A DNA stretch of 64,000 nt from Marsupella aquatica (Eukaryota > Plantae > Marchantiophyta): contig OZ316893.1 in assembly GCA_973895155.1 (NCBI GenBank), positions 1,240,860 through 1,304,859 on the forward strand, in the 5' to 3' direction. Below, in pieces: positions 1 to 64,000 of the stretch. Each line of letters starts with the position of its first letter. Within the stretch, counting starts at the first letter, position 1. The translations under genes and the position numbers were made by a program. The notes under the pieces are model-generated. The model saw nothing but the letters and a program-made list of their open reading frames with translations. It was not told where the DNA came from and searched no databases.

Positions 1-117
1 TACTCGTTCACCCATGTTTTGACCACTTGGTTTCGGATTGAGGGTTTGCATGCTTGTGTACTGGCACATGAGTATAGATTGGAGTTTTCTCAATGCAGTT
101 ATAACATGGCTGTACAG

Positions 118-3100
118 ATGGAACAAGACGGAACTGTAAAGAGAAAACGTGGGCCCGAAACTGCTGAGAGAAAACTGAAACGGAAGGTAAGGGCATGTGA
201 CACCTTGGTTTCTTTCTATCGCACCCTTGAAGTATTTGTATGGCAATTCAGGTGCTGTTGCTGGAGATCAAGATTCCTATTCAGTTGTTCATTTGATTAT
301 ATTTTTTGGAATCATTGTTCACTGTTTTAGCTGCACACCCTACTCTGTCCGTCTTGTTTCAACAATGTTTAATGACGTGCTTGGGATGTCCGCCAACAGC
401 TATCGCAGACTTTCTGCTAGGTTCATTGAGGTCGGGACTTCTACAATTCAGTACTCTTTATATTGTGCTCCTAGGTGCTGCATTATGGTTTGTACACCTG
501 CTCAGTATCAGTCTATCTGTGGTTGTGTACCAGATTGCCAAGCGAAAGAGAAGGGCTCAGAAAGAAAGAGAACTGGGCATCCGGCGACCACCAAGGATGG
601 TTCAAAGCAAGCCTGTCAAGGTGCTTTGCACACATTATATGAAAGGAAGATGCGCTAAGGTTGGAACCTCTTGATCCTTTCTTTTGCTTCTCCATCAACG
701 ATGTGAATCAATCTTTGCAGTTGACTTTTACTTTTTACTTGGCTTCCAGCTACATGTGCTCTTCCGGTCTATGTTCCTTCGGAGCCAGTAGATTACAGGA
801 CACCATGGCATTCCGTCCTTGGTAACACTCAGATGGACATCATAATGCTATCACTGGGAAATGCTATCACTGGGTAAGTTCCATTCATTCGCACACCATT
901 TCCCAGTATCATCCATTAGCACACCATTTATCCATGACTTAGTATTTGTCATTGGATCGGACCACCAGCAACAGATAACACTGTTTTGCAAGACATATAG
1001 TAACTATTGAACACTGACCTCTAATCTCATACCGCCTTTTCTATGAAGCCTTCCAAATGAGATTCATATTTCGGTATCTTGCATGAAACCCGGATGATTT
1101 CACGAGTAACCATAGTAAATTTCAGCATCGTCAACGTGAGCCTTTTACTTGTGGATTTGCTGGCCCTGTTTCTTTATCCTCATGTATTCTGTACTTGGAT
1201 TCGCGGTCTTAAGCTAGGACTGTGCATCGTTAGAGGGGATGAATAAGGTGGGAGCACCTGTTTCATCCCGCCCGTTTAAAGTTGAAGATCAACTATTTTC
1301 TTCCAAGTCTTTAACACTCTTTGCCATCTTCATCATCCACGTTGATGAAATGGTCAATTGAGCCAGCAGTGACATCCATTAGCACACCTTCAAACGACCA
1401 TCCCTGTGGCAATTTATTTGTTTTGAAATGTTGCGGACAAAGCACTCATCGAGTGGCTTCGGCCCTTACCTTTCGGACTTACATCTAAGTAAAACGAACA
1501 AAACGAGAGCTGTAATGGCTAAAATTGGGTTCTCCATGAATTTTAAGGTTTTATTCATACCTGAGAAGCTGACTTGAGAACTATGTTGGGTAGACTGGTT
1601 TAGCTTTTCTGATGTTTATTCTGACCGCAATACATGCGTGTCTGATGAGCTGAACCCTGGATCTTGTATGCAGGGAGATCAATGTACCTTCTCACATGAT
1701 GCTGTTCCTTTGACCAAACAAGAGGTACTATCTCTTGCGACTGTCTAGACTGGGGCTCATGCCTGAATACTAACTCATTTGTATCACGTACTGTCACTTT
1801 TCAACTGCGTAGGTACTATAGTTGATGTCAAGTTGTTCATGTTTCTATCATTTGAGCTAGGCTATTGTTGGACCAGAACCTGGTAAAGTTTCGGAAATCA
1901 CTTTGCCGGTTCATCCCTGAGTTCTCCTGACGGAAGGTGGTTGGTGTGGTGGATGCAGCCATGCAAATTTTTGATGAGTCATTCTTGTTTGAAAGGAGAT
2001 GACTGTCCTTACTCGCACGATCTTCGATCATTCCCTTGCAAGTTCTTCCATACAAGAGGGTTATGCTATGATGGAGAAAATTGCCAGTTCTCCCACGGGG
2101 TGAGCTCTCCAGCTTTGCAGTCAATCCAGCATTGTAACTAGAACCTGTTAGTGTGCCGAGAAGGAAACAAATGCAAAATGGAAATGGAGATGGAGATGAA
2201 ATGATGACGATTGAACTGACAGAATGCTATACGTGAAAACTCATCTAAGAAAAGAGCATGGGGAAATAGTACTCCTTCTAGTGATGAGTGCTTAGAATGG
2301 TGAACATGGAGTAAAACAGGTTGTCTTTTATCCTTTTCCTAGCCAATTTAATGATCTCGAACTGTCGTGTCCATAAACAGGCTATCTCTGAAGAGGCATT
2401 GGCGAAGTTGAAGCAGCGAGTTGAAAAGGAAAAGAAGGAAAGGTTAAGCAGCACTTCTGCCCTTGATATTCCAACGCCATCTTTCTCAACTCCCTTGCCG
2501 CCCGACCTGGATCCGGACCCTTTGGGCTGGGGCACCCCAAGCTTGTACCCCAGTCATGAAGCCCCAAGCTTGTACCCCAGTCACGAAGACCAGATGCAGT
2601 ACACAAATCCCACAATTTTGGACCAGTCAACTCGTTTGTACGGGGACACAAACCTTGAGAACCATCCTAGTGCTCCGCCTGCAAAGGGCATGATGCCGCC
2701 TTGTCAATCAATTGGGTTCTCAACATCAACTGACAGGAAAGATACCGAATTTGATCCTGTTCGCCCACAGCGGGTCGGGGAGGCAGCAGAGTATAACACT
2801 AAACAGTTTATCGACACTAAAGCTATACAATCAGAGATGTCGATCGGAAGTGAAGGTGAGTCGTCATTGCCAATGGCAACAGAGGATCCGTCCCCTTCAC
2901 CAATACCCAAATTTTCCAAAGCTCCACTTTCTCCATCGTCTGCAAATGAAACAGGCAATGCCAAGGAGGTCTTAGGAGGGGCACCATTAACCAGTTCCAA
3001 GGAATCAGTCCCCCAGAATGCGCTTTCTGGTCTTCCCTCTTTGGTATTACCACGGTTGGCGAAGACTGTGGTGCCAATTCTGAGGGGAAGGCAGCTCGGT

Positions 3101-3205
3101 AGTTTAGTGTTAGAGCATGAGAAAGTCCTACAATCTCCTTTACAGACCGAGCCTAAAAAGCAACATACAGTGGACTCTCTCCTAAATGAGGCTTTGAGAC
3201 AATAG
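118..3205 (+). CDS. CCCH zinc-finger protein with 3 tandem C3H fingers and a low-complexity C-terminus; exons 118-186, 534-659, 1674-1724, 1959-2099, 2381-3205; probably 5'-incomplete (an AG acceptor precedes 118)
   Basis: GT-AG joins keep frame and give CTHYMKGRCAKGDQCTFSH, CKFLMSHSCLKGDDCPYSH and CKFFHTRGLCYDGENCQFSH after a basic KRK-rich segment; stop at 3205. Confidence 0.9.
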
Positions 3206-3719
3206 GTCAGAAAGCTGTAGATGTAGATACCAATTTTTTCACTAGCATAATTAAGTCCTGGTCTGAACTGTGTACTCAAGCGTATCACTTATACCATTTT
3301 TGCCCATCATTACAAGGAACGGTAAATACCTTGTTTTCCAACATTCAAGGAAAGCAGGTCTACCTTTTAAGAACTCTGTCTCAACATAGAATTAGGATCC
3401 CGGTTAAATGTTGTTCTTATATTTTTGAAAAGTCGAATAATCAACTCAAATGTGGGATTCCTCTAAACTTGTATCACGGAACATGGAGAGTTGGTGAATT
3501 AGTCTACAACAGAAAAACATTAGAATGATGGAAAATCTTGAAAATTTGTATCTGGTTTGGCAGGATGGTATCTGGGGATGGTATGTCCATTAAGCACCGT
3601 TGCGACATGAAACGGAGAAATGCAGAATGAGCAACTTTGGAAAGCTCTGTATTAATGTCCTGTTACGAAAGCCTTTTTACCTAGAAGCCTTCCTAGTAGT
3701 TTCATTGAAATAGTGTTAA

Positions 3720-4432
3720 CAGCGTTTTACTAACCTATCCCCCAAACTTACCTGAATTATCAATCTGTCCCCCAAACTATTTTAATTCCTAAGTCAACCC
3801 CCTTTTCAAATATGGGTTACCCTAATGCTTGTACTTAACTTGAGGTCGTTCTGCTTGGTCGCCTGCCATGTGACAAGGCACTATTGTCCACACCCAACCC
3901 CGGCCACTTCTACTCTAATCAGGGGGTTTCATTTACCTCCTACCCCGCCGGCCGAGGGGTAACCCAAAAGTATGGAGCAAGCCAGTTCTCTTTTATTTAA
4001 GATGAGGTTCTGCACCGGTTACAGGCTGACTCACTCACTTTATGACAATTTGGGGAGTACCAGGCCTGAAAAGGGATGGAAGGGGTGGCCCTATCATGAG
4101 GCCTGCCTTTGTGTGTAAGTTCTGGCGCAAAGGTAGCTGGGTCATGGCTGCCTTAGTGCAACGCCAGGGAGCCAGCCCAGTACTCCCTAAATCGTAAAAA
4201 TGGGAATGAGTCAGTCCAGGTTAGGGTAGAACCAGGGTTCCGCGTGGCAAATAGCACCTTGCCATGTGGCAGGTGGCCAATGCAGAACTACCTCAGGTTA
4301 AGTAGAGGAGTAGGTTAAGTATATCCTATGTCCCCCGATATTTGAAAAGGGGGTCAATTTAGGAATTAAAAACAGTTTGGGGGACAGGTTGATAATTACG
4401 GTCAGTTTGGGGGATAGGTTAGTAAAAAGCTG
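3720..4432. mobile_element. Non-autonomous foldback/MITE DNA transposon with long TIRs, flanked by TTAA
   Basis: Left end CAGCGTTTTACTAACCTATCCCCCAAACT pairs with right end AGTTTGGGGGATAGGTTAGTAAAAAGCTG; imperfect inverted homology extends ~190 bp; TTAA at 3716-3719 and 4433-4436; no ORF. Confidence 0.85.
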
Positions 4433-5139
4433 TTAAATGCTAATAGCCACTCAACGTTAAACTTGAGCTAAAAACCCTCATTTTCTAGGACAATGCCCCT
4501 TAAACAGACTTTAGTAGTGTGGCATCTCAAAGCTAGGCAATATCAGGATCATGTCTTTGTATTACTCAGGAGGTATGGGAATTCTCAAAAGAGTTGTGGG
4601 ATCTTTACTATATTGCGAGGAAAGCCTGCGGCTCAACACTTCACCAATAACCTGAACAACCAATCCATAACTGTGAATGCAAATTTTTAAAAAAAAATTG
4701 GAAATATGGAAATCTGAAAACTTGTGAGTGAAGGCACTCGGGTTGGCCCTGGTGTAGTGATGGTAGCTGTATATAGGGTGATGACTGACCGAGAGTGAAA
4801 GAGAAAGGATGTATGTTATGAGTTTGAGACGAGGCCCCTAACGCAGTGATGGTTACTGTATTTATGGTGACGGCTGATAGAGAATGACAGAAAGGATATA
4901 TGATATAAAACTGAGATGAGGCCGTAGCCCCTGCTTTACAGGATGAGTAATTGCTATTTTTTGCAATTTCAAAAATCTTTAAGCAGGTCCCATATATAAC
5001 CAGGGTAATTTTGTGGAATGGATCACAAATCCATGCATGAATTACAGGCGACTCAATGCCATTTCCCCCCACTTTAGAAAGAAATTAATTGGGTCCCATA
5101 ACCAGAGTTACACCATGGACCATGAATCAGTGGCTGATT

Positions 5140-5595
5140 GAATGATGTCTCCCTTCAGTTTTAGAATCTTAAATGGATCCCATAATCAGAGTGATGTTTC
5201 CTTCAGTTTTAGAATCTTAAATGGATCCCATAATCAGAGTGATGTTTCCCTTCAGTTTTAGAATCTTAAATGGATCCCATAATCAGAGTGATGTTTCCCT
5301 TCAGTTTTAGAATCTTAAATGGATCCCATAATCAGAGTGATGTTTCCCTTCATTTTTAAAAGGATCTCAGAATCAGAGTTACTAGATGCATAGGATGGAC
5401 CACACATCTGTGTCTCATTTAAATGACGTTTCCCTTCATTTTTAAATCTCTAATTCTGTCCCATAATCAGAGTTATAAGATGTACCTTTCAGAATCTTTG
5501 ACTCTGTCCCATATTGACCACAAGGCCGCCCCTCATTGAGTGATGTTTCCTTCAAATTTTAAAACCCTTAACTCTGTCCCATAATCAGAGTTACG
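5140..5595. repeat. 49-bp minisatellite (about 4 near-perfect copies plus degenerate ones)
   Basis: Unit GATGTTTCCCTTCAGTTTTAGAATCTTAAATGGATCCCATAATCAGAGT recurs, e.g. at 5241, 5290 and 5339. Confidence 0.9.
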
Positions 5596-5907
5596 AGCCT
5601 GAAATCCTGAATTGCACATTCTTCAAATGTAAATAAAAACCACCACAAAAGACATATATGATCATCATTTGACATTCTTCATTCATTACATACTCATGGT
5701 GGGGCTCTAGAGTAGCTCTCTAGAGACTTAATTCTAAAAGCCTAGACCCCAACTCTAGCTTGAAATTTCACTCTAAAAATCTAGACTCCAACTCTAATTT
5801 CTGTTTACGCTTTACAAGTAAGATGAGATGTATTTCATTCATAAAATTTTCATTCTAAAAGCCTACACTAGACCCCAACTTGAGTTGATACTTCAATCTA
5901 CAAGCCC

Positions 5908-6886
5908 CCTTTCGTATGAGCTCCTTCCTCTTTACCGCCTTAGGTTGGGACTTCCTCACCCTTGCCTCCTTGGCCAACCCACGTGTGTTTGTGGGGCGTC
6001 GTTGGATTCGTTGGGAGTTCATATTCTCAGGTGTGGCCATGGGAGTGAGAGTACTACCATACATGATGATATTCGGGATGTGGTGGTTGTCATTGCCCGG
6101 GACTCTGGTTACCTTGTTGCCATGGAGCAACGACATGTCCTCCCCCCTCGGGATTGTCTTCCTGACTGGCGACGAGCGGATCTGGTCGTTTCTAGGGTTG
6201 GGGTTCGTGCTCTTGGGGATGTGGTGGTTGCTGACCCTACCGGGGGTAGCCATGTTGCGGTTGTCGCCCATGTGCCTGGCCGTGCAACTGCCAAGGCGGC
6301 CAGGCTCAAGGAGGGGGCCTATGCAGTTCACTACCCGGGGGATCTTTTTTACCCCTTTGTCCTTCAAGTTTTTGGTGTTCTCCACCCTACCTTTGACCAG
6401 TTCCTGCGGGCCTATGCTGTTTATTGTATTGAGAGGAGGCCTTTCCCCCATGTTTTGTTCTCACCGTCTTTTTTCGGCAGCTGGTGTCTATGGCTCTTCA
6501 ACGGGCCCAGGCTTTCACGTTACTTCGTAGGGCTGAGGCAATTGGTTTTCCTTGAAATTGTATTTTTTTTTTGTTTATAAGGGCCATGAAAACCCCATGG
6601 CAAAGGCTGTTGGTTTTAGGGCCTCCCGTCAGGTTCCGCTTTGGGACCTCTTTTGCTATTTACTCTGGAGCTCTACCAGGCTTTTTCTGTTCTCCACTAA
6701 GCAGGGTATTAGCTTTCACAGGTCCTTTCTAGGTTACTTTGCGTAGGTTTTTTGGGTTAGGGACCCCTTGGGGTGTTTTTTCTTGGGACCCTTTCCTCTC
6801 TTTTACTCCCCTTCATTGGGTTGCTTTGCCTTTGGGATCTTGTCTCCAGGTTTGGCGATTTTGCCTCAGGGCACTGTGTTATATAT
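5908..6886 (+). mobile_element. 5'-truncated CRE-like non-LTR retrotransposon: C-terminal zinc knuckle, restriction-like endonuclease and 3' UTR
   Basis: ORF 5828-6580 contains LRLGLP..CVCG..LD..GVHILRC..TIHDDIRD..RRADLV..DVVVADP..AARLKEGAY..FYPFVLQVFG, the CCHC plus PD-(D/E)xK layout of RLE-bearing elements; T-rich tail ends gtgttatatat; flanks tctacaagcc/tctagaagcc may be a degraded TSD. Confidence 0.75.
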
Positions 6887-8363
6887 CTAGAAGCCTAAAC
6901 CCACTCTGGCATGTAAGATGAGATGTACTTTCATTTATTGGCTGAACTTAAAGTTAAGCTTTGTGGTGGGAGCCCAAAATGGCTCCAAACTTTTTTTCTG
7001 CGCATATGTTTTCTCCACATACGTTTTCTCCACATATGCTTTCTCCACATATGTATAGAAGCACAGAAATATACTTTAGTCACAATATACTCATTCTAAC
7101 ACTCTTTAGTTTGTATGGAGTACTCAAGATCAAGATAAATTGGAGTACACGGAGTATATTGTATTCAACACAAATGAAAGTACATTAAATGCTCCCCCTC
7201 AGTGTACGTGTGTACTTGATTCTCTCATCACTTAATGTCTTTGTCTTTTAGTTATCAGAATTTCTTAATGCTTTTATATATTTCCCTTTGGAACCAAAGT
7301 CACCTTGAAAAGGTACGACTCTTAAAGGGGCTTCCTTTTTGTTTTTGGGTGAAATTGGTCACTTCGAAAAGATTTTTAAAGGGGGTTTTTTTTTAAAGAA
7401 AAAACGATGAGTAAGGAGCATGCCCTATGGTTGATCTCATTATTTTATTTTCTTTGAGAATTAAAACAGATAGAGAATCAAGGGTATTTTAAAGAATGGG
7501 AAAATCAAAAAGACAAAAAGAGACATTTTTATTTTTTGGCCCGGATGGAGGATTACTTTAAGGGGAGAAATAATAAGGGTTTAAAGAATTTATTCTTTAA
7601 TTGCTGAGAGGTTTAAGGGTATTTAAGGGAGAGATTTTCAAAATAGTCTTTGTTTATATTTTTTTCTTGCTAGAGGGGGCAGACACTAGTTGAGTGTATC
7701 GAACAAGCTAACCCCTATTCTATCTTAGAAGTGGGGAGCGATGAATGGTTTAAGGGTCTTTTAAGGGGAGGAACAATAAAGACAAAGAATGGAGAGATTT
7801 CAGGTTTTATAAATCTTTCCTTTTTCTTGCAAGAGGGGGGTCAACATCAAAACAAAAAATGTGTTTTTATTCCTTTTGTGTACTTCTCACTCATTTTTCA
7901 ACATAGATATAGATTTTTATTTGAGTAATTCTAGAAGAATGGGTGGGTGTGCTTTTAATTAGGTTAGGTATGACATTAATTAGGAACTTAGAGATGATTA
8001 GCATAAAAGGGAGAGTCTCTGGTTCTCCTCATTCTCTTCTCCTCTCATTGCTTATTCTTTTGCTTTTTTTTGGCCAAAGCGACCTCATAGGCATTGGCGC
8101 CATAAGCGTTGCTTGCAACCTACCATTTGCCTAGGTGGTCGTGGAGGGATGTGCTCGATCATTAGGGTTGTTCATAGGTAGTTTTCTATCATATTCTCTT
8201 GGACTAGTGCGAGTTTGCTCTAGCAGGTGGTAGCAATGACCTAGTCATTTGCTACAGACCTGCCTATAGTCACTTAATCTAGTACATTTGGCCCGACATT
8301 TGGATGCAACTCTTTTTTGTTGGAGATATACTTTGGCTTTGTGTTGTCATCGATGGAGTGTTC

Positions 8364-8503
8364 TCGATGCATACAATGCTTGTTGCTTGAGAAACATTTT
8401 GCCTACGAGCTTGTTCATCCTTTAGATGCTGGTCGATGCATACAATGCTTGTTGCTTGAGAAATATTTTGCCGACGAGCGTGTTCATCCTTCAGATGCTG
8501 GTT
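8364..8503. repeat. 69-bp tandem duplication
   Basis: tcgatgcatacaatgcttgttgcttgagaaa... at 8364 and 8433. Confidence 0.85.
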
Positions 8504-9616
8504 TGTATATACATCAACGAAAGGTTGACGATGAGAGGAGAAAAAGATTAAATTCTTTATGATTTATTTCAGATTAGGTGGTGGACAATTTAGGGTAATT
8601 TTAGGTTAGTCTTTTAGATACATTTAGGTTTTGATACATTTTTTTCTCTTATTGAATAAAAATTGCATGTATGAATTCTATTTCAAACTTATATTATTTT
8701 GAGGTATCATATTATAATGAATTATCTTTTCCTTGTATTTATTAATTTTTCTCAAATTTAAATGCAACCCCAACTTATCATGTTTTTGTACTATTGCGAG
8801 TCAAATTTGGGTCAAAGCATTTCAGGACCCGAGTTTTGAATCTGAGACCTCCCCTTCACGAGAGTGATCACTATACTAATGAAACATTCATGTATTGGTG
8901 ACAATAACTAATCAGTCACAAATTATAAAAAGTAGTTCAGCTTTTGTGACCAAACCCCTTTGGTCACGGGCATTTTTCATAAAATCATAAATGGGTAACT
9001 TTCAACTCCTTGAGCATTGAGACTCCCCAATGTATCCAGGGGGGACTTGGTTACGGGGTTTATTAGGGGCTTTAGGAGTGGACGGACCTACACAGAACTT
9101 TCGATACCTCATATCTGGTTCAGGGACTTTGCGCATTAACGAAGCTACACAGACTTTCGAGGTGACAGAATCACTCAGTGCTGTGGATGATGAAGCTCCA
9201 CTCGAAGTTTCGAGCTGACAGAATCACATTTTGCCAAGTTTGTGTCGAAGCGCAGGGGCAATCTGGCCGGGAGGTGGCGGGCCAGGTAGAACTGCATTAC
9301 GTGCGTATCCCATCGCAATGAATAGTGTGTGCGCGAGGTCCTTCCCCACCTCGTCCTTTCACACCTCGACCACAAAAGCACATGACGAAGAGATATTTTT
9401 TTGATGCCAGGGCTCCCTGTTTGATCCACTAAAGCGCGATCATGGCGAGAATCTCGTCCTCGCCCAGGTCGGTGTAGTGGGCAGCATTGACCTCGAATCG
9501 GCAGTTGTTGCAAAGTATCATTATTTCGATTGAGGAGGAGCCGAGACGATGACCGAGCAGGAAAATTGCAACGCGTTGCTGTACGAGAGACAAAGAGAGA
9601 GAGAGAAAGATGAGGT

Positions 9617-9623
9617 TATAAAT
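9617..9623 (+). promoter_or_regulatory. Putative TATA box of the SDR gene
   Basis: TATAAAT 150 bp upstream of ATG 9767, just after a GA-rich tract; the ATG context aaaacaATGG is favourable. Confidence 0.5.
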
Positions 9624-9766
9624 CAGAGAACATGCAGAAGAGCGCAAGAAGGATTTTGCTAAGTTATGGTATTCCTGCTTTACGCCACCGACGGGAGTTC
9701 TCGGTCCGGGGATCCATAGCAGACAACAATCAAAGGTCGTTTACAGCTCGAGTGCATAAGAAAACA

Positions 9767-11661
9767 ATGGTTTCCCTCACCGACGTCGAGTCATCAAATT
9801 CTCGCATCGCCTCCACTCTTCCTCCGGGTCTCGTCGCCATCTTCGTTGGTGCCACTAGTGGGATTGGCGAAACGACGCTAAAGCAGTTCGCCAAGCATGC
9901 CCGCCAACCGCGTGTGTATTTTCTCGGCCGCTCGCAGGAAGCCGCAGATCGCATCACGGCTGAATGCAAGGCGCTGAATGCTGAGGGCGAGTACATCTTC
10001 GTCAAGGCAGATACCAGCCTGATCCGCAATGTGGATGATATCTGCCGCGACATCAAGAGCAAAGAGGAGTCGGTCAATATTCTGTTCCTCAGCATGGGAA
10101 CGCTGATCGCCAATGTTGGTATGTCCGCTATTCTCCCCAAACACACGAACAAACGATACTTCTAGAGAAACTGCACGGGAGTATGTAGCGTTAACATGTG
10201 CTCCGTCAAATTTCATCTCTACGCCAGCTTTGCCGAAGTTGTGCCGAGGTCATGGTAGGCAAATTTAATGAACTCGATTGCAGGGTCATCGCACTCCCCT
10301 CATGTTGATCTCCTAGTAAGCTTCGTTTTCCATCTGCCCTAATTCTCACCTTTCAAGGAGCTGCATTATCGAGCTCTTTTCGATTTAATTCTTCATCATC
10401 TCTATCCCAGTTTTGCCCAAGTTGTGACAAGGTCAAGGAAGGCAAATTTACTGAAATTGAAGATTGCAGTGTTCATTTCACTCGCTTCGTGTTAATCTCT
10501 AGTGAGCTTCGATTGCCCTCTGTCCTTATTCTCGTCTTTCAAGGAGCTCCATTCTCGAGCTCTTCTCTATTTAATTCTTCATCCTCTCTACACCAGCAGT
10601 TGTGATGATGTCAAAGAAGGCAAATTTACTGAAATCGATTCAGTGTTCATTTCACTCCCCTCATGTTGATCTCCTAGTAAGCTTCTCTCGCCCAATTCTC
10701 ACCTTTCACGGAGCTGCTATCTTGAGCTTTTCTCGATTTAATTCTTCAGCGAGTCTCCCTTCTAGTTAGAAATTCAAAAGAGCTGTTAGTCCTAAATTAG
10801 ACACTGACAACGAACTCCTTTGTATATGGCTTGATTCACACAGCGAACGATTCACCAGCCCGTGACCAAAGCTCTGTGATGACAATAGCCGGGCCCTCGA
10901 CCACACATTGCAATATCCGAACCTCATTAGTTTGTCTTCACTTTGCAATATCCGAACTTCATTAATTTGTCTTCACATTGCTTGCGGATGCAGAGACGGC
11001 AGAAGGCCTGCATTACCCCTCGGCCCTAGCTATACACTGTCGCACTCGATTCATCGTCAATCTCCTGCCACTCCTCCAAAAGGCAACTACCCTTCGCCGG
11101 GTCGTCAGCGTACTCTCGGCGACAAATGAGGGCCCGATCAACGAGACCGACTTACAGGCTCGGAAGGTTCGTGTGCTCGCAGCGAGAGGTCATGGCGCCT
11201 CGATGGTCACCTTGTCTCTCGAAAAGCTCGCCGAGAGAGCACCAGACGTTTCCTTCGTCCATAACTTCCCCGGGGCAGTGAAGACGGGGATTGAGCGAGG
11301 AACCAAGGGAGCGATGATGGCTGTGGTGAAGGTGCTCTTGAAGGTCATAGGGCCTTTGATCTACGTCCCGCTTTTGGAGGTTGGCGAGCGGCACGTCTTT
11401 CTTGCAACGAGCGCGAGGTACCCAGCGAGCTCGGGTGGGGATGGAGCTGCTGGGGTGCCATTGGCAGGGGGAGTGGCTGTTGCACGAGGCACCACCGGCA
11501 AGATTGGAAGCGGAGTGTACTCCGTGGACGCGAAGGGAGAGAGCGCAGGGCCGAAGGTCGAGGAGCTTCTGGCCCAGTTCAGGAAGGACGGGATGCGGGA
11601 GAAGGTGTGGACACACATTCAAGACGAGTTTAAGCGGATCACTGGAGTGGAATCTATGTAG
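9767..11661 (+). CDS. Short-chain dehydrogenase/reductase of fungal (ascomycete andH/lepF-like) type, 339 aa; exons 9767-10118 and 10994-11661
   Basis: Phase-1 intron GTATGT...TGCAG joins the two ORFs into 1020 nt without stops; Rossmann motif VAIFVGATSGIG, plus KADTSLIRNVD, ETAEGLH, RFIVNLLPLL, SFVHNFPGAVKT, GERHVFLATSARYP and GSGVYSVD. Confidence 0.9.
10214..10748. repeat. Three diverged ~180-bp tandem repeats inside the SDR intron
   Basis: aggcaaattta.tgaa, ctagtaagcttc, ctttcaaggagct and tttaattcttca recur three times at ~180-bp spacing. Confidence 0.85.
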
Positions 11662-12335
11662 GCCAATAAATGTGCCTAAATCTCTAATATGCAATCCCCC
11701 TCTTTCTTTCTAAACTCATTTAAACACAAATTTTTATAGGCCAATAAATGTGGCCTTTTTGTCACGGCCTTTTTGTCACGGCCTTTTTGTCACGCTTCTC
11801 CTAGACTTATACTGGCACTCTAAATCTCTAATATGCAATCCCCCTCTTTCTTTCTAAACTCATTTAAACACAAATCTTTATAGGCCAATAAATGTGGCCT
11901 TTTTGTCACGCTTCTCCTAGACTTATATGGGCACTCTAAATCTCTAGTATGCAATCCCCCTCTTTCTTTCTAAACTCATTTAAACACAAATCTTTATAGG
12001 CCAATAAATGTGGCCTTTTTGTCACGCTTCTCCTAGACTTATACCGGCACTCTAAATCCCTAATATGCGGCACTCTAAATCCCTAATATGCAATCCCCCT
12101 CTTTCTTTCTAAACTTGTATAGACACAATAATATTCAATCCTGCTCATTCTTTCTAAACTCAGTTAAACACAAATCTTTATAGGCCAATAAATGTGGCCT
12201 TTTTGTCACGCTTCTCCTAGACTTATACTTAGAGCACTCTAAATCTCTAATATGCAATCCCCCTCTTTCTTTCTAAACTTGTATAGACACAATAATATTC
12301 AATCCTGCTCATTCCCTCTAAAGTCATTTAACACA
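11659..12335. repeat. ~116-bp tandem array starting at the SDR stop codon
   Basis: taggccaataaatgtg at 11659, 11737, 11881, 11997 and 12181; nested ggcctttttgtcac x3. Confidence 0.9.
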
Positions 12336-12479
12336 ATACTATTCCAAATCCAGATGTTGATCTGTCATTGTTGTAGTAAGTTTAAGAGAGAGCATCCAAG
12401 GCTCTTCTCCACACTACAGTATACGACCGTGCACTTTCTTTCTCATGGTTCATGAAGAGAAATCTCTGTGGCCTTCGAC

Positions 12480-13625
12480 TATGGTGACTTTTCCCTCACC
12501 ATTGTACACATTTTTTGTGCCCCGTTGGTGCTCACTATAATTTGCACACTCCTTGAAATCTAATTACTAAGCCAACTTGTGCACTCCCTAGAATGTTGGA
12601 GAGAGGGATGGTGGAGAAAGTGTGGACCCACAAGACAAGTCTAAGTTGATCACTTGAATGGAAGCTAGCTCCAGAGGTCAAGCAGTCATATTTGTTACTT
12701 ATTCTTAGACTGTTAATACATGCAAACTCTCCAGGCAAACTCTACAATATGCAATCTTGCTCTTTCTTTCTTAGGGTATGTTTACAAAATGACCTTATGG
12801 AGGGAGGCTAGGCCAACCTCGCTAGCCGTTTGATTATGGTGACAGTTTTTCCTAGCCATTGTACCCTTTCCTTTGTGCAACCTGTTCACTCTCCCTGTAG
12901 CTCAGACATGCCTTTAAATCTAGTTGCGGGTCTAGTTGTCAGGCCAACTCATAGACTCCTTGCAACATCGAGACTAAAGGAGGGGATATTTGAGAAGTGT
13001 GGACACACACTGAGGATGAGTTTAAGTGGACCACAAGCAAAGGTTAAGTTGTTTCACATGTCATAGACTAATTGACTTATCTATGTACTTCTTCTCATGG
13101 TTGTTCACAATATGTCTTTCTAACCCAGCTTCCCTGGCCATTCAAGTATGTGGGCAGTTTATCCTAGCCATTGTGCACCTTTTTCAAGCACAACCCATCA
13201 CTCTCCCTGCAGCCCGCACACTCCTTGAAATCCAGTTCCTAGGTCAACCTGTGGACACCCCACAACCTCGAAGATGAAAGGAGGCGGTAGAGAAGCTGTG
13301 GACACTCATTGAGAAAGAGTTTTAAGCAGATTGGTGTAGTAGAAGGTGCTTAAGTCAAGTTGTCATGTGTGTCATATACGTACAGACTTATCTATCTATC
13401 TATCTAAAGAATATAATATGCATTCTTGCTCTTTGTTTCTCATGGTTAGTTCACAAAATGTCATTTTGGTGAGAAGCCTCCTTGGTCACTATCATATGGA
13501 ACATTGTTTCCTGGCCATTGTGCACCTTTTTGCACACCCTACCCGTCACGCTCACTCTAGCATGCACACACCTTGAAACTTAGTTGCCAGGATGACTCAC
13601 GAATACCCCACAACTTCCAACTGCC
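12480..13625. repeat. Old, diverged ~310-350-bp tandem repeats (4 copies)
   Basis: ccattgt(a/g)c at about 12500, 12856, 13168 and 13514, each followed by a cac(a)c(t)ccttgaaa-like motif. Confidence 0.55.
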
Positions 13626-13949
13626 TGGACATCTCTAAGTCCATAGGTCATACTGAGCAAGTCTTCACAACTAAACTCTTCCTTTCACTCAACTGGTTCA
13701 GTGATGTTGAGCACTCATTAACTAAGTCCTGCTCTGCATATAATAGTAGCACATCTAAATTTAACATGACTACGGTTAGACTAATTGTGATTACGTAGTA
13801 ATTCTAGACATAAGAGAAAATTAACAAATCTTGCTGAGCCACTGAGAAACGATGATATTTCTTTCTGATGGGTAGTAACATCTTCATCTTTTGATTTGAC
13901 CAAAGACATCTGTAACAGATGGGCAATGATACTTTTAACAAATTCGACT

Positions 13950-14082
13950 CTTGGGCTTTTGGGGCTATGTGGTCTTCCTGGCTAGGGTTTTCCTCTATCT
14001 TCTCCCCTTTACTGGGTTTTCTGCCCTTTGGGACCTGTCTCCAGGTTTGGCGCCTTTTGTTCTTTGGCAGTGCTATATACTA
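13950..14082 (+). mobile_element. Isolated 3' tail of the CRE-like retroelement family
   Basis: ctttgggacctgtctccaggtttggcg...ggcagtgctatata resembles 6830-6886 ctttgggatcttgtctccaggtttggcg...ggcactgtgttatata. Confidence 0.65.
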
Positions 14083-14594
14083 CATGGGTGAGCCTCTATG
14101 CAGTGAATATTCATAACATATTTTGCTAGGATTCTTTATTAGAGACGAACCTCAAGATCGAGGCTAATTAATGAGATTATCATTGATTAGCCCCGTACCT
14201 TGCTGCCCGCTGCCCAGTATTACGGACGTTTGAATTAGAATAAATACCTAGGGCGTGTCATTCTGGACACCAGCTGCCCCTGGTCTTGGTGGTAGAGGGA
14301 ACTCACTGGCACGGGGCAGGTTCCTGGTTCGAATTCTGCTAGTGACAATGTGTGATTTTTGTCAATCACCCCACCCAAAAGTGGGGATCATTCACCTTCT
14401 ACTTACACTTAGAAAAAATATGAGCGAGAAGAAGATGCGGGCAGCAGGTGTGGGCAGTGGGAGGCGAAAAGGTACGGGAGGCTCATTATGAGCCTCGAAG
14501 TTGTCTTTCGTCGTGAATGGATTCTTTGCTAAAATAATACAAAGAAGCTTTATGTGAAGTGGTATAACTTGCCTAGTCAAGGTATCTTTTATAT

Positions 14595-15226
14595 TGGGTT
14601 TTACTAGATTGCCACCTTTTTGTGGAACATCACTAGTTGTCACTTTGTTAGATTATTTATGACATTGTCACTTTTCTCATCACAGGTTAAGCCACTTAGA
14701 CCTGGTTAGCCAAAACAGATCTTTCTGCCCTTGGATTGTCACATTGAACAATCTGATGGTTGTAGTAAACCTTGATCAGATTTACGCAGCCCCACTACTG
14801 GTCCTCTAGGGCAGAGTTCCCCCCTTCAATGCAGGCTCTGCCCCCACCCTCACCTCCCTATTTCCAGAGTGCCTCCCCTGTCCTTGGGTCTGTCTTCAAG
14901 CTCTGAGCGTGATGGGGACTGTCAGACTCTCCAATGTATTTCAGGGCCATAGGATCTTTGGTAGTGAACCACGGCTAAGTCACTAGAGCCACATCAAAAA
15001 GCCGCACTGTAGTAATCTAAATAACAATTCAGAATCAAAACAACATTCTGCAGCCTATGGTCTAGGGTGAAGTGTCTAGACTGAGTGTGGTGCTGGGGTT
15101 GGGCAACAGGTGAGGATGGTAACCATAGGCCCGACCAGAGCTTGGGCATTCTTGCTAGTTAAATTAAAAATGATGGCAAATCATGACATCTGACCAAGAA
15201 GGTGGCAATCTACATTAGTAAACTCA
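14595..15226. mobile_element. Degenerate MITE with imperfect TIRs
   Basis: tgggttttactagattgccaccttttt pairs with aagaaggtggcaatctacattagtaaactca; TSD not resolvable. Confidence 0.6.
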
Positions 15227-16422
15227 GTTTTTTTTAAACATTGTCCCTTCTCCTCCACTAGGAAAACGGAAGAGGTGTTTTTATGTTTGAATGAATCACC
15301 ACTGTCCACCAGGTTGGGGAGGACAATAAACGTACTTTTTATTCTTTAAGAACATTATTCACTCATTTTAGTAACTGGATCCACCAGTTTTGCTTTGGGA
15401 CACTGGCTCTTTAACAAGAGAGGTGTTTGCATTGGCAACATTATGGAACATGTAATGCATGCTTGTCCTAGCTCAGCGTTTTGGAGAAGATTTATCCCGA
15501 AGATGTCACTGAAGATGATAAGATCCATGGTACTCTTGGCGCATTCACAAGCCATTCATTTATAGATCCTTGCTGAGCACAAATCCCCAAATCAATCTCT
15601 CCCAGCTATTACCTTTCCATATCATTATCATATTCAGGGAACAAAAAGGAAAACATGGCCAAATAACAAGAGGAACAAAACTGGAGAGAAGATCCCACAG
15701 GCGCACGAGGCCCAATATTCCCAATCCTCATAGGTGACTCACTCTGTACCCTATCAGATTTGATCTTGAGCAATACCCTTGATATTTTTTTCTTTTTCCT
15801 TTTTTTGGGGGCGCCATGCCACACATTATTGTCATGGACAATATGTCTTGCACATGTACCAACATCATGCGATCCCATTGCACTGTACAGATCATGCCAT
15901 CCCAGCTCACCTCATATTTCTATCCCATTTGATCGCTAATTAATTTTGCTAAGGACTAGATACGTAAAATTAAAAAGATTAAAAAAACCGTGGGACTCCA
16001 TAAATCTTAGATGAGCAGCAATGTTGCCTTCCTAGTAGTATCCTTGCATTCCAGCAATGCGAATGCTGACTCAGAAAGGTCTCTACAATGGTCACCTTTG
16101 GTGATAGTGTCTGTGACTTTCCAGCCTACTACTACATGCCACTAGAGAAAACCCTGATTGTCTTCAAGTGATTGAATGGCTGCATGTATCTACAGTAGGA
16201 TATTAGTTGCAAAACTTGACTAAATTCAAAAGCCTCTGTTGCCTTGCCCACCTTCCCTCCCTGCTCATTGTTCCAGCCCAGTCACCTGTATGCAGGATGT
16301 CTTTCATGAGGTGATCAAAGGTGGGCTCAAAGGCCACCTGGAGCTTTGTGATGAGGCATCAGAAAGGGCAAAATGGGCAATGGAGGCAAGACAGGTTAAG
16401 GCTTCGGGTTGAGGTGGAATAT

Positions 16423-16498
16423 ACATGACAAGCTAATGAGAAATCCTGCACATGACAAGCTAATGAGAAATCCTGCACATGACAAACTAATGAGAAAA
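16423..16498. repeat. 27-bp tandem repeat x3
   Basis: acatgacaagctaatgagaaatcctgc repeated. Confidence 0.9.
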
Positions 16499-17125
16499 AC
16501 CAATGTCACCAAATTTTGCTACTACCCTAAACTTTGGGCTATATATGGGGTTTGTTGAGCTATAAAGCTACACACTAACATCTAAGTCCATAGGTGGGGG
16601 TCTACTGGGTCTGTTATGCCATTGATAAAATGTGCCCTGTGGATGTAAAGTATACAGTTTAGGACCTGGGATCTCACTTAATAAGATATAAAGGTGACCA
16701 TAGATACGGTCCCACTTGTCGTCTCACTGCTTGTGGTTGTTTGTTGTCGAGCTTCTTGTCTGCAGCCACAGTCGTGCCTTTGCAGATGCTGAAATGCTAA
16801 TGGAATTTCTTGGGCCTGGTCTAGCTTTGCATGTTATGTTGCTTTTTCTTTGTAGACCTTTGCATTCAAAATATGGTCCAAGGTATCTCTTAAACAAAAA
16901 ATGTCCTCTCCATTGTTCAGTATTGGGTTGTCTGCCTTTGCCATAGCTCCAAGCTTGAGTGCAAGTGGCAAAGAGGCCTGTTTGAATGGAAAGGGGATCC
17001 TCTATGAGACATTTTTGCTGACTGGTAGTTGGAACATTGCACAAACCTTTTCCGACTTGCTTAGTGCTTCCATTGAAGAGCACACACAAGCTCTGATAGA
17101 CACGCTGCATTAGGACATTGAGTCT

Positions 17126-17470
17126 ATGAAGCTAGAGGAAGGTCCAGTAGTACCTAGCCTAGTTGTAGTGAGTGTGCAAGGACCACCTTCTTTTGAAATC
17201 TTAGATGGGGATGAATCCTTCCAGAAAACCCTTGCCAGGGGTGGAGGGAATGCTTCTGCTTTTGTTGATAAATGGGCTAGGAACTACTTAAACAAATTTT
17301 GTATGTTTAAGAGATTGGATGCCACAGTTCCTCTTGTTGACTTGTCAGCACATAATTGCAGTAATCTGTTCACAAAGTTCTTTGAGCAAGTGACCAAGAA
17401 CGGTGGAGCTCTCTACCCAAATCAGACCCTTATGGGCCTCTACCATGTATTCCACTAAATCTTGCATTAA
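17126..17470 (+). pseudogene. Remnant resembling the N-terminal part of Crypton/DUF3504-type (ZMYM/QRICH1/KCTD1-like) tyrosine recombinases
   Basis: KWARNYLNKF..LVDLS..SNLFTKFFEQVTKNGGALYPNQTLMGLY fits the recalled pattern KWA..F...L.KFF.EV.K.DG..YP..TL..L; stop codons follow. Confidence 0.45.
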
Positions 17471-19365
17471 AAGCAAGAAGCTTAGTCAGGTGAGGACAAG
17501 CCAATTTGAGGACAAGCCAATTTGATTGGAAGGATTGAGACAACTTTAGTCCTTGCAGGTGGCATGAAGAGAGTAGGGTGCAGAATTAATATCCACTTTT
17601 CCCAGTTCAAGGACACATGGTGACATGGGGTCCCTCAACAATTGCACAGTGAACATCAGTATTGAGAAATTAAATGCTTGAGTTACTAGACATGAATCAG
17701 AAGTTGTATTGTGGTAGCTTAGCTTTAAATGGTCTGACAATAGTGTATTAGATTGTCTGAAGCCTGCTTGGCACATATTCTCTCCTATATGTACGAAAAA
17801 GCTAGAGGCAAACCTTGCCCTGCAAGGCTGAGTATACAGTGCTGGGCAAACATTTACTTGCAATCCCACCTTGTCCACAATTTTTATTATTTTAAATAAA
17901 GTTTCATCTCCAGAGTGGGAATTTCATCTTTTAACTACGAGACTCTCAGAATTTTGTATGTAGAATTTTGAATTTGCAACTTGTACAGCTCTCACAATAT
18001 GCGCATACCCAGGTACGTACCTGCGGGAACAAGCAATCAACTCAAGTCCATAAACTCAAAGACCATATAAATACGGATCATTTTTAATGAGAGATAATCA
18101 AGACCAAAAACTGGCAGCAGCTACAATAGAGCCCCACAACGCTTTCACGGAATATTTTCGTGCTTTTTGCTTTTTGCTTACAATATTAATATACGTCGCT
18201 TTTGGGGGGCTCTAGCTGCTGCCAGATTTTGGCACGAAAATAGGTAAGCAAAACAGAGATCTCCCACGTTTGTCGCCTCCCAAGGAAAGGACATTCTACT
18301 TTTTGCACTTTCCAGTTTCACCGCCATCACTAATGACAAAAGCTAGGTTTATGATTATATTGCGGAGTCCAATTTTCCTCTCTCGTCTTATTTGGATTGT
18401 TAGCACAACTACAGACGTTTTGCTTACTCAAATTGAGTACGAAGATATTGTACGGAAAGTACGGTACTTGTTCGATCACCCTTGTTAATATAAAAATATA
18501 TACAAACTTTTTACCCTTGTTAATGACCTCGAAAAACGTTTTGAGTGGAGCTGCCAAATAAAGTCAATAGCAGTATCTTACTATTTGGAGGCTAACGTTA
18601 ATTACTTTATCTTACCTCGGAGTTGCTGTTGGATGGACTATCGTTTGGATACCTTTGTGGTCGATTGGTCTAAGAACTGTGGTGGACCAAAAAGTTTTGA
18701 CAACTAAAAACAAACATAATTATATTTTTGTGTGTGGTGGTGCCAAAAAGCCCACGTCGCCTCTTGAAGAGGCTCAAAATCTAAAGTCTCCTTCACTTAT
18801 CTTCTACACATAAGTTTTCATACAAAAGAAAAATATCATGTGAATGAAAAAATGATATATGAACAGAAATTACAAATTGCCCTCATAAGCTATCAACTTT
18901 AGAATACTATTTTTCAGAAATACAAGTGGTTCTAATGCCACCAAGCTTGTCATTCAACTGAGAACCCACGGACCTCCTGCTTGATGTGAACCCACGGACC
19001 TCTTTCTTTACTGGTTTGTGTGTCAATTTGGTGTCAACTTGGTGTGTCAACTTGGCTAGACAATTGTCCAATCATAAGGAAGGGATAGAGGATTTCAGAG
19101 GCTACTCTTAGAAAGTGATTTATTCAAAATAGCATAGTGTAGGATATGATCTGTTGTTTGTCTCCCCATACTTAGGGTGGCGTTACAAGAAGTAGGGCCT
19201 ATTACTTCGTTTTACCATACAAGCTAGATTCTAGACCAAATAATGCATGGACGATTGGAAGAGTATGCATTGGGCTTTACAATAACTTCCGATGTGGGCC
19301 CAGAATGAGATTTCTTTGTCTTGAATTGTAGATTACCTCCACAGGTGGTCCAAACATTTCCAAGG

Positions 19366-20049
19366 TGCTATATGGTGAATCCAACTCTCATGTTTTGTCT
19401 TATTCATATTTCTGTATCATGAATTTTTATTTGAATGTACCTTAACAAGGGGTATCCTTTGTATCACATAGACTTTTAAGTCATTTTTGGACCCCTTTAA
19501 ATTTTTGGTATTCTATAGTGTTTTGAATTTATTTTGATAGCCCCCTTAATTTGTATAATTTGTAAACTTTGTTAAGTCCTAGAGAGAAACTAAGGGCTTC
19601 ATTTTCTATGGCTTTTAAGTATACTCATGAGTGAGAGGAATGATTCTAAGAAATGTCAACACATCCTGTCTTAAGCTCCCCTTGTGGCTTTCTTTCCTAA
19701 GTTTATAGTTTTTATTGAATAAGAATCATTAATAAGAAACACTGAAATACGTGCACAACTCCTAGGATCTTTGTGTAATAAAATTGTACTTTCCATTGGT
19801 CACTATGTGCTTTTATTGCATGTGCTTTATTTATATTATTTGATTTCATTGTGCACAACTCGTAGCAATTTTGTGTAATAAAATTGTACTTTCCATTGGT
19901 CACTATGTGCTTTTATTGCATGTACTTTATTTATATTATTTGATTTCATTCACATTTAATATGTATTCTAGTTTTACTCTTTAATTTTGTCCACTTAATA
20001 TCACTAGAAGACAAAAAGTAAAGCATGTTCCAGGATGAGCATGCTATAT
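19366..20049 (+). repeat. Dispersed AT-rich non-coding element, copy 1, bracketed by a ~45-bp direct repeat
   Basis: Homologous to 22745-23270 and, inverted, to 60033-60605; tcttgaattgtagattacctccacaggtggtccaaacatttccaa at ~19319 and ~20049. Confidence 0.7.
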
Positions 20050-20199
20050 CTTGAATTGTAGATTACCTCCACAGGTGGTCCAAACATTTCCAAAACAGGC
20101 TCCTTCATTGGGGGATTTGTATTTATTTACCTTTATTTCAAAAGGCTGTTAGTCTAAAGTTGATCTTGAGAACAAGAAGTGTGTCTATAGTTTCCTTTG

Positions 20200-21470
20200 A
20201 TGAGAAACAAGCCACACGTGCCCCCATGTGTAAAACACTAAAACCACCTTAGGCCGTCTTGCATGTTGGCGCCCCTTGACTTTCCAGCCCACAACCAAAG
20301 GGGTGGGATTCCAACATTATTATTTTTTGCATCAACCTCTTCCTGAGGCAGGCCTGACTGCATATGCAATAGATAACCAAGGGCAACGGTGGAAAATTTA
20401 CGTCCCTTGAGGTCGTGAACCTTGAAAATTGAATAGAACAGAGAAAGTTCATACTTAGAGAAGTTCACACCTAGGAATGTGGCAGATTCTATTGAGAGTC
20501 AGACCCACTTTTTCTTGACAGTTTAGGAGTGCTAAGGGGAGTAGAAGAAAGTACTCTTGATATACAAGATTGCCCTTAGGTTGGCTGTAGAAGCCCTTGA
20601 GTGTGTTTTACTAAAGCTAGCTTATTATCCATTTAACATCCTAAAGATATTGGGACTAAAAGAGAGTTTGGAATCATTTTCTGGCCCCAATGTCTTGTAA
20701 AGTGAATTGGAGCCAATGGTGCTAGAATAATTTTTGCTAGGAGACAAAGTTGGGGATCTACTCCAACTTAAAGTCACATACTTCTTTGGTTAGGGCCTTT
20801 CTTGCTCTGACAAGAGAAAATCCCATGAGGGGCATGTGGGTACACTTTTTATGTGAAAATAGGAAAATAGGAATGGATCAGCAGCCATATGAAGAGACCT
20901 CCAAGAGATTTTCCTGTAAAATCTGGGACAAAAATGTGCTCTACATAAGCAAAACTTGCCCCCCACTCCATGCCATGTAGGATGGGCAACAGTTTAGATG
21001 GAAACGGCCCCCAACATCTAGTAAAATGAACAATATGTCTAAGTCAAGCGCAATGACGAGAAACCAGTTTCAGATGAGAGAAAGCTTCATAGCTTGTGAA
21101 GAAAAATGAACACTCTTCTACTCATTGCGAGGCACTCGGTCCCTCTTGCAAAAAACCGTCAAAATCTAGAACCTCCGATCAATGATTTCTAAGCACCATT
21201 AGAAAGCCCTTGCACCGATCTATTTGTTGAGCCCATAACATTCAAGTTTCATACGACAAAACTCCAAATAAATCATCGACACTGAATGCTGGAAAATATC
21301 GTCGCAAAAAGACCTCGTCACCTCCCAGGCATACTCTGATACCAATTGTTGAGTAAAGACTACATTCACAACTGGAGACCAGGAAAAAGATGAAAGTGCT
21401 TCCCCAAGTCTTGTAAGGCCACCCTTAGCAGCTGTGAGTAACAAGAGCATGCTTAGGGGAGGCATTGGAG
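20200..21470 (-). mobile_element. Degenerate LTR-retrotransposon 5' remnant (LTR end plus tRNA-iMet PBS); outer limits uncertain
   Basis: The minus strand reads ...CTCAACA-AT-TGGTATCAGAG (plus 21334-21353), a canonical LTR 3' end followed by a Met PBS; no intact ORF or partner LTR found. Confidence 0.55.
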
Positions 21471-22744
21471 GGGCCTTTTTTAAGAAAAACAGTGAAAGTG
21501 TAGGGGCAATGGTGGTGGTGGAGTATCAGGTTAAATTGCAACTATCTGTGGCCGGAATGCTGGTTAGATTGTTAAGGAAGTGTACAGGCAAGGATATTTA
21601 GGAATTTGTCTAATAAAGGATTTTTAACTAGTTCCTGAGTTATTCTAGGAATTTGATTCTCTTGCTCTTATAAACCAAACCATAACCCATTGATTCCTAT
21701 TTTGGTGAGACTATTTGTTTTAGTGGTATCTTATACAATGCAGCTTAGTTGGGTAATGACAGTTCTTATCTGATCTGAATTGCAATTTGACAAGGATACT
21801 ACTAAGGAGGTAGATTGAATTTCACTGCTAAGTGAACTTATTTAAGGTATCTTCCAATGCCTATGGCATGGGTTTGTGCAATATCAAACTAATTAAAGTC
21901 ACAAATTACTTATGGCAGTTAGTAATTAGGTTTGCTACATCTCCACCATTTTTTGTCCAGATTATGCTTTGCCAGCTTGTTTAGTTGAATTACAACTTTG
22001 CCAAACCAGGAGGCCTGATTCCAAATGCAGAGAAATTTGTCTAGAGTCCCTAAAACTAACAGCCTCAGCACTCCCCAAAATAGTGAATGTCTCTAATAAT
22101 AATACAACACACACTAGGTGTCTACAAGGGCACTTACCACATAGATGAGTAATATGAGAAAGTTGTTACTAGAGTAAATAAATATGCAAAGAATGTACTT
22201 GATGATACTGAACAGGAGGGCATCTCAAACCTCTTGGTTATGGCTCTGGTACACAGTCACAAGGGTTTTCCTGGAAATGGAAATAAAGTGGCGCACTTGC
22301 AAACACGTGGATTACCACCACTTGTGACCAAAGTCCTAAGCTCATAGTGAACCCATAGTTTCAAACAGGGAATCTTTTTGTGGCCCTTCAGATTTGAGAC
22401 CCCTACCGTAGTACAAATCCTATGTGCCAACACGCATGATTGCAGCCTTGAAGAATTTGGCCTACATCACTTGCAACCTTTTTTGGGAAAAGTACATCTT
22501 GTCCCTGATATGTGTGATCATTGCCCTTGGATTCACTCTTTGTCATTGCCCCATACAAATTATGGAGGAGACGTTATGTTTTATTTGGAATTCACAGGAC
22601 GTGACTTCAAGGGCAGGACAGCTTCCTGTCCTTGCCTTTGGTTTTGTACTTTGTATGGGATATGCTTCCTGTCCTTGACTTTGGTTATGCACTTTGTATG
22701 AGACAAGCCCCACTGGACAAGGAGGATTCTTTGAAATTGCTATA

Positions 22745-23270
22745 TTGCTATATGGTGAATGCACTTTTTAGATTTTGTCTTATTGATAATTTTGGTGTCA
22801 TGTATTTTTATTTCAATGTGCCTTATCAAGGGGCATCTTTTGTATCATATAGGTTTTAATTAATTTTTGAACCCCTTTAATTTTAGGTATCTTAGAGATT
22901 TTTGAACTCATTTTGGCAGCCCTCTTAATTTTTAATCCCAATGACTTTAATTTCTGTCACTTGAACAAAGTCTTCTCATGAGAGAGAAAAATGACTGGAG
23001 ATGAACGGGACCACATGGTGTCTTTAAGTTCCCCTCATGATTTTTTTCCCTAAGTTTATGATTTTTATTGAATTGAGTGTCATTAATAAAGCACATTGAA
23101 TATTGAATTAAGTGCACACACATTGTAGTGGCTTTGTGTCTAGTATCTGACTGTACTTTTCATTGGTCATTATGTGCTTTTTTTTGCATGTCCTATTCTA
23201 GTTCTACTCTCTTATTTGATCCACTTACATATCACTACAAGATAAAATATTAAGAACATGCTTTACTATA
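22745..23270 (+). repeat. Dispersed AT-rich element, copy 2
   Basis: tgctatatggtgaat...ttttgtcttatt...caaggggcatc...cattggtcattatgtgctttt shared with 19366-20049. Confidence 0.7.
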
Positions 23271-23429
23271 TCACAAAATTCTCAATAGTGCATCTCAAAG
23301 CTTTGCAATTAAGGATGATGACATTTAACTGTAAAAGATAGGTCATAAATTTTTCATGAGGTCCTGGATTTTTTTGTTTGTTTTTCTTTTCACTAGCTTC
23401 TACAGTGACTTACTATAATGACATACTAC

Positions 23430-23800
23430 CAATCCTTATGGCAAAAAGCTATGCACTATTAATTTAGTAATCTATAACTTTGTGTGTCCTTAAACCCCTA
23501 ACTAGAGAGGTAAGGTCCATCAAATTGTCTCAAATCCTTATGGCAAAAAGTTATGGACTATTAATTTAGTAGTCTATAACTTTGTGTGTCCATAGTCCTG
23601 TAACTAGTGAGGTAAGGTCCATCAAATTATCACTTTGAGATGTCCTAACTAAGGAGGTAGTCCCGTAACTAGTGAGGTAAGGTCCATCAAATTATCACTT
23701 TGAGATGTCCTAACTAAGGAGGTAGTCCCGTAACTAGTGAGGTAAGGTCCATCAAATTGTCACTTTGAGATGTCCTAACTAGAGAGGTAAGGTCCATCAA
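23430..23800. repeat. Composite tandem array (~103-bp pair followed by 65-bp units)
   Basis: taactagtgaggtaaggtccatcaaatt at 23601, 23666 and 23731; aatccttatggcaaaaag at about 23431 and 23533. Confidence 0.9.
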
Positions 23801-24132
23801 CCCCTAATGCACTTATATGCCATGTGTGAAATTGAGGGCTGGAAAATGTAGGGCCCTTTAAAGGCGAGTTGGCTGGCCATTTAGGGGAGATCGGTTGGGA
23901 CAATGGTGACTCGGCTTCGGTCCTGTTCGAGCAGCAAGTAAAGGTAGGGCAATCCTTGTAGTGGACCCCTCCCAGGTTCCATGGAATGCGCCTTTTGGAT
24001 TTCGCCCTCCACCTATTATACTCCCAGCTGCTCTCCTTAGTCTAGTCTCCTTTCCTCCGTCTTCTTCGTGTTCTTCGTGTTCCTCGAGTTCAAATCTCGA
24101 AGCTCTTTTCTTCCACCTCAGTTTCAATTTCC

Positions 24133-24170
24133 CTCTCTCTCTCGCTCTGTCTCTCTCTCGCTCTCTCTCT
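24133..24170. repeat. (CT)n-rich microsatellite, likely in a promoter or 5' leader upstream of GCL1
   Basis: ctctctctctcgctctgtctctctctcgctctctctct at the start of a CpG-retaining region. Confidence 0.7.
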
Positions 24171-25729
24171 CGATTCCTTCCTGCAACGAAATCAGTAGCC
24201 TCTCGCGCAGCACGGCGTGCAATTGGGACTCGCATTCGATGCGGGATGTACGTTTGTGACAGGAATTTTCAGTCGGTTTGATTGACTGCTTGAAACGATT
24301 TGTGGGCTCGTTGCGAAAGGACCGGGTGGCTGAGCTTCTGGATGGTTTCCACTGTTCGATTTTTTGTTCAATTTGCAAAGGTGAGTTCGCGGGATTTGTC
24401 GACCTTCCCTGGGATTTTTGGTGCGGAGATAGCTGTGCCACCTCAGTTTCCCTCGTGTCTGTTGTTTCGAGGTGTCGTCGAAGAAGCTAAAGCTGTCGAT
24501 ATCTTCGCGGAGCCTCGTACAGTTTCTGAATTCCTCGGGACTTGAGCTTTTTGCTTGAATGTCATCTCCAGTCTTGCGAGTTGGCTTTTGCCGCCGTTTT
24601 CTGTTGCATGGTATCTTGGGCCTCGCGTCAACAGTGAGGGGTCGGGCTGTCGGAACTCCTTTCCTTTTCGGGCTTGCCCAGCATTCGAATTGCGTGCGAT
24701 GACTGTTTTGGATGACGAACCGGTTTCGGTCGATTCATGTCTGAAAGCTGGCAACGAAGTTTGCCGTTGAAAATTCTGTGTCCGCACCAGTCTTCCTGCA
24801 TTGGGAGCTTTGCCATAGCGTCCGAGGTTCCTGTGATTGCGAGTTTGGACAAATCGGCGCCAATTGACAGCCGACGTCTCGAAGCAGCTTCTTGCTCCGC
24901 TCGCATCCTGTGACCGGTTTAACCGACATTCCAATGTAGCGGCATCAATTTCAGCCCTGGCCAGCATTGTCGGTGACAGTTACTGATCAGAAGACGTGGC
25001 GGCTAAACGTATCAGGATCGATTAGAGGCCTTCGGGATTTTTATTGCTTGGGAGATGATGGGAGATGATGGGAGATGCTGGGACGTACAATAAAGTATGT
25101 GCCATTTCCCACCTTTGGTCTGAAGTATTGCTTCACCCGCCGACCGTCCGTCTAGGTGGCCATGCCATGCACAGCGGACATCGCTGACCTCACTTCCTAG
25201 CGAAGCTATCCACTTCCTTTGCTGCGGTGTGATCTGTCGGATTCTCTTCGCTCCCTCTCCTATGGCTCGACCGGCGGATTTTCAATTACACAAACTGCAC
25301 TAGATAATTGCGCTCGCTATTGTTTTCTGTGATTGACCCTCAATTGAAGAATTTATCGAGTGAGCAATATGGCTGTCGACGTCTTCTAAGAATAACGTTG
25401 TTTTGGTTTGAACAGTTATAATTGAGCGAGCGGAGATTGCGGTTAATTACCGGCAGCCTAAGGCTACATTTGGAGGTGACCGGAATTAGGCCGACGAGCA
25501 AACCTTGTGCAGAGCATCATCTGCCTGATTTGGGCGTGTGGAATCCAGGCAGGGAAGGTGCCTAAGGGGGTCGGAAGGAAAATAGATGACATGACACTGA
25601 ACTCAGAGCAAACTGGGGCTAACGTACCGGCTGCTTCCCCGGCGAGTCGGTAGATGCAATTCTCTAGCCGAATTGCGCTCGCCAGGCGGGGTAATTAAGA
25701 CCAGGAAGAGGCAGACAATTCAACTTAGA

Positions 25730-28700
25730 ATGGCGACCGATCGCCACTTCCAAAACACTCTGGCAGATTACAAGCCATCAGGGGTTGTTGAACGCGAAAT
25801 TCCAGAGGCGGTCGCTGCGGCATCCGAAGATCAGCTCGTGAAAGTTCCCCCTCTATTCCGGGAGCATTCCTTTCCATCGTCCGAGCTCTTTCTGAAGGCA
25901 GCCATCGATCTCAAAAACGAGGTCCGTACAGTACCTCTTCCCACTTCTGTACACTTGTCTGATGGGCGTCGTTGATAAATCCCTTGCTGCCTAACGAGAC
26001 GGGTGTCGATAAGCTCGGGGCATGATTTGAACCACCAAACGAGAACAACGCTAGCAACACCGTGGAATTCGTACCCCAAAGTTGGGGATAGCTTGTACGG
26101 CAGCATGATCCTCTTTTGGCCACAACGTATTGGACCGGGCGCTGGCTTTTCGAAGAAGTTTGAAGTGTTCCGTCGATGACCTCAACTTGTTTGAACAATG
26201 ACTAAATCGTTTCCTGCGTCGCGATTTAGAGATTTATTCGGTAATTGCATGAAAGAAGTGGCTTTCGAACAGTTATGGTGCGGAGTCTCTGTTTCAGAAA
26301 GTTCGCCTCTGCCTGTGAAGTTTTTTCTGCGGAGGTTAGGACGGTGTCGAGACTCGACCAGTAGCACCCAAACTTGATGGAAATTATTTGGGCTCTGGAC
26401 TCTCTATGTTAGTAAACTCTGTCCGGTTTTGGCCAGAAAACATGTATCGTTTTTCTTCTCAAGTTAGGACATCGTCGAAACTCGGTCAAGAGGACCCCTG
26501 CTGATAAGGATTTCTTGCGTGCTCTGGAGATCTCTAAAACTTCGCTACCTTCTGCCTACAATGCTTACTGCCAGCCGTCAACTTCTTTCCATAACCCCAG
26601 AGTTTTGAGGGTAGTCACGAGCAGTCGATATAACGAGGTCGGGATTTGACTATGACTGACGGATGCTCGGGACCTACTTTCAGGTTGTGCAATCTACATG
26701 GAGGAGAAACGCTTCAAGAGTGAACGATCCCACAATGTACGTAGGAGTACTGGGAACAGCGTTTCTGTGCTTCAAGGTGTATCAAGTTACCGGGAGCCAA
26801 GATGACCTCACCCAGTGTCTAGATATAGTGGATGCCTGTGCTGCTGCGGCACTAACCATGAAACCGTAAGATCCAAGAAACCGACATCACATCCACCAGT
26901 ATGACCTTCATTGATGTTATTATATTTAAATCGTTCTCTTGTTGCACTAACGCGTTGCCATGTATTTGTCCCACCTCATAATGACATACATAGTTTTGTC
27001 TCACCACCAGCAATGGTTGCCGGCATCTCCTGGGATTTCAGTTTCCGGCTTGAAACAGTTTCTTTTGGAAAATTGATTTTCTTGAGCTGTCCAAACGTTT
27101 CTTCTCACAGTCGATCTGGTTCCAGATATGTCACTTTTCTATGCGGACAGCCAGGAATTTATGCTCTTGGTGCTGCTGCTGCCCAAGCGAGAGGGGATGA
27201 GAAACGTCTGAATCACTACCTTAGTCTCTTCGATGAGGTATTTTACCCAAACCTCAATTCTTGCACTGTCTACGGCATCAGTTAGTCAAGTTGCCCATCA
27301 ATCGTTGCTCGCCACCCAGTTGTTACAGCGACGTTATCTGCAAACCCCGTGATTTAAGCCTTCTTGGTGATATGCCTTCTTTCTTGTTAAACTCAGCTGT
27401 TTGGCATCCACTCTTCAACAAGCTTCGTGAAGTCTTCCCCCTTTTTGCTCAATGTCAGATCTACTCGCTAGACATCTGAGGTTCCAGTGAATGCAATGAA
27501 TATGTATGCGATACAACCTTGGAGATGGAGACTTAACACGATTGCTGGGCGCAGATTGCAAACGAGAGAGCACTTGCGGTCGGTCCTGCAGAAGGTGGGC
27601 TTGGGATTCCGTACGAGCTTTTATATGGGCGAGCAGGATTTCTGTGGGCTGTCCTATTCTTAAACAAGCATGTGGGCGATGACACAATACCTTGGACAAC
27701 CACGGTAAGGTCAAAACTAACCATCACATCTTCTTGTAACTGCGCGGAGATCGTATTTAAGGTTCATTAAAAGCATTTCATATTTCTCATGCAGGGTCCG
27801 ATTGTTGATGGAATTCTAGCAGCGGGTCGAGCTGGAGCTAGTCAATCAAAGTGCCCATTAATGTACCAATGGCATGGAACACGCTACTGGGGTGCGGCGC
27901 ATGGACTTGCAGGCATCATACATGTGCTCCTACATTTTCCCTTAAGCGAGGACGATTCCAATGATGTGAAAAGTACTTTGCGGTATATGATCAAAAACCG
28001 TTTTCTGAGAGGGAATTACCCATCCAGTGAAGGGAACAACAGGGATCGACTTGTCCACTGGTGTCACGGTGCTCCAGGCATAGCCCTCACATTATGCAAA
28101 GCTGCTGAGGTAGGTGACGCAACTCCGGCTTCATTTTCGGGTTTGGACTAAGATCGTTTTAAAGCCCAGTAGAGCGTTCTTAATTCCCGACGACCCAAAA
28201 TCAGGTCATAAAATAAGTGTAAATGAACTAGCAGCGACACAGTAGCAGCTAGACTCATGTCTTAAATAGATCTCAGATATCGATGGACAAAATGGCTGCC
28301 CATAGGCGATCTGCAGAACAATTTTGCAATTCTGGGGATGAGTAACTCGTACGGTGAGAGAAACGCTGGAGCGTATCAGTAATGGTGTCTCACATTGTCA
28401 ATTCGGTAGAGGATTTAAATTCTTTTGCAGAACTCTTCTCATAGATAGTGAAGACAACGGACAAGAGCTCTAATGTTGGTAGTTGGTCTCGTAAGTTTAA
28501 AGGGGTGTCAGAAGAAGCATTCTAAATGGTCTCAATTGTAAGTAGTTGGAATTTAGAAATCAGTCTGTCGGGATAGTAAGTTTGCTTTCCATGTCTCTCA
28601 TAACATTTGCTCTTTCCAGCCAATAATTCCTTGTTAATTTCCTGACAGATGTATCCTGAGGAGGAGGAGTTCCGTCTTGCTGCTCTGGAGGCTGCAGATG

Positions 28701-28990
28701 TTGTCTGGGAACGAGGCTTGTTGCGAAGAGTTGGTCTCTGCCACGGAGTGAGTGGTAACGCCTATGTATTTTTTGCCGTGCACCGCCTGTTTGGGGGCAA
28801 AAAACATCTGCACAGGGCAAAAGCGTTCGCCGGGTTCCTTCACGACCGAGCCTTTTCGCTGATATCGACAGGTGAAATGCACGGCGGGGATCATCCTCAC
28901 TCGCTGTTTGAAGGCTTGGCTGGAACAGCGTGCCTCTTGCTTGATGCAACCCAACCCGAGAAGTCCGCATTTCCAGGGTACGAGCTTTGA
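25730..28990 (+). CDS. GCL1: LanC-like protein (GCR2/GCL family, GCL1 type); exons 25730-25921, 26684-26865, 27126-27237, 27555-27704, 27795-28109, 28649-28990
   Basis: All GT-AG and frame-consistent; motifs VTFLCG, VGPAEGGLGIPYELLYGRAGFLWA, YWGAAHGLAGI, VHWCHGAPG, GLCHGVSGNAY, HSLFEGLAG and FPGYEL*. Confidence 0.93.
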
Positions 28991-30460
28991 TGAATTGGTC
29001 GACGATGATGGTGAGAGATGCTAGCGGAGGTACTACGCACGTTCTGGTCCCCTGAACTCCTAGTTTAAAGAATGGGACCGTATGTCAGAGACACAAGCTC
29101 GGATTGCAACCGGAAGCAAGCGAGAAAAGAAAAGCGTATCATTACCGAAACAATACAGGCTTTACCGTGTTGCAGAAAGACAATATCCATTCCTTCTCAA
29201 GGTTTCCATGCAGACGACCCCGGAAAAAATTTACAGATGACCCAGAGCTCTCTTTTGGGGTTATTGTAGTTGAATGGAATGTATTGCAACTCCCTCGCTT
29301 CTGAGCGTAATGACTTAGTTGGAGACAAGGTACACAGGTTTTCAATCCCAAGTTAACGACTTAGTTCGACACGAAGTACAGGTTTTCAATCTCGTGTTCC
29401 GGTATTATAAGGATCGAAACTACCAAGATCCTGATGTAGAGTTTCACTTCGTGGGTTTATGATAGCAACCAAATTCCAGTATTGTGGGACAAAGCTCCCC
29501 ACCTTATAATGGACATTGAAATTGTGGTAGTTCTTCAAAAGATCTGAGAAATAATATGAAAGGGGGCCTTCTGGTCGAGATCGCGAGCTCGGGACTGCTT
29601 TATTGTGTTTCATGAAGTGTGGTTGACCATTCCGGATATATGTAAAGAATGGATCATCCTATGAGTTTGGTTTTCCGGTGTTGAGTACTTTCGCTTCCTA
29701 GGTAGGTACATGGGCCTGCAAGGTTCTATGATACATTAGGCTACAAGTATGAACTATATTAGGCTATATCATGTGATTCCATTTCGGTGGATGTGCACTA
29801 AACACTATCTAAGAAGAGGCAGGACTGCTTCATTGGTGTATATTACGGAAAAGCACTGCAAATCGACGTTCAATCGACGACTGATCCAGTTCAGAGCAGA
29901 TCTCATTCTCCTGTAAGACGAAACATTCATGAAGAGAATTATAAACTTTCCAATGAAACCTCCCAGCCATTTCGATACTATATTTGCATTTGATAGGTGG
30001 CAGTCAATGGGAATAAAAATCGTTTGGATCTTGATCCTTCCAACGGAAGTACCAGTCATGTTACCAACTCGTGTACCCCAAACCATCACAATTACGCCAC
30101 GGAGCAGGGACGTAATACCCTTGATACATACACCCTATGATCCAAAGTTGCACACAGGGACCATCATAAAGAGTGTTCAGGTACTCTAAAAACACGAGGT
30201 CAAATTAATTCACTGACAAATAAGTCACTTGTCCTAGCTTCTCCGCGGTTTGGAGAAATGGGAGTTAGGTACGATGCAGTCTCATGGGAGAGAAATATCT
30301 TTAACTGAAAGGAAACTCCATTGCCATTATGATGAGGTCAGATTTCTTATCCCTCTTGTATTAAGCCCGTACCAAAAAATTGGATCCAATAGTGGATCAC
30401 AGGATAATTGATGACGAAACCCCACTCTTCTCTTCTATGAAACACTGGCGCAATATGCAA

Positions 30461-33400
30461 TCAACAGCAAACTGCTCGTTGGGTTTTCAACAGCCGATCC
30501 CAAAGACACAGCATATCCCGTGGGGTCTGATAGTGAGCAGTCACGTAGTCTGGACTACAGCCAGCACTAAAAAACCTTCTATTATCAATATACGCAACGG
30601 ACTTATTTTGTGACCTCTGGAACTCACGAACCCACGCACCCATTGCAACATCCTCTAGCTTGAATATCTGCAAGCATTCACCAGCATTAGATGGATTCGG
30701 ATCATTTCAAAAGTAGAATAAAATAAATTGTCGAGTATTCCACATCCCAGCATTACGTACGCAATAGTTCTGTAAATTCAAAACAGTTCAAAGAAACAAG
30801 CAGGTGTCTAGCCACTCCCAGGAGTAACCCACCTGTAGCTGTGATGAGGCACTGACTCTGGAAACAAATTCAGCAATGTCCCCAGAGAAAACATATCCTG
30901 GACCATGTGCCCAGGGTGGAAATGTATCATCCGCCCACTCCTGCCGAAAGATGGTGCAAGTCAGGAGAAGTCTCACACAGCTCAATAAATCATCTGCATT
31001 AAATTTAGGGTCAGCCTTACCCTGTGGAAGAAATATATGGCTCACACTACTGACGTCAACCAGGTGACACTCGATTCTGTGTCAGGATTTGCAGGCATTG
31101 ACAAACTAATGTAGCTGTCGATGATAAACTTGAAGGACACCAATCTACAAGTTTCAATGTCTCGTTATGGAATGTGGTGCTCAGTGAATGAACAACATTT
31201 AACTGTAGGACACCAATGTACAAGTTTCAATGTCTCGTTATGGAATGTGATGGCCAATGCTCAGTCAATGAACAACATTTAACTGTATTTACCTGAGGTG
31301 AGATATGCCATTTACTGGTTGGATCACGATTTGGTCCACTCTCAAACTCCACTTCACCAAGAAGACAACTCTGGTTTGATGATGACGTGTTTTGAAGAAG
31401 GGAGAGAATTGTATCAACTCGAACAAATGTATCATCATCTGTCTTCATCACATATTCTGCTGTCAAATGCTTTGTCTGTAGATCAAGCCAGAACCATGCC
31501 CATCAGTCCTCTGTAGCTGTGATATGGCAGCCTCGAGCTGAATAATATTCACCGTGGCTTACATGGGACAATATAGCATTGCTGATTCTTGAAGGCAGAT
31601 ATTCTTCAATCTGCAAAATCACCCTTTCACCACTAATTAGACCCCTATGGACTTTAAAAGGCCATGGATGTACCGCAAAAATGCAGATGGCAGCAGTTTT
31701 CAGTGTGATCAAATGATAGTAGTCCACAAACGGTAGAAGCTGAAGATCACCGAATGTCTTTGCTTCCTCCGAAAGCTCCTTGTTCACTTGGACCTGTGTA
31801 TGCTGCGTTAACAATGCCATGGCCCAAGTTCAGAGAGATGAAAGGAACAACGAGATCTGCAAAAGAGGCCAACAACTTTCGGGCAATCAAAGAGGAAACA
31901 GATGTTCTATGCTCTTGACAATGTTGTCTTCTAAGTCTGGAAATTTCGAAGTTAATCTAAATCTCCTGGTAAGAGTTTCAGCATAAGACAGGCTTCCTAT
32001 GCTCCGAAGAACCTAAGACTTGGCCAATTCAAGCAACAAACCATCTTCTATTACAAAATTGAATTGTTCACTGGACGGAAACAAATTCAGATCTTGATTC
32101 CGCCTTTCTTCAAATCGTGTGGCTAGGTTCACTGCGCTACTTAGACAACCAAGAATACTTCGATAGTCATTAGTTACGCACGCAGATGCACGGTCACTCA
32201 GACTGCAAACCTATAATTGTTAGTTGCCAAAAATGGGAAAGATGAGATGTCATACCAAGCCAACAAAGAAACGCACAACCACATCACCAGAACGGACAGC
32301 GTCATACTGCATCCATGACTTCCGCTGTGCCATTCTCCGGTCAAAGTTGCTGCTAGAGGAGAATACACCAATAAACAGTGCCACCTTCTTGTCTTTTGGC
32401 GGCAGGGGAGATGCCTTCAAATCTTCTAACCCCGGCATACCTGCGAGGTTTTCCGACGCTGGAAGACCTGTAGCAAATATAGATGCTACCCGCAGACCTC
32501 CGTGTATGTCCACTTTGCCAACCAGTGCTGGTTCATGGCCCTGCATAACGACGCAATCAAACAGACATGTGAGCTGCTGGTTAACTACTGCACAATTTTG
32601 CGGCGCCGTGGCCAATCGAATTGAAAATGCTCTAAGGACACCGGGAAAAAGCAGGAGTGAAAGCAGTAATTTTACCTCGCGATACCCAAAAGAGGAAACG
32701 TGTTTTCCATTGACCGTGACATGAAAGCCATCCCATCCAGCCCATATTGTGGCAGCGAATGGCATTCCCTCCACAAACGGAAACCAGGGTTTCTCTTTCT
32801 CGGATCCTGAGTATACACTGTGCCAATTGCTTGCCCCAGCATCCTTGGTGGCTGAAGGCTTCCATGCAATCGTTCCAACTTGCTCAATACAGCGGTCAAG
32901 TCCGTCAACTGCAGTATACGAGTGTAGCCCCCATGGTAACAACAACATCAGGAGATAACAAACGAAACAGTAGTCAACGTACACACATATAAGTAGACAT
33001 GGATTGACACCCACGCAATCTGAAATGACAAGCTCCAGTTTACAAGGACATCAAATGCTGCAACTCTGACCTTCGCTTGGTTCCAGGTCCACTGGAGATG
33101 GACAACGCTCTTCATCTCCCCAATTACTTGCGGAAGACCAAGTGTTCTGAATAATAACTGGTTTCTCTGTCAGTGAATCACCCCGAATCCGGACATTGTA
33201 GTGCAATATGACTGGAGGTCGTCCAGAGTCACCGGGGATCTTGGCTCCCTTGAGATCAATATGAAATTCAGCAGAACCATGAACTGGGGTGGCAACTACA
33301 GTGATTGAGGAATCGAGAATTAGTCCACATGGAAGAGCTACTTCATGACCATTGCCAATTGTTGATTCCACAGAATCTGGACAAAGTTTGTCGTCCTTTT

Positions 33401-33764
33401 TGCTCCCTTCATCCATATATGGTAAGAGGCTGTCCCACGCCAGTAAACCTTCCCTGAAGCTTTCCACCACTTCCACCGGAAGATCAGATCTATTCAGGAT
33501 GCGTTTCAATCCACTCCATGCTCCTAAACTTGGTCGTAGAGAAGTTAGATTTGAAGCAAGAACCTTGGACATCTGTGCGGGAGGGCTGGGATGGGTGTGC
33601 CTGATAGTATCATATGGGTCATTTCCAGTTTTACTTTTCCAGAGAGATTTCGAAAAGAAATCCACATACACAAATCGAGCTGGCCCTTCTAGAAACCCAA
33701 ACCTTATGATGAAAATAAGACACACAGTCAACACAATTGCTCCCCATTCAAACTTCTTCTTCAT
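30461..33764 (-). CDS. GALT1: GT31 beta-1,3-galactosyltransferase with galectin domain (GALT1 type); exons 33764-33071, 32908-32676, 32540-32256, 31802-31674, 31475-31293, 30940-30833, 30667-30461
   Basis: N-terminal TM anchor; [76 protein letters not shown] and C-terminal CLW..CC*; the GALT1 versus Hyp-GALT call is by resemblance. Confidence 0.9.
31135..31288. repeat. ~74-bp tandem duplication in a GALT1 intron
   Basis: ggacaccaat.tacaagtttcaatgtctcgttatggaatgtg occurs twice. Confidence 0.85.
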
Positions 33765-34659
33765 GTTCCTGCTCCGATACGACGTTTGAGTCGGCTTCAC
33801 TTCTCAAAGCTTTCCATCCCAACCTTCTGCATAGTAAGGACTCCAGGTATCAACCATGGCATGTAGTGACTTTCCAGACAACCTTCCTGCTGTCCCTTCC
33901 ACAATTGTAAGCAAACCATGTGTAAGTGATGGTCTACGGCAACAACTTTGAATAATTCCAGTCACATTATTTTGGTCGGCATTAGGGTCCTCGAGAGCTT
34001 TAGGCTGTAGTCACCATTGTCCCTGACAAATTGCACGAATCAAAACCATTGGTGCTTGAACCAGACACGTCTCTGAACCTAATCTCCTTCATTGAAACCG
34101 GTATTGCCCCATGCGAGAGCCAGTTGCGCCCTCTCCGAGTTCACTTGCCGCTTCCCCTAGTTCCGTTCAAAACCACTCCCTATCTGAAGTCGCTCAAAGT
34201 ACAACACTTCGAAGAAAAAACGCAATCCTATGTAATCATTCAAGCTCCTCAATTGAGCTCGGAGAACTTAGTGGTCCAGTACCGTATTCAATGTCGGGAA
34301 GCAGCCCTGAACGCCGAAATTCACAGGTAGCGATCCTCCTACCTGTCTCTCTCTGTCTCAGGAGCTCTTGTAAAAAAGTGTCTCAACGCACTACTCATGA
34401 TTCATGCTTTCTTTCCTTGCTCTTCGGGCATTCCGCCGATCCAGAGTGTACTGGGGCCGTAGTTGACGTGAGTAGAGATCTATGAAGGGAGCTCGATGGC
34501 GAATGAATTGGCGACGACCGTGAGAGACTGATCAGTGACGAGAATGCTGGCAGGCTGGGCCTGGGGCGGGTACCAAGGTACGTACGGCTGAGTACGGTGG
34601 GTACTTTCACATTACAGGACGGCAGCAATAATTAAAGGAGGAAGCCAACACACTCGGAC

Positions 34660-35135
34660 TACTCTGTTCTGTGGCTCTGTCCTGTTTTTAGTAGTAGTCT
34701 TAGCGTTTGCCTTAAAGAGAGTAGTTCTTCAATTTTACTCTGTTCTGTGTCGCTGCCTCCTTCTTCGTCGTCGTCTTTGCCTTGAAGAAAAATAATTCTT
34801 CAATTTGCTCTGTTCTGCGTCGCTGCCTCCTTCGTCATCGTCTTTGCCTTGAGAGAATATGTCTTCAATTTGCTGTGTTCTGTGGCTCTGTCTTCTTTTT
34901 CGTCGTAGTCTTTGCCTTGACGAGGAGAATTCTTCACTTCACTCTGTTCTGTGGCTCTATCTTCTTTTCTTCGTAGTCTTCGCCTTGAAGAGAAGAATTC
35001 TTTGATTCACTCTGTTCTGTGGCTCTGTCTTCTTTTCTTCGTAGTCTTGCCTTGAAGAAAAGAATTGTTTGATTCACTCTGTTCTGTGGCTCTGTCTTCT
35101 TCTTCTCGTAGTCTTTGCCTTGACGAGAATAATTT
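34660..35135. repeat. ~67-bp pyrimidine-rich minisatellite (about 7 copies) upstream of GALT1
   Basis: actctgttctgtggctctgtcttc...gtagtctttgccttga at 34661, 34941, 35009, 35076 and others. Confidence 0.9.
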
Positions 35136-35614
35136 CTTTACGGACCCATAAAAATTCTCCTGAGCTTCCACATGATTGCGAAGTTTAATTTTATTAGGCC
35201 TGCTGATGGTGCCTCACTCTTTGGCACTTTTTCATTATGGCAGTGTCATATAATTCTTGACGATTGATAAGTATTAGTTGCGAAGTCATACTACCATATA
35301 GTTGCCTCTCCTAATACATAACTGATTTTACTTATTAGTTTTTAATTACATTGTCACTAAAGATATGCTTAATTATAATACTGTCATCAATGTTTTTGTA
35401 AGTGTCATGGTTTTACAATAAGGATAAACCCAAGATGGACAAGGGTTAACCACAGGTCAGATTACATCAGTATGGGGCACACGTTAGGTTAGGGTCTGTT
35501 CAGTAGGCACTGTGTCATAGATTACCCTTGAGTTCTCCAGACGGGTTGGCTCAAGAGCAATCTGTAGCGTCTCTTACTCACTTACAACCTTGACCTCTCT
35601 TGCTCATGAGCTCA

Positions 35615-36545
35615 ACTTATATCAACCCATTGCTAGCCTAGCCATTTAGTTTTAAGCTTCAATGTTGGTACAATGAAGTGTGAAGGCTATTCCTCAAATT
35701 CTCCACTCAATTCTTAACTTATGTTGACAATCATGGGCTCATTTTGGATAGCCAGCATCAAAATTTATGCTCAATTAAATGGCATGCACCATCAGTGGCC
35801 TGCTAAACTAAATGGCTAGCACCATCACAACTTAGATCAACCCGCTGTTGGCCTAGCCATTTAGTTTTAAGCTGCAGTGTTGATACACTGAAGTGTCACA
35901 TTCTATTTTTCAAATCACTCACTCAATTCTTAACTTATGTTGACAATCATAGACTTGTTTAAAAAGTATCGTCAAGACCTCTCCAACACTGTGTTACACA
36001 TTTAATTTTGTTACCATTTGACTTGGCAATGCCAAATCAAAATTTGCAATTTGCTGTCAAGAAAAGTTCCATGGAAATCAATTTTTTTATTCATTGCAAC
36101 TCTTCAAATCTTAACTCGGATCTACAATCTTGGAGTCTTAAGGAGTGGATTGTAGCGATCTTTCTAGTGCACATTAGTGTGAGCTCAACTCAGATCAACC
36201 TACTGCTGCCATAGCCATTCAGTTTTCACCTTCAATGTCTATATGATGAAGTGTGAAATCTATTTTTCAAATCACTCACTCAACTCTTAACTAATGTCAA
36301 TTGAGAATCATAGGCTCTATAGGATACTCTCGTCAAGATCTCTCTAACCCCTGTGTTACACACTGAATTTGTTACCATTTGACTTGGCAAAGTAAAATCA
36401 AAATTCACGATTCGCTGCCAAGAAAAGTTCTGCAAAAATTTTAATTTTTGATTCATTGTAACTCTTTCAAATATTGAGAAAAATCTACAATCTTGGAGAC
36501 TTTAGGAGCAGATTGAAGACATCCTTCTAATGCACCATAGTACAC
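35615..36545. repeat. Diverged large tandem duplications
   Basis: tagccatt(t/c)agtttt at about 35640, 35855 and 36212; ttgttaccatttgacttggcaa at about 36008 and 36369. Confidence 0.7.
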
Positions 36546-39500
36546 CCAATTATGTTGTGGATTGATAGTGCCATTGACTGAAAATTCTGTTGATGCACAA
36601 AAACATTAGTTGAGAGGAGTTTGAAAATTAATTTCTTCTACATGACTGACTTTCATTTTGGAAAAAATTGCCTCTTGTTAACCGAAAGAATTGCCTTCAG
36701 TTAGGTTTCAATTGGCTCAATGAAGAAAATCTTCATCCCCAGCCTAATGGCAGCACAATGTAGAGTTTATGAGTTCCCTATCCTTTCCCAATCACACTAC
36801 AAATCTCTACTTTCTCCTCTTCTTTCCCACTTGCCTTGCCAACCTCATGACAGCGTGTCATTCAAAAATGACTGCCTGCACAAAAGAGTGAAGGCAAACA
36901 GCACTCCCAGCACAGGTTCTGGGCAAAGGAAATTCCAACCCTACACATTCTAGATAAAAATTCCACCCAATCAGGATGCAACAAGTGGAAGACAGTCAAC
37001 CCAAGTAACTACACACAAAAGTCATGGCAGTACATCCTAGTGGCAATGTGATTCAAAGTTGTTGAACTTATTAAAAAATAAAGAAATGAAAATAGTTCAT
37101 CATATGTCTGTGTATATATGGTGTGACTTGTCATGAGAAAGACTTGAGAGATGGACCTCAGAAGTGTGCTGAGGTCTTGTAAAGCAGCCCTTAGTCTACA
37201 AAATGATCATTATAGAATCAAAGACTTGTTTCTTAACAATGCATTGCAGTGTACCAACTTTGGGGCAAGGAGGAATGTTGCATGAGAAGTAAATTCACAT
37301 GCATTCTTGATCTAAAAATATATATCACCCTGCTAAAAAACAGAAACCTTAGAAGATTATAGAAAGAATCTGTCTAAAGATAGGTCAGAAATAGCTTAGA
37401 GCATAGAGAAAGGATATCATTCTGTCTATTTGCCATTCCTCACCCTTTCTATAACTTAATGAGTTTCTTGAAGCGTTCTCTGAACTCAAGTCCCATTATT
37501 TATATTTGCCACTGCTCAGCAGTTAGATCAAGGAGGGGAATACAAGGCAATTTGCTTGATGGGACCCCACAATGAATTGCGTTATAGGACCCCCAAAGTT
37601 TTGGGTACATTGATTCAAGGTCAATCAATGGTCTGCATCAATCAGGGGTCCTATCAAGTATCAAGTTTCATTTTAAAGTCCCATCAAGCAAATCACTCCA
37701 GACACTAGGGTTATGGTAATTAGATTAGCGCAAAACTTTTCCAACCATGCGCACTCTGTTGGGAATGAAATAAAAAGTTAAAGTTTTCCAACCATGCGCA
37801 CTCAGTTGGGAAAGAAATTCACTTGGTAAGATGCGTAGAAATAATCTTGCAATACAAATGAACATGAACTTTAACGCAATTGTGCAATTTTGCATTTGAG
37901 AACTTTAGTGCAATTGTGCATTTGGTATCTAAGCATAACCGTGAGACGTGAGCAAGCTTCAGTTCATCACGAATCAGTCGAGGTCGATCCCACTTCAAGG
38001 AAATCTAGAGGAGCTAAGGGCACTACCAGCTTGGCATTAGCCAGAGCAAAATTGCTGTAAAATTGTTGTAACATCTCGCCACCGAAACATTATCTACGTT
38101 CTTACAAGCTTCGAGGATAGACAATTTGCCTTACCTGGGAGACCAGGCAGCACTTAATCAAATCGTGAGGCTGCCTTAACCAGACGATTGAAATGTGCCA
38201 TCTTCAGGCGACAAGCTCACGACTGTGCTTTAAGTTTTAGGCAGGGATCGTCCTTTTTCAGGTGGTCAAACAAGTTGGGTCCAAAATATGTCAATGTGCT
38301 CCTCAGTTTGCATTGGGGTTACTTTAAACTCAATAGACCCGTGCAAGTCCATATGATTCTCTAAACCCCAGCATCCAAGAGGTGAACTTGCCATTTAGGA
38401 ACCACAAGCTAGAACTGAAGAACTGGAGCCAGGAACATTAAGGGCAAGTACCAACTACGGACATGTCAGCGCATCGACTAGATATGCAAAGACACAGTAA
38501 TGACAACAGAAGGATTGAATGACATTTGATAACAAGGTCACCAGACAACCGGTTCTGAAACTGTGAAGATTGCATCCCATGCGAGGAATTAAAATCTGAG
38601 TTGCGTATTCATAGCATACACGACGAAGAATATATATAGTTTCGTTAGGACATGGTCATCTGATCGGCTGATCTTTCTGCTTGACCGCCAATTGGGCAAC
38701 TGTGCGAGATAAGTCTAAGCAATTCATGTGAAAAAACAGATTTACACCCTTGCTATAGGTCTAGGAGATCATGGTTCATACACCATCTTTCCCATGAAAT
38801 TTGTGCTATCATTAGACCGAAAAAGACATAGTTAATTGCATTACTATTGAAGAACATCAGGGGGATAAGATATCTTCTTGCCGGGACGAGCGGCTTAGGA
38901 GAGTGAACTCGGCAGAAGAGTGAAACAGCCGTAGATAATCATTTCCGTGTCCTCTTAAAATCAGATTTTCCATCGCTATGAAAAAAAGCAGATCCAGTTT
39001 CCTTACCTCGATGACTGAAGCCACCAGAACCCTCCCACACGTCAAGCCACCGAACTAAATTGTCCAACAAGTGGCATCAACAACTCAAAGCTTGCTTTCT
39101 CTTCTTACAATCTCTCTGTCATTGATCTCTTATTGCAAAAACTGACCAAGGTGTTTCACAACCCTTGACATAAGTTATGATAAAAACAAAACTGAGTGAG
39201 CTAGAGACTACTCTATACACAAATCTTCCTTGTCAATTTATGGGATGAGGTTATTGAGCCTTCCAAGCTCCTTCTCGGCCAGAGGCACTCAAGTAGGTGG
39301 ATAGTGTTCCTGTTACACGACGTGATCAGAGATTTCCAAATAGTCTCCTTCCAGATTGACCTTCCACCTGGAAGAATATCAACCTCTTCAAATGACAAAG
39401 CCAGTGACGTGAGTGGAGGACTTGACTAAACCCTACGGTCCCCGTTAGCGAACTGTCACGAGAGTGAAACAAAGTGCTGTGGTAGACCTACCCATTCATT

Positions 39501-39738
39501 GGGACATGTAAGTGGGTAAGCCAAACGACGGGACACATCAGACTGTCAAAGCACATTACTGAGTACGAGCTGGTAAACTATATCTACGAGGAAACATACT
39601 TGACAGAGCTGGGGAACTTTGACCGGAGCTACCATAGCACTTTGGCTCGTTCAAGTGATGATGAGATGCCAGGACGAGTACAAAGAGAGCAAAATAAGAA
39701 AGGAATATACGTTTCTACCGTCGGGAACCTTTATTCTT

Positions 39739-42700
39739 TCAATAATTTCGTTGCTGGCCTCCAGATGGATGACCTCTGTGGCCATTAAAACTACCTCTGG
39801 CCATTCCTACAGGACCTTGGTTATGATTATTTTGTAACATATACGGGGCATAATGATCCTGTGAAATCGCACCACTACCAAGCACAGGAGGCGGGCCCAT
39901 AAAAGTGGTCAGGGAGGGATGAACTATGGGCTGTGCATCTCCTAGGCTACGATGTACTGGTACTCCAAAATTCATTTGTCCTACATGCACGACATTACTG
40001 TAACCTTGGCTATGGATCATGTTCATTTGACCTTGTCCCTGATTGTTAAAATACGAGTTAGGGGGTACGTGGGGATTGCTAAAGGCCATTGAATTTTGCA
40101 CGAACTGGGGACCCCCCGGGACAGAGTAAACGTTTCCCTGTCTAGGTACGCCAAGGGGAGCATCATAGCCGTTTCCCTGTCTAGGTACGCCAAGGGGAGC
40201 ATCATAGCCAGGGACCTGTTGATACCCGAAGACTTGGAAGCCTGGGGTTGGTTGCTGTGTAGGGAATCCTTGCCCTCGCAGGTGAGCAGGCATTGCTCCG
40301 ACATTGAAAGAGACGCCTTGCATACCACCGGCTTGATTTATTTGTTGAGCAAGCAGTTGATTGCTAGCTTGTTCGGTAACATAAACCGCATCTCTCCTTT
40401 GTGGAGATTGTTGATGCTGAGGAGCACTCATTTGTCCATCTGCTGGACCTCCTCGAGAACCCCTTGTCTGGAATTCTTGATGGCCTGGATTCCGTGGGGA
40501 GTTCTGCCATCCTCGGTTCCCCCATCGTCCACTCTGTTGTCTATTTCCGGGCCGTTGTGAATGCCAAGGAGAAACTTGAAGGTCCATGCCTGCTACAAAG
40601 TCTGCAGCAGAATCCACTGCATTTGCCTGAAAGGATAACAAGCAAACAGGGTCAAAAGATGAACAATTAGAGAAACACATTGCAATAGGTTCAAACCAGA
40701 ACTCTCAGTAAGTCTTCTCCAACAATTCCCAATGACAACATGGGTAATTTGCTATTCACGGCTTCTTCTCACTTGCAGTTTGGGAACCATTTCTGGGACT
40801 GCATATATATCTGGGTTACAAGATGATCTGGTCATAGTGCTGCTAATTTGTCGGAACATCTGCGAAGACAGATCTCTCTTAGTGCTGCTTGCAATCCACT
40901 TGTCTTCAGTGGGCCTTTGAAAAGTATTGAAGGGTTTTTTTTCTTTTTTTCTTTTTTTTTGGGGGGGGGGCGCTGTGAAAACGTTGCTCCGCTTAGATAT
41001 TGGATACCCCAAAATTCTCTTTCACACGCGAAAGATTCTGGGCGATAAACAAACTATGTTCACCACAAGTTGTAAACAATTGAAAACAAAAAAATTCGTG
41101 CAAATATTCCCCAAAAGTAGCAGCCATAATCCATTGCTCACCGTAGTAGCGCCCCTCCCTCCACTACGGCCGCGTCCTCTGCCCCTCTCGATTCGCTGCC
41201 CCTTTGAATGCTGGCCCTCTGGTGATTTAAAATCTTGACCTTGCCTGTTCTCCCGATTGTCCAGTATCCTTTTGCTCTTTTCTCTCATCCTCGCTGCAGA
41301 CTCTTTTTCATCATCCGAAAATTCAAGGTCTTCATCAGATGCCAGTTCTTCATCATCAAGACCAGAAGCATCGACAGCTCTCTTGTAAAGATTGGGGTTG
41401 TCCTTAAGTATAAACTCCGAAAATTCACTCACGTACGACACATCTGCTCCTGCCTTTGCATTTTCTGGTATCTCCGAGACCTCATTGAACCGAACAAGAT
41501 AAAATGGGTTCTTCACAGGGCCAAATACCTCGTCCACGATGCCCAGTGGAACTCTGGATTCCGTTAGCCACAAAATAGAATTTTCGTTGAGAACTCTCTC
41601 TGTCCCTGATGACTCAACAATTACCGTTAGGTCCAGTACCTGCTTCACAAAAGGAAAATCACTTGGTCAACATCGAACCTGGAATCCAAAGAATATGACG
41701 ATGACCACCATTGAAAGGTGAGACACGTGTAAGAAGACAACGGAAAGATTCAAACAATCAATCCTAGGTTCTTCAATAAAACCCTTATGTTGGGTGGCAG
41801 AAACTTACCGAGGAAATAATGCCCACTGACTGTGTCTTGTGTTGAGGTTCAAGGACTGCGGTCACCTTGGGTACAGTAGGTAAGACCTGTACGTAGAAGA
41901 AAGTATGTTCAACTTTGCATGTCACCCACATATCAGAATAACATAAATTGAGTCGAATGGTTCATATTCCTGATTTTGAACCCCAACGACATCTGCTACC
42001 ACGGCAAGTTTATTGTAAAGAACGGGACCTGTCCTCTACCCGAGTTTCTGCCTATGAAATTTGCAATTGATGAATCCGCTCTTTCATGGTCTACTTTAGG
42101 TCAATTTGCCCATTTCCTCCATTTGCACAGATTTGATTACAAAAAATAGTTCATCCTGACACAAGAGACTCCTCATCTTAATAATATGCATGTCTCATTT
42201 TTTGCTTATTTGTTAAATTTCTGTAGGACAGTTTCCGGACCTGTCATTGCTGCTATGTGCGACTCATTCGAATCCTAACACAGCCATGAAACCTATTAAG
42301 GACGCCCTTCCTCGCGTCCGAAAACATCAGAAACTCCCTAGCGCGTGGCTCAGCTTACCACAAATTTCGTTTCTCTTGCTACTAAATTTGGCAAGGAAAC
42401 AAAGGGCAAGGCAGATCAAGCACGAGGTAGAGAAACTTACATCAAGCTCGTGCTTCGTTCGTGGTGGTCCCGTTTCTTCAGAGTCTTCTTTGCGCGGTGT
42501 TTTGGCTTTACTCTTGGTCTCCTTCGCATCTTCTTCCTCCGACTCTCCACTGGAAGATACCTCGTCTGATTTCTCATCCTCTTCATCATCTGAACTATCA
42601 TCACTTTCCTCGTCGCTCTCACTCTCGTCGCTCATGAAGACGAACCCTTTACTAGCAAGACCTTCCGCTGAAAGGCTCCCGTCCAGCAACATTTCTGAAA

Positions 42701-42743
42701 TAAACCCAGGAGCGATTTTTGGTGACTCCGGGATGTCTGCCAT
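39739..42743 (-). CDS. NAF1: H/ACA RNP assembly factor NAF1; exons 42743-42441, 41886-41809, 41639-41142, 40626-39739
   Basis: Acidic N-terminus, GPPRTKHELD-VLPTVP, Gar1/Naf1 domain LNENSILW..PLGIVDEVFGPVKNPFYLVRFN, DASGLDDEEL..EFSDDEKE, RG-rich segment and Q/P/G-rich tail; GT-AG joins in frame. Confidence 0.9.
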
Positions 42744-42774
42744 TGTACGTGCCCGGCCGGAAATTGATTTTCTC

Positions 42775-42886
42775 TTGAGAACCCAAATCCCAAACGAACT
42801 TGTGATCAGAATTGCTCTCCTGAGAACCCAAATCCCAAACGAACTTGTGATCAGAATTGCTCTCCTGAGAACCCAATTCCCAAACC
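42775..42886. repeat. 45-bp tandem repeat (about 2.5 copies) upstream of the NAF1 ATG
   Basis: tgagaacccaaatcccaaacgaacttgtgatcagaattgctctcc at 42776 and 42821, partial at 42866. Confidence 0.9.
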
Positions 42887-42930
42887 CTGACAAGCAGCGA
42901 CGACCTCTCGCGAAGCGGAACCGTGTTCAA

Positions 42931-42970
42931 GGTTTCGGGTTCAGGGTTTTAGGTTTCGGTTTCAGGGTTT
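42931..42970 (-). promoter_or_regulatory. Telo-box-like cluster near the NAF1 5' end
   Basis: ggtttcgggttcagggttttaggtttcggtttcagggttt reads as AAACCCT-like repeats on the minus strand; such motifs are known near plant ribosome-biogenesis genes. Confidence 0.5.
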
Positions 42971-43009
42971 CTCTTTCTCGTCTCCATAGGTTTGTGGTTT
43001 ATGACGAAG

Positions 43010-43490
43010 AAAGCTTTCCTGATACAAGCGCTCGAAATTGAAGCTCGGATGTACCTACACGTTTGCCAAATGGTTCCGATGTATTTTCTTTCCACATGAT
43101 ACATATTTGAAGCCCAGATGGACCTCCACGTTTGCCAAAGTATACTTCCTCCTCAGAAGATGCATATTACACTCAAAAATTAGTTCAGTAACCCCTTGGT
43201 TATATAGTTGGAGCAATGAAGTAACCAAAAGCTTTTCTGATACAAGTGCTCAAAGTTGAAGCCTGGATGTGCCTCTTTGTTTGCCAAATCGCTCGGATGA
43301 ATTTTTCTTCACCCGGATGTACCTCCACGCTTGCCTAATGGTTCCCACATATTTTTCTTCTCACATGGTGCAAATTTGAAGCCGAGATGGACCTCCACTT
43401 TGCCAAAGCGCATAGGTATGTTTTCCTCATCAGATGTTGCATATTACATTACATGCAAGAATTAGTTTGAGTACCCCTTGGTTATTTAAG
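43010..43490. repeat. ~220-280-bp diverged duplication with internal subrepeats
   Basis: aaagctttcctgatacaagcgctcgaaattgaagc versus aaagcttttctgatacaagtgctcaaagttgaagc; gatggacctccac recurs. Confidence 0.7.
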
Positions 43491-44597
43491 TTTGATGTTA
43501 TTCAATAACTAAGTTAGAGCACATGCAGAGTTGCATATTGGAATAGCTTTGAATACGGAGATGAATGGAAAAAGGTAGGTTTTTCATGGTAGCAGGCCAC
43601 ACACAAGGTTCCCTTGGTACTCATATGTCCATAGAGGCGATGCAAAATTTGTTATAGAAGCTGAAGGGTTTCTTACATTCATTTTGGTATTCTTTTATCT
43701 ATAGTAGTTGAAGTGTTTCTTATGTTTCCTTGGTGTTCTTTTGTCCATAGTAGCCAAAGGGTTTATGACGTTACCTTAGTAAATGTTACAGTAGTTGAAG
43801 AATTTCTTTCTACCCATGGTTATTCCCAAAATTATTAATTAAATGGAAAACTCATATAATCTACGAAAAACATTGATATATCAATCACAATCCATCCAAA
43901 GGTTTATTTTCTTTTCACCCATTTCTTTGTTTATTTGAAAAGTTGACGTTTAGTTTTCATTGTTTGTACAATTACAAGGTCTAATTGTTTTTTTACTTGT
44001 CTCAAACACAAATGGTCTTGTTTGTTACTTTTTGTATAAAAAAATCCTTCTTGTTTGTGACCAATTGCTGATGTGGCAGCACATGCTTGGAGGGATTTTC
44101 GAAGGAGCTTCCCTAGGGGTCCGTAATGTAAAGGCTGTACTTTTCTGTTCACATATATATACTACACTAAAAAATTAGTTCAAGAACCCCTTGGTTATAT
44201 AAGTTTGGAGTTATACAGCTAATTGGAGCAATGAAGAGTTACCCTTATTATCTTTTCTTTGGTCCTTTGAAATATTACAGTTTTCCATTGTTTTTATAAT
44301 TAAGGGGTCTAATTGTTTTTTATTGTCTTGTCTGAAACACAAATTGACATTTTTGAATCTTCTTGCATAATTACCTTTCTTGTTTGCTACCAAGAGTGCT
44401 CATGCAGCTACTTGAGCTTCCCATGGGGATCCGTAACTAATTTATGAACCACATTGATGTATTTTTACTGCTTGCCAATACATGTTCGTTTACTTCTGTA
44501 TTTTTCATTTAAACATAAAGCATTTAAAACCCTACCAAATCATCTCACTCCTAGACGCTAATTCATTCAGTCAATGAACACACCAAATTTCAATATT

Positions 44598-45182
44598 TTT
44601 TAATTTTTTTTAATTTTTTTTTTAACTTTATTCCAAGGAGAACCCAGAGGAAAAACAAAGCCTGCCTGGGAGGAGAAGGCAGGAAGGAACAAGAGCAATT
44701 AAGGGGGCAATGAAAGGAGCACACCCAGTGAAGGTGAAGGGCGACCTCCCCCCCCAACCGCCAGTAGGGAGGAGGCAGAAGAGAGAGGGAGGGAGGACCC
44801 CAAGGAGGATAGAATGCTATCCTAAGAGAGTAGCCAAAGAAGTAAACATCGGCTAGAAAACCTTCACGAGAACTGAAATGGACTTGCCATCCCCATCCAC
44901 CACAGCCGGCCAGACAGCTTGTACCCGTCGATATTCCGATGTGTACTCCACCACAGCCGGCCAGACAGCATGTACCCGTCGATATACCAATGTGTACTCC
45001 ACCACAGCCGGTGGAGCAGACAGCTTATACCGGTCGATACTCCAATGAATATGCCCTAGGAAGCCAACATGTGTACCCGTCGAGACTCCAATGTAAACTC
45101 CCTAGGAAGCCAAGATGTGTACTGAATGGCATATCAATTACTTGAATCGCCTTGAAGAGGGAGGAGGATAATAATATGCGGT
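44598..45182 (-). mobile_element. Retroposed insert (5'-truncated LINE 3' end or SINE-like) with poly(A) tail and 17-bp TSD
   Basis: CACCAAATTTCAATATT at 44581-44597 and 45183-45199; plus-strand T tract 44598-44623 followed by TTTATT (AATAAA on minus); internal ~51-bp repeats. Confidence 0.85.
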
Positions 45183-47599
45183 CACCAAATTTCAATATTA
45201 GCACCCTAAATTCAACAAAAGCTAAAAAATGAGAATAATAGTTAGTGGCTAAAGCTCAACTAACCCTAAACTTGCAACCTCACATTTCTTTCTCCCTCAC
45301 ATTTCTTTCTCCCTCTTACCTACATCGAACTCCCACCCATTTTTTTCTCCCAATCCCAACTCCCTTTATTCTTTTTTTCTTTCTCTTCAACCCCTTTCAT
45401 GTGATTAGACTGATGAGGATCATCAAAAACTTTTCAGATTTCCATTTTTCTTCATATTTTTTAGTAAGCAGGTCCCCAAGGTAGGCAGCAACTTAAAAAA
45501 GTTCAGCCAAAATGGACTTGAGACAACAAATTATGGCTAACAAAATCTTTCAATGCATCTGAGGATGCTGACCTACCAGCACAGAAATAACATCATGAAA
45601 TTGCCAAAAGAATAATTGAACAACTTACCGTTGGTTTAAAAGGCACATTGTCACCAGCAATTATGAACATCTTATTTTATCCAATGATCTACCAAATTCG
45701 ATAGCGTGCAACTCTTTGTGTGACCATTGTGCATCACCGTCCACCTCTTTGTTAGTCAATGATTGATCAAATGCATCAATCAACCAGATCTAATGGCTAG
45801 AGTTACTTGTTGTTGTTGTTGTTGTTGTAAACAAAACTAATACAAAGAAATTATTTATTCAAATTAAAAAAGTAAATAAAATGGCTACAATTGGCACCTT
45901 TTGCCCATAATCTTTGTCAAAATTTGCCATCTTTCCTCGTTCGGTGGGTCAAATTGTTTTCTTTGGCATCACCACAACACAGATGATCATCTCTGCTTCT
46001 TGCCACATATATCACCATTGATGTTTGTAGCAGAAACAGTTAAACCAAGAATTCTGTGAGAACTTGGCATTGGGGTCTGTAAATACAACTTAGTCAATAT
46101 CTTTATTTTGTGTATATATTGTTCATATGATGTTTGAAGCTATATATTTGGCAAGACACTAGGATGAGAGAGTAACAAGAGTCAAAATAACTTCTATGGA
46201 GTCAAGAAGTGTCAGTAATGATTTTGTAAACAAATTAAATATTTTGGTATGTTCATTACAAGACCCTTGAGGCTTGACTTCTGGCTATGAAAAGAAGTTC
46301 TGAAGTCATTGCATGTAAATAGAAAAATCCTCAACGATACAAAAGTCCAACTCAAACTTACAAGTCGCACCCAAACATTCACACCACATTGAAATAACAT
46401 TTATAATAACATAACAACAAGCTTATTCTAGCAGTGGGAGAAGACAAGACAGTTTTGTGCAAACAACAGCAATAGTAGCTCTAAAGAAGAAACTTGGAAT
46501 TCACCATGTTGTTCTGTGAAGCATGGTGGTAACTACGCTTTGTGCCTGCTGCCTAGACCCTAATATCCCCAACTTGGGCCCACTATATATTTGACTTGTT
46601 ATTGCTCAATCCGTGAAGTGTTCATTTTGAGGGAAAAACCAGAAATGTTGGAATGTGCATATCACATGCTTAGTCTCTCATGTTAGACATTTACTCCTAG
46701 GTCTAGATTTCTTATGTAACCATAGTTATTCTAACCATAGTGAGGTGCTTGGCTAAGGGTAGATGTGCTAATATTGTGTTCAATAGGAGTTAGTTAGTGG
46801 AACTTAGGCTCATTGTTATAGAGCAAATTGGGGGATAGGAAGTCAGAGCATAGTCTATGGAAACTTGGTATGGCCAACAAGCTTAGAATTCAGTGACTTC
46901 CCATGGATGTAAATTATGGTGAGGTGAAAAATGTATCTTCTATGTTGACTGTTTGTGTGTTTGTTGGATATTGTATGTGCATGTTGTCTATGAGCTGCGG
47001 CCGTTTGCTGAACATTTTCAACCTAATACTCTAGTCAACAAGCACGGCCAGCTCATGTATCCCTAGATACAAATGAACTTGGGCTGAGACAAATTACTTT
47101 GTTTTGGAATAGCTAGGTAAGAAAGGGACAGGAGAGACATAGACTGGACAATTTTCTGATGGCCGGAGTATATCGCACTAATGCCCTATCACTGCACAGT
47201 TTGGATGTTGGGTTACTCAGGTAACCAATGAATTGAGTTAATTTTGATGATGTCGATCAATCTCAACTATTTGTTGCAAACCCTTCGTTGTATGCAGAAA
47301 TTTTACATCCATTAATGTTTTAGCTCAAGTGAACCCTAAGCTAGGGGGGGTCCACGATCATAAGTCACATTAAAGGCTAGTAAAATCATCTTTAACAACC
47401 TATACCATTGTGAAAAAATAACTGCCATTTCTTTATGGCCAAAAACCATCACTTGAAGCATGAAGAGTTAAGACTAGAAGAGCCAGACAGACTAGTAAAC
47501 CTTTCCAGAAATGTCCGGGGTGGTTATTTACTCTCTGGTTTACTCCCATCTGTTGGTTGCTGGTCTTCTCATTACTTTAATTTTTTTAATGAAAAGTGA

Positions 47600-47750
47600 C
47601 AGTGCGCACAATCATTTTCAAATAAACATCATGGCAAAGATCAGCAGGGCAAAGAGAAAACAAACCCAAGGGCCAAGGCATACATCAACCAAGCATCATA
47701 ACACCAAAAACATCACACGTGGCCAAGAACACCAAGAAAACAGCCTAATG
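47600..47750 (-). repeat. Dispersed repeat, inverted homolog of 59810-59960
   Basis: ggcaaagagaaaacaaacccaagggccaa matches the reverse complement of ttggccctttgggtctgttttctctttgcc. Confidence 0.6.
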
Positions 47751-48617
47751 CCAGGATGGGATCAAGGTCAAGAGTTGCCTGGTCTTTATGCAGAGTTGTT
47801 TTTTATTTTGCTTTGTTTCATCTCAGATATTTTTTTAAACCCTAATTAAAGGAACATGAACTAAGCTCCACAAAGCATGGACATTGGGTTGCTGGACTTG
47901 TGGGGAGAGCCCTGGGGAGCAAAGCATTATTTTCAGAGAAAGCTATCAAATTACCCCAACCATTTGCCAGCTTTCCCAAAATATCCCTAAAGTTTACAAA
48001 CTATATAATACCGCTCCTCATCCTCTAGAATGCAAATGTTCCTTATGCCACCACTCTTGTCATCAACCTTTAGACTAATAACATAACTCATGTGCTATGC
48101 AATGCACAATAAAATTATGTAGCTTATGATCTGTTGAAGTCTCCACAAAAGCCATGGCCACTATGAGAGGAGGCACACAGGGAGGCACAGATTAAATGGT
48201 ATTAGAATAATTTGTGATTTGTAGTCTTCCCACTATAAAATAAGGGGATGAGACTATTAGCAATGCTGGTTGCTATGTTTTTCATGACACAAATGTTTAA
48301 TTAGGGTTCAATCGAGTTAAAAAACTAATTCATGTTTTACACAATACAATGGAACAAATAATGCATTTGTTGTGTACATTAAATTGTTCACTAAAATCCT
48401 AAGCAAAATTGTATTTATATCAAAAATGGTGTGCTGGTGTTACTTTTTATGAGCCTATCAGGTGGCAAGGAATTTGCGTTTGCCTTCTTATTTGCATCAA
48501 AATTTCAGCTAGCAAATCAACACGCAGAATAGAAAAGGCAAGAGACAAGCTGTAGAATTTCTAAAGCTATCAGCCTTGTATTTGTATCAAAAGTTTAGCT
48601 AGGAAATTCAACCTAAA

Positions 48618-48959
48618 TGTTGAGCATAGACGACATTCATAACAACAAGCCCATGAACCATCCAATGCACAAGAGTCGACACAGAGAGATACGTGGTTCA
48701 CCTCCACATGAGACTACATCCACGGGAACACAAGAGCTTTACTGCACTCTAGGCCGACCGGCTATACCAAGCATCCACAGCACAAGCTCTCCCTATCTCT
48801 CAACTAGCTCCGTAACAATGAGCCTAAGTTCCACCAGGGTCTGGCATCAGCCCTGGCTATATGCATAATAGCACTACCACTAACATTAGCTAAGTCCTAA
48901 CCGGAGTTAGACTAACTATGGTTAGCTCATGAGTCACAAGACTAGAGCAATATCTAACA
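48618..48959 (-). repeat. Complete 342-bp 3' LTR of the copia element
   Basis: TGTTGAG...CTAACA termini, followed on plus by aactccccctt (PPT reverse complement). Confidence 0.9.
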
Positions 48960-49165
48960 AACTCCCCCTTGACTCTTGTTTTGGGGACTGAACTAAATGC
49001 TACCATATGGAATCCTCAGCGGGAAGTTCTAGCAATCACCAAACCAGGTCTCCCCCTAAAAACCACAAGGATTAACTAAGGGTTAACTAGAACTAAGCCG
49101 TAGCCAAACAAGAATGAGTAATCCATATACAAATAGTCACACATTGCTAAATAACTCTACTTGCA

Positions 49166-52100
49166 CTACAACTGCAAAACCTGCAAAATAGCACGGTGTC
49201 TTGAGAAACTCTCCAAAGGAATCACTTTGGTAAAGGCATCAGCGGGATTGAGCTTTCCATCAATCTTGACTAGCTGAAAAGTTTTATCAGACACTGCTTG
49301 CCTGATAAAATGGTATCTGATATCAATATGCTTCACCATGCTATCTATCACCTGGTTAGCAGCCAAGTGAAGAGCACTCTGACTATCACAGTTTAGAGTC
49401 ATTTTGCCATGCTCTAAACCCATCTCCGCGATCAACTTGTCCAACCAAATTGCTTCATTTGCTGCTTCTGTTGCTGCAACATACTCTGCTTCTGTAGTAG
49501 ACTGAGATATATACTTCTGCAAGGTAGATTTTCAGCTGATACATCCTCCTCCAAGAGTGTATACAAACCCAGTTGTAGACCTCCTTGTATCTAGACAGCC
49601 TCCATAGTCAGAATCTACATAGCCAACTAACGTTCTATCTGATCTCGCATCAAATAGTAATCCATAGTTCTGTGTTCCCTTCACATACCTGAGAATCCAT
49701 TTCACAGCTTCCCAGTGTATCTTCCCTGGATTTGACATGAATCTGCTAACCTTACCCATCGCTAGGGCCAAGTCAGGCCTAGTACAAGTCATCAAATACA
49801 TCAGACTGCCTACTGCCTTCTCATAAGGAATCTTAGCCATCAGACCTTTCTCCACAGCATCCGTAGGAGAGAAAGCCGATGATAACTTGAAATGTGAAGC
49901 TAAAGGAATACTCACTGGCTTACAGTTTTCCATGTTGAATTGTGCAAGTACTTTCCTCGTATACTGGCCTTGACTCAAGCACAACTGTTCAGTATCAGAG
50001 TTCCTAAAAATCTCCATCCCTAAGATCCTCTTGGCCTTACCAAGATCCTTCATCCTGAATTCAACACTCAATTTTGCCTTGAGACTGTCAACCTCAGATT
50101 GATCTTTAGCCACAATTAGCATGTCATCCACATAGATCACCAGAATGATGAAACCAAATACATCATTCTTGACTGATTTTGTATACACACAAGGATCATA
50201 CACCATCATTGTAAAACCTTGAGCAAACATGAAATCATCAAACCGCTTGTTCCACAATCTGGGAGATTGCTTCAATCCATACAAGGACTTGAGCAATCTG
50301 CAAACTAAGTTCTCTTGGCCCTTCTTCATAAAGCCTAGTGATTGTCTCATGAAGATCAACTCTTCCAAGTTGCCATAGAGAAAAGCAGTAACAACATCCA
50401 TTTGATCCATCACCAGACCAAAACACACAACAAGCTGACACAAGATCCGAATTGTGGAATACTTAGCCACCGGTGAAAAGACCTTATTGTAGTCCACTCC
50501 TTTCTCCCGAGTGAACCCCTTGGCAACAAGCCTTGCCTTGTAGATCTTTTCTCCACCCTCTGAAGGACTGTCCTTCAACTTATAAATCCACTTGCTGTCC
50601 ATCACTTACTGACCTCTTGGAAGCTCCACCAGCTCCCATGTCTTGTTGTCACTCAAAGATTGCAACTCCCTCTGCATTGCTGCACTCCACTCATGCTTCT
50701 GCTTTGAAGCACAAGCCTCACTGTACGAAGAAGGCTCTCCTTCTTCCAAGATCAAAACCATGTCATCATCATCAGATGCAATGTCAATATCATCTAGCTT
50801 AGATGAGTCTGCCCATTGACCATACCTGGTAGGAGCTCTAGTAGAACGATTGGAAGTTCTTCTAGTAGATGACTCAGACTGATCTGCTGCTGCTGCTGGC
50901 TGAATTTGAGGTACCCCAGCAACAATCTGCTCCTCTTATTCCATCACAGGAACCAGCTCCAAGCCCGGAGCTTCTCCATCTCTCCTGTCATGAACAACAT
51001 CATGACTAATCTCCCCCTCAACCCGGTCCGGGATAGGAGATTTCCCCTTGTCAATATGGGAGTCCTGAGAACTCTCCCCCTCCTTTGATGATCTAGATTC
51101 ATTAAAGGACACATCTCTACTGACAATTAGTTTACAGGTTACTGGATCCCATAACCTATAACCCTTCACACCTTTCTGATAGCCAAGGAAATGCACTTCT
51201 TCGACTTGGACTCCAGCTTGGATCGAAGCTGGGAAGGTGTAAGCACATAAGCAACACATCCAAAAATCCTCAGATGTGAATAATCTGCTGGACGCCCGTA
51301 CCTCATTTCAAATGGCGTCTTGAATCCAATAGAACTGGATGGAGAAAAAATTACCAAATAAGCTACAGTGTTGACAACTTTAGCCCAAAACTCATGTGGT
51401 AAGCATGATTGACTCAACATATTCCTCGAGCGATTCAATAGTGTTCAGTTGAGTCTCTCAGAAATACCATTCTGCTGAGGAGTATAACTTGTTGTGAGAT
51501 GGCGGGTAATCCCCTACTCTTTACAATATGTTCCAAATTCACCAGAACTGTATTCATCGCCGTTATCCGATCGAAGATATCTCACCTTATTACCAGTCTG
51601 ATTCTCAACTTGGGCTTTCCACTCCTTGAAAGTGGAAAAAACATCAGACTTATTGTGTAGAAAGTATATCCACACATACCTTGAGTTATCGTCTATGAAC
51701 TTGATATAGTATAACCGTCCAAAATATGAGGGAGTAGGGGCTGGACACCACACATCACTATGTACATACTCAAGTACCTCCTTGCTGGTGTGAGTTCCAA
51801 CTTCGAAGGGTTTCCTGTGCTGCTTCCCTAGCACACAGTGCTCACAAAATTCCAACTTACAAGATTGCAAATTAGAAAGCAATCTTTTCTTCTGAAATAT
51901 GACCAAACCTTTTTCACTCATGTGGCCCAAACGGAAGTGCCACAGCCGGGCCATCTCCTCATGAGATTTAGCTTCATCACAAACAACACTGCCCTCCAAA
52001 ATGTATAGATTGCTATGTCTCTTTCCCTTCAATACAACTTTAGTACCAGTTGAAACCTGAAGGACACCATTAGCAGAACTCCATTGATGGCCATTTGCTT

Positions 52101-52500
52101 CTAAAAGTCCAAGTGAAATGAGATTTTTCATCATGCTGTGAATGTGTCTCAAATTCCTCAATGTTCTTACAGTACCATCAAACATCTGAAATCTTATAGA
52201 TCCAAACTTGACATGGGATTCCATTTCCCATCAACACTGACCCGTTGGAAACCGTGTAAGAACTGAAAAAATCTCTCCTAGAGCAAATGTGAAAAGTACA
52301 TGCACTATCTAGAATCCAGTCATCATTACCTGGATTTGACACTACATTGAGAGCATAACCTTGGCATCACAATATGTCATCATCATCGAGTAAATCTATC
52401 TCATGCGAGCTCAATGCCGCATTAGCAGATGCAGTAGAGACCTTTACTTGACAATCCCTTTTCATGTGGCCAGACTTGCCACAATTCCAACATGCAAGAG
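49166..52500 (-). pseudogene. Disrupted copia gag-pol
   Basis: Split over ORFs 51514-52224, 51166-51438, 50936-51259, 49532-50605 and 49166-49522 by stops and frameshifts. Confidence 0.9.
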
Positions 52501-52665
52501 GCTTCCTCTCTTGCGATTTCCCTCTGGATTTAGATCTCCCCCGTGATGTAGATCTAAACCTATTCTGTCCATTTGAGTGATGCGCTGCTCACCCACGGTT
52601 CACGTTCAACGCAGTGCCAAAAGAAGATGCTGTCTGTGATTGACCCAGCTTCTTCTGAGCATCAT

Positions 52666-52891
52666 CAGCTTTACTGCACTCTAGGCCAACCGGCCATACC
52701 AAGCATCCATAGCACAACCTCTCCTTATCTCTCAACTAGCTCCGTAACAATGAGCCTAAGTTCCACCAGGGTCTGGCATCAGCCCTGGCTATATGCATAA
52801 TAACACTACCGTTAACATTAGCTAAGTCCTAACCTGAGTTAGACTAACTGTGGTTAGCTCATGAGTCACAAGACTAGAGCTATATCTAACA
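52666..52891 (-). repeat. Truncated 5' LTR (~225 bp) of the copia element
   Basis: Matches 48735-48959 with about 11 substitutions counted by eye. Confidence 0.9.
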
Positions 52892-52987
52892 CTAAAGAAC
52901 TCAGATGAGAGGTAGAGTCAAAGCTTGAAACAGAGGTCAAATGGTCAAGCTGGGCAGTGGAGCTGATTACAATGATAACCACAAGGT

Positions 52988-53130
52988 GAGATATATCACG
53001 GTGCCCAAGGGCAAAAAATGCCGAACCAGGAGACATGATCCCAAAGGCAAAGCAACCCAATGAAGGGAACAAAAAGAGGGGAAAGGCCCCCACAAAAAAC
53101 AAGTCAAGGGGACCTCAACCAAAAGCCAAC
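52988..53130 (-). mobile_element. Isolated 3' tail of the CRE-like family (inverted)
   Basis: Reverse complement cccttcattgggttgctttgcctttgggatcatgtctcctggttcggc...gggcaccgtgatatatct closely matches 6808-6888. Confidence 0.75.
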
Positions 53131-54929
53131 AAAGAAGCAAGCTTGAAGCTAAGCTTGATGGTCAAGCTTAGCTAGAAGCAGCTGATGATAATGAGAGAGA
53201 AGAGGTGAGAGACACAGAGTTGGCTTGAAGCAAAGCTCAAATGTCAGGCTGAGCAGTGGAGTTCATGATAAGGAGGTAGGCCAGAGCGAGACAAAGACAG
53301 CTTCTTTTCTAACACGGTTCAAGCAATTTTCTGAATGACAAAGTGCTGACACACAGGGTGAAACAGAAATAGCTAAAAGAAATTCATGGCAAACCTCAAT
53401 CCTACAGGTTTGCTCAAATCAAAATGTTGACAAGAGCAAAAACAACATTGTGAAGATCAATGAAAAGGACGACCATGTTACTAATTTTGAACATCAGGCG
53501 CAACAGCACCAAGTCAAACTTGATGCAACTCATTCTTTACACCGCATTAGGGATTGTGATTCAGTTCTTGTTTGATCCACCCACTATTTCCAAGGACTTG
53601 ATGCAAGAACTAAAATCAGAAATTACACTCACAAATTTGAAGCCTTGGGTCTCATCCATGGTCTCAAGCAAAACAGAAGCATGAGAGTACAAGGGTCCTG
53701 ACCTTTGTCCTATCCCTTGCATTTTTGTTGGGCCAGCTTTGCATTGCAATCAGTTCCCCTACAAATAAAGCACCTTCACCGGGCCTCATCCCTGGTATCT
53801 GCAGTAGATGTTTGCTTCCCACTTTCTTGCTCTCAAGTACCATCTTCAGCTTTCTTCTAAGTACCCCTTAGACCAGAAATCTGAGCTGCTTTGATTTTAA
53901 ATCTCAGTCGTACTTGGACTGGAGTTTAGATCTCCAAATTCAGTCTAAGCACAATTGTCTAAAGCTGAAAAATTCTGAGTTAAGCTTCTTCATTTTGGAC
54001 ATATTTCTGTACTGTGTTTTTATACATTGCCTTGTGATCAAAAGCTGGATCACACTATTTTTCTGGTATAAAACAAAGAAATTATAAAATGAACTCCATG
54101 TGGTGCACCATCATGACACAGAGAATTGCAATTTTGCAAAAAGTGAGACTCCAACTTTTGATTCTTCACCACCAAGCTCCTGGCCAATGGCCATGTTCGG
54201 CTGAGCCACACAAGTGATCTCATTTCTCTCCGGAGCTTCTTCCCAATCAGCTAGTTTCCTTGTCTGCAAATCGACAGCAGCAGCAGTAGCAATTCAGCAA
54301 TTCAGCTTTTGTGCAGACCCCAAATCCAAAATTGCCCTCTACGATGGATGTAGCTTTCGTGCAAATTGAAATCTCAAATTGCTCATGGGATGAGTGCTCC
54401 ACAGTATGTCAGGTACTGAGATAGAAGTTTTCTTTGAGTAGTTACTTAACTTCCCTTGGACTCATAGACACTAATATATGGGGTCCTGAAATTTTATTTT
54501 AATGTAAAATTACATTTTTGAAATGGTTTTGTTATTTTCTAAAATTACAAAAGTAATAAAAGTGATTAGGTGTGAGATTTTACCCTGTCACATCCTTACA
54601 GTTTGTTACATTCTTGGTGTGTCTTGACAGCATGGCGTTACACCAAAAATGATGCAAACATGATGGGTATATTTTTAAATCACAAAACTGACCAATGATG
54701 TTTGTGGCATGTTTTGCTGACATGGAGTGCTCTGGTGCTGGGAATTTTGCAAGGGAGCCCTCATTAGGGCCTGTAAACAATTATAGAATATGTTACTTTT
54801 TGGTTGTAGGTACATCATATGATCATTTGTTACCGCACAAAATTTATAGATCAAAATTTGATACCCCAAGTAGTTTTTTTCCTTGTAACCCTACCTAATA
54901 TTTAAGATAAGTGTGAGGTTTGAAAACCC

Positions 54930-55205
54930 CAATAAATATAACACTGCCAAAGAGACAGAGGGCCAAAGTGGGAGCTATGATACCATAGGCAAAAAAAACC
55001 GAATAAAGATGGGGGGCATAGGCAAATCGACCCAATAAAGGGGGGGGGGGGGGGGGGGCGAAGGGAAGAAAGCCCAAAGAGACAGAGGGCCAAAGTGGGA
55101 GCTATGATACCATAGGCAAAAAAAACCGAATAAAGATGGGGGGCATAGGCAAATCGACCCAATAAAGGGGGGGGGGGGGGGGGCGAAGGGAAGAAAGCCC
55201 CAAGA
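54930..55205 (-). repeat. ~128-bp perfect tandem duplication with long poly(G) tracts; end resembles a CRE-like 3' tail
   Basis: aagagacagagggccaaagtgggagctatgataccataggc...ccaataaa(G)n occurs twice; the minus-strand end is ctttggcagtgttatat. Confidence 0.8.
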
Positions 55206-55747
55206 AGATCTGAGCTTTGATCTGAGCTATAGTAGTATGGTCTCTAGAAACTGTTCGAGAGGTTCAAGGGATTCATGACTCTCCCCGTAGGTACTACTGT
55301 ACGTACATCCATCATAGGTACTAGGTACATTTATCTTTACAGTCACAGGTTAGTTTTGGCAGTCTGTGGCGAGAAGTACAGTACACTCATACCAAGCGTG
55401 CCTGCCCTCCTGCCAGCCCTCTCATTTCAGTCCCTTGACCCTTGAGCATGCAATTGTTTGGACTTGGAAGAATAGTGCGAGAGAGTGTGCACGGCCAGGT
55501 GAATCCTGTCTACATGCCATTAATGATATTTTTCAAGTGCATTCCCAACTGCACACTTGCCAAATTAATGTATCCAGCGGTCTTCTTACACAGTCGACAA
55601 CTTACTGTAACTCTGTAAGTCTCTGAGTTTCGATGGGCCATAAATCACTAGACAGCTTTCACGATTTAAGCATGGCCTGAAGTCATGTTTTGGGGACCTC
55701 GACAGAGATTCACTGTGAATTCAATACGGGATTCAGTTTCATCTAAC

Positions 55748-57560
55748 TCAGCATCTGCCTGGGCATAGGGCAACTGGGCTGGCAATCGCAGTAAGTTCTG
55801 GGACTAAGATTGGTTGACAGAATTCTACCTCGTTGGACACTTGGCCAAAGTCACTGATAAGTACTGGAGATGGCAGGGTTTTGTATTCAGGCTGTCTGTT
55901 GAGTGCCACCACATCTCTTTGTTCAAATCCGGGTTTACTATATTTGAAGGACTTCTCCAATGGGTTGACGAGCCTGCTGCCAAGGTCTGCTTCATTGACT
56001 CTAAGTCGGAGCACTGCCTTCGCCTCGTCGTAATTTAATTGTATGAATATCAATCAGGATAACAAATTCAATATATTGATACGGCTAGCAAACTTTCTTA
56101 ATTCTTACGATGGAACTCAAAATTGATTTTTTTAAACAGCAGTTGGAAAGAACTTATTCAGCTTGACTCCCTCCGTATTGCACAGCGTAGCAATCAAATT
56201 CAATTCAACTTAAGGAGGGAAAATTCTTGCCAGTAGGTGGACGTATTATTGTTGCCCTCCACTAACTTATTACATCAGGGCTCCCTCAATGAACCAATCA
56301 GGAGAATGAGTTGAGTCCGGCCCTAGCTGTCAGGTTGGAAAATTCGACCATCTACCTGAAATTATGTGGTCAAAAAGCTTCATGGTCCGGAGATGCCCAA
56401 TGTAATTCAACTCAACAAGTAAATAACCAATATGTCAAGGACGTTAAAGATAGTCCATATCCCGAACAGCCTAGGACTTCCAATCTCGAATATTTCAGCA
56501 GGTTGCCGCACAGTGTGCATGTCAATTGGGCACGCTGAAATGAATAAAATCATGCGGGAAAGATTGCGTCGCAAAGGTAAGATACTGTATAAAGTCCTTA
56601 CACGATTTGCCTTCATCCCTCGACACCATTGTGCAGAACTACAGGCATCTGGGCATTCAAAGAACGCCGAAAATGTCCCCAGCGAGTCCCATGAAGTACG
56701 TGACAGAGCCGAGGGTACAAGTATTCATACGCCTCCCCATTCACGGTAATCTGCACAATCATGTAGCGATCCATGAGTTGGTAAACGGGAAGGATATTAC
56801 CAACACACTGCTCTTCGGTACTTTGTGTGTGAGTGGACGATATCAATCAGAAGGATCACGTCCAACTTTCCAAGCACGAGTGTGGCATCCCCGTCCTTGG
56901 GAGTGAGGACGGTACGTGTGTCCTATGTTTCTTTCTAGGGCGTCCCTCACTCAGTACCGTTCTTTAATCCCCAAGCGTGCCCTCTCTGCAAATTGGACTT
57001 GGCGACAAACGGGAGCTTGTCACTGTCCGGAACTTGATCATTATTATCATTTTGCAGTCCGTGCACTACAGTAGGCTTCCGGTCTTTCGCCGGGAGGGCT
57101 CATGAGACCGTACCGTATTCGGCGGAGTCCATCCCACGCTGGGCACGGAGATAGACGGCCAGACTCTCCCTGCGTCGCAAGACACACGCCCAGAGCCATC
57201 GATTCTTGTCCGCATTAATGGCCACTAGCGGAGTGATGAGCTTGGTCCAGTCCTTGCCCGGCGCATTGTCTGGAGTGGGAGTGGGTGCACGGCCGCCTCT
57301 TTGCCTGGCGGGACGCATGGATGGTTCATGGATGCATGCCTTCATGGATGTCACTAGTGACCGACTGATGCGCCTTCCTACGAGGGACCAAACTTTCGCT
57401 ACAGTCCAATAGTACAAGTATGTACGGTCTTCGAACACAAGGTATACGACGGGATCGTTTGGGGATGGGCATGGGATGTGGGATATATGTGTCCCGTCCA
57501 CCCTACATGTATAGGCTCGATCCATTCGACCAGCGCATCATGGATGGCCGCTGATGCCAT
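55748..57560 (-). other. Unidentified gene-like or pseudogene island
   Basis: CpG-retaining block amid CpG-depleted repeats; protein-like ORFs (57100-57525, 56613-56846, 56407-56616, 55748-56053) and a clean short GTAAG...TTTCAG intron near 56530-56600; no family recognised. Confidence 0.3.
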
Positions 57561-60032
57561 GACCGTATGCGACAAACTGGCGATACCGAACTGTTTCGAC
57601 GACTGTACTGTACTTTTATACGCAAATAAAAAAGGAAGGTACAGCGTATGCGCGGGACACCGTCCCGTACCGTGAGTCAGTCTACTGCTAGCATTTAATT
57701 CCCGTGCGTGCGTGTAACGCAGGTGCGGATGCATCGTGGCTGTCAAAAGCAGGTCGGGATGATCCGGCGGTTCAGGATATGGTGTACTTTTATCTATTAC
57801 TTTTTTAATCTTGAGCAGAGCACTTATTGTTGGCAAGAACACATCGAGCGAAGTAACTAACAGGTGGGTCAAGCTATGAAGCTCACGTCAATTCCTCAAC
57901 CGAGACTCAGTCCAGCTAGAGTACGTCCTTCTCCGTGCGAGCAATAAATAAATATTAAACTTGATTAACAGAATGTTTTAGGGTCCTTGTGAACCTGGAA
58001 GGCTGGAAAGGATTGATAAGGTACATCTAATTACTGTAGATGATCGCATGTAAAATCACTCTTCAGTTGGCCACTTAGTATCTACAGTCCATGATGCAAC
58101 TCACATCGGGGTGGAAAATGGGGCCGGGGCTAGGGAGAATCTTTTGAAAATGGTGAAGCATCTGGTTTGAAAGTTCTTATCTCTATTTACTTTCAAGAAT
58201 GTATTAACATTTCGTTGTACACCCCCTTAAATGTAAAATTAGTATAACAATATTCAAGCTTTGCATTTTTTCTGTTTGAAATGGTATCAACAGTCACTTC
58301 TCCCTGTATACATCCCTTTAAAAGTAAAAATAGGATAACACAATTCAAGCTTTGTGTTTGTTCTGTTTAATATTGTGCTGAAGGGGGTTGAATGTCATCA
58401 CCTCCATTTACTTTCAAAGAATGGGCACTCCTTACTTTTTATGAATGCTGAAGCATTTTGCTGTCAATATTCACTTTACTGTATACATTTCTTTAAAGGT
58501 GAGAAGGGGAGAATATATTCATGCCTTGCGTTATTTCTGTTTGTGCAGGTAGGTCCTGCTCAAACATGGATGGAGCTGTGATATCAGAAATGGACAGAGC
58601 AGAAGGCATTTAAACATACTTTGCATGTCTAGTCACAATATTTCAACACCTAGTAGACAGAAGAGCCCACTAATCATCAGAAACATGCACTAAGTATCTA
58701 CTTAGAATCTTTAACATGTCTGCAGTAAAAGAGCCTCACTGAGATTAAGCATGCTTTGGAATAAGTTTAGACACCACTTCTAGACACCCCACAGAACTTG
58801 CTTGCCAACTACAAACGTTACTATAGTTATCTGTGCTCTGGAGCACATGGTGGAACATGCACTGTTAGAGCTTCTCTCCCTGCTGCATTTAAAGTGATGG
58901 CAGGGATTTATATATAATTGAGACTAAGTTAGGCCCTAATGCCTGCCTCATGGGGTGGGTCACTGCCCTCTCCGGCGATTTGCCCATAACCAAAGTTATA
59001 ATATTAACCCTCAATCTGTGACTCACGTCCAAGATAAGACCTGCTATGATTATTTCCTGACATCCGAGGAACTTATAGAGAATCCCTGATGACGTCCTCA
59101 AATGAAAAATTTTAACTGAAATATCAACCTTGAAATGTCTGTTATTTTGTTCTCCTTTCAATTGGTATCTATCCAAGTATTTTTCATTATTTCTCTACCT
59201 CCCGAGATGTGTTTTTGCCTGTTTTATACCAAATCATTTAGAAGATTTTGATTTAGAGACCCGGAGATCCATCAGTGCACCCAAGTGTCCTTCCACGGTG
59301 CTAATGTAATATATATGATAAATTCAACTCAAACTTTTTATATGTATAGGTACTAATGTACCTAAGTAGAAGCAGTATTTGTATTTAATAGTCCATAGAT
59401 TGTAAGGGTGGATGGTTTAGTTGATTCTTCACATGACATACAACTATAAGATTATATAATGATGGAAGAGGATAAATGATCCCGCCACAAGATTGACTTT
59501 TAAACTTGTTAGTGTCTTTCTGGTAAATGCACATCAAAATGCAACTCTATAGTATTGGATGTACTGTAACATGGCATGTGCCCCAAGGTTGGATAGATTT
59601 TTCATGAGAACTCATCTAAACAATGCTATCATAACTGCCGTTTGACATTAGCTATGCCCAGATTGGTGTCACTTTCTTGGCAGGGAGATGACTAGACTGC
59701 TTTGCTTGCCTGAGGGAAAATCTGCAACATACCAAAGTGACATAAGCATATTGCAGCGGATTAAGGTTACTGCATTGTCAGCAAACGGACAGAATACAGT
59801 CACTGTCGTTAGGCTTTTCTGTTTTGTTTTTGGCGTCCTTAGTGCCCTGGGTTTTTGGCGCTGTGGTCTGTAGTTAATACGTGTTTTGGCCCTTTGGGTC
59901 TGTTTTCTCTTTGCCACGTTGGTTTTTGACATGGTGTATATTTGAATTGCATTGGGCTCATTATCTGTTTTAGAATTGAACCAAAGAAATCCAGAAATTG
60001 GTTGGATGGATTTCTAATGGATTTCTATACCA

Positions 60033-60605
60033 CTATATAGCATGCTCATCCTGGAACATGCTTTATTTGTTTGTCTTGTAGTGATTTGAAAGTAAATAAA
60101 ATATGAGAGCATAGAAGTGCTGTTATATAAGTAAAATGTCTACCAAGAAAAGCACAATGACCAAGAAAAGGTACAGTCAATGTTATATAAGTAAAGTGTC
60201 TGCCAAGAAGAGCACAGCGACCAAGAAAAGGTACAGTCAAACAATGCTACGATGTGTGCACTTAACTCAGGGTGCCTTATGAATGATACTCCTTTCAATA
60301 AAAACCATAAACCTAGGAAAGAAAAACATGAGGAGAACTTAAGAGGCTATGCATTCATGTTCTCCAGCATCATTTCTCTCACTCGTGGTGGTGGAGCCTT
60401 TGGTTTCATCTCTAAGAAAACACATACTGTGAAAGGGGGCTGCCAAAATAAGTTCAAAACACTCTAGAATACCTAGAACTAAAGGGGTCTAAAAATTAAT
60501 TAAAAATGTATAGAATACAAAGGCTGCCCCTTGATAAGGCAGATTGAAATGAAAATACACCAAAATCTGAATAAGACAAAATTTGAAATGTGCATATAGC
60601 AACTT
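60033..60605 (-). repeat. Dispersed AT-rich element, copy 3 (inverted)
   Basis: atatagcatgctcatcctggaacatgcttta is the reverse complement of 20018-20049; gctgccccttgataaggca matches about 22820-22837. Confidence 0.75.
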
Positions 60606-61724
60606 CAAAAATTTCTATAAACTTGATTGTTCTGTTATACCACTTAATGCTGTTCCTCCTATGTATTTGGCTGTGCACCAAGATACCAAGATTCTGATGT
60701 CACAATAACACAACTAATGGAGAATTAAAATACAGCATAAGTAATCGATAGACAAAAACATGAAACATGTGACTGTTAGGATATGCATCCCTAACCAATG
60801 GTGATAAGTACCTCGCTTCTCTTTTCAGAGACATGTGTTTTAGCTACCATTTCTTTACGGCTTTGTTATGCTGCTTCCTTTCCATAAATAGCCTTTTGCC
60901 CAGTTCCTTCACTCAATTGGGCTTCTTTTCTGTTTTCCTTCCGTGGAACTCGTTGTTTTTTTCAGGGAACTTTAGTCCTCCCTTTTATTTGATGGGGCTT
61001 TTAAACTGTTCCATGAAGGAAAAAAAGTACTCCTACACGTGAGAGAGTACACAATTTAATTTTGAAAAGTGACAGTCTATGCCAGTCTTGGTGTCAAACA
61101 TTGAGGCTCATCCGGGCATACACTATCTTCATTTATGGAGTGACTTAATATAAATATTTTATTTTATATGCATTTAAAACGTGTGTCTCGTATCAGAGTT
61201 CAAATACTAGACGGCCCAGTTTCTCGTTGTTATCACCTCAAAGGTCCGTTTAGGACAGTAATTAGAGAAGGGGGCTTCAGCAACGGTAGACATTCGTTGG
61301 ACTTTACTACTGTTTAATGCACCCCCCATGGTGCGAGGTGCTCCGTGGCCGCGTCTCGGGCTCCTCCTCTCGTGCAAGCATTGACTGCCTCCGTCTCTCC
61401 TCCACTTCTTCCGCTAAGAAACATTCGCTGGGAGAGCAAAGCTAGCAAAATGTCCGAGTAGGGGGCCTCAAAGCTCGGCTATACAGCTATACTGGTATAT
61501 CGTACTCACTAACTCAAATGTTCGCCTTAGACAGTTAAGACTCCTGTAAAGAAACGAGTTCAATAGTGAATGCTCCAGTGATTTTAGGCGTGAATTCCAA
61601 CATATGCATATCCCGTAATCCAGAAACCTACTACTTTCGCACATGAACTTTGGGGCCGAACGTGATGATGGCTGCCTATTATTGAAAGCACATGAACTTT
61701 GGGCCTAACGTGATGATGACTGTT

Positions 61725-61945
61725 ACATTCGAGATGATGGCTGACTGAGAGGGAAGGAAAAGTGATATATGCTTTGAGACTCAGATGAGACAACAGCCAT
61801 TCGACTATTCGAGATGATGGCTGACTGAGAGGGAAAGAAAAGTGATATATGCTTTGCTACTGAGATGAGACAACAGCCACATGAGATGATGGCTGACTGA
61901 GAGGGAAGGAAAAGTAATATATGCTTTGAGACTGATATGAGACGG
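61725..61945. repeat. ~72-81-bp tandem repeat x3, related to 4755-4920
   Basis: gagatgatggctgactgagagggaa(g/a)gaaaagt(g/a)atatatgctttg at 61731, 61811 and 61883. Confidence 0.85.
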
Positions 61946-64000
61946 GGATGTCTACCTCATGGGCAGGTTAATGTTATCTTCTCTTTCTATTTTTGTTAAC
62001 TGGGTCCCTTAACCAGAGTTATGGGATGAACCATGAATCTGTTTGTACCTTTGGTCTTTGGTACAAAGAGTAACTGCAGAAGAGGTCAATAGTGGACAAA
62101 CTTTAGAGCTCAAATGAAAAGCCAAATACAGACCTGAAAACCTAGAAAATCAAGAAAACATAAAGATGTACCAGTGCAGCATTATGATAATTTAATGGTT
62201 CAATTAGCATGGCAACTAAGTGTGTAAGTGGGATATGAATGTCCCTTAAGGGGGCAACCCGCTCTTGAGAAGGGGTGATGGAGGGAAGTACAATGAACTC
62301 TCATAAATTCACACTCCCCTTAAGAAGCATCCGGAGTGAAATTGACTGGGCTTTGCACCATGACACAAGTGCAAAAATTTGAATTAATTTGCATCTATTG
62401 ATAAGAGTGTATGGCTTGGATCTCTTTGTCCAATGTGCAATGATGGGGGATATACGATTTAGTAATCCCCTATCTCAAAATTGCAACTTTCACTCTGTCT
62501 AAAAATGACATGTACTCGTCAAGAAGTGTAAATCAAATGGATTGTGCACTTATCCATAAGAATTTCTAATCCCTTCTTTAATATTCTGATTTATTGGAGC
62601 CCTCGTTGCACTTCCAAAAGGTGCCAAAATAGGTTCAAATGGTCAGAAAAAAGGATATATGGGGATGCCAGGCAATTATTATTCAGGGTTTGCACTTATG
62701 ACGTAAGCACTAATATGATTAGGAAGTTTTCGGCTTGCTCACAAACATCAAAAATAGTTCAATCAGTTGGGTATGCAGCCAATATTGATTGATGAGGACA
62801 ACTTAGTATTTAAATCAGTGTTGTGGGTAATAATGTCAGAGTTGGGCCAACTCCGTAAAATATGATTCTACCTAACAAGATCACCTAGATCCACCTTGTA
62901 TGAGGCATGCCAGTGACACAATAAGAATTGATATCCCTCGTTTCCCTAAATTCCCTCCCTCCATCCACCCCTACTTCCTTGGCTCCAACTTACAAAACCT
63001 TCCTTGCATTCAACAGCGGGAGCGAGAGAATAATAACCCCTACTCACCTACTATAGTAGGGAGCTAATCTAGAGGGAGCTAGAACCGCTGCTCACCTACT
63101 ATAGTAGGGGCCTACATCTTGTAGGAGCTAGCTACATATAGAGGGAGCTAATGTAGAGGCGAGAGAAATAATGAAGCTGTCTTTACGTTCGAAGTGGTGT
63201 GGCCCCTCTCGTGCAAGCATTGACTGCGGTCCTTCCCTCCCTCTGTCAGGCTAAACCCACTCGTGGCGGATGCGGGAGTGATGGGGTGGGGGTGGCGGGG
63301 CCGGGGGAAAGGGGGGAACCGAAAAAGAGGACCGGATCGAAAGAGGGAACTGTGTATCTTAATATTATTATTACTTCCTTGTATTGTATTGTATATATAT
63401 GTACACAATATATTACATTATATTTATTATACAATACACAATAGAATAAGATAGAAAATGGGTTTCCGAGGCAAGGGGAGTAGGGAGAGGAGGCGATGGG
63501 TCTGGAGGGTGAATTGGCGGTGCGCGGATGTGTTTTGTTTGCAATGGCGCTTGGTCCGGAGTTGCGTGTTGTCGTGATGATCCCTCGCGCGTGCGTGTCG
63601 TTCTGCGGCAGCTTGTGCAGGCGCATTATTCATGCGAAGCCGGACGAGGCTGAAAAGGGCTTTCGAGGTCGCCTGGTCCCGTGACTGTGGTCATGTGGGG
63701 GCTTTGCTTTTCCGCTCACCTCGCCTCGCCTCGTCTCGCCTCGCCTCGTCCTGCCCCAGTGCCCCTAGTACTGCTCCTATACTACTGCTCCTATACTGCT
63801 GCTCCTATACTGCGGCAGCCAACAACACAGACACCACACAATGAGAGCACTGTACATGTGCGACTGTACGAGAGTCTGCGATCTGTGATCGCATTTGTTA
63901 ATTATTACTGCTCGCACGCTTTGGGGAACGGGTCGGGTCGGGTGATCGGGTTGTGTGTCTGTCTGTCGTCGTCCAGCAAAGCAAGGAGGGCATACCTGTG

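Follow-up and report, generated by a model that had tools for sequence, protein, structure and literature searches.

A fungal-type SDR gene, very probably acquired by horizontal transfer, in the genome of the liverwort Marsupella aquatica

Introduction

Bryophytes have been reported to carry, on average, 229 genes acquired by horizontal gene transfer (HGT) per species (PMC12513842). Those reported in liverworts include the fungal RDS1, YANB, EUPF and FBT lectin (PMC12513842), and for the fungal-type MTPSL and GH88 an ancient origin and wide sharing have been described (PMC12890914). Of the inter-kingdom transfers into plants reported so far, 29.3% survived one re-analysis (PMC12711439).

Here we analyse an SDR gene in a 64-kb stretch of liverwort DNA, the whole of which we call the window. 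Like the genes named above, it is a fungal gene set among repeats, and a part in defence or metabolism is plausible for it. It differs from MTPSL and GH88, given as ancient and widely shared (PMC12890914), in that its transfer looks recent and lineage-restricted, and from the known fungus-to-liverwort genes in that a fungal intron position and relics of post-stop sequence are retained; its SDR family is unnamed in the main text of PMC12513842. Our literature searches gave no report of this family in plants, though the HGT gene lists of PMC12513842 may already catalogue it. The preliminary description of the locus had measured its rarity against seed plants. A fungal-type gene in a plant was indeed found, but the host is a liverwort, and since such transfers are common in liverworts the surprise was overstated. 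Fungus-to-liverwort transfer being known and frequent, the locus adds a new, well-documented case to a known kind. What it offers is evidence beyond a tree: an intron position, non-coding relics, sister copies whose decay gives a neutral control within the locus itself, and selection acting between haplotypes.

Among known systems, the protein comes closest to the AndH-type SDRs of fungi. AndH is an SDR enoyl reductase that reduces a C=C bond in anditomin biosynthesis (PMC12006828). Two proteins with the database label 'Oxidoreductase andH' (Lachnellula) show 60-61% full-length identity to the window SDR, have equal length and share the family motifs (MVSL start, R-G-H, GERHxFLATS and GxYS). 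However, both carry their label by similarity and fall outside the clade of the window SDR in our tree; the closest loci scanned lie outside gene clusters, whereas AndH comes from the anditomin cluster. The preliminary description also likened the motifs to those of lepF-type oxidoreductases.

Gene structure and composition

The gene and its candidate promoter consist of the following features.

9594..9622, + strand: GA microsatellite and TATAAA, candidate core promoter
9767..10118, + strand: SDR exon 1, 117 codons + 1 nt; Rossmann N-terminal half with the GATSGIG loop and G54-R55-S56
10119..10993, + strand: predicted phase-1 GT-AG intron of 875 nt, at the fungal position, enlarged by tandem repeats
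10994..11661, + strand: SDR exon 2, with the non-canonical R182-G183-H184 site, ending at a TAG stop; under purifying selection between haplotypes

The spliced exons, 9767-10118 and 10994-11661, gave a single open frame of 1020 nt (339 amino acids and a stop). The complete two-exon gene of 339 amino acids claimed earlier was thus borne out, with its GT..AG intron, and every motif then quoted was present in the spliced protein (MVSLTDVESSNSRI, VGATSGIG, GERHVFLATSARYP, GVYSVD and VWTHI). Exon 1 matched Pfam adh_short (E 1.5e-8; 34.8 bits against a cut-off of 26.6); for exon 2 there was no Pfam match. Amino acid identity of exon 1 to its best three protein matches was 83-84%, and its nucleotide identity to the metagenome loci L001-L004 and L075 was 82-88%.

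The coding frame had a GC3 of 0.67 and a CpG o/e of 0.98, as compared with 0.37-0.54 and 0.48-0.82 in five in-frame host exon stretches measured. The CpG and GC3 richness noted before is therefore real, but composition is weak evidence, for the 24-26.5 kb part of the window likewise attains a CpG o/e of ~1. The TATA box fared similarly: TATAAA is present at 9617, 150 nt 5′ of the SDR ATG, but as the hexamer occurs 45 times across the 64-kb window (both strands), it is weak evidence alone. When compared with the 300 nt that precede the gene in 11 fungal-type homologs, the candidate promoter showed no similarity and gave no alignment, which suggests that this region is probably host-derived or diverged. 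Downstream of the TATA box and before the SDR start, a frame of 17 codons beginning with ATG (9666-9719) is a possible upstream ORF.

Fungal affinity of the gene

The search with exon 2 yielded 752 proteins. Among the 120 matches listed, 36 were organism-named, and all 36 belonged to Pezizomycotina. With exon 1, 249 proteins were found, and 88 of the 89 organism-named among the 120 matches listed were fungi, two Umbelopsis, one Lipomyces and one Crepidotus included. The sole non-fungal named exon 1 match among those listed was a Carpinus fangiana model (63%); fungal-like genes of that assembly have been set aside elsewhere as likely contamination (PMC8147084). No protein of Calypogeia, Marchantia or Riccia was among the exon 1 or exon 2 matches listed, though their proteomes were in the collection searched. 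A cluster look-up named seven fungi and the Carpinus row among 10, and the ESM Atlas clusters for exon 2 were Ascomycota-dominated. The family numbered 598 representatives at E <=1e-30. The best bacterial plasmid match to the homolog P0004, used here as a proxy of the window SDR, had 26% identity over 72% of the query.

A maximum-likelihood (ML) tree was built from 64 proteins (LG+G4, rooted on Umbelopsis), with rows picked from named and near full-length matches and no plant SDR included. The window SDR fell in a clade of 14 rows with support of 100/100 (bootstrap unconverged, 0.927), the named members of which were all Pezizomycotina: Cryomyces minteri, Pycnora praestabilis, Thelocarpon superellum, Lachnellula willkommii, Microthyrium and Aureobasidium. 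A quick tree of 80 rows recovered a similar clade (SH-aLRT 99). Within the clade no sister lineage of the window SDR was resolved, and its end branch was 0.22 as against 0.085-0.16 for the five nearest rows. The AU test allowed the window SDR to join the Carpinus-labelled row (lnL 28.8 lower, p 0.236), though the ML tree separates them. The highest protein identity of the window SDR was 74% (L002, L003 and P0004), at a JC dS of ~0.8; for the five nearest modelled loci JC dS was ~0.7-0.9, below saturation. The proposal of a filamentous-ascomycete origin is upheld by this nesting, and also by the position of the intron.

The intron and the downstream copies

Two-exon models were obtainable for 39 of the 78 metagenome loci that carry homologs. 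In 38 of the 39 the intron had the same place and phase as in the window gene (349-358 nt into the frame), and the junction letters GTTG/GTATGT and AG/AGAC agreed with L002 and L003. The introns of the 39 modelled loci were 37-304 nt long (median 69), so that the window intron is ~10 times the median. It contains the following.

10213..10748, unstranded: three copies of a 186-bp unit inside the SDR intron (tandem-repeat search)
10811..10881, + strand: probable relic of the ancestral short fungal intron (alignment to the L002 intron)
10904..10981, unstranded: two copies of a 35-bp unit near the intron acceptor (tandem-repeat search)

The alignment of 10811-10881 with the L002 intron had a z of 4.6, with 0 of 100 shuffles as high; z exceeded 3 in one of six introns tested. 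This segment is a probable leftover of the short intron of the fungal ancestor. One of the metagenome loci, L014 (1-11585), was unlike the others in having a CpG o/e of 0.44 and a 304-nt intron, and its position in the tree is also a different one; possible explanations are a methylated fungal genome or a different host.

Repeats and partial copies of the gene follow its stop codon.

11676..12344, unstranded: 116-bp tandem array with sub-repeats, directly after the SDR stop, AATAAA in every unit
12605..12667, + strand: decayed copy 1 of the SDR 3′ end (78% nt identity, E 1e-8)
12977..13107, + strand: decayed copy 2 of the SDR 3′ end with fungal-type post-stop sequence (80% nt identity, E 7e-8)
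13280..13425, + strand: decayed copy 3 of the SDR 3′ end with fungal-type post-stop sequence (75% nt identity, E 4e-6)

The three tail copies cover approximately the last 60 coding bases of the SDR. They are embedded in ~340-bp repeat units, mutually 62-64% alike, in which CpG o/e is 0.25 as against 0.78 in the live SDR tail. By eye, they retain some ancestral codons that were altered in the live gene. Their post-stop DNA matched that of fungal-type homologs: copy 2 matched L001 (z 5.1), L002 (z 4.8), L003 (z 4.3) and L009 (z 3.1), and copy 3 matched L002 (z 6.4). These were the cases of z >3 in 91 locus-by-segment tests (five, with no shuffle as high), every one of them in copy 2 or copy 3 and with a close homolog; in control tests, 0 of 26 attained a z of 3. 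The 116-bp array also resembles fungal post-stop sequence by eye, but it did not beat the shuffles (best z 1.7) and this candidate was rejected.

Because both a fungal intron position and post-stop relics have been retained, the transfer would have involved genomic DNA rather than mRNA. It has since been in a CpG-eroding genome for a time sufficient for the sister tail copies to decay.

Evidence on integration in the host genome

The plant genes reported earlier on the same contig were confirmed through their LANC_like, galectin and Gar1 domains: the window also has GCL1-like (LANC_like), GALT1-like (Gal-bind_lectin) and NAF1-like (Gar1) exons. The best matches of the GALT1 exon were in Calypogeia fissa (71%), Marchantia paleacea (50%) and Riccia fluitans (56%, over half of the query), with 31-42% to seed plants. 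On the strength of this one gene, the host is a liverwort and most probably a leafy one. Repeats precede the SDR gene.

5604..8971, unstranded: high-copy host repeats of the left flank (summed contig depth in run X1 of 350-2300, as against 12-17 for long unique pieces)

In the same run many loose contig ends occur at 8971. The flanks had been described as CpG-depleted host repeats. This is true of the left flank, which is a high-copy host repeat; the right flank (11.66-13.45 kb) is mostly a local tandem duplication and derives partly from the SDR's own tail. No co-transferred fungal neighbour was detected when the flanks (1-25 kb without the exons) were compared in six frames with the 78 loci (no tblastn match at E <=0.05). 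Between the left repeat and the promoter, 8980-9615 is CpG-rich (o/e 0.84-1.18) and low-copy, with protein-looking frames on both strands; its six frames had no Pfam match and no match to the homolog loci.

Five sequencing runs from three studies contain the stretch, and depth was compared in four of them (X1, X2, X3 and X5), contig depth being a rough measure. For long pieces, the depth of the gene and of its flanks was 14-16.5 and 12-17 in X1, 26-51 and 36-64 in X2, 60-85 and 47-95 in X3, and 4.9 and 2.9-5.7 in X5. The read-depth check suggested earlier thus gave the same depth for the gene as for its unique flanks in all four. In X3 and X4 (study P2) and X5 (study P3), which are labelled organism B, exon 2 is present at ~96% identity. 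In X5 the flanks diverged by 6.0% and the intron by ~5%, each with gaps in addition, and exon 2 by ~4%, the pattern of an orthologous locus. Since X1 may be the source sample of the window, only two of the studies are independent.

At the right side, a piece from X1 (12285-14166, 0 differences) carries all three tail copies and continues into a high-copy bin. At the left side, another X1 piece (8950-10321) overlaps the repeat by ~22 letters, below our 31-letter bridging rule, and no read or contig among the pieces listed bridged this junction under the rule. No piece among those listed spanned the whole locus or tied the SDR to GCL1 at 25.6 kb, the assembly being the only link to GCL1. Flank-like depth of the gene across runs from three studies, along with a diverged second haplotype, makes contamination unlikely; depth and parallel divergence fit genomic integration in the host.

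The summed contig depth of 9213-10014 was ~4-5 times that of neighbouring bins in X3 (443 and 388 as against ~90) and up to 5 times in X5, and was flat in X1 and X2. Exon 1 and the DNA upstream of it may be duplicated several times in organism B.

Haplotypes and selection

X3 and X4 each had two versions of exon 2 over 11298-11520, at about half depth each, one being that of the window and the other having 9 differences; X5 had only the diverged version. The two versions could come from pooled plants, sporophyte tissue, an allodiploid or two close copies. In X3 and X4 one haplotype over 11298-11520 is a mosaic of the window and X5 versions, and recombination, hybrid origin or pooled plants could account for it.

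When the three runs were pooled, exon 2 showed 26 substitutions and no indels. There were 15.5 synonymous differences per 174 sites and 10.5 non-synonymous differences per 489 sites (pN/pS 0.24, p 1.6e-4, for exon 2 only), with a synonymous divergence of 9% between the haplotypes. The flanks in X5 had 116 gap letters per 2922 letters as against 0 indels in exon 2. The pN of exon 2 was below the 6.0% flank rate (p 1e-4), and its pS was indistinguishable from that rate (p 0.10). Purifying selection on exon 2 is therefore supported. This agrees with the earlier suggestion of a gene kept under selection, for which a dN/dS comparison had been advised; ours was run as pN/pS on exon 2 against the diverged haplotype.

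Of the columns with 80% or greater conservation in 208 homologs, the window SDR deviates from the majority residue in a single one. It departs from its close relatives at 14 sites where at least nine of ten agree, and ~6 of the 9 replacements between the haplotypes appear derived on the window side, with 1 derived on the other. Because of these replacements and off-consensus sites, selection in the window lineage is possibly relaxed, shifting or adaptive.

Predicted structure and chemistry

The fold was modelled with AlphaFold for P0004, the proxy that is 74% identical to the window SDR, from a 69-row alignment (pLDDT 93, pTM 0.93). The model has an SDR fold, and its top VIA and Foldseek rows were SDR-fold proteins. 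The nearest structure was that of LPOR (7jk9_A; Z 28.6, rmsd 2.5 Å, 275 aligned residues), and other matches were 6rnw_A (Z 26.4) and 3rd5_A (Z 25.3). No close solved structure was found among those listed, identity being <22% to any (best ~20%). With LPOR and RDH-like classical SDRs, its best structural matches, it shares an NADPH-type Rossmann fold. Unlike them, the family has no YxxxK, identity to them is 16-17%, and a common fold shows no common substrate.

The glycine-rich motif G28-A-T30-S-G32-I-G34 is 98-100% conserved. In SDRs, residues after the second strand that include no acid indicate a preference for NADP(H). In this family the second strand is followed by G54-R55-S56, with the Arg 99% conserved; as this has no acidic residue, binding of NADP(H) is indicated.

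Classical SDRs are defined by a catalytic YxxxK motif (PMC3541173). This motif is not present in our family, for no Tyr or Lys is conserved at 178-199 in 208 homologs. When the family profile was aligned with a bacterial SDR that has YNQSK (one profile-to-sequence hhalign alignment, probability 97%, with low confidence digits there), the Tyr corresponded to R182 and the Lys to S/A186. The NAG motif is replaced by SMG. An alternative set of polar residues, Y/H132, R134, R136, R182 and H184, is 76-97% conserved. Since R182 and A186 stand where Tyr and Lys are usual, proton donation would pass to other conserved polar residues. We consider the product likely to be an AndH-like, NADPH-dependent ene/carbonyl reductase with a non-standard proton donor, as predicted from the model and the conserved residues; that it is a reductase of small cyclic hydrophobic molecules has about an even chance. 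A bacterial SDR on an Aureibacter plasmid (L080:289-1128) also has no YxxxK but has Tyr at family position 132, and aligns to the family profile over 204 columns; it is a possible distant relative of the atypical site.

The neighbours of close fungal copies were HSP20, MMM1, Nup120, Rad51, PGK, NMT and cyclin. No biosynthetic-cluster gene (PKS, terpene cyclase or P450) was found in 70 neighbour ORFs from 8 of the 78 loci, and gene order around these 8 copies was not shared except in one set of near-identical loci. The window likewise has no biosynthetic cluster, the neighbours of the SDR being repeats, GCL1, GALT1 and NAF1. Specialised metabolism or detoxification had been suggested as the role. 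The metabolism link rests only on the andH label of some matches, with 0 of 8 loci having a cluster gene; because close fungal copies stand alone among housekeeping genes, such a role would not be inherited from context, and a general detoxifying or scavenging reductase fits better than a pathway enzyme.

Alternative explanations

Fungal sequence, codon use and intron position are also what a contaminating endophyte sequenced with the plant, or a chimeric join, would give; the left junction has no formal bridge, and the one plant-labelled match of the family (Carpinus fangiana) comes from an assembly with likely contaminant fungal-like genes (PMC8147084). However, the gene has flank-like depth in four runs of three studies and diverges in parallel with the host flanks. 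Its intron is ~10 times the homolog median, the CpG-stripped tail copies lie on one contig piece that enters a high-copy host repeat, and no second fungal gene was found in the flanks. We therefore regard contamination as very unlikely. Vertical descent of an ancient gene common to fungi and plants, with loss from most plants, could be argued for on the ground that re-analysis overturns many HGT calls published for plants (29.3% were retained; PMC12711439), and that organism-unlabelled Logan and ENA matches could include plants. Against this, the gene nests inside Pezizomycotina, the matches listed include no Calypogeia, Marchantia or Riccia protein, and 74% identity, a JC dS of ~0.7-0.9 and alignable non-coding DNA cannot outlast the plant-fungus split. 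The chance of vertical descent is negligible, and we hold a real fungus-to-liverwort transfer to be highly probable.

A real transfer might still be a recent neutral insertion that is intact through its youth, or a gene decaying in this lineage, as the longer branch, the greater number of derived replacements on the window haplotype and the repeat-swollen intron would allow. This is quite improbable: pN/pS is 0.24 with 0 indels at 9% synonymous divergence, the conserved columns are intact, and the gene remains open while its sister tail copies are down to 75-80% identity. NmrA-type proteins are SDR-fold regulators, and a transferred, selected gene could encode a pseudo-enzyme of this sort that senses NADP(H) or binds a ligand. 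The missing YxxxK, the SMG in place of NAG, the lack of a solved structure for the family (best identity ~20%) and a fungal homolog, P0284, annotated as fused to a transcription-factor domain would all fit. The alternative polar set, however, is conserved at 76-97%, and the family bears the name of an enoyl reductase, AndH (PMC12006828). We consider a pseudo-enzyme improbable, and a gene that is functional at present quite probable.

Proposed history of the locus

The account as a whole, in which an intact SDR came from Pezizomycotina genomic DNA, has been kept by purifying selection and encodes a predicted NADPH-dependent ene/carbonyl reductase, is in our judgement probable. A fungal fragment with the gene, its intron and its 3′ flank would have integrated into the liverwort genome. 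Local tandem duplication may then have enlarged the intron from ~70-90 to 875 nt and produced the three SDR tail copies. The tail copies would have lost CpG, probably via methylation, with the full copy staying intact and CpG-rich. In the product, the Rossmann half would bind NADPH through G54-R55-S56, and H184, H/Y132, R134 and R136 may act as stand-in proton donors, with hydride passing to a C=C or C=O that is activated, a chemistry reported for AndH. The plant would most likely use it to reduce enones or lactones, either foreign microbial compounds (detoxification) or its own terpenoids.

It is an unlikely though conceivable extension of this history that a narrow lineage of leafy liverworts recently acquired the Tyr/Lys-less reductase, in the form of raw genomic DNA, from an ascomycete living on rock, in soil or on mosses, and put it to use in its own terpenoid (oil-body) chemistry or in disarming fungal or lichen enones. 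If this were true, the locus would preserve each step of domestication in its swollen intron, its dead tail copies bearing relics of fungal UTR and its two haplotypes under selection, and would provide a plant handle on an SDR family without a solved structure and on an R-G-H catalytic mechanism. More generally, the case suggests direct uptake of fungal DNA by liverworts, with the spliceosomal intron carried along, and its subsequent retention under selection. It also draws attention to a large family of fungal SDRs that has a non-standard active site and no close solved structure.

Other features of the window

Tandem Repeats Finder gave 41 rows in the window (periods <=186), many of them short local tandem duplications, also inside genes. 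For example, a 39-bp repeat lies within the NAF1 C-terminal exon (40131-40209). A CCCH-like zinc-finger start (CTHYMKGRCAKVG) was seen at the end of an ORF at 191-674, a fragment without a relevant Pfam match. A high-copy, retroelement-like remnant occupies 5822-6580, and at 49166-52230 there is a copia element (copia at 49.5-52.2 kb) that is broken and has the domains RVT_2, rve and gag_pre-integrs.
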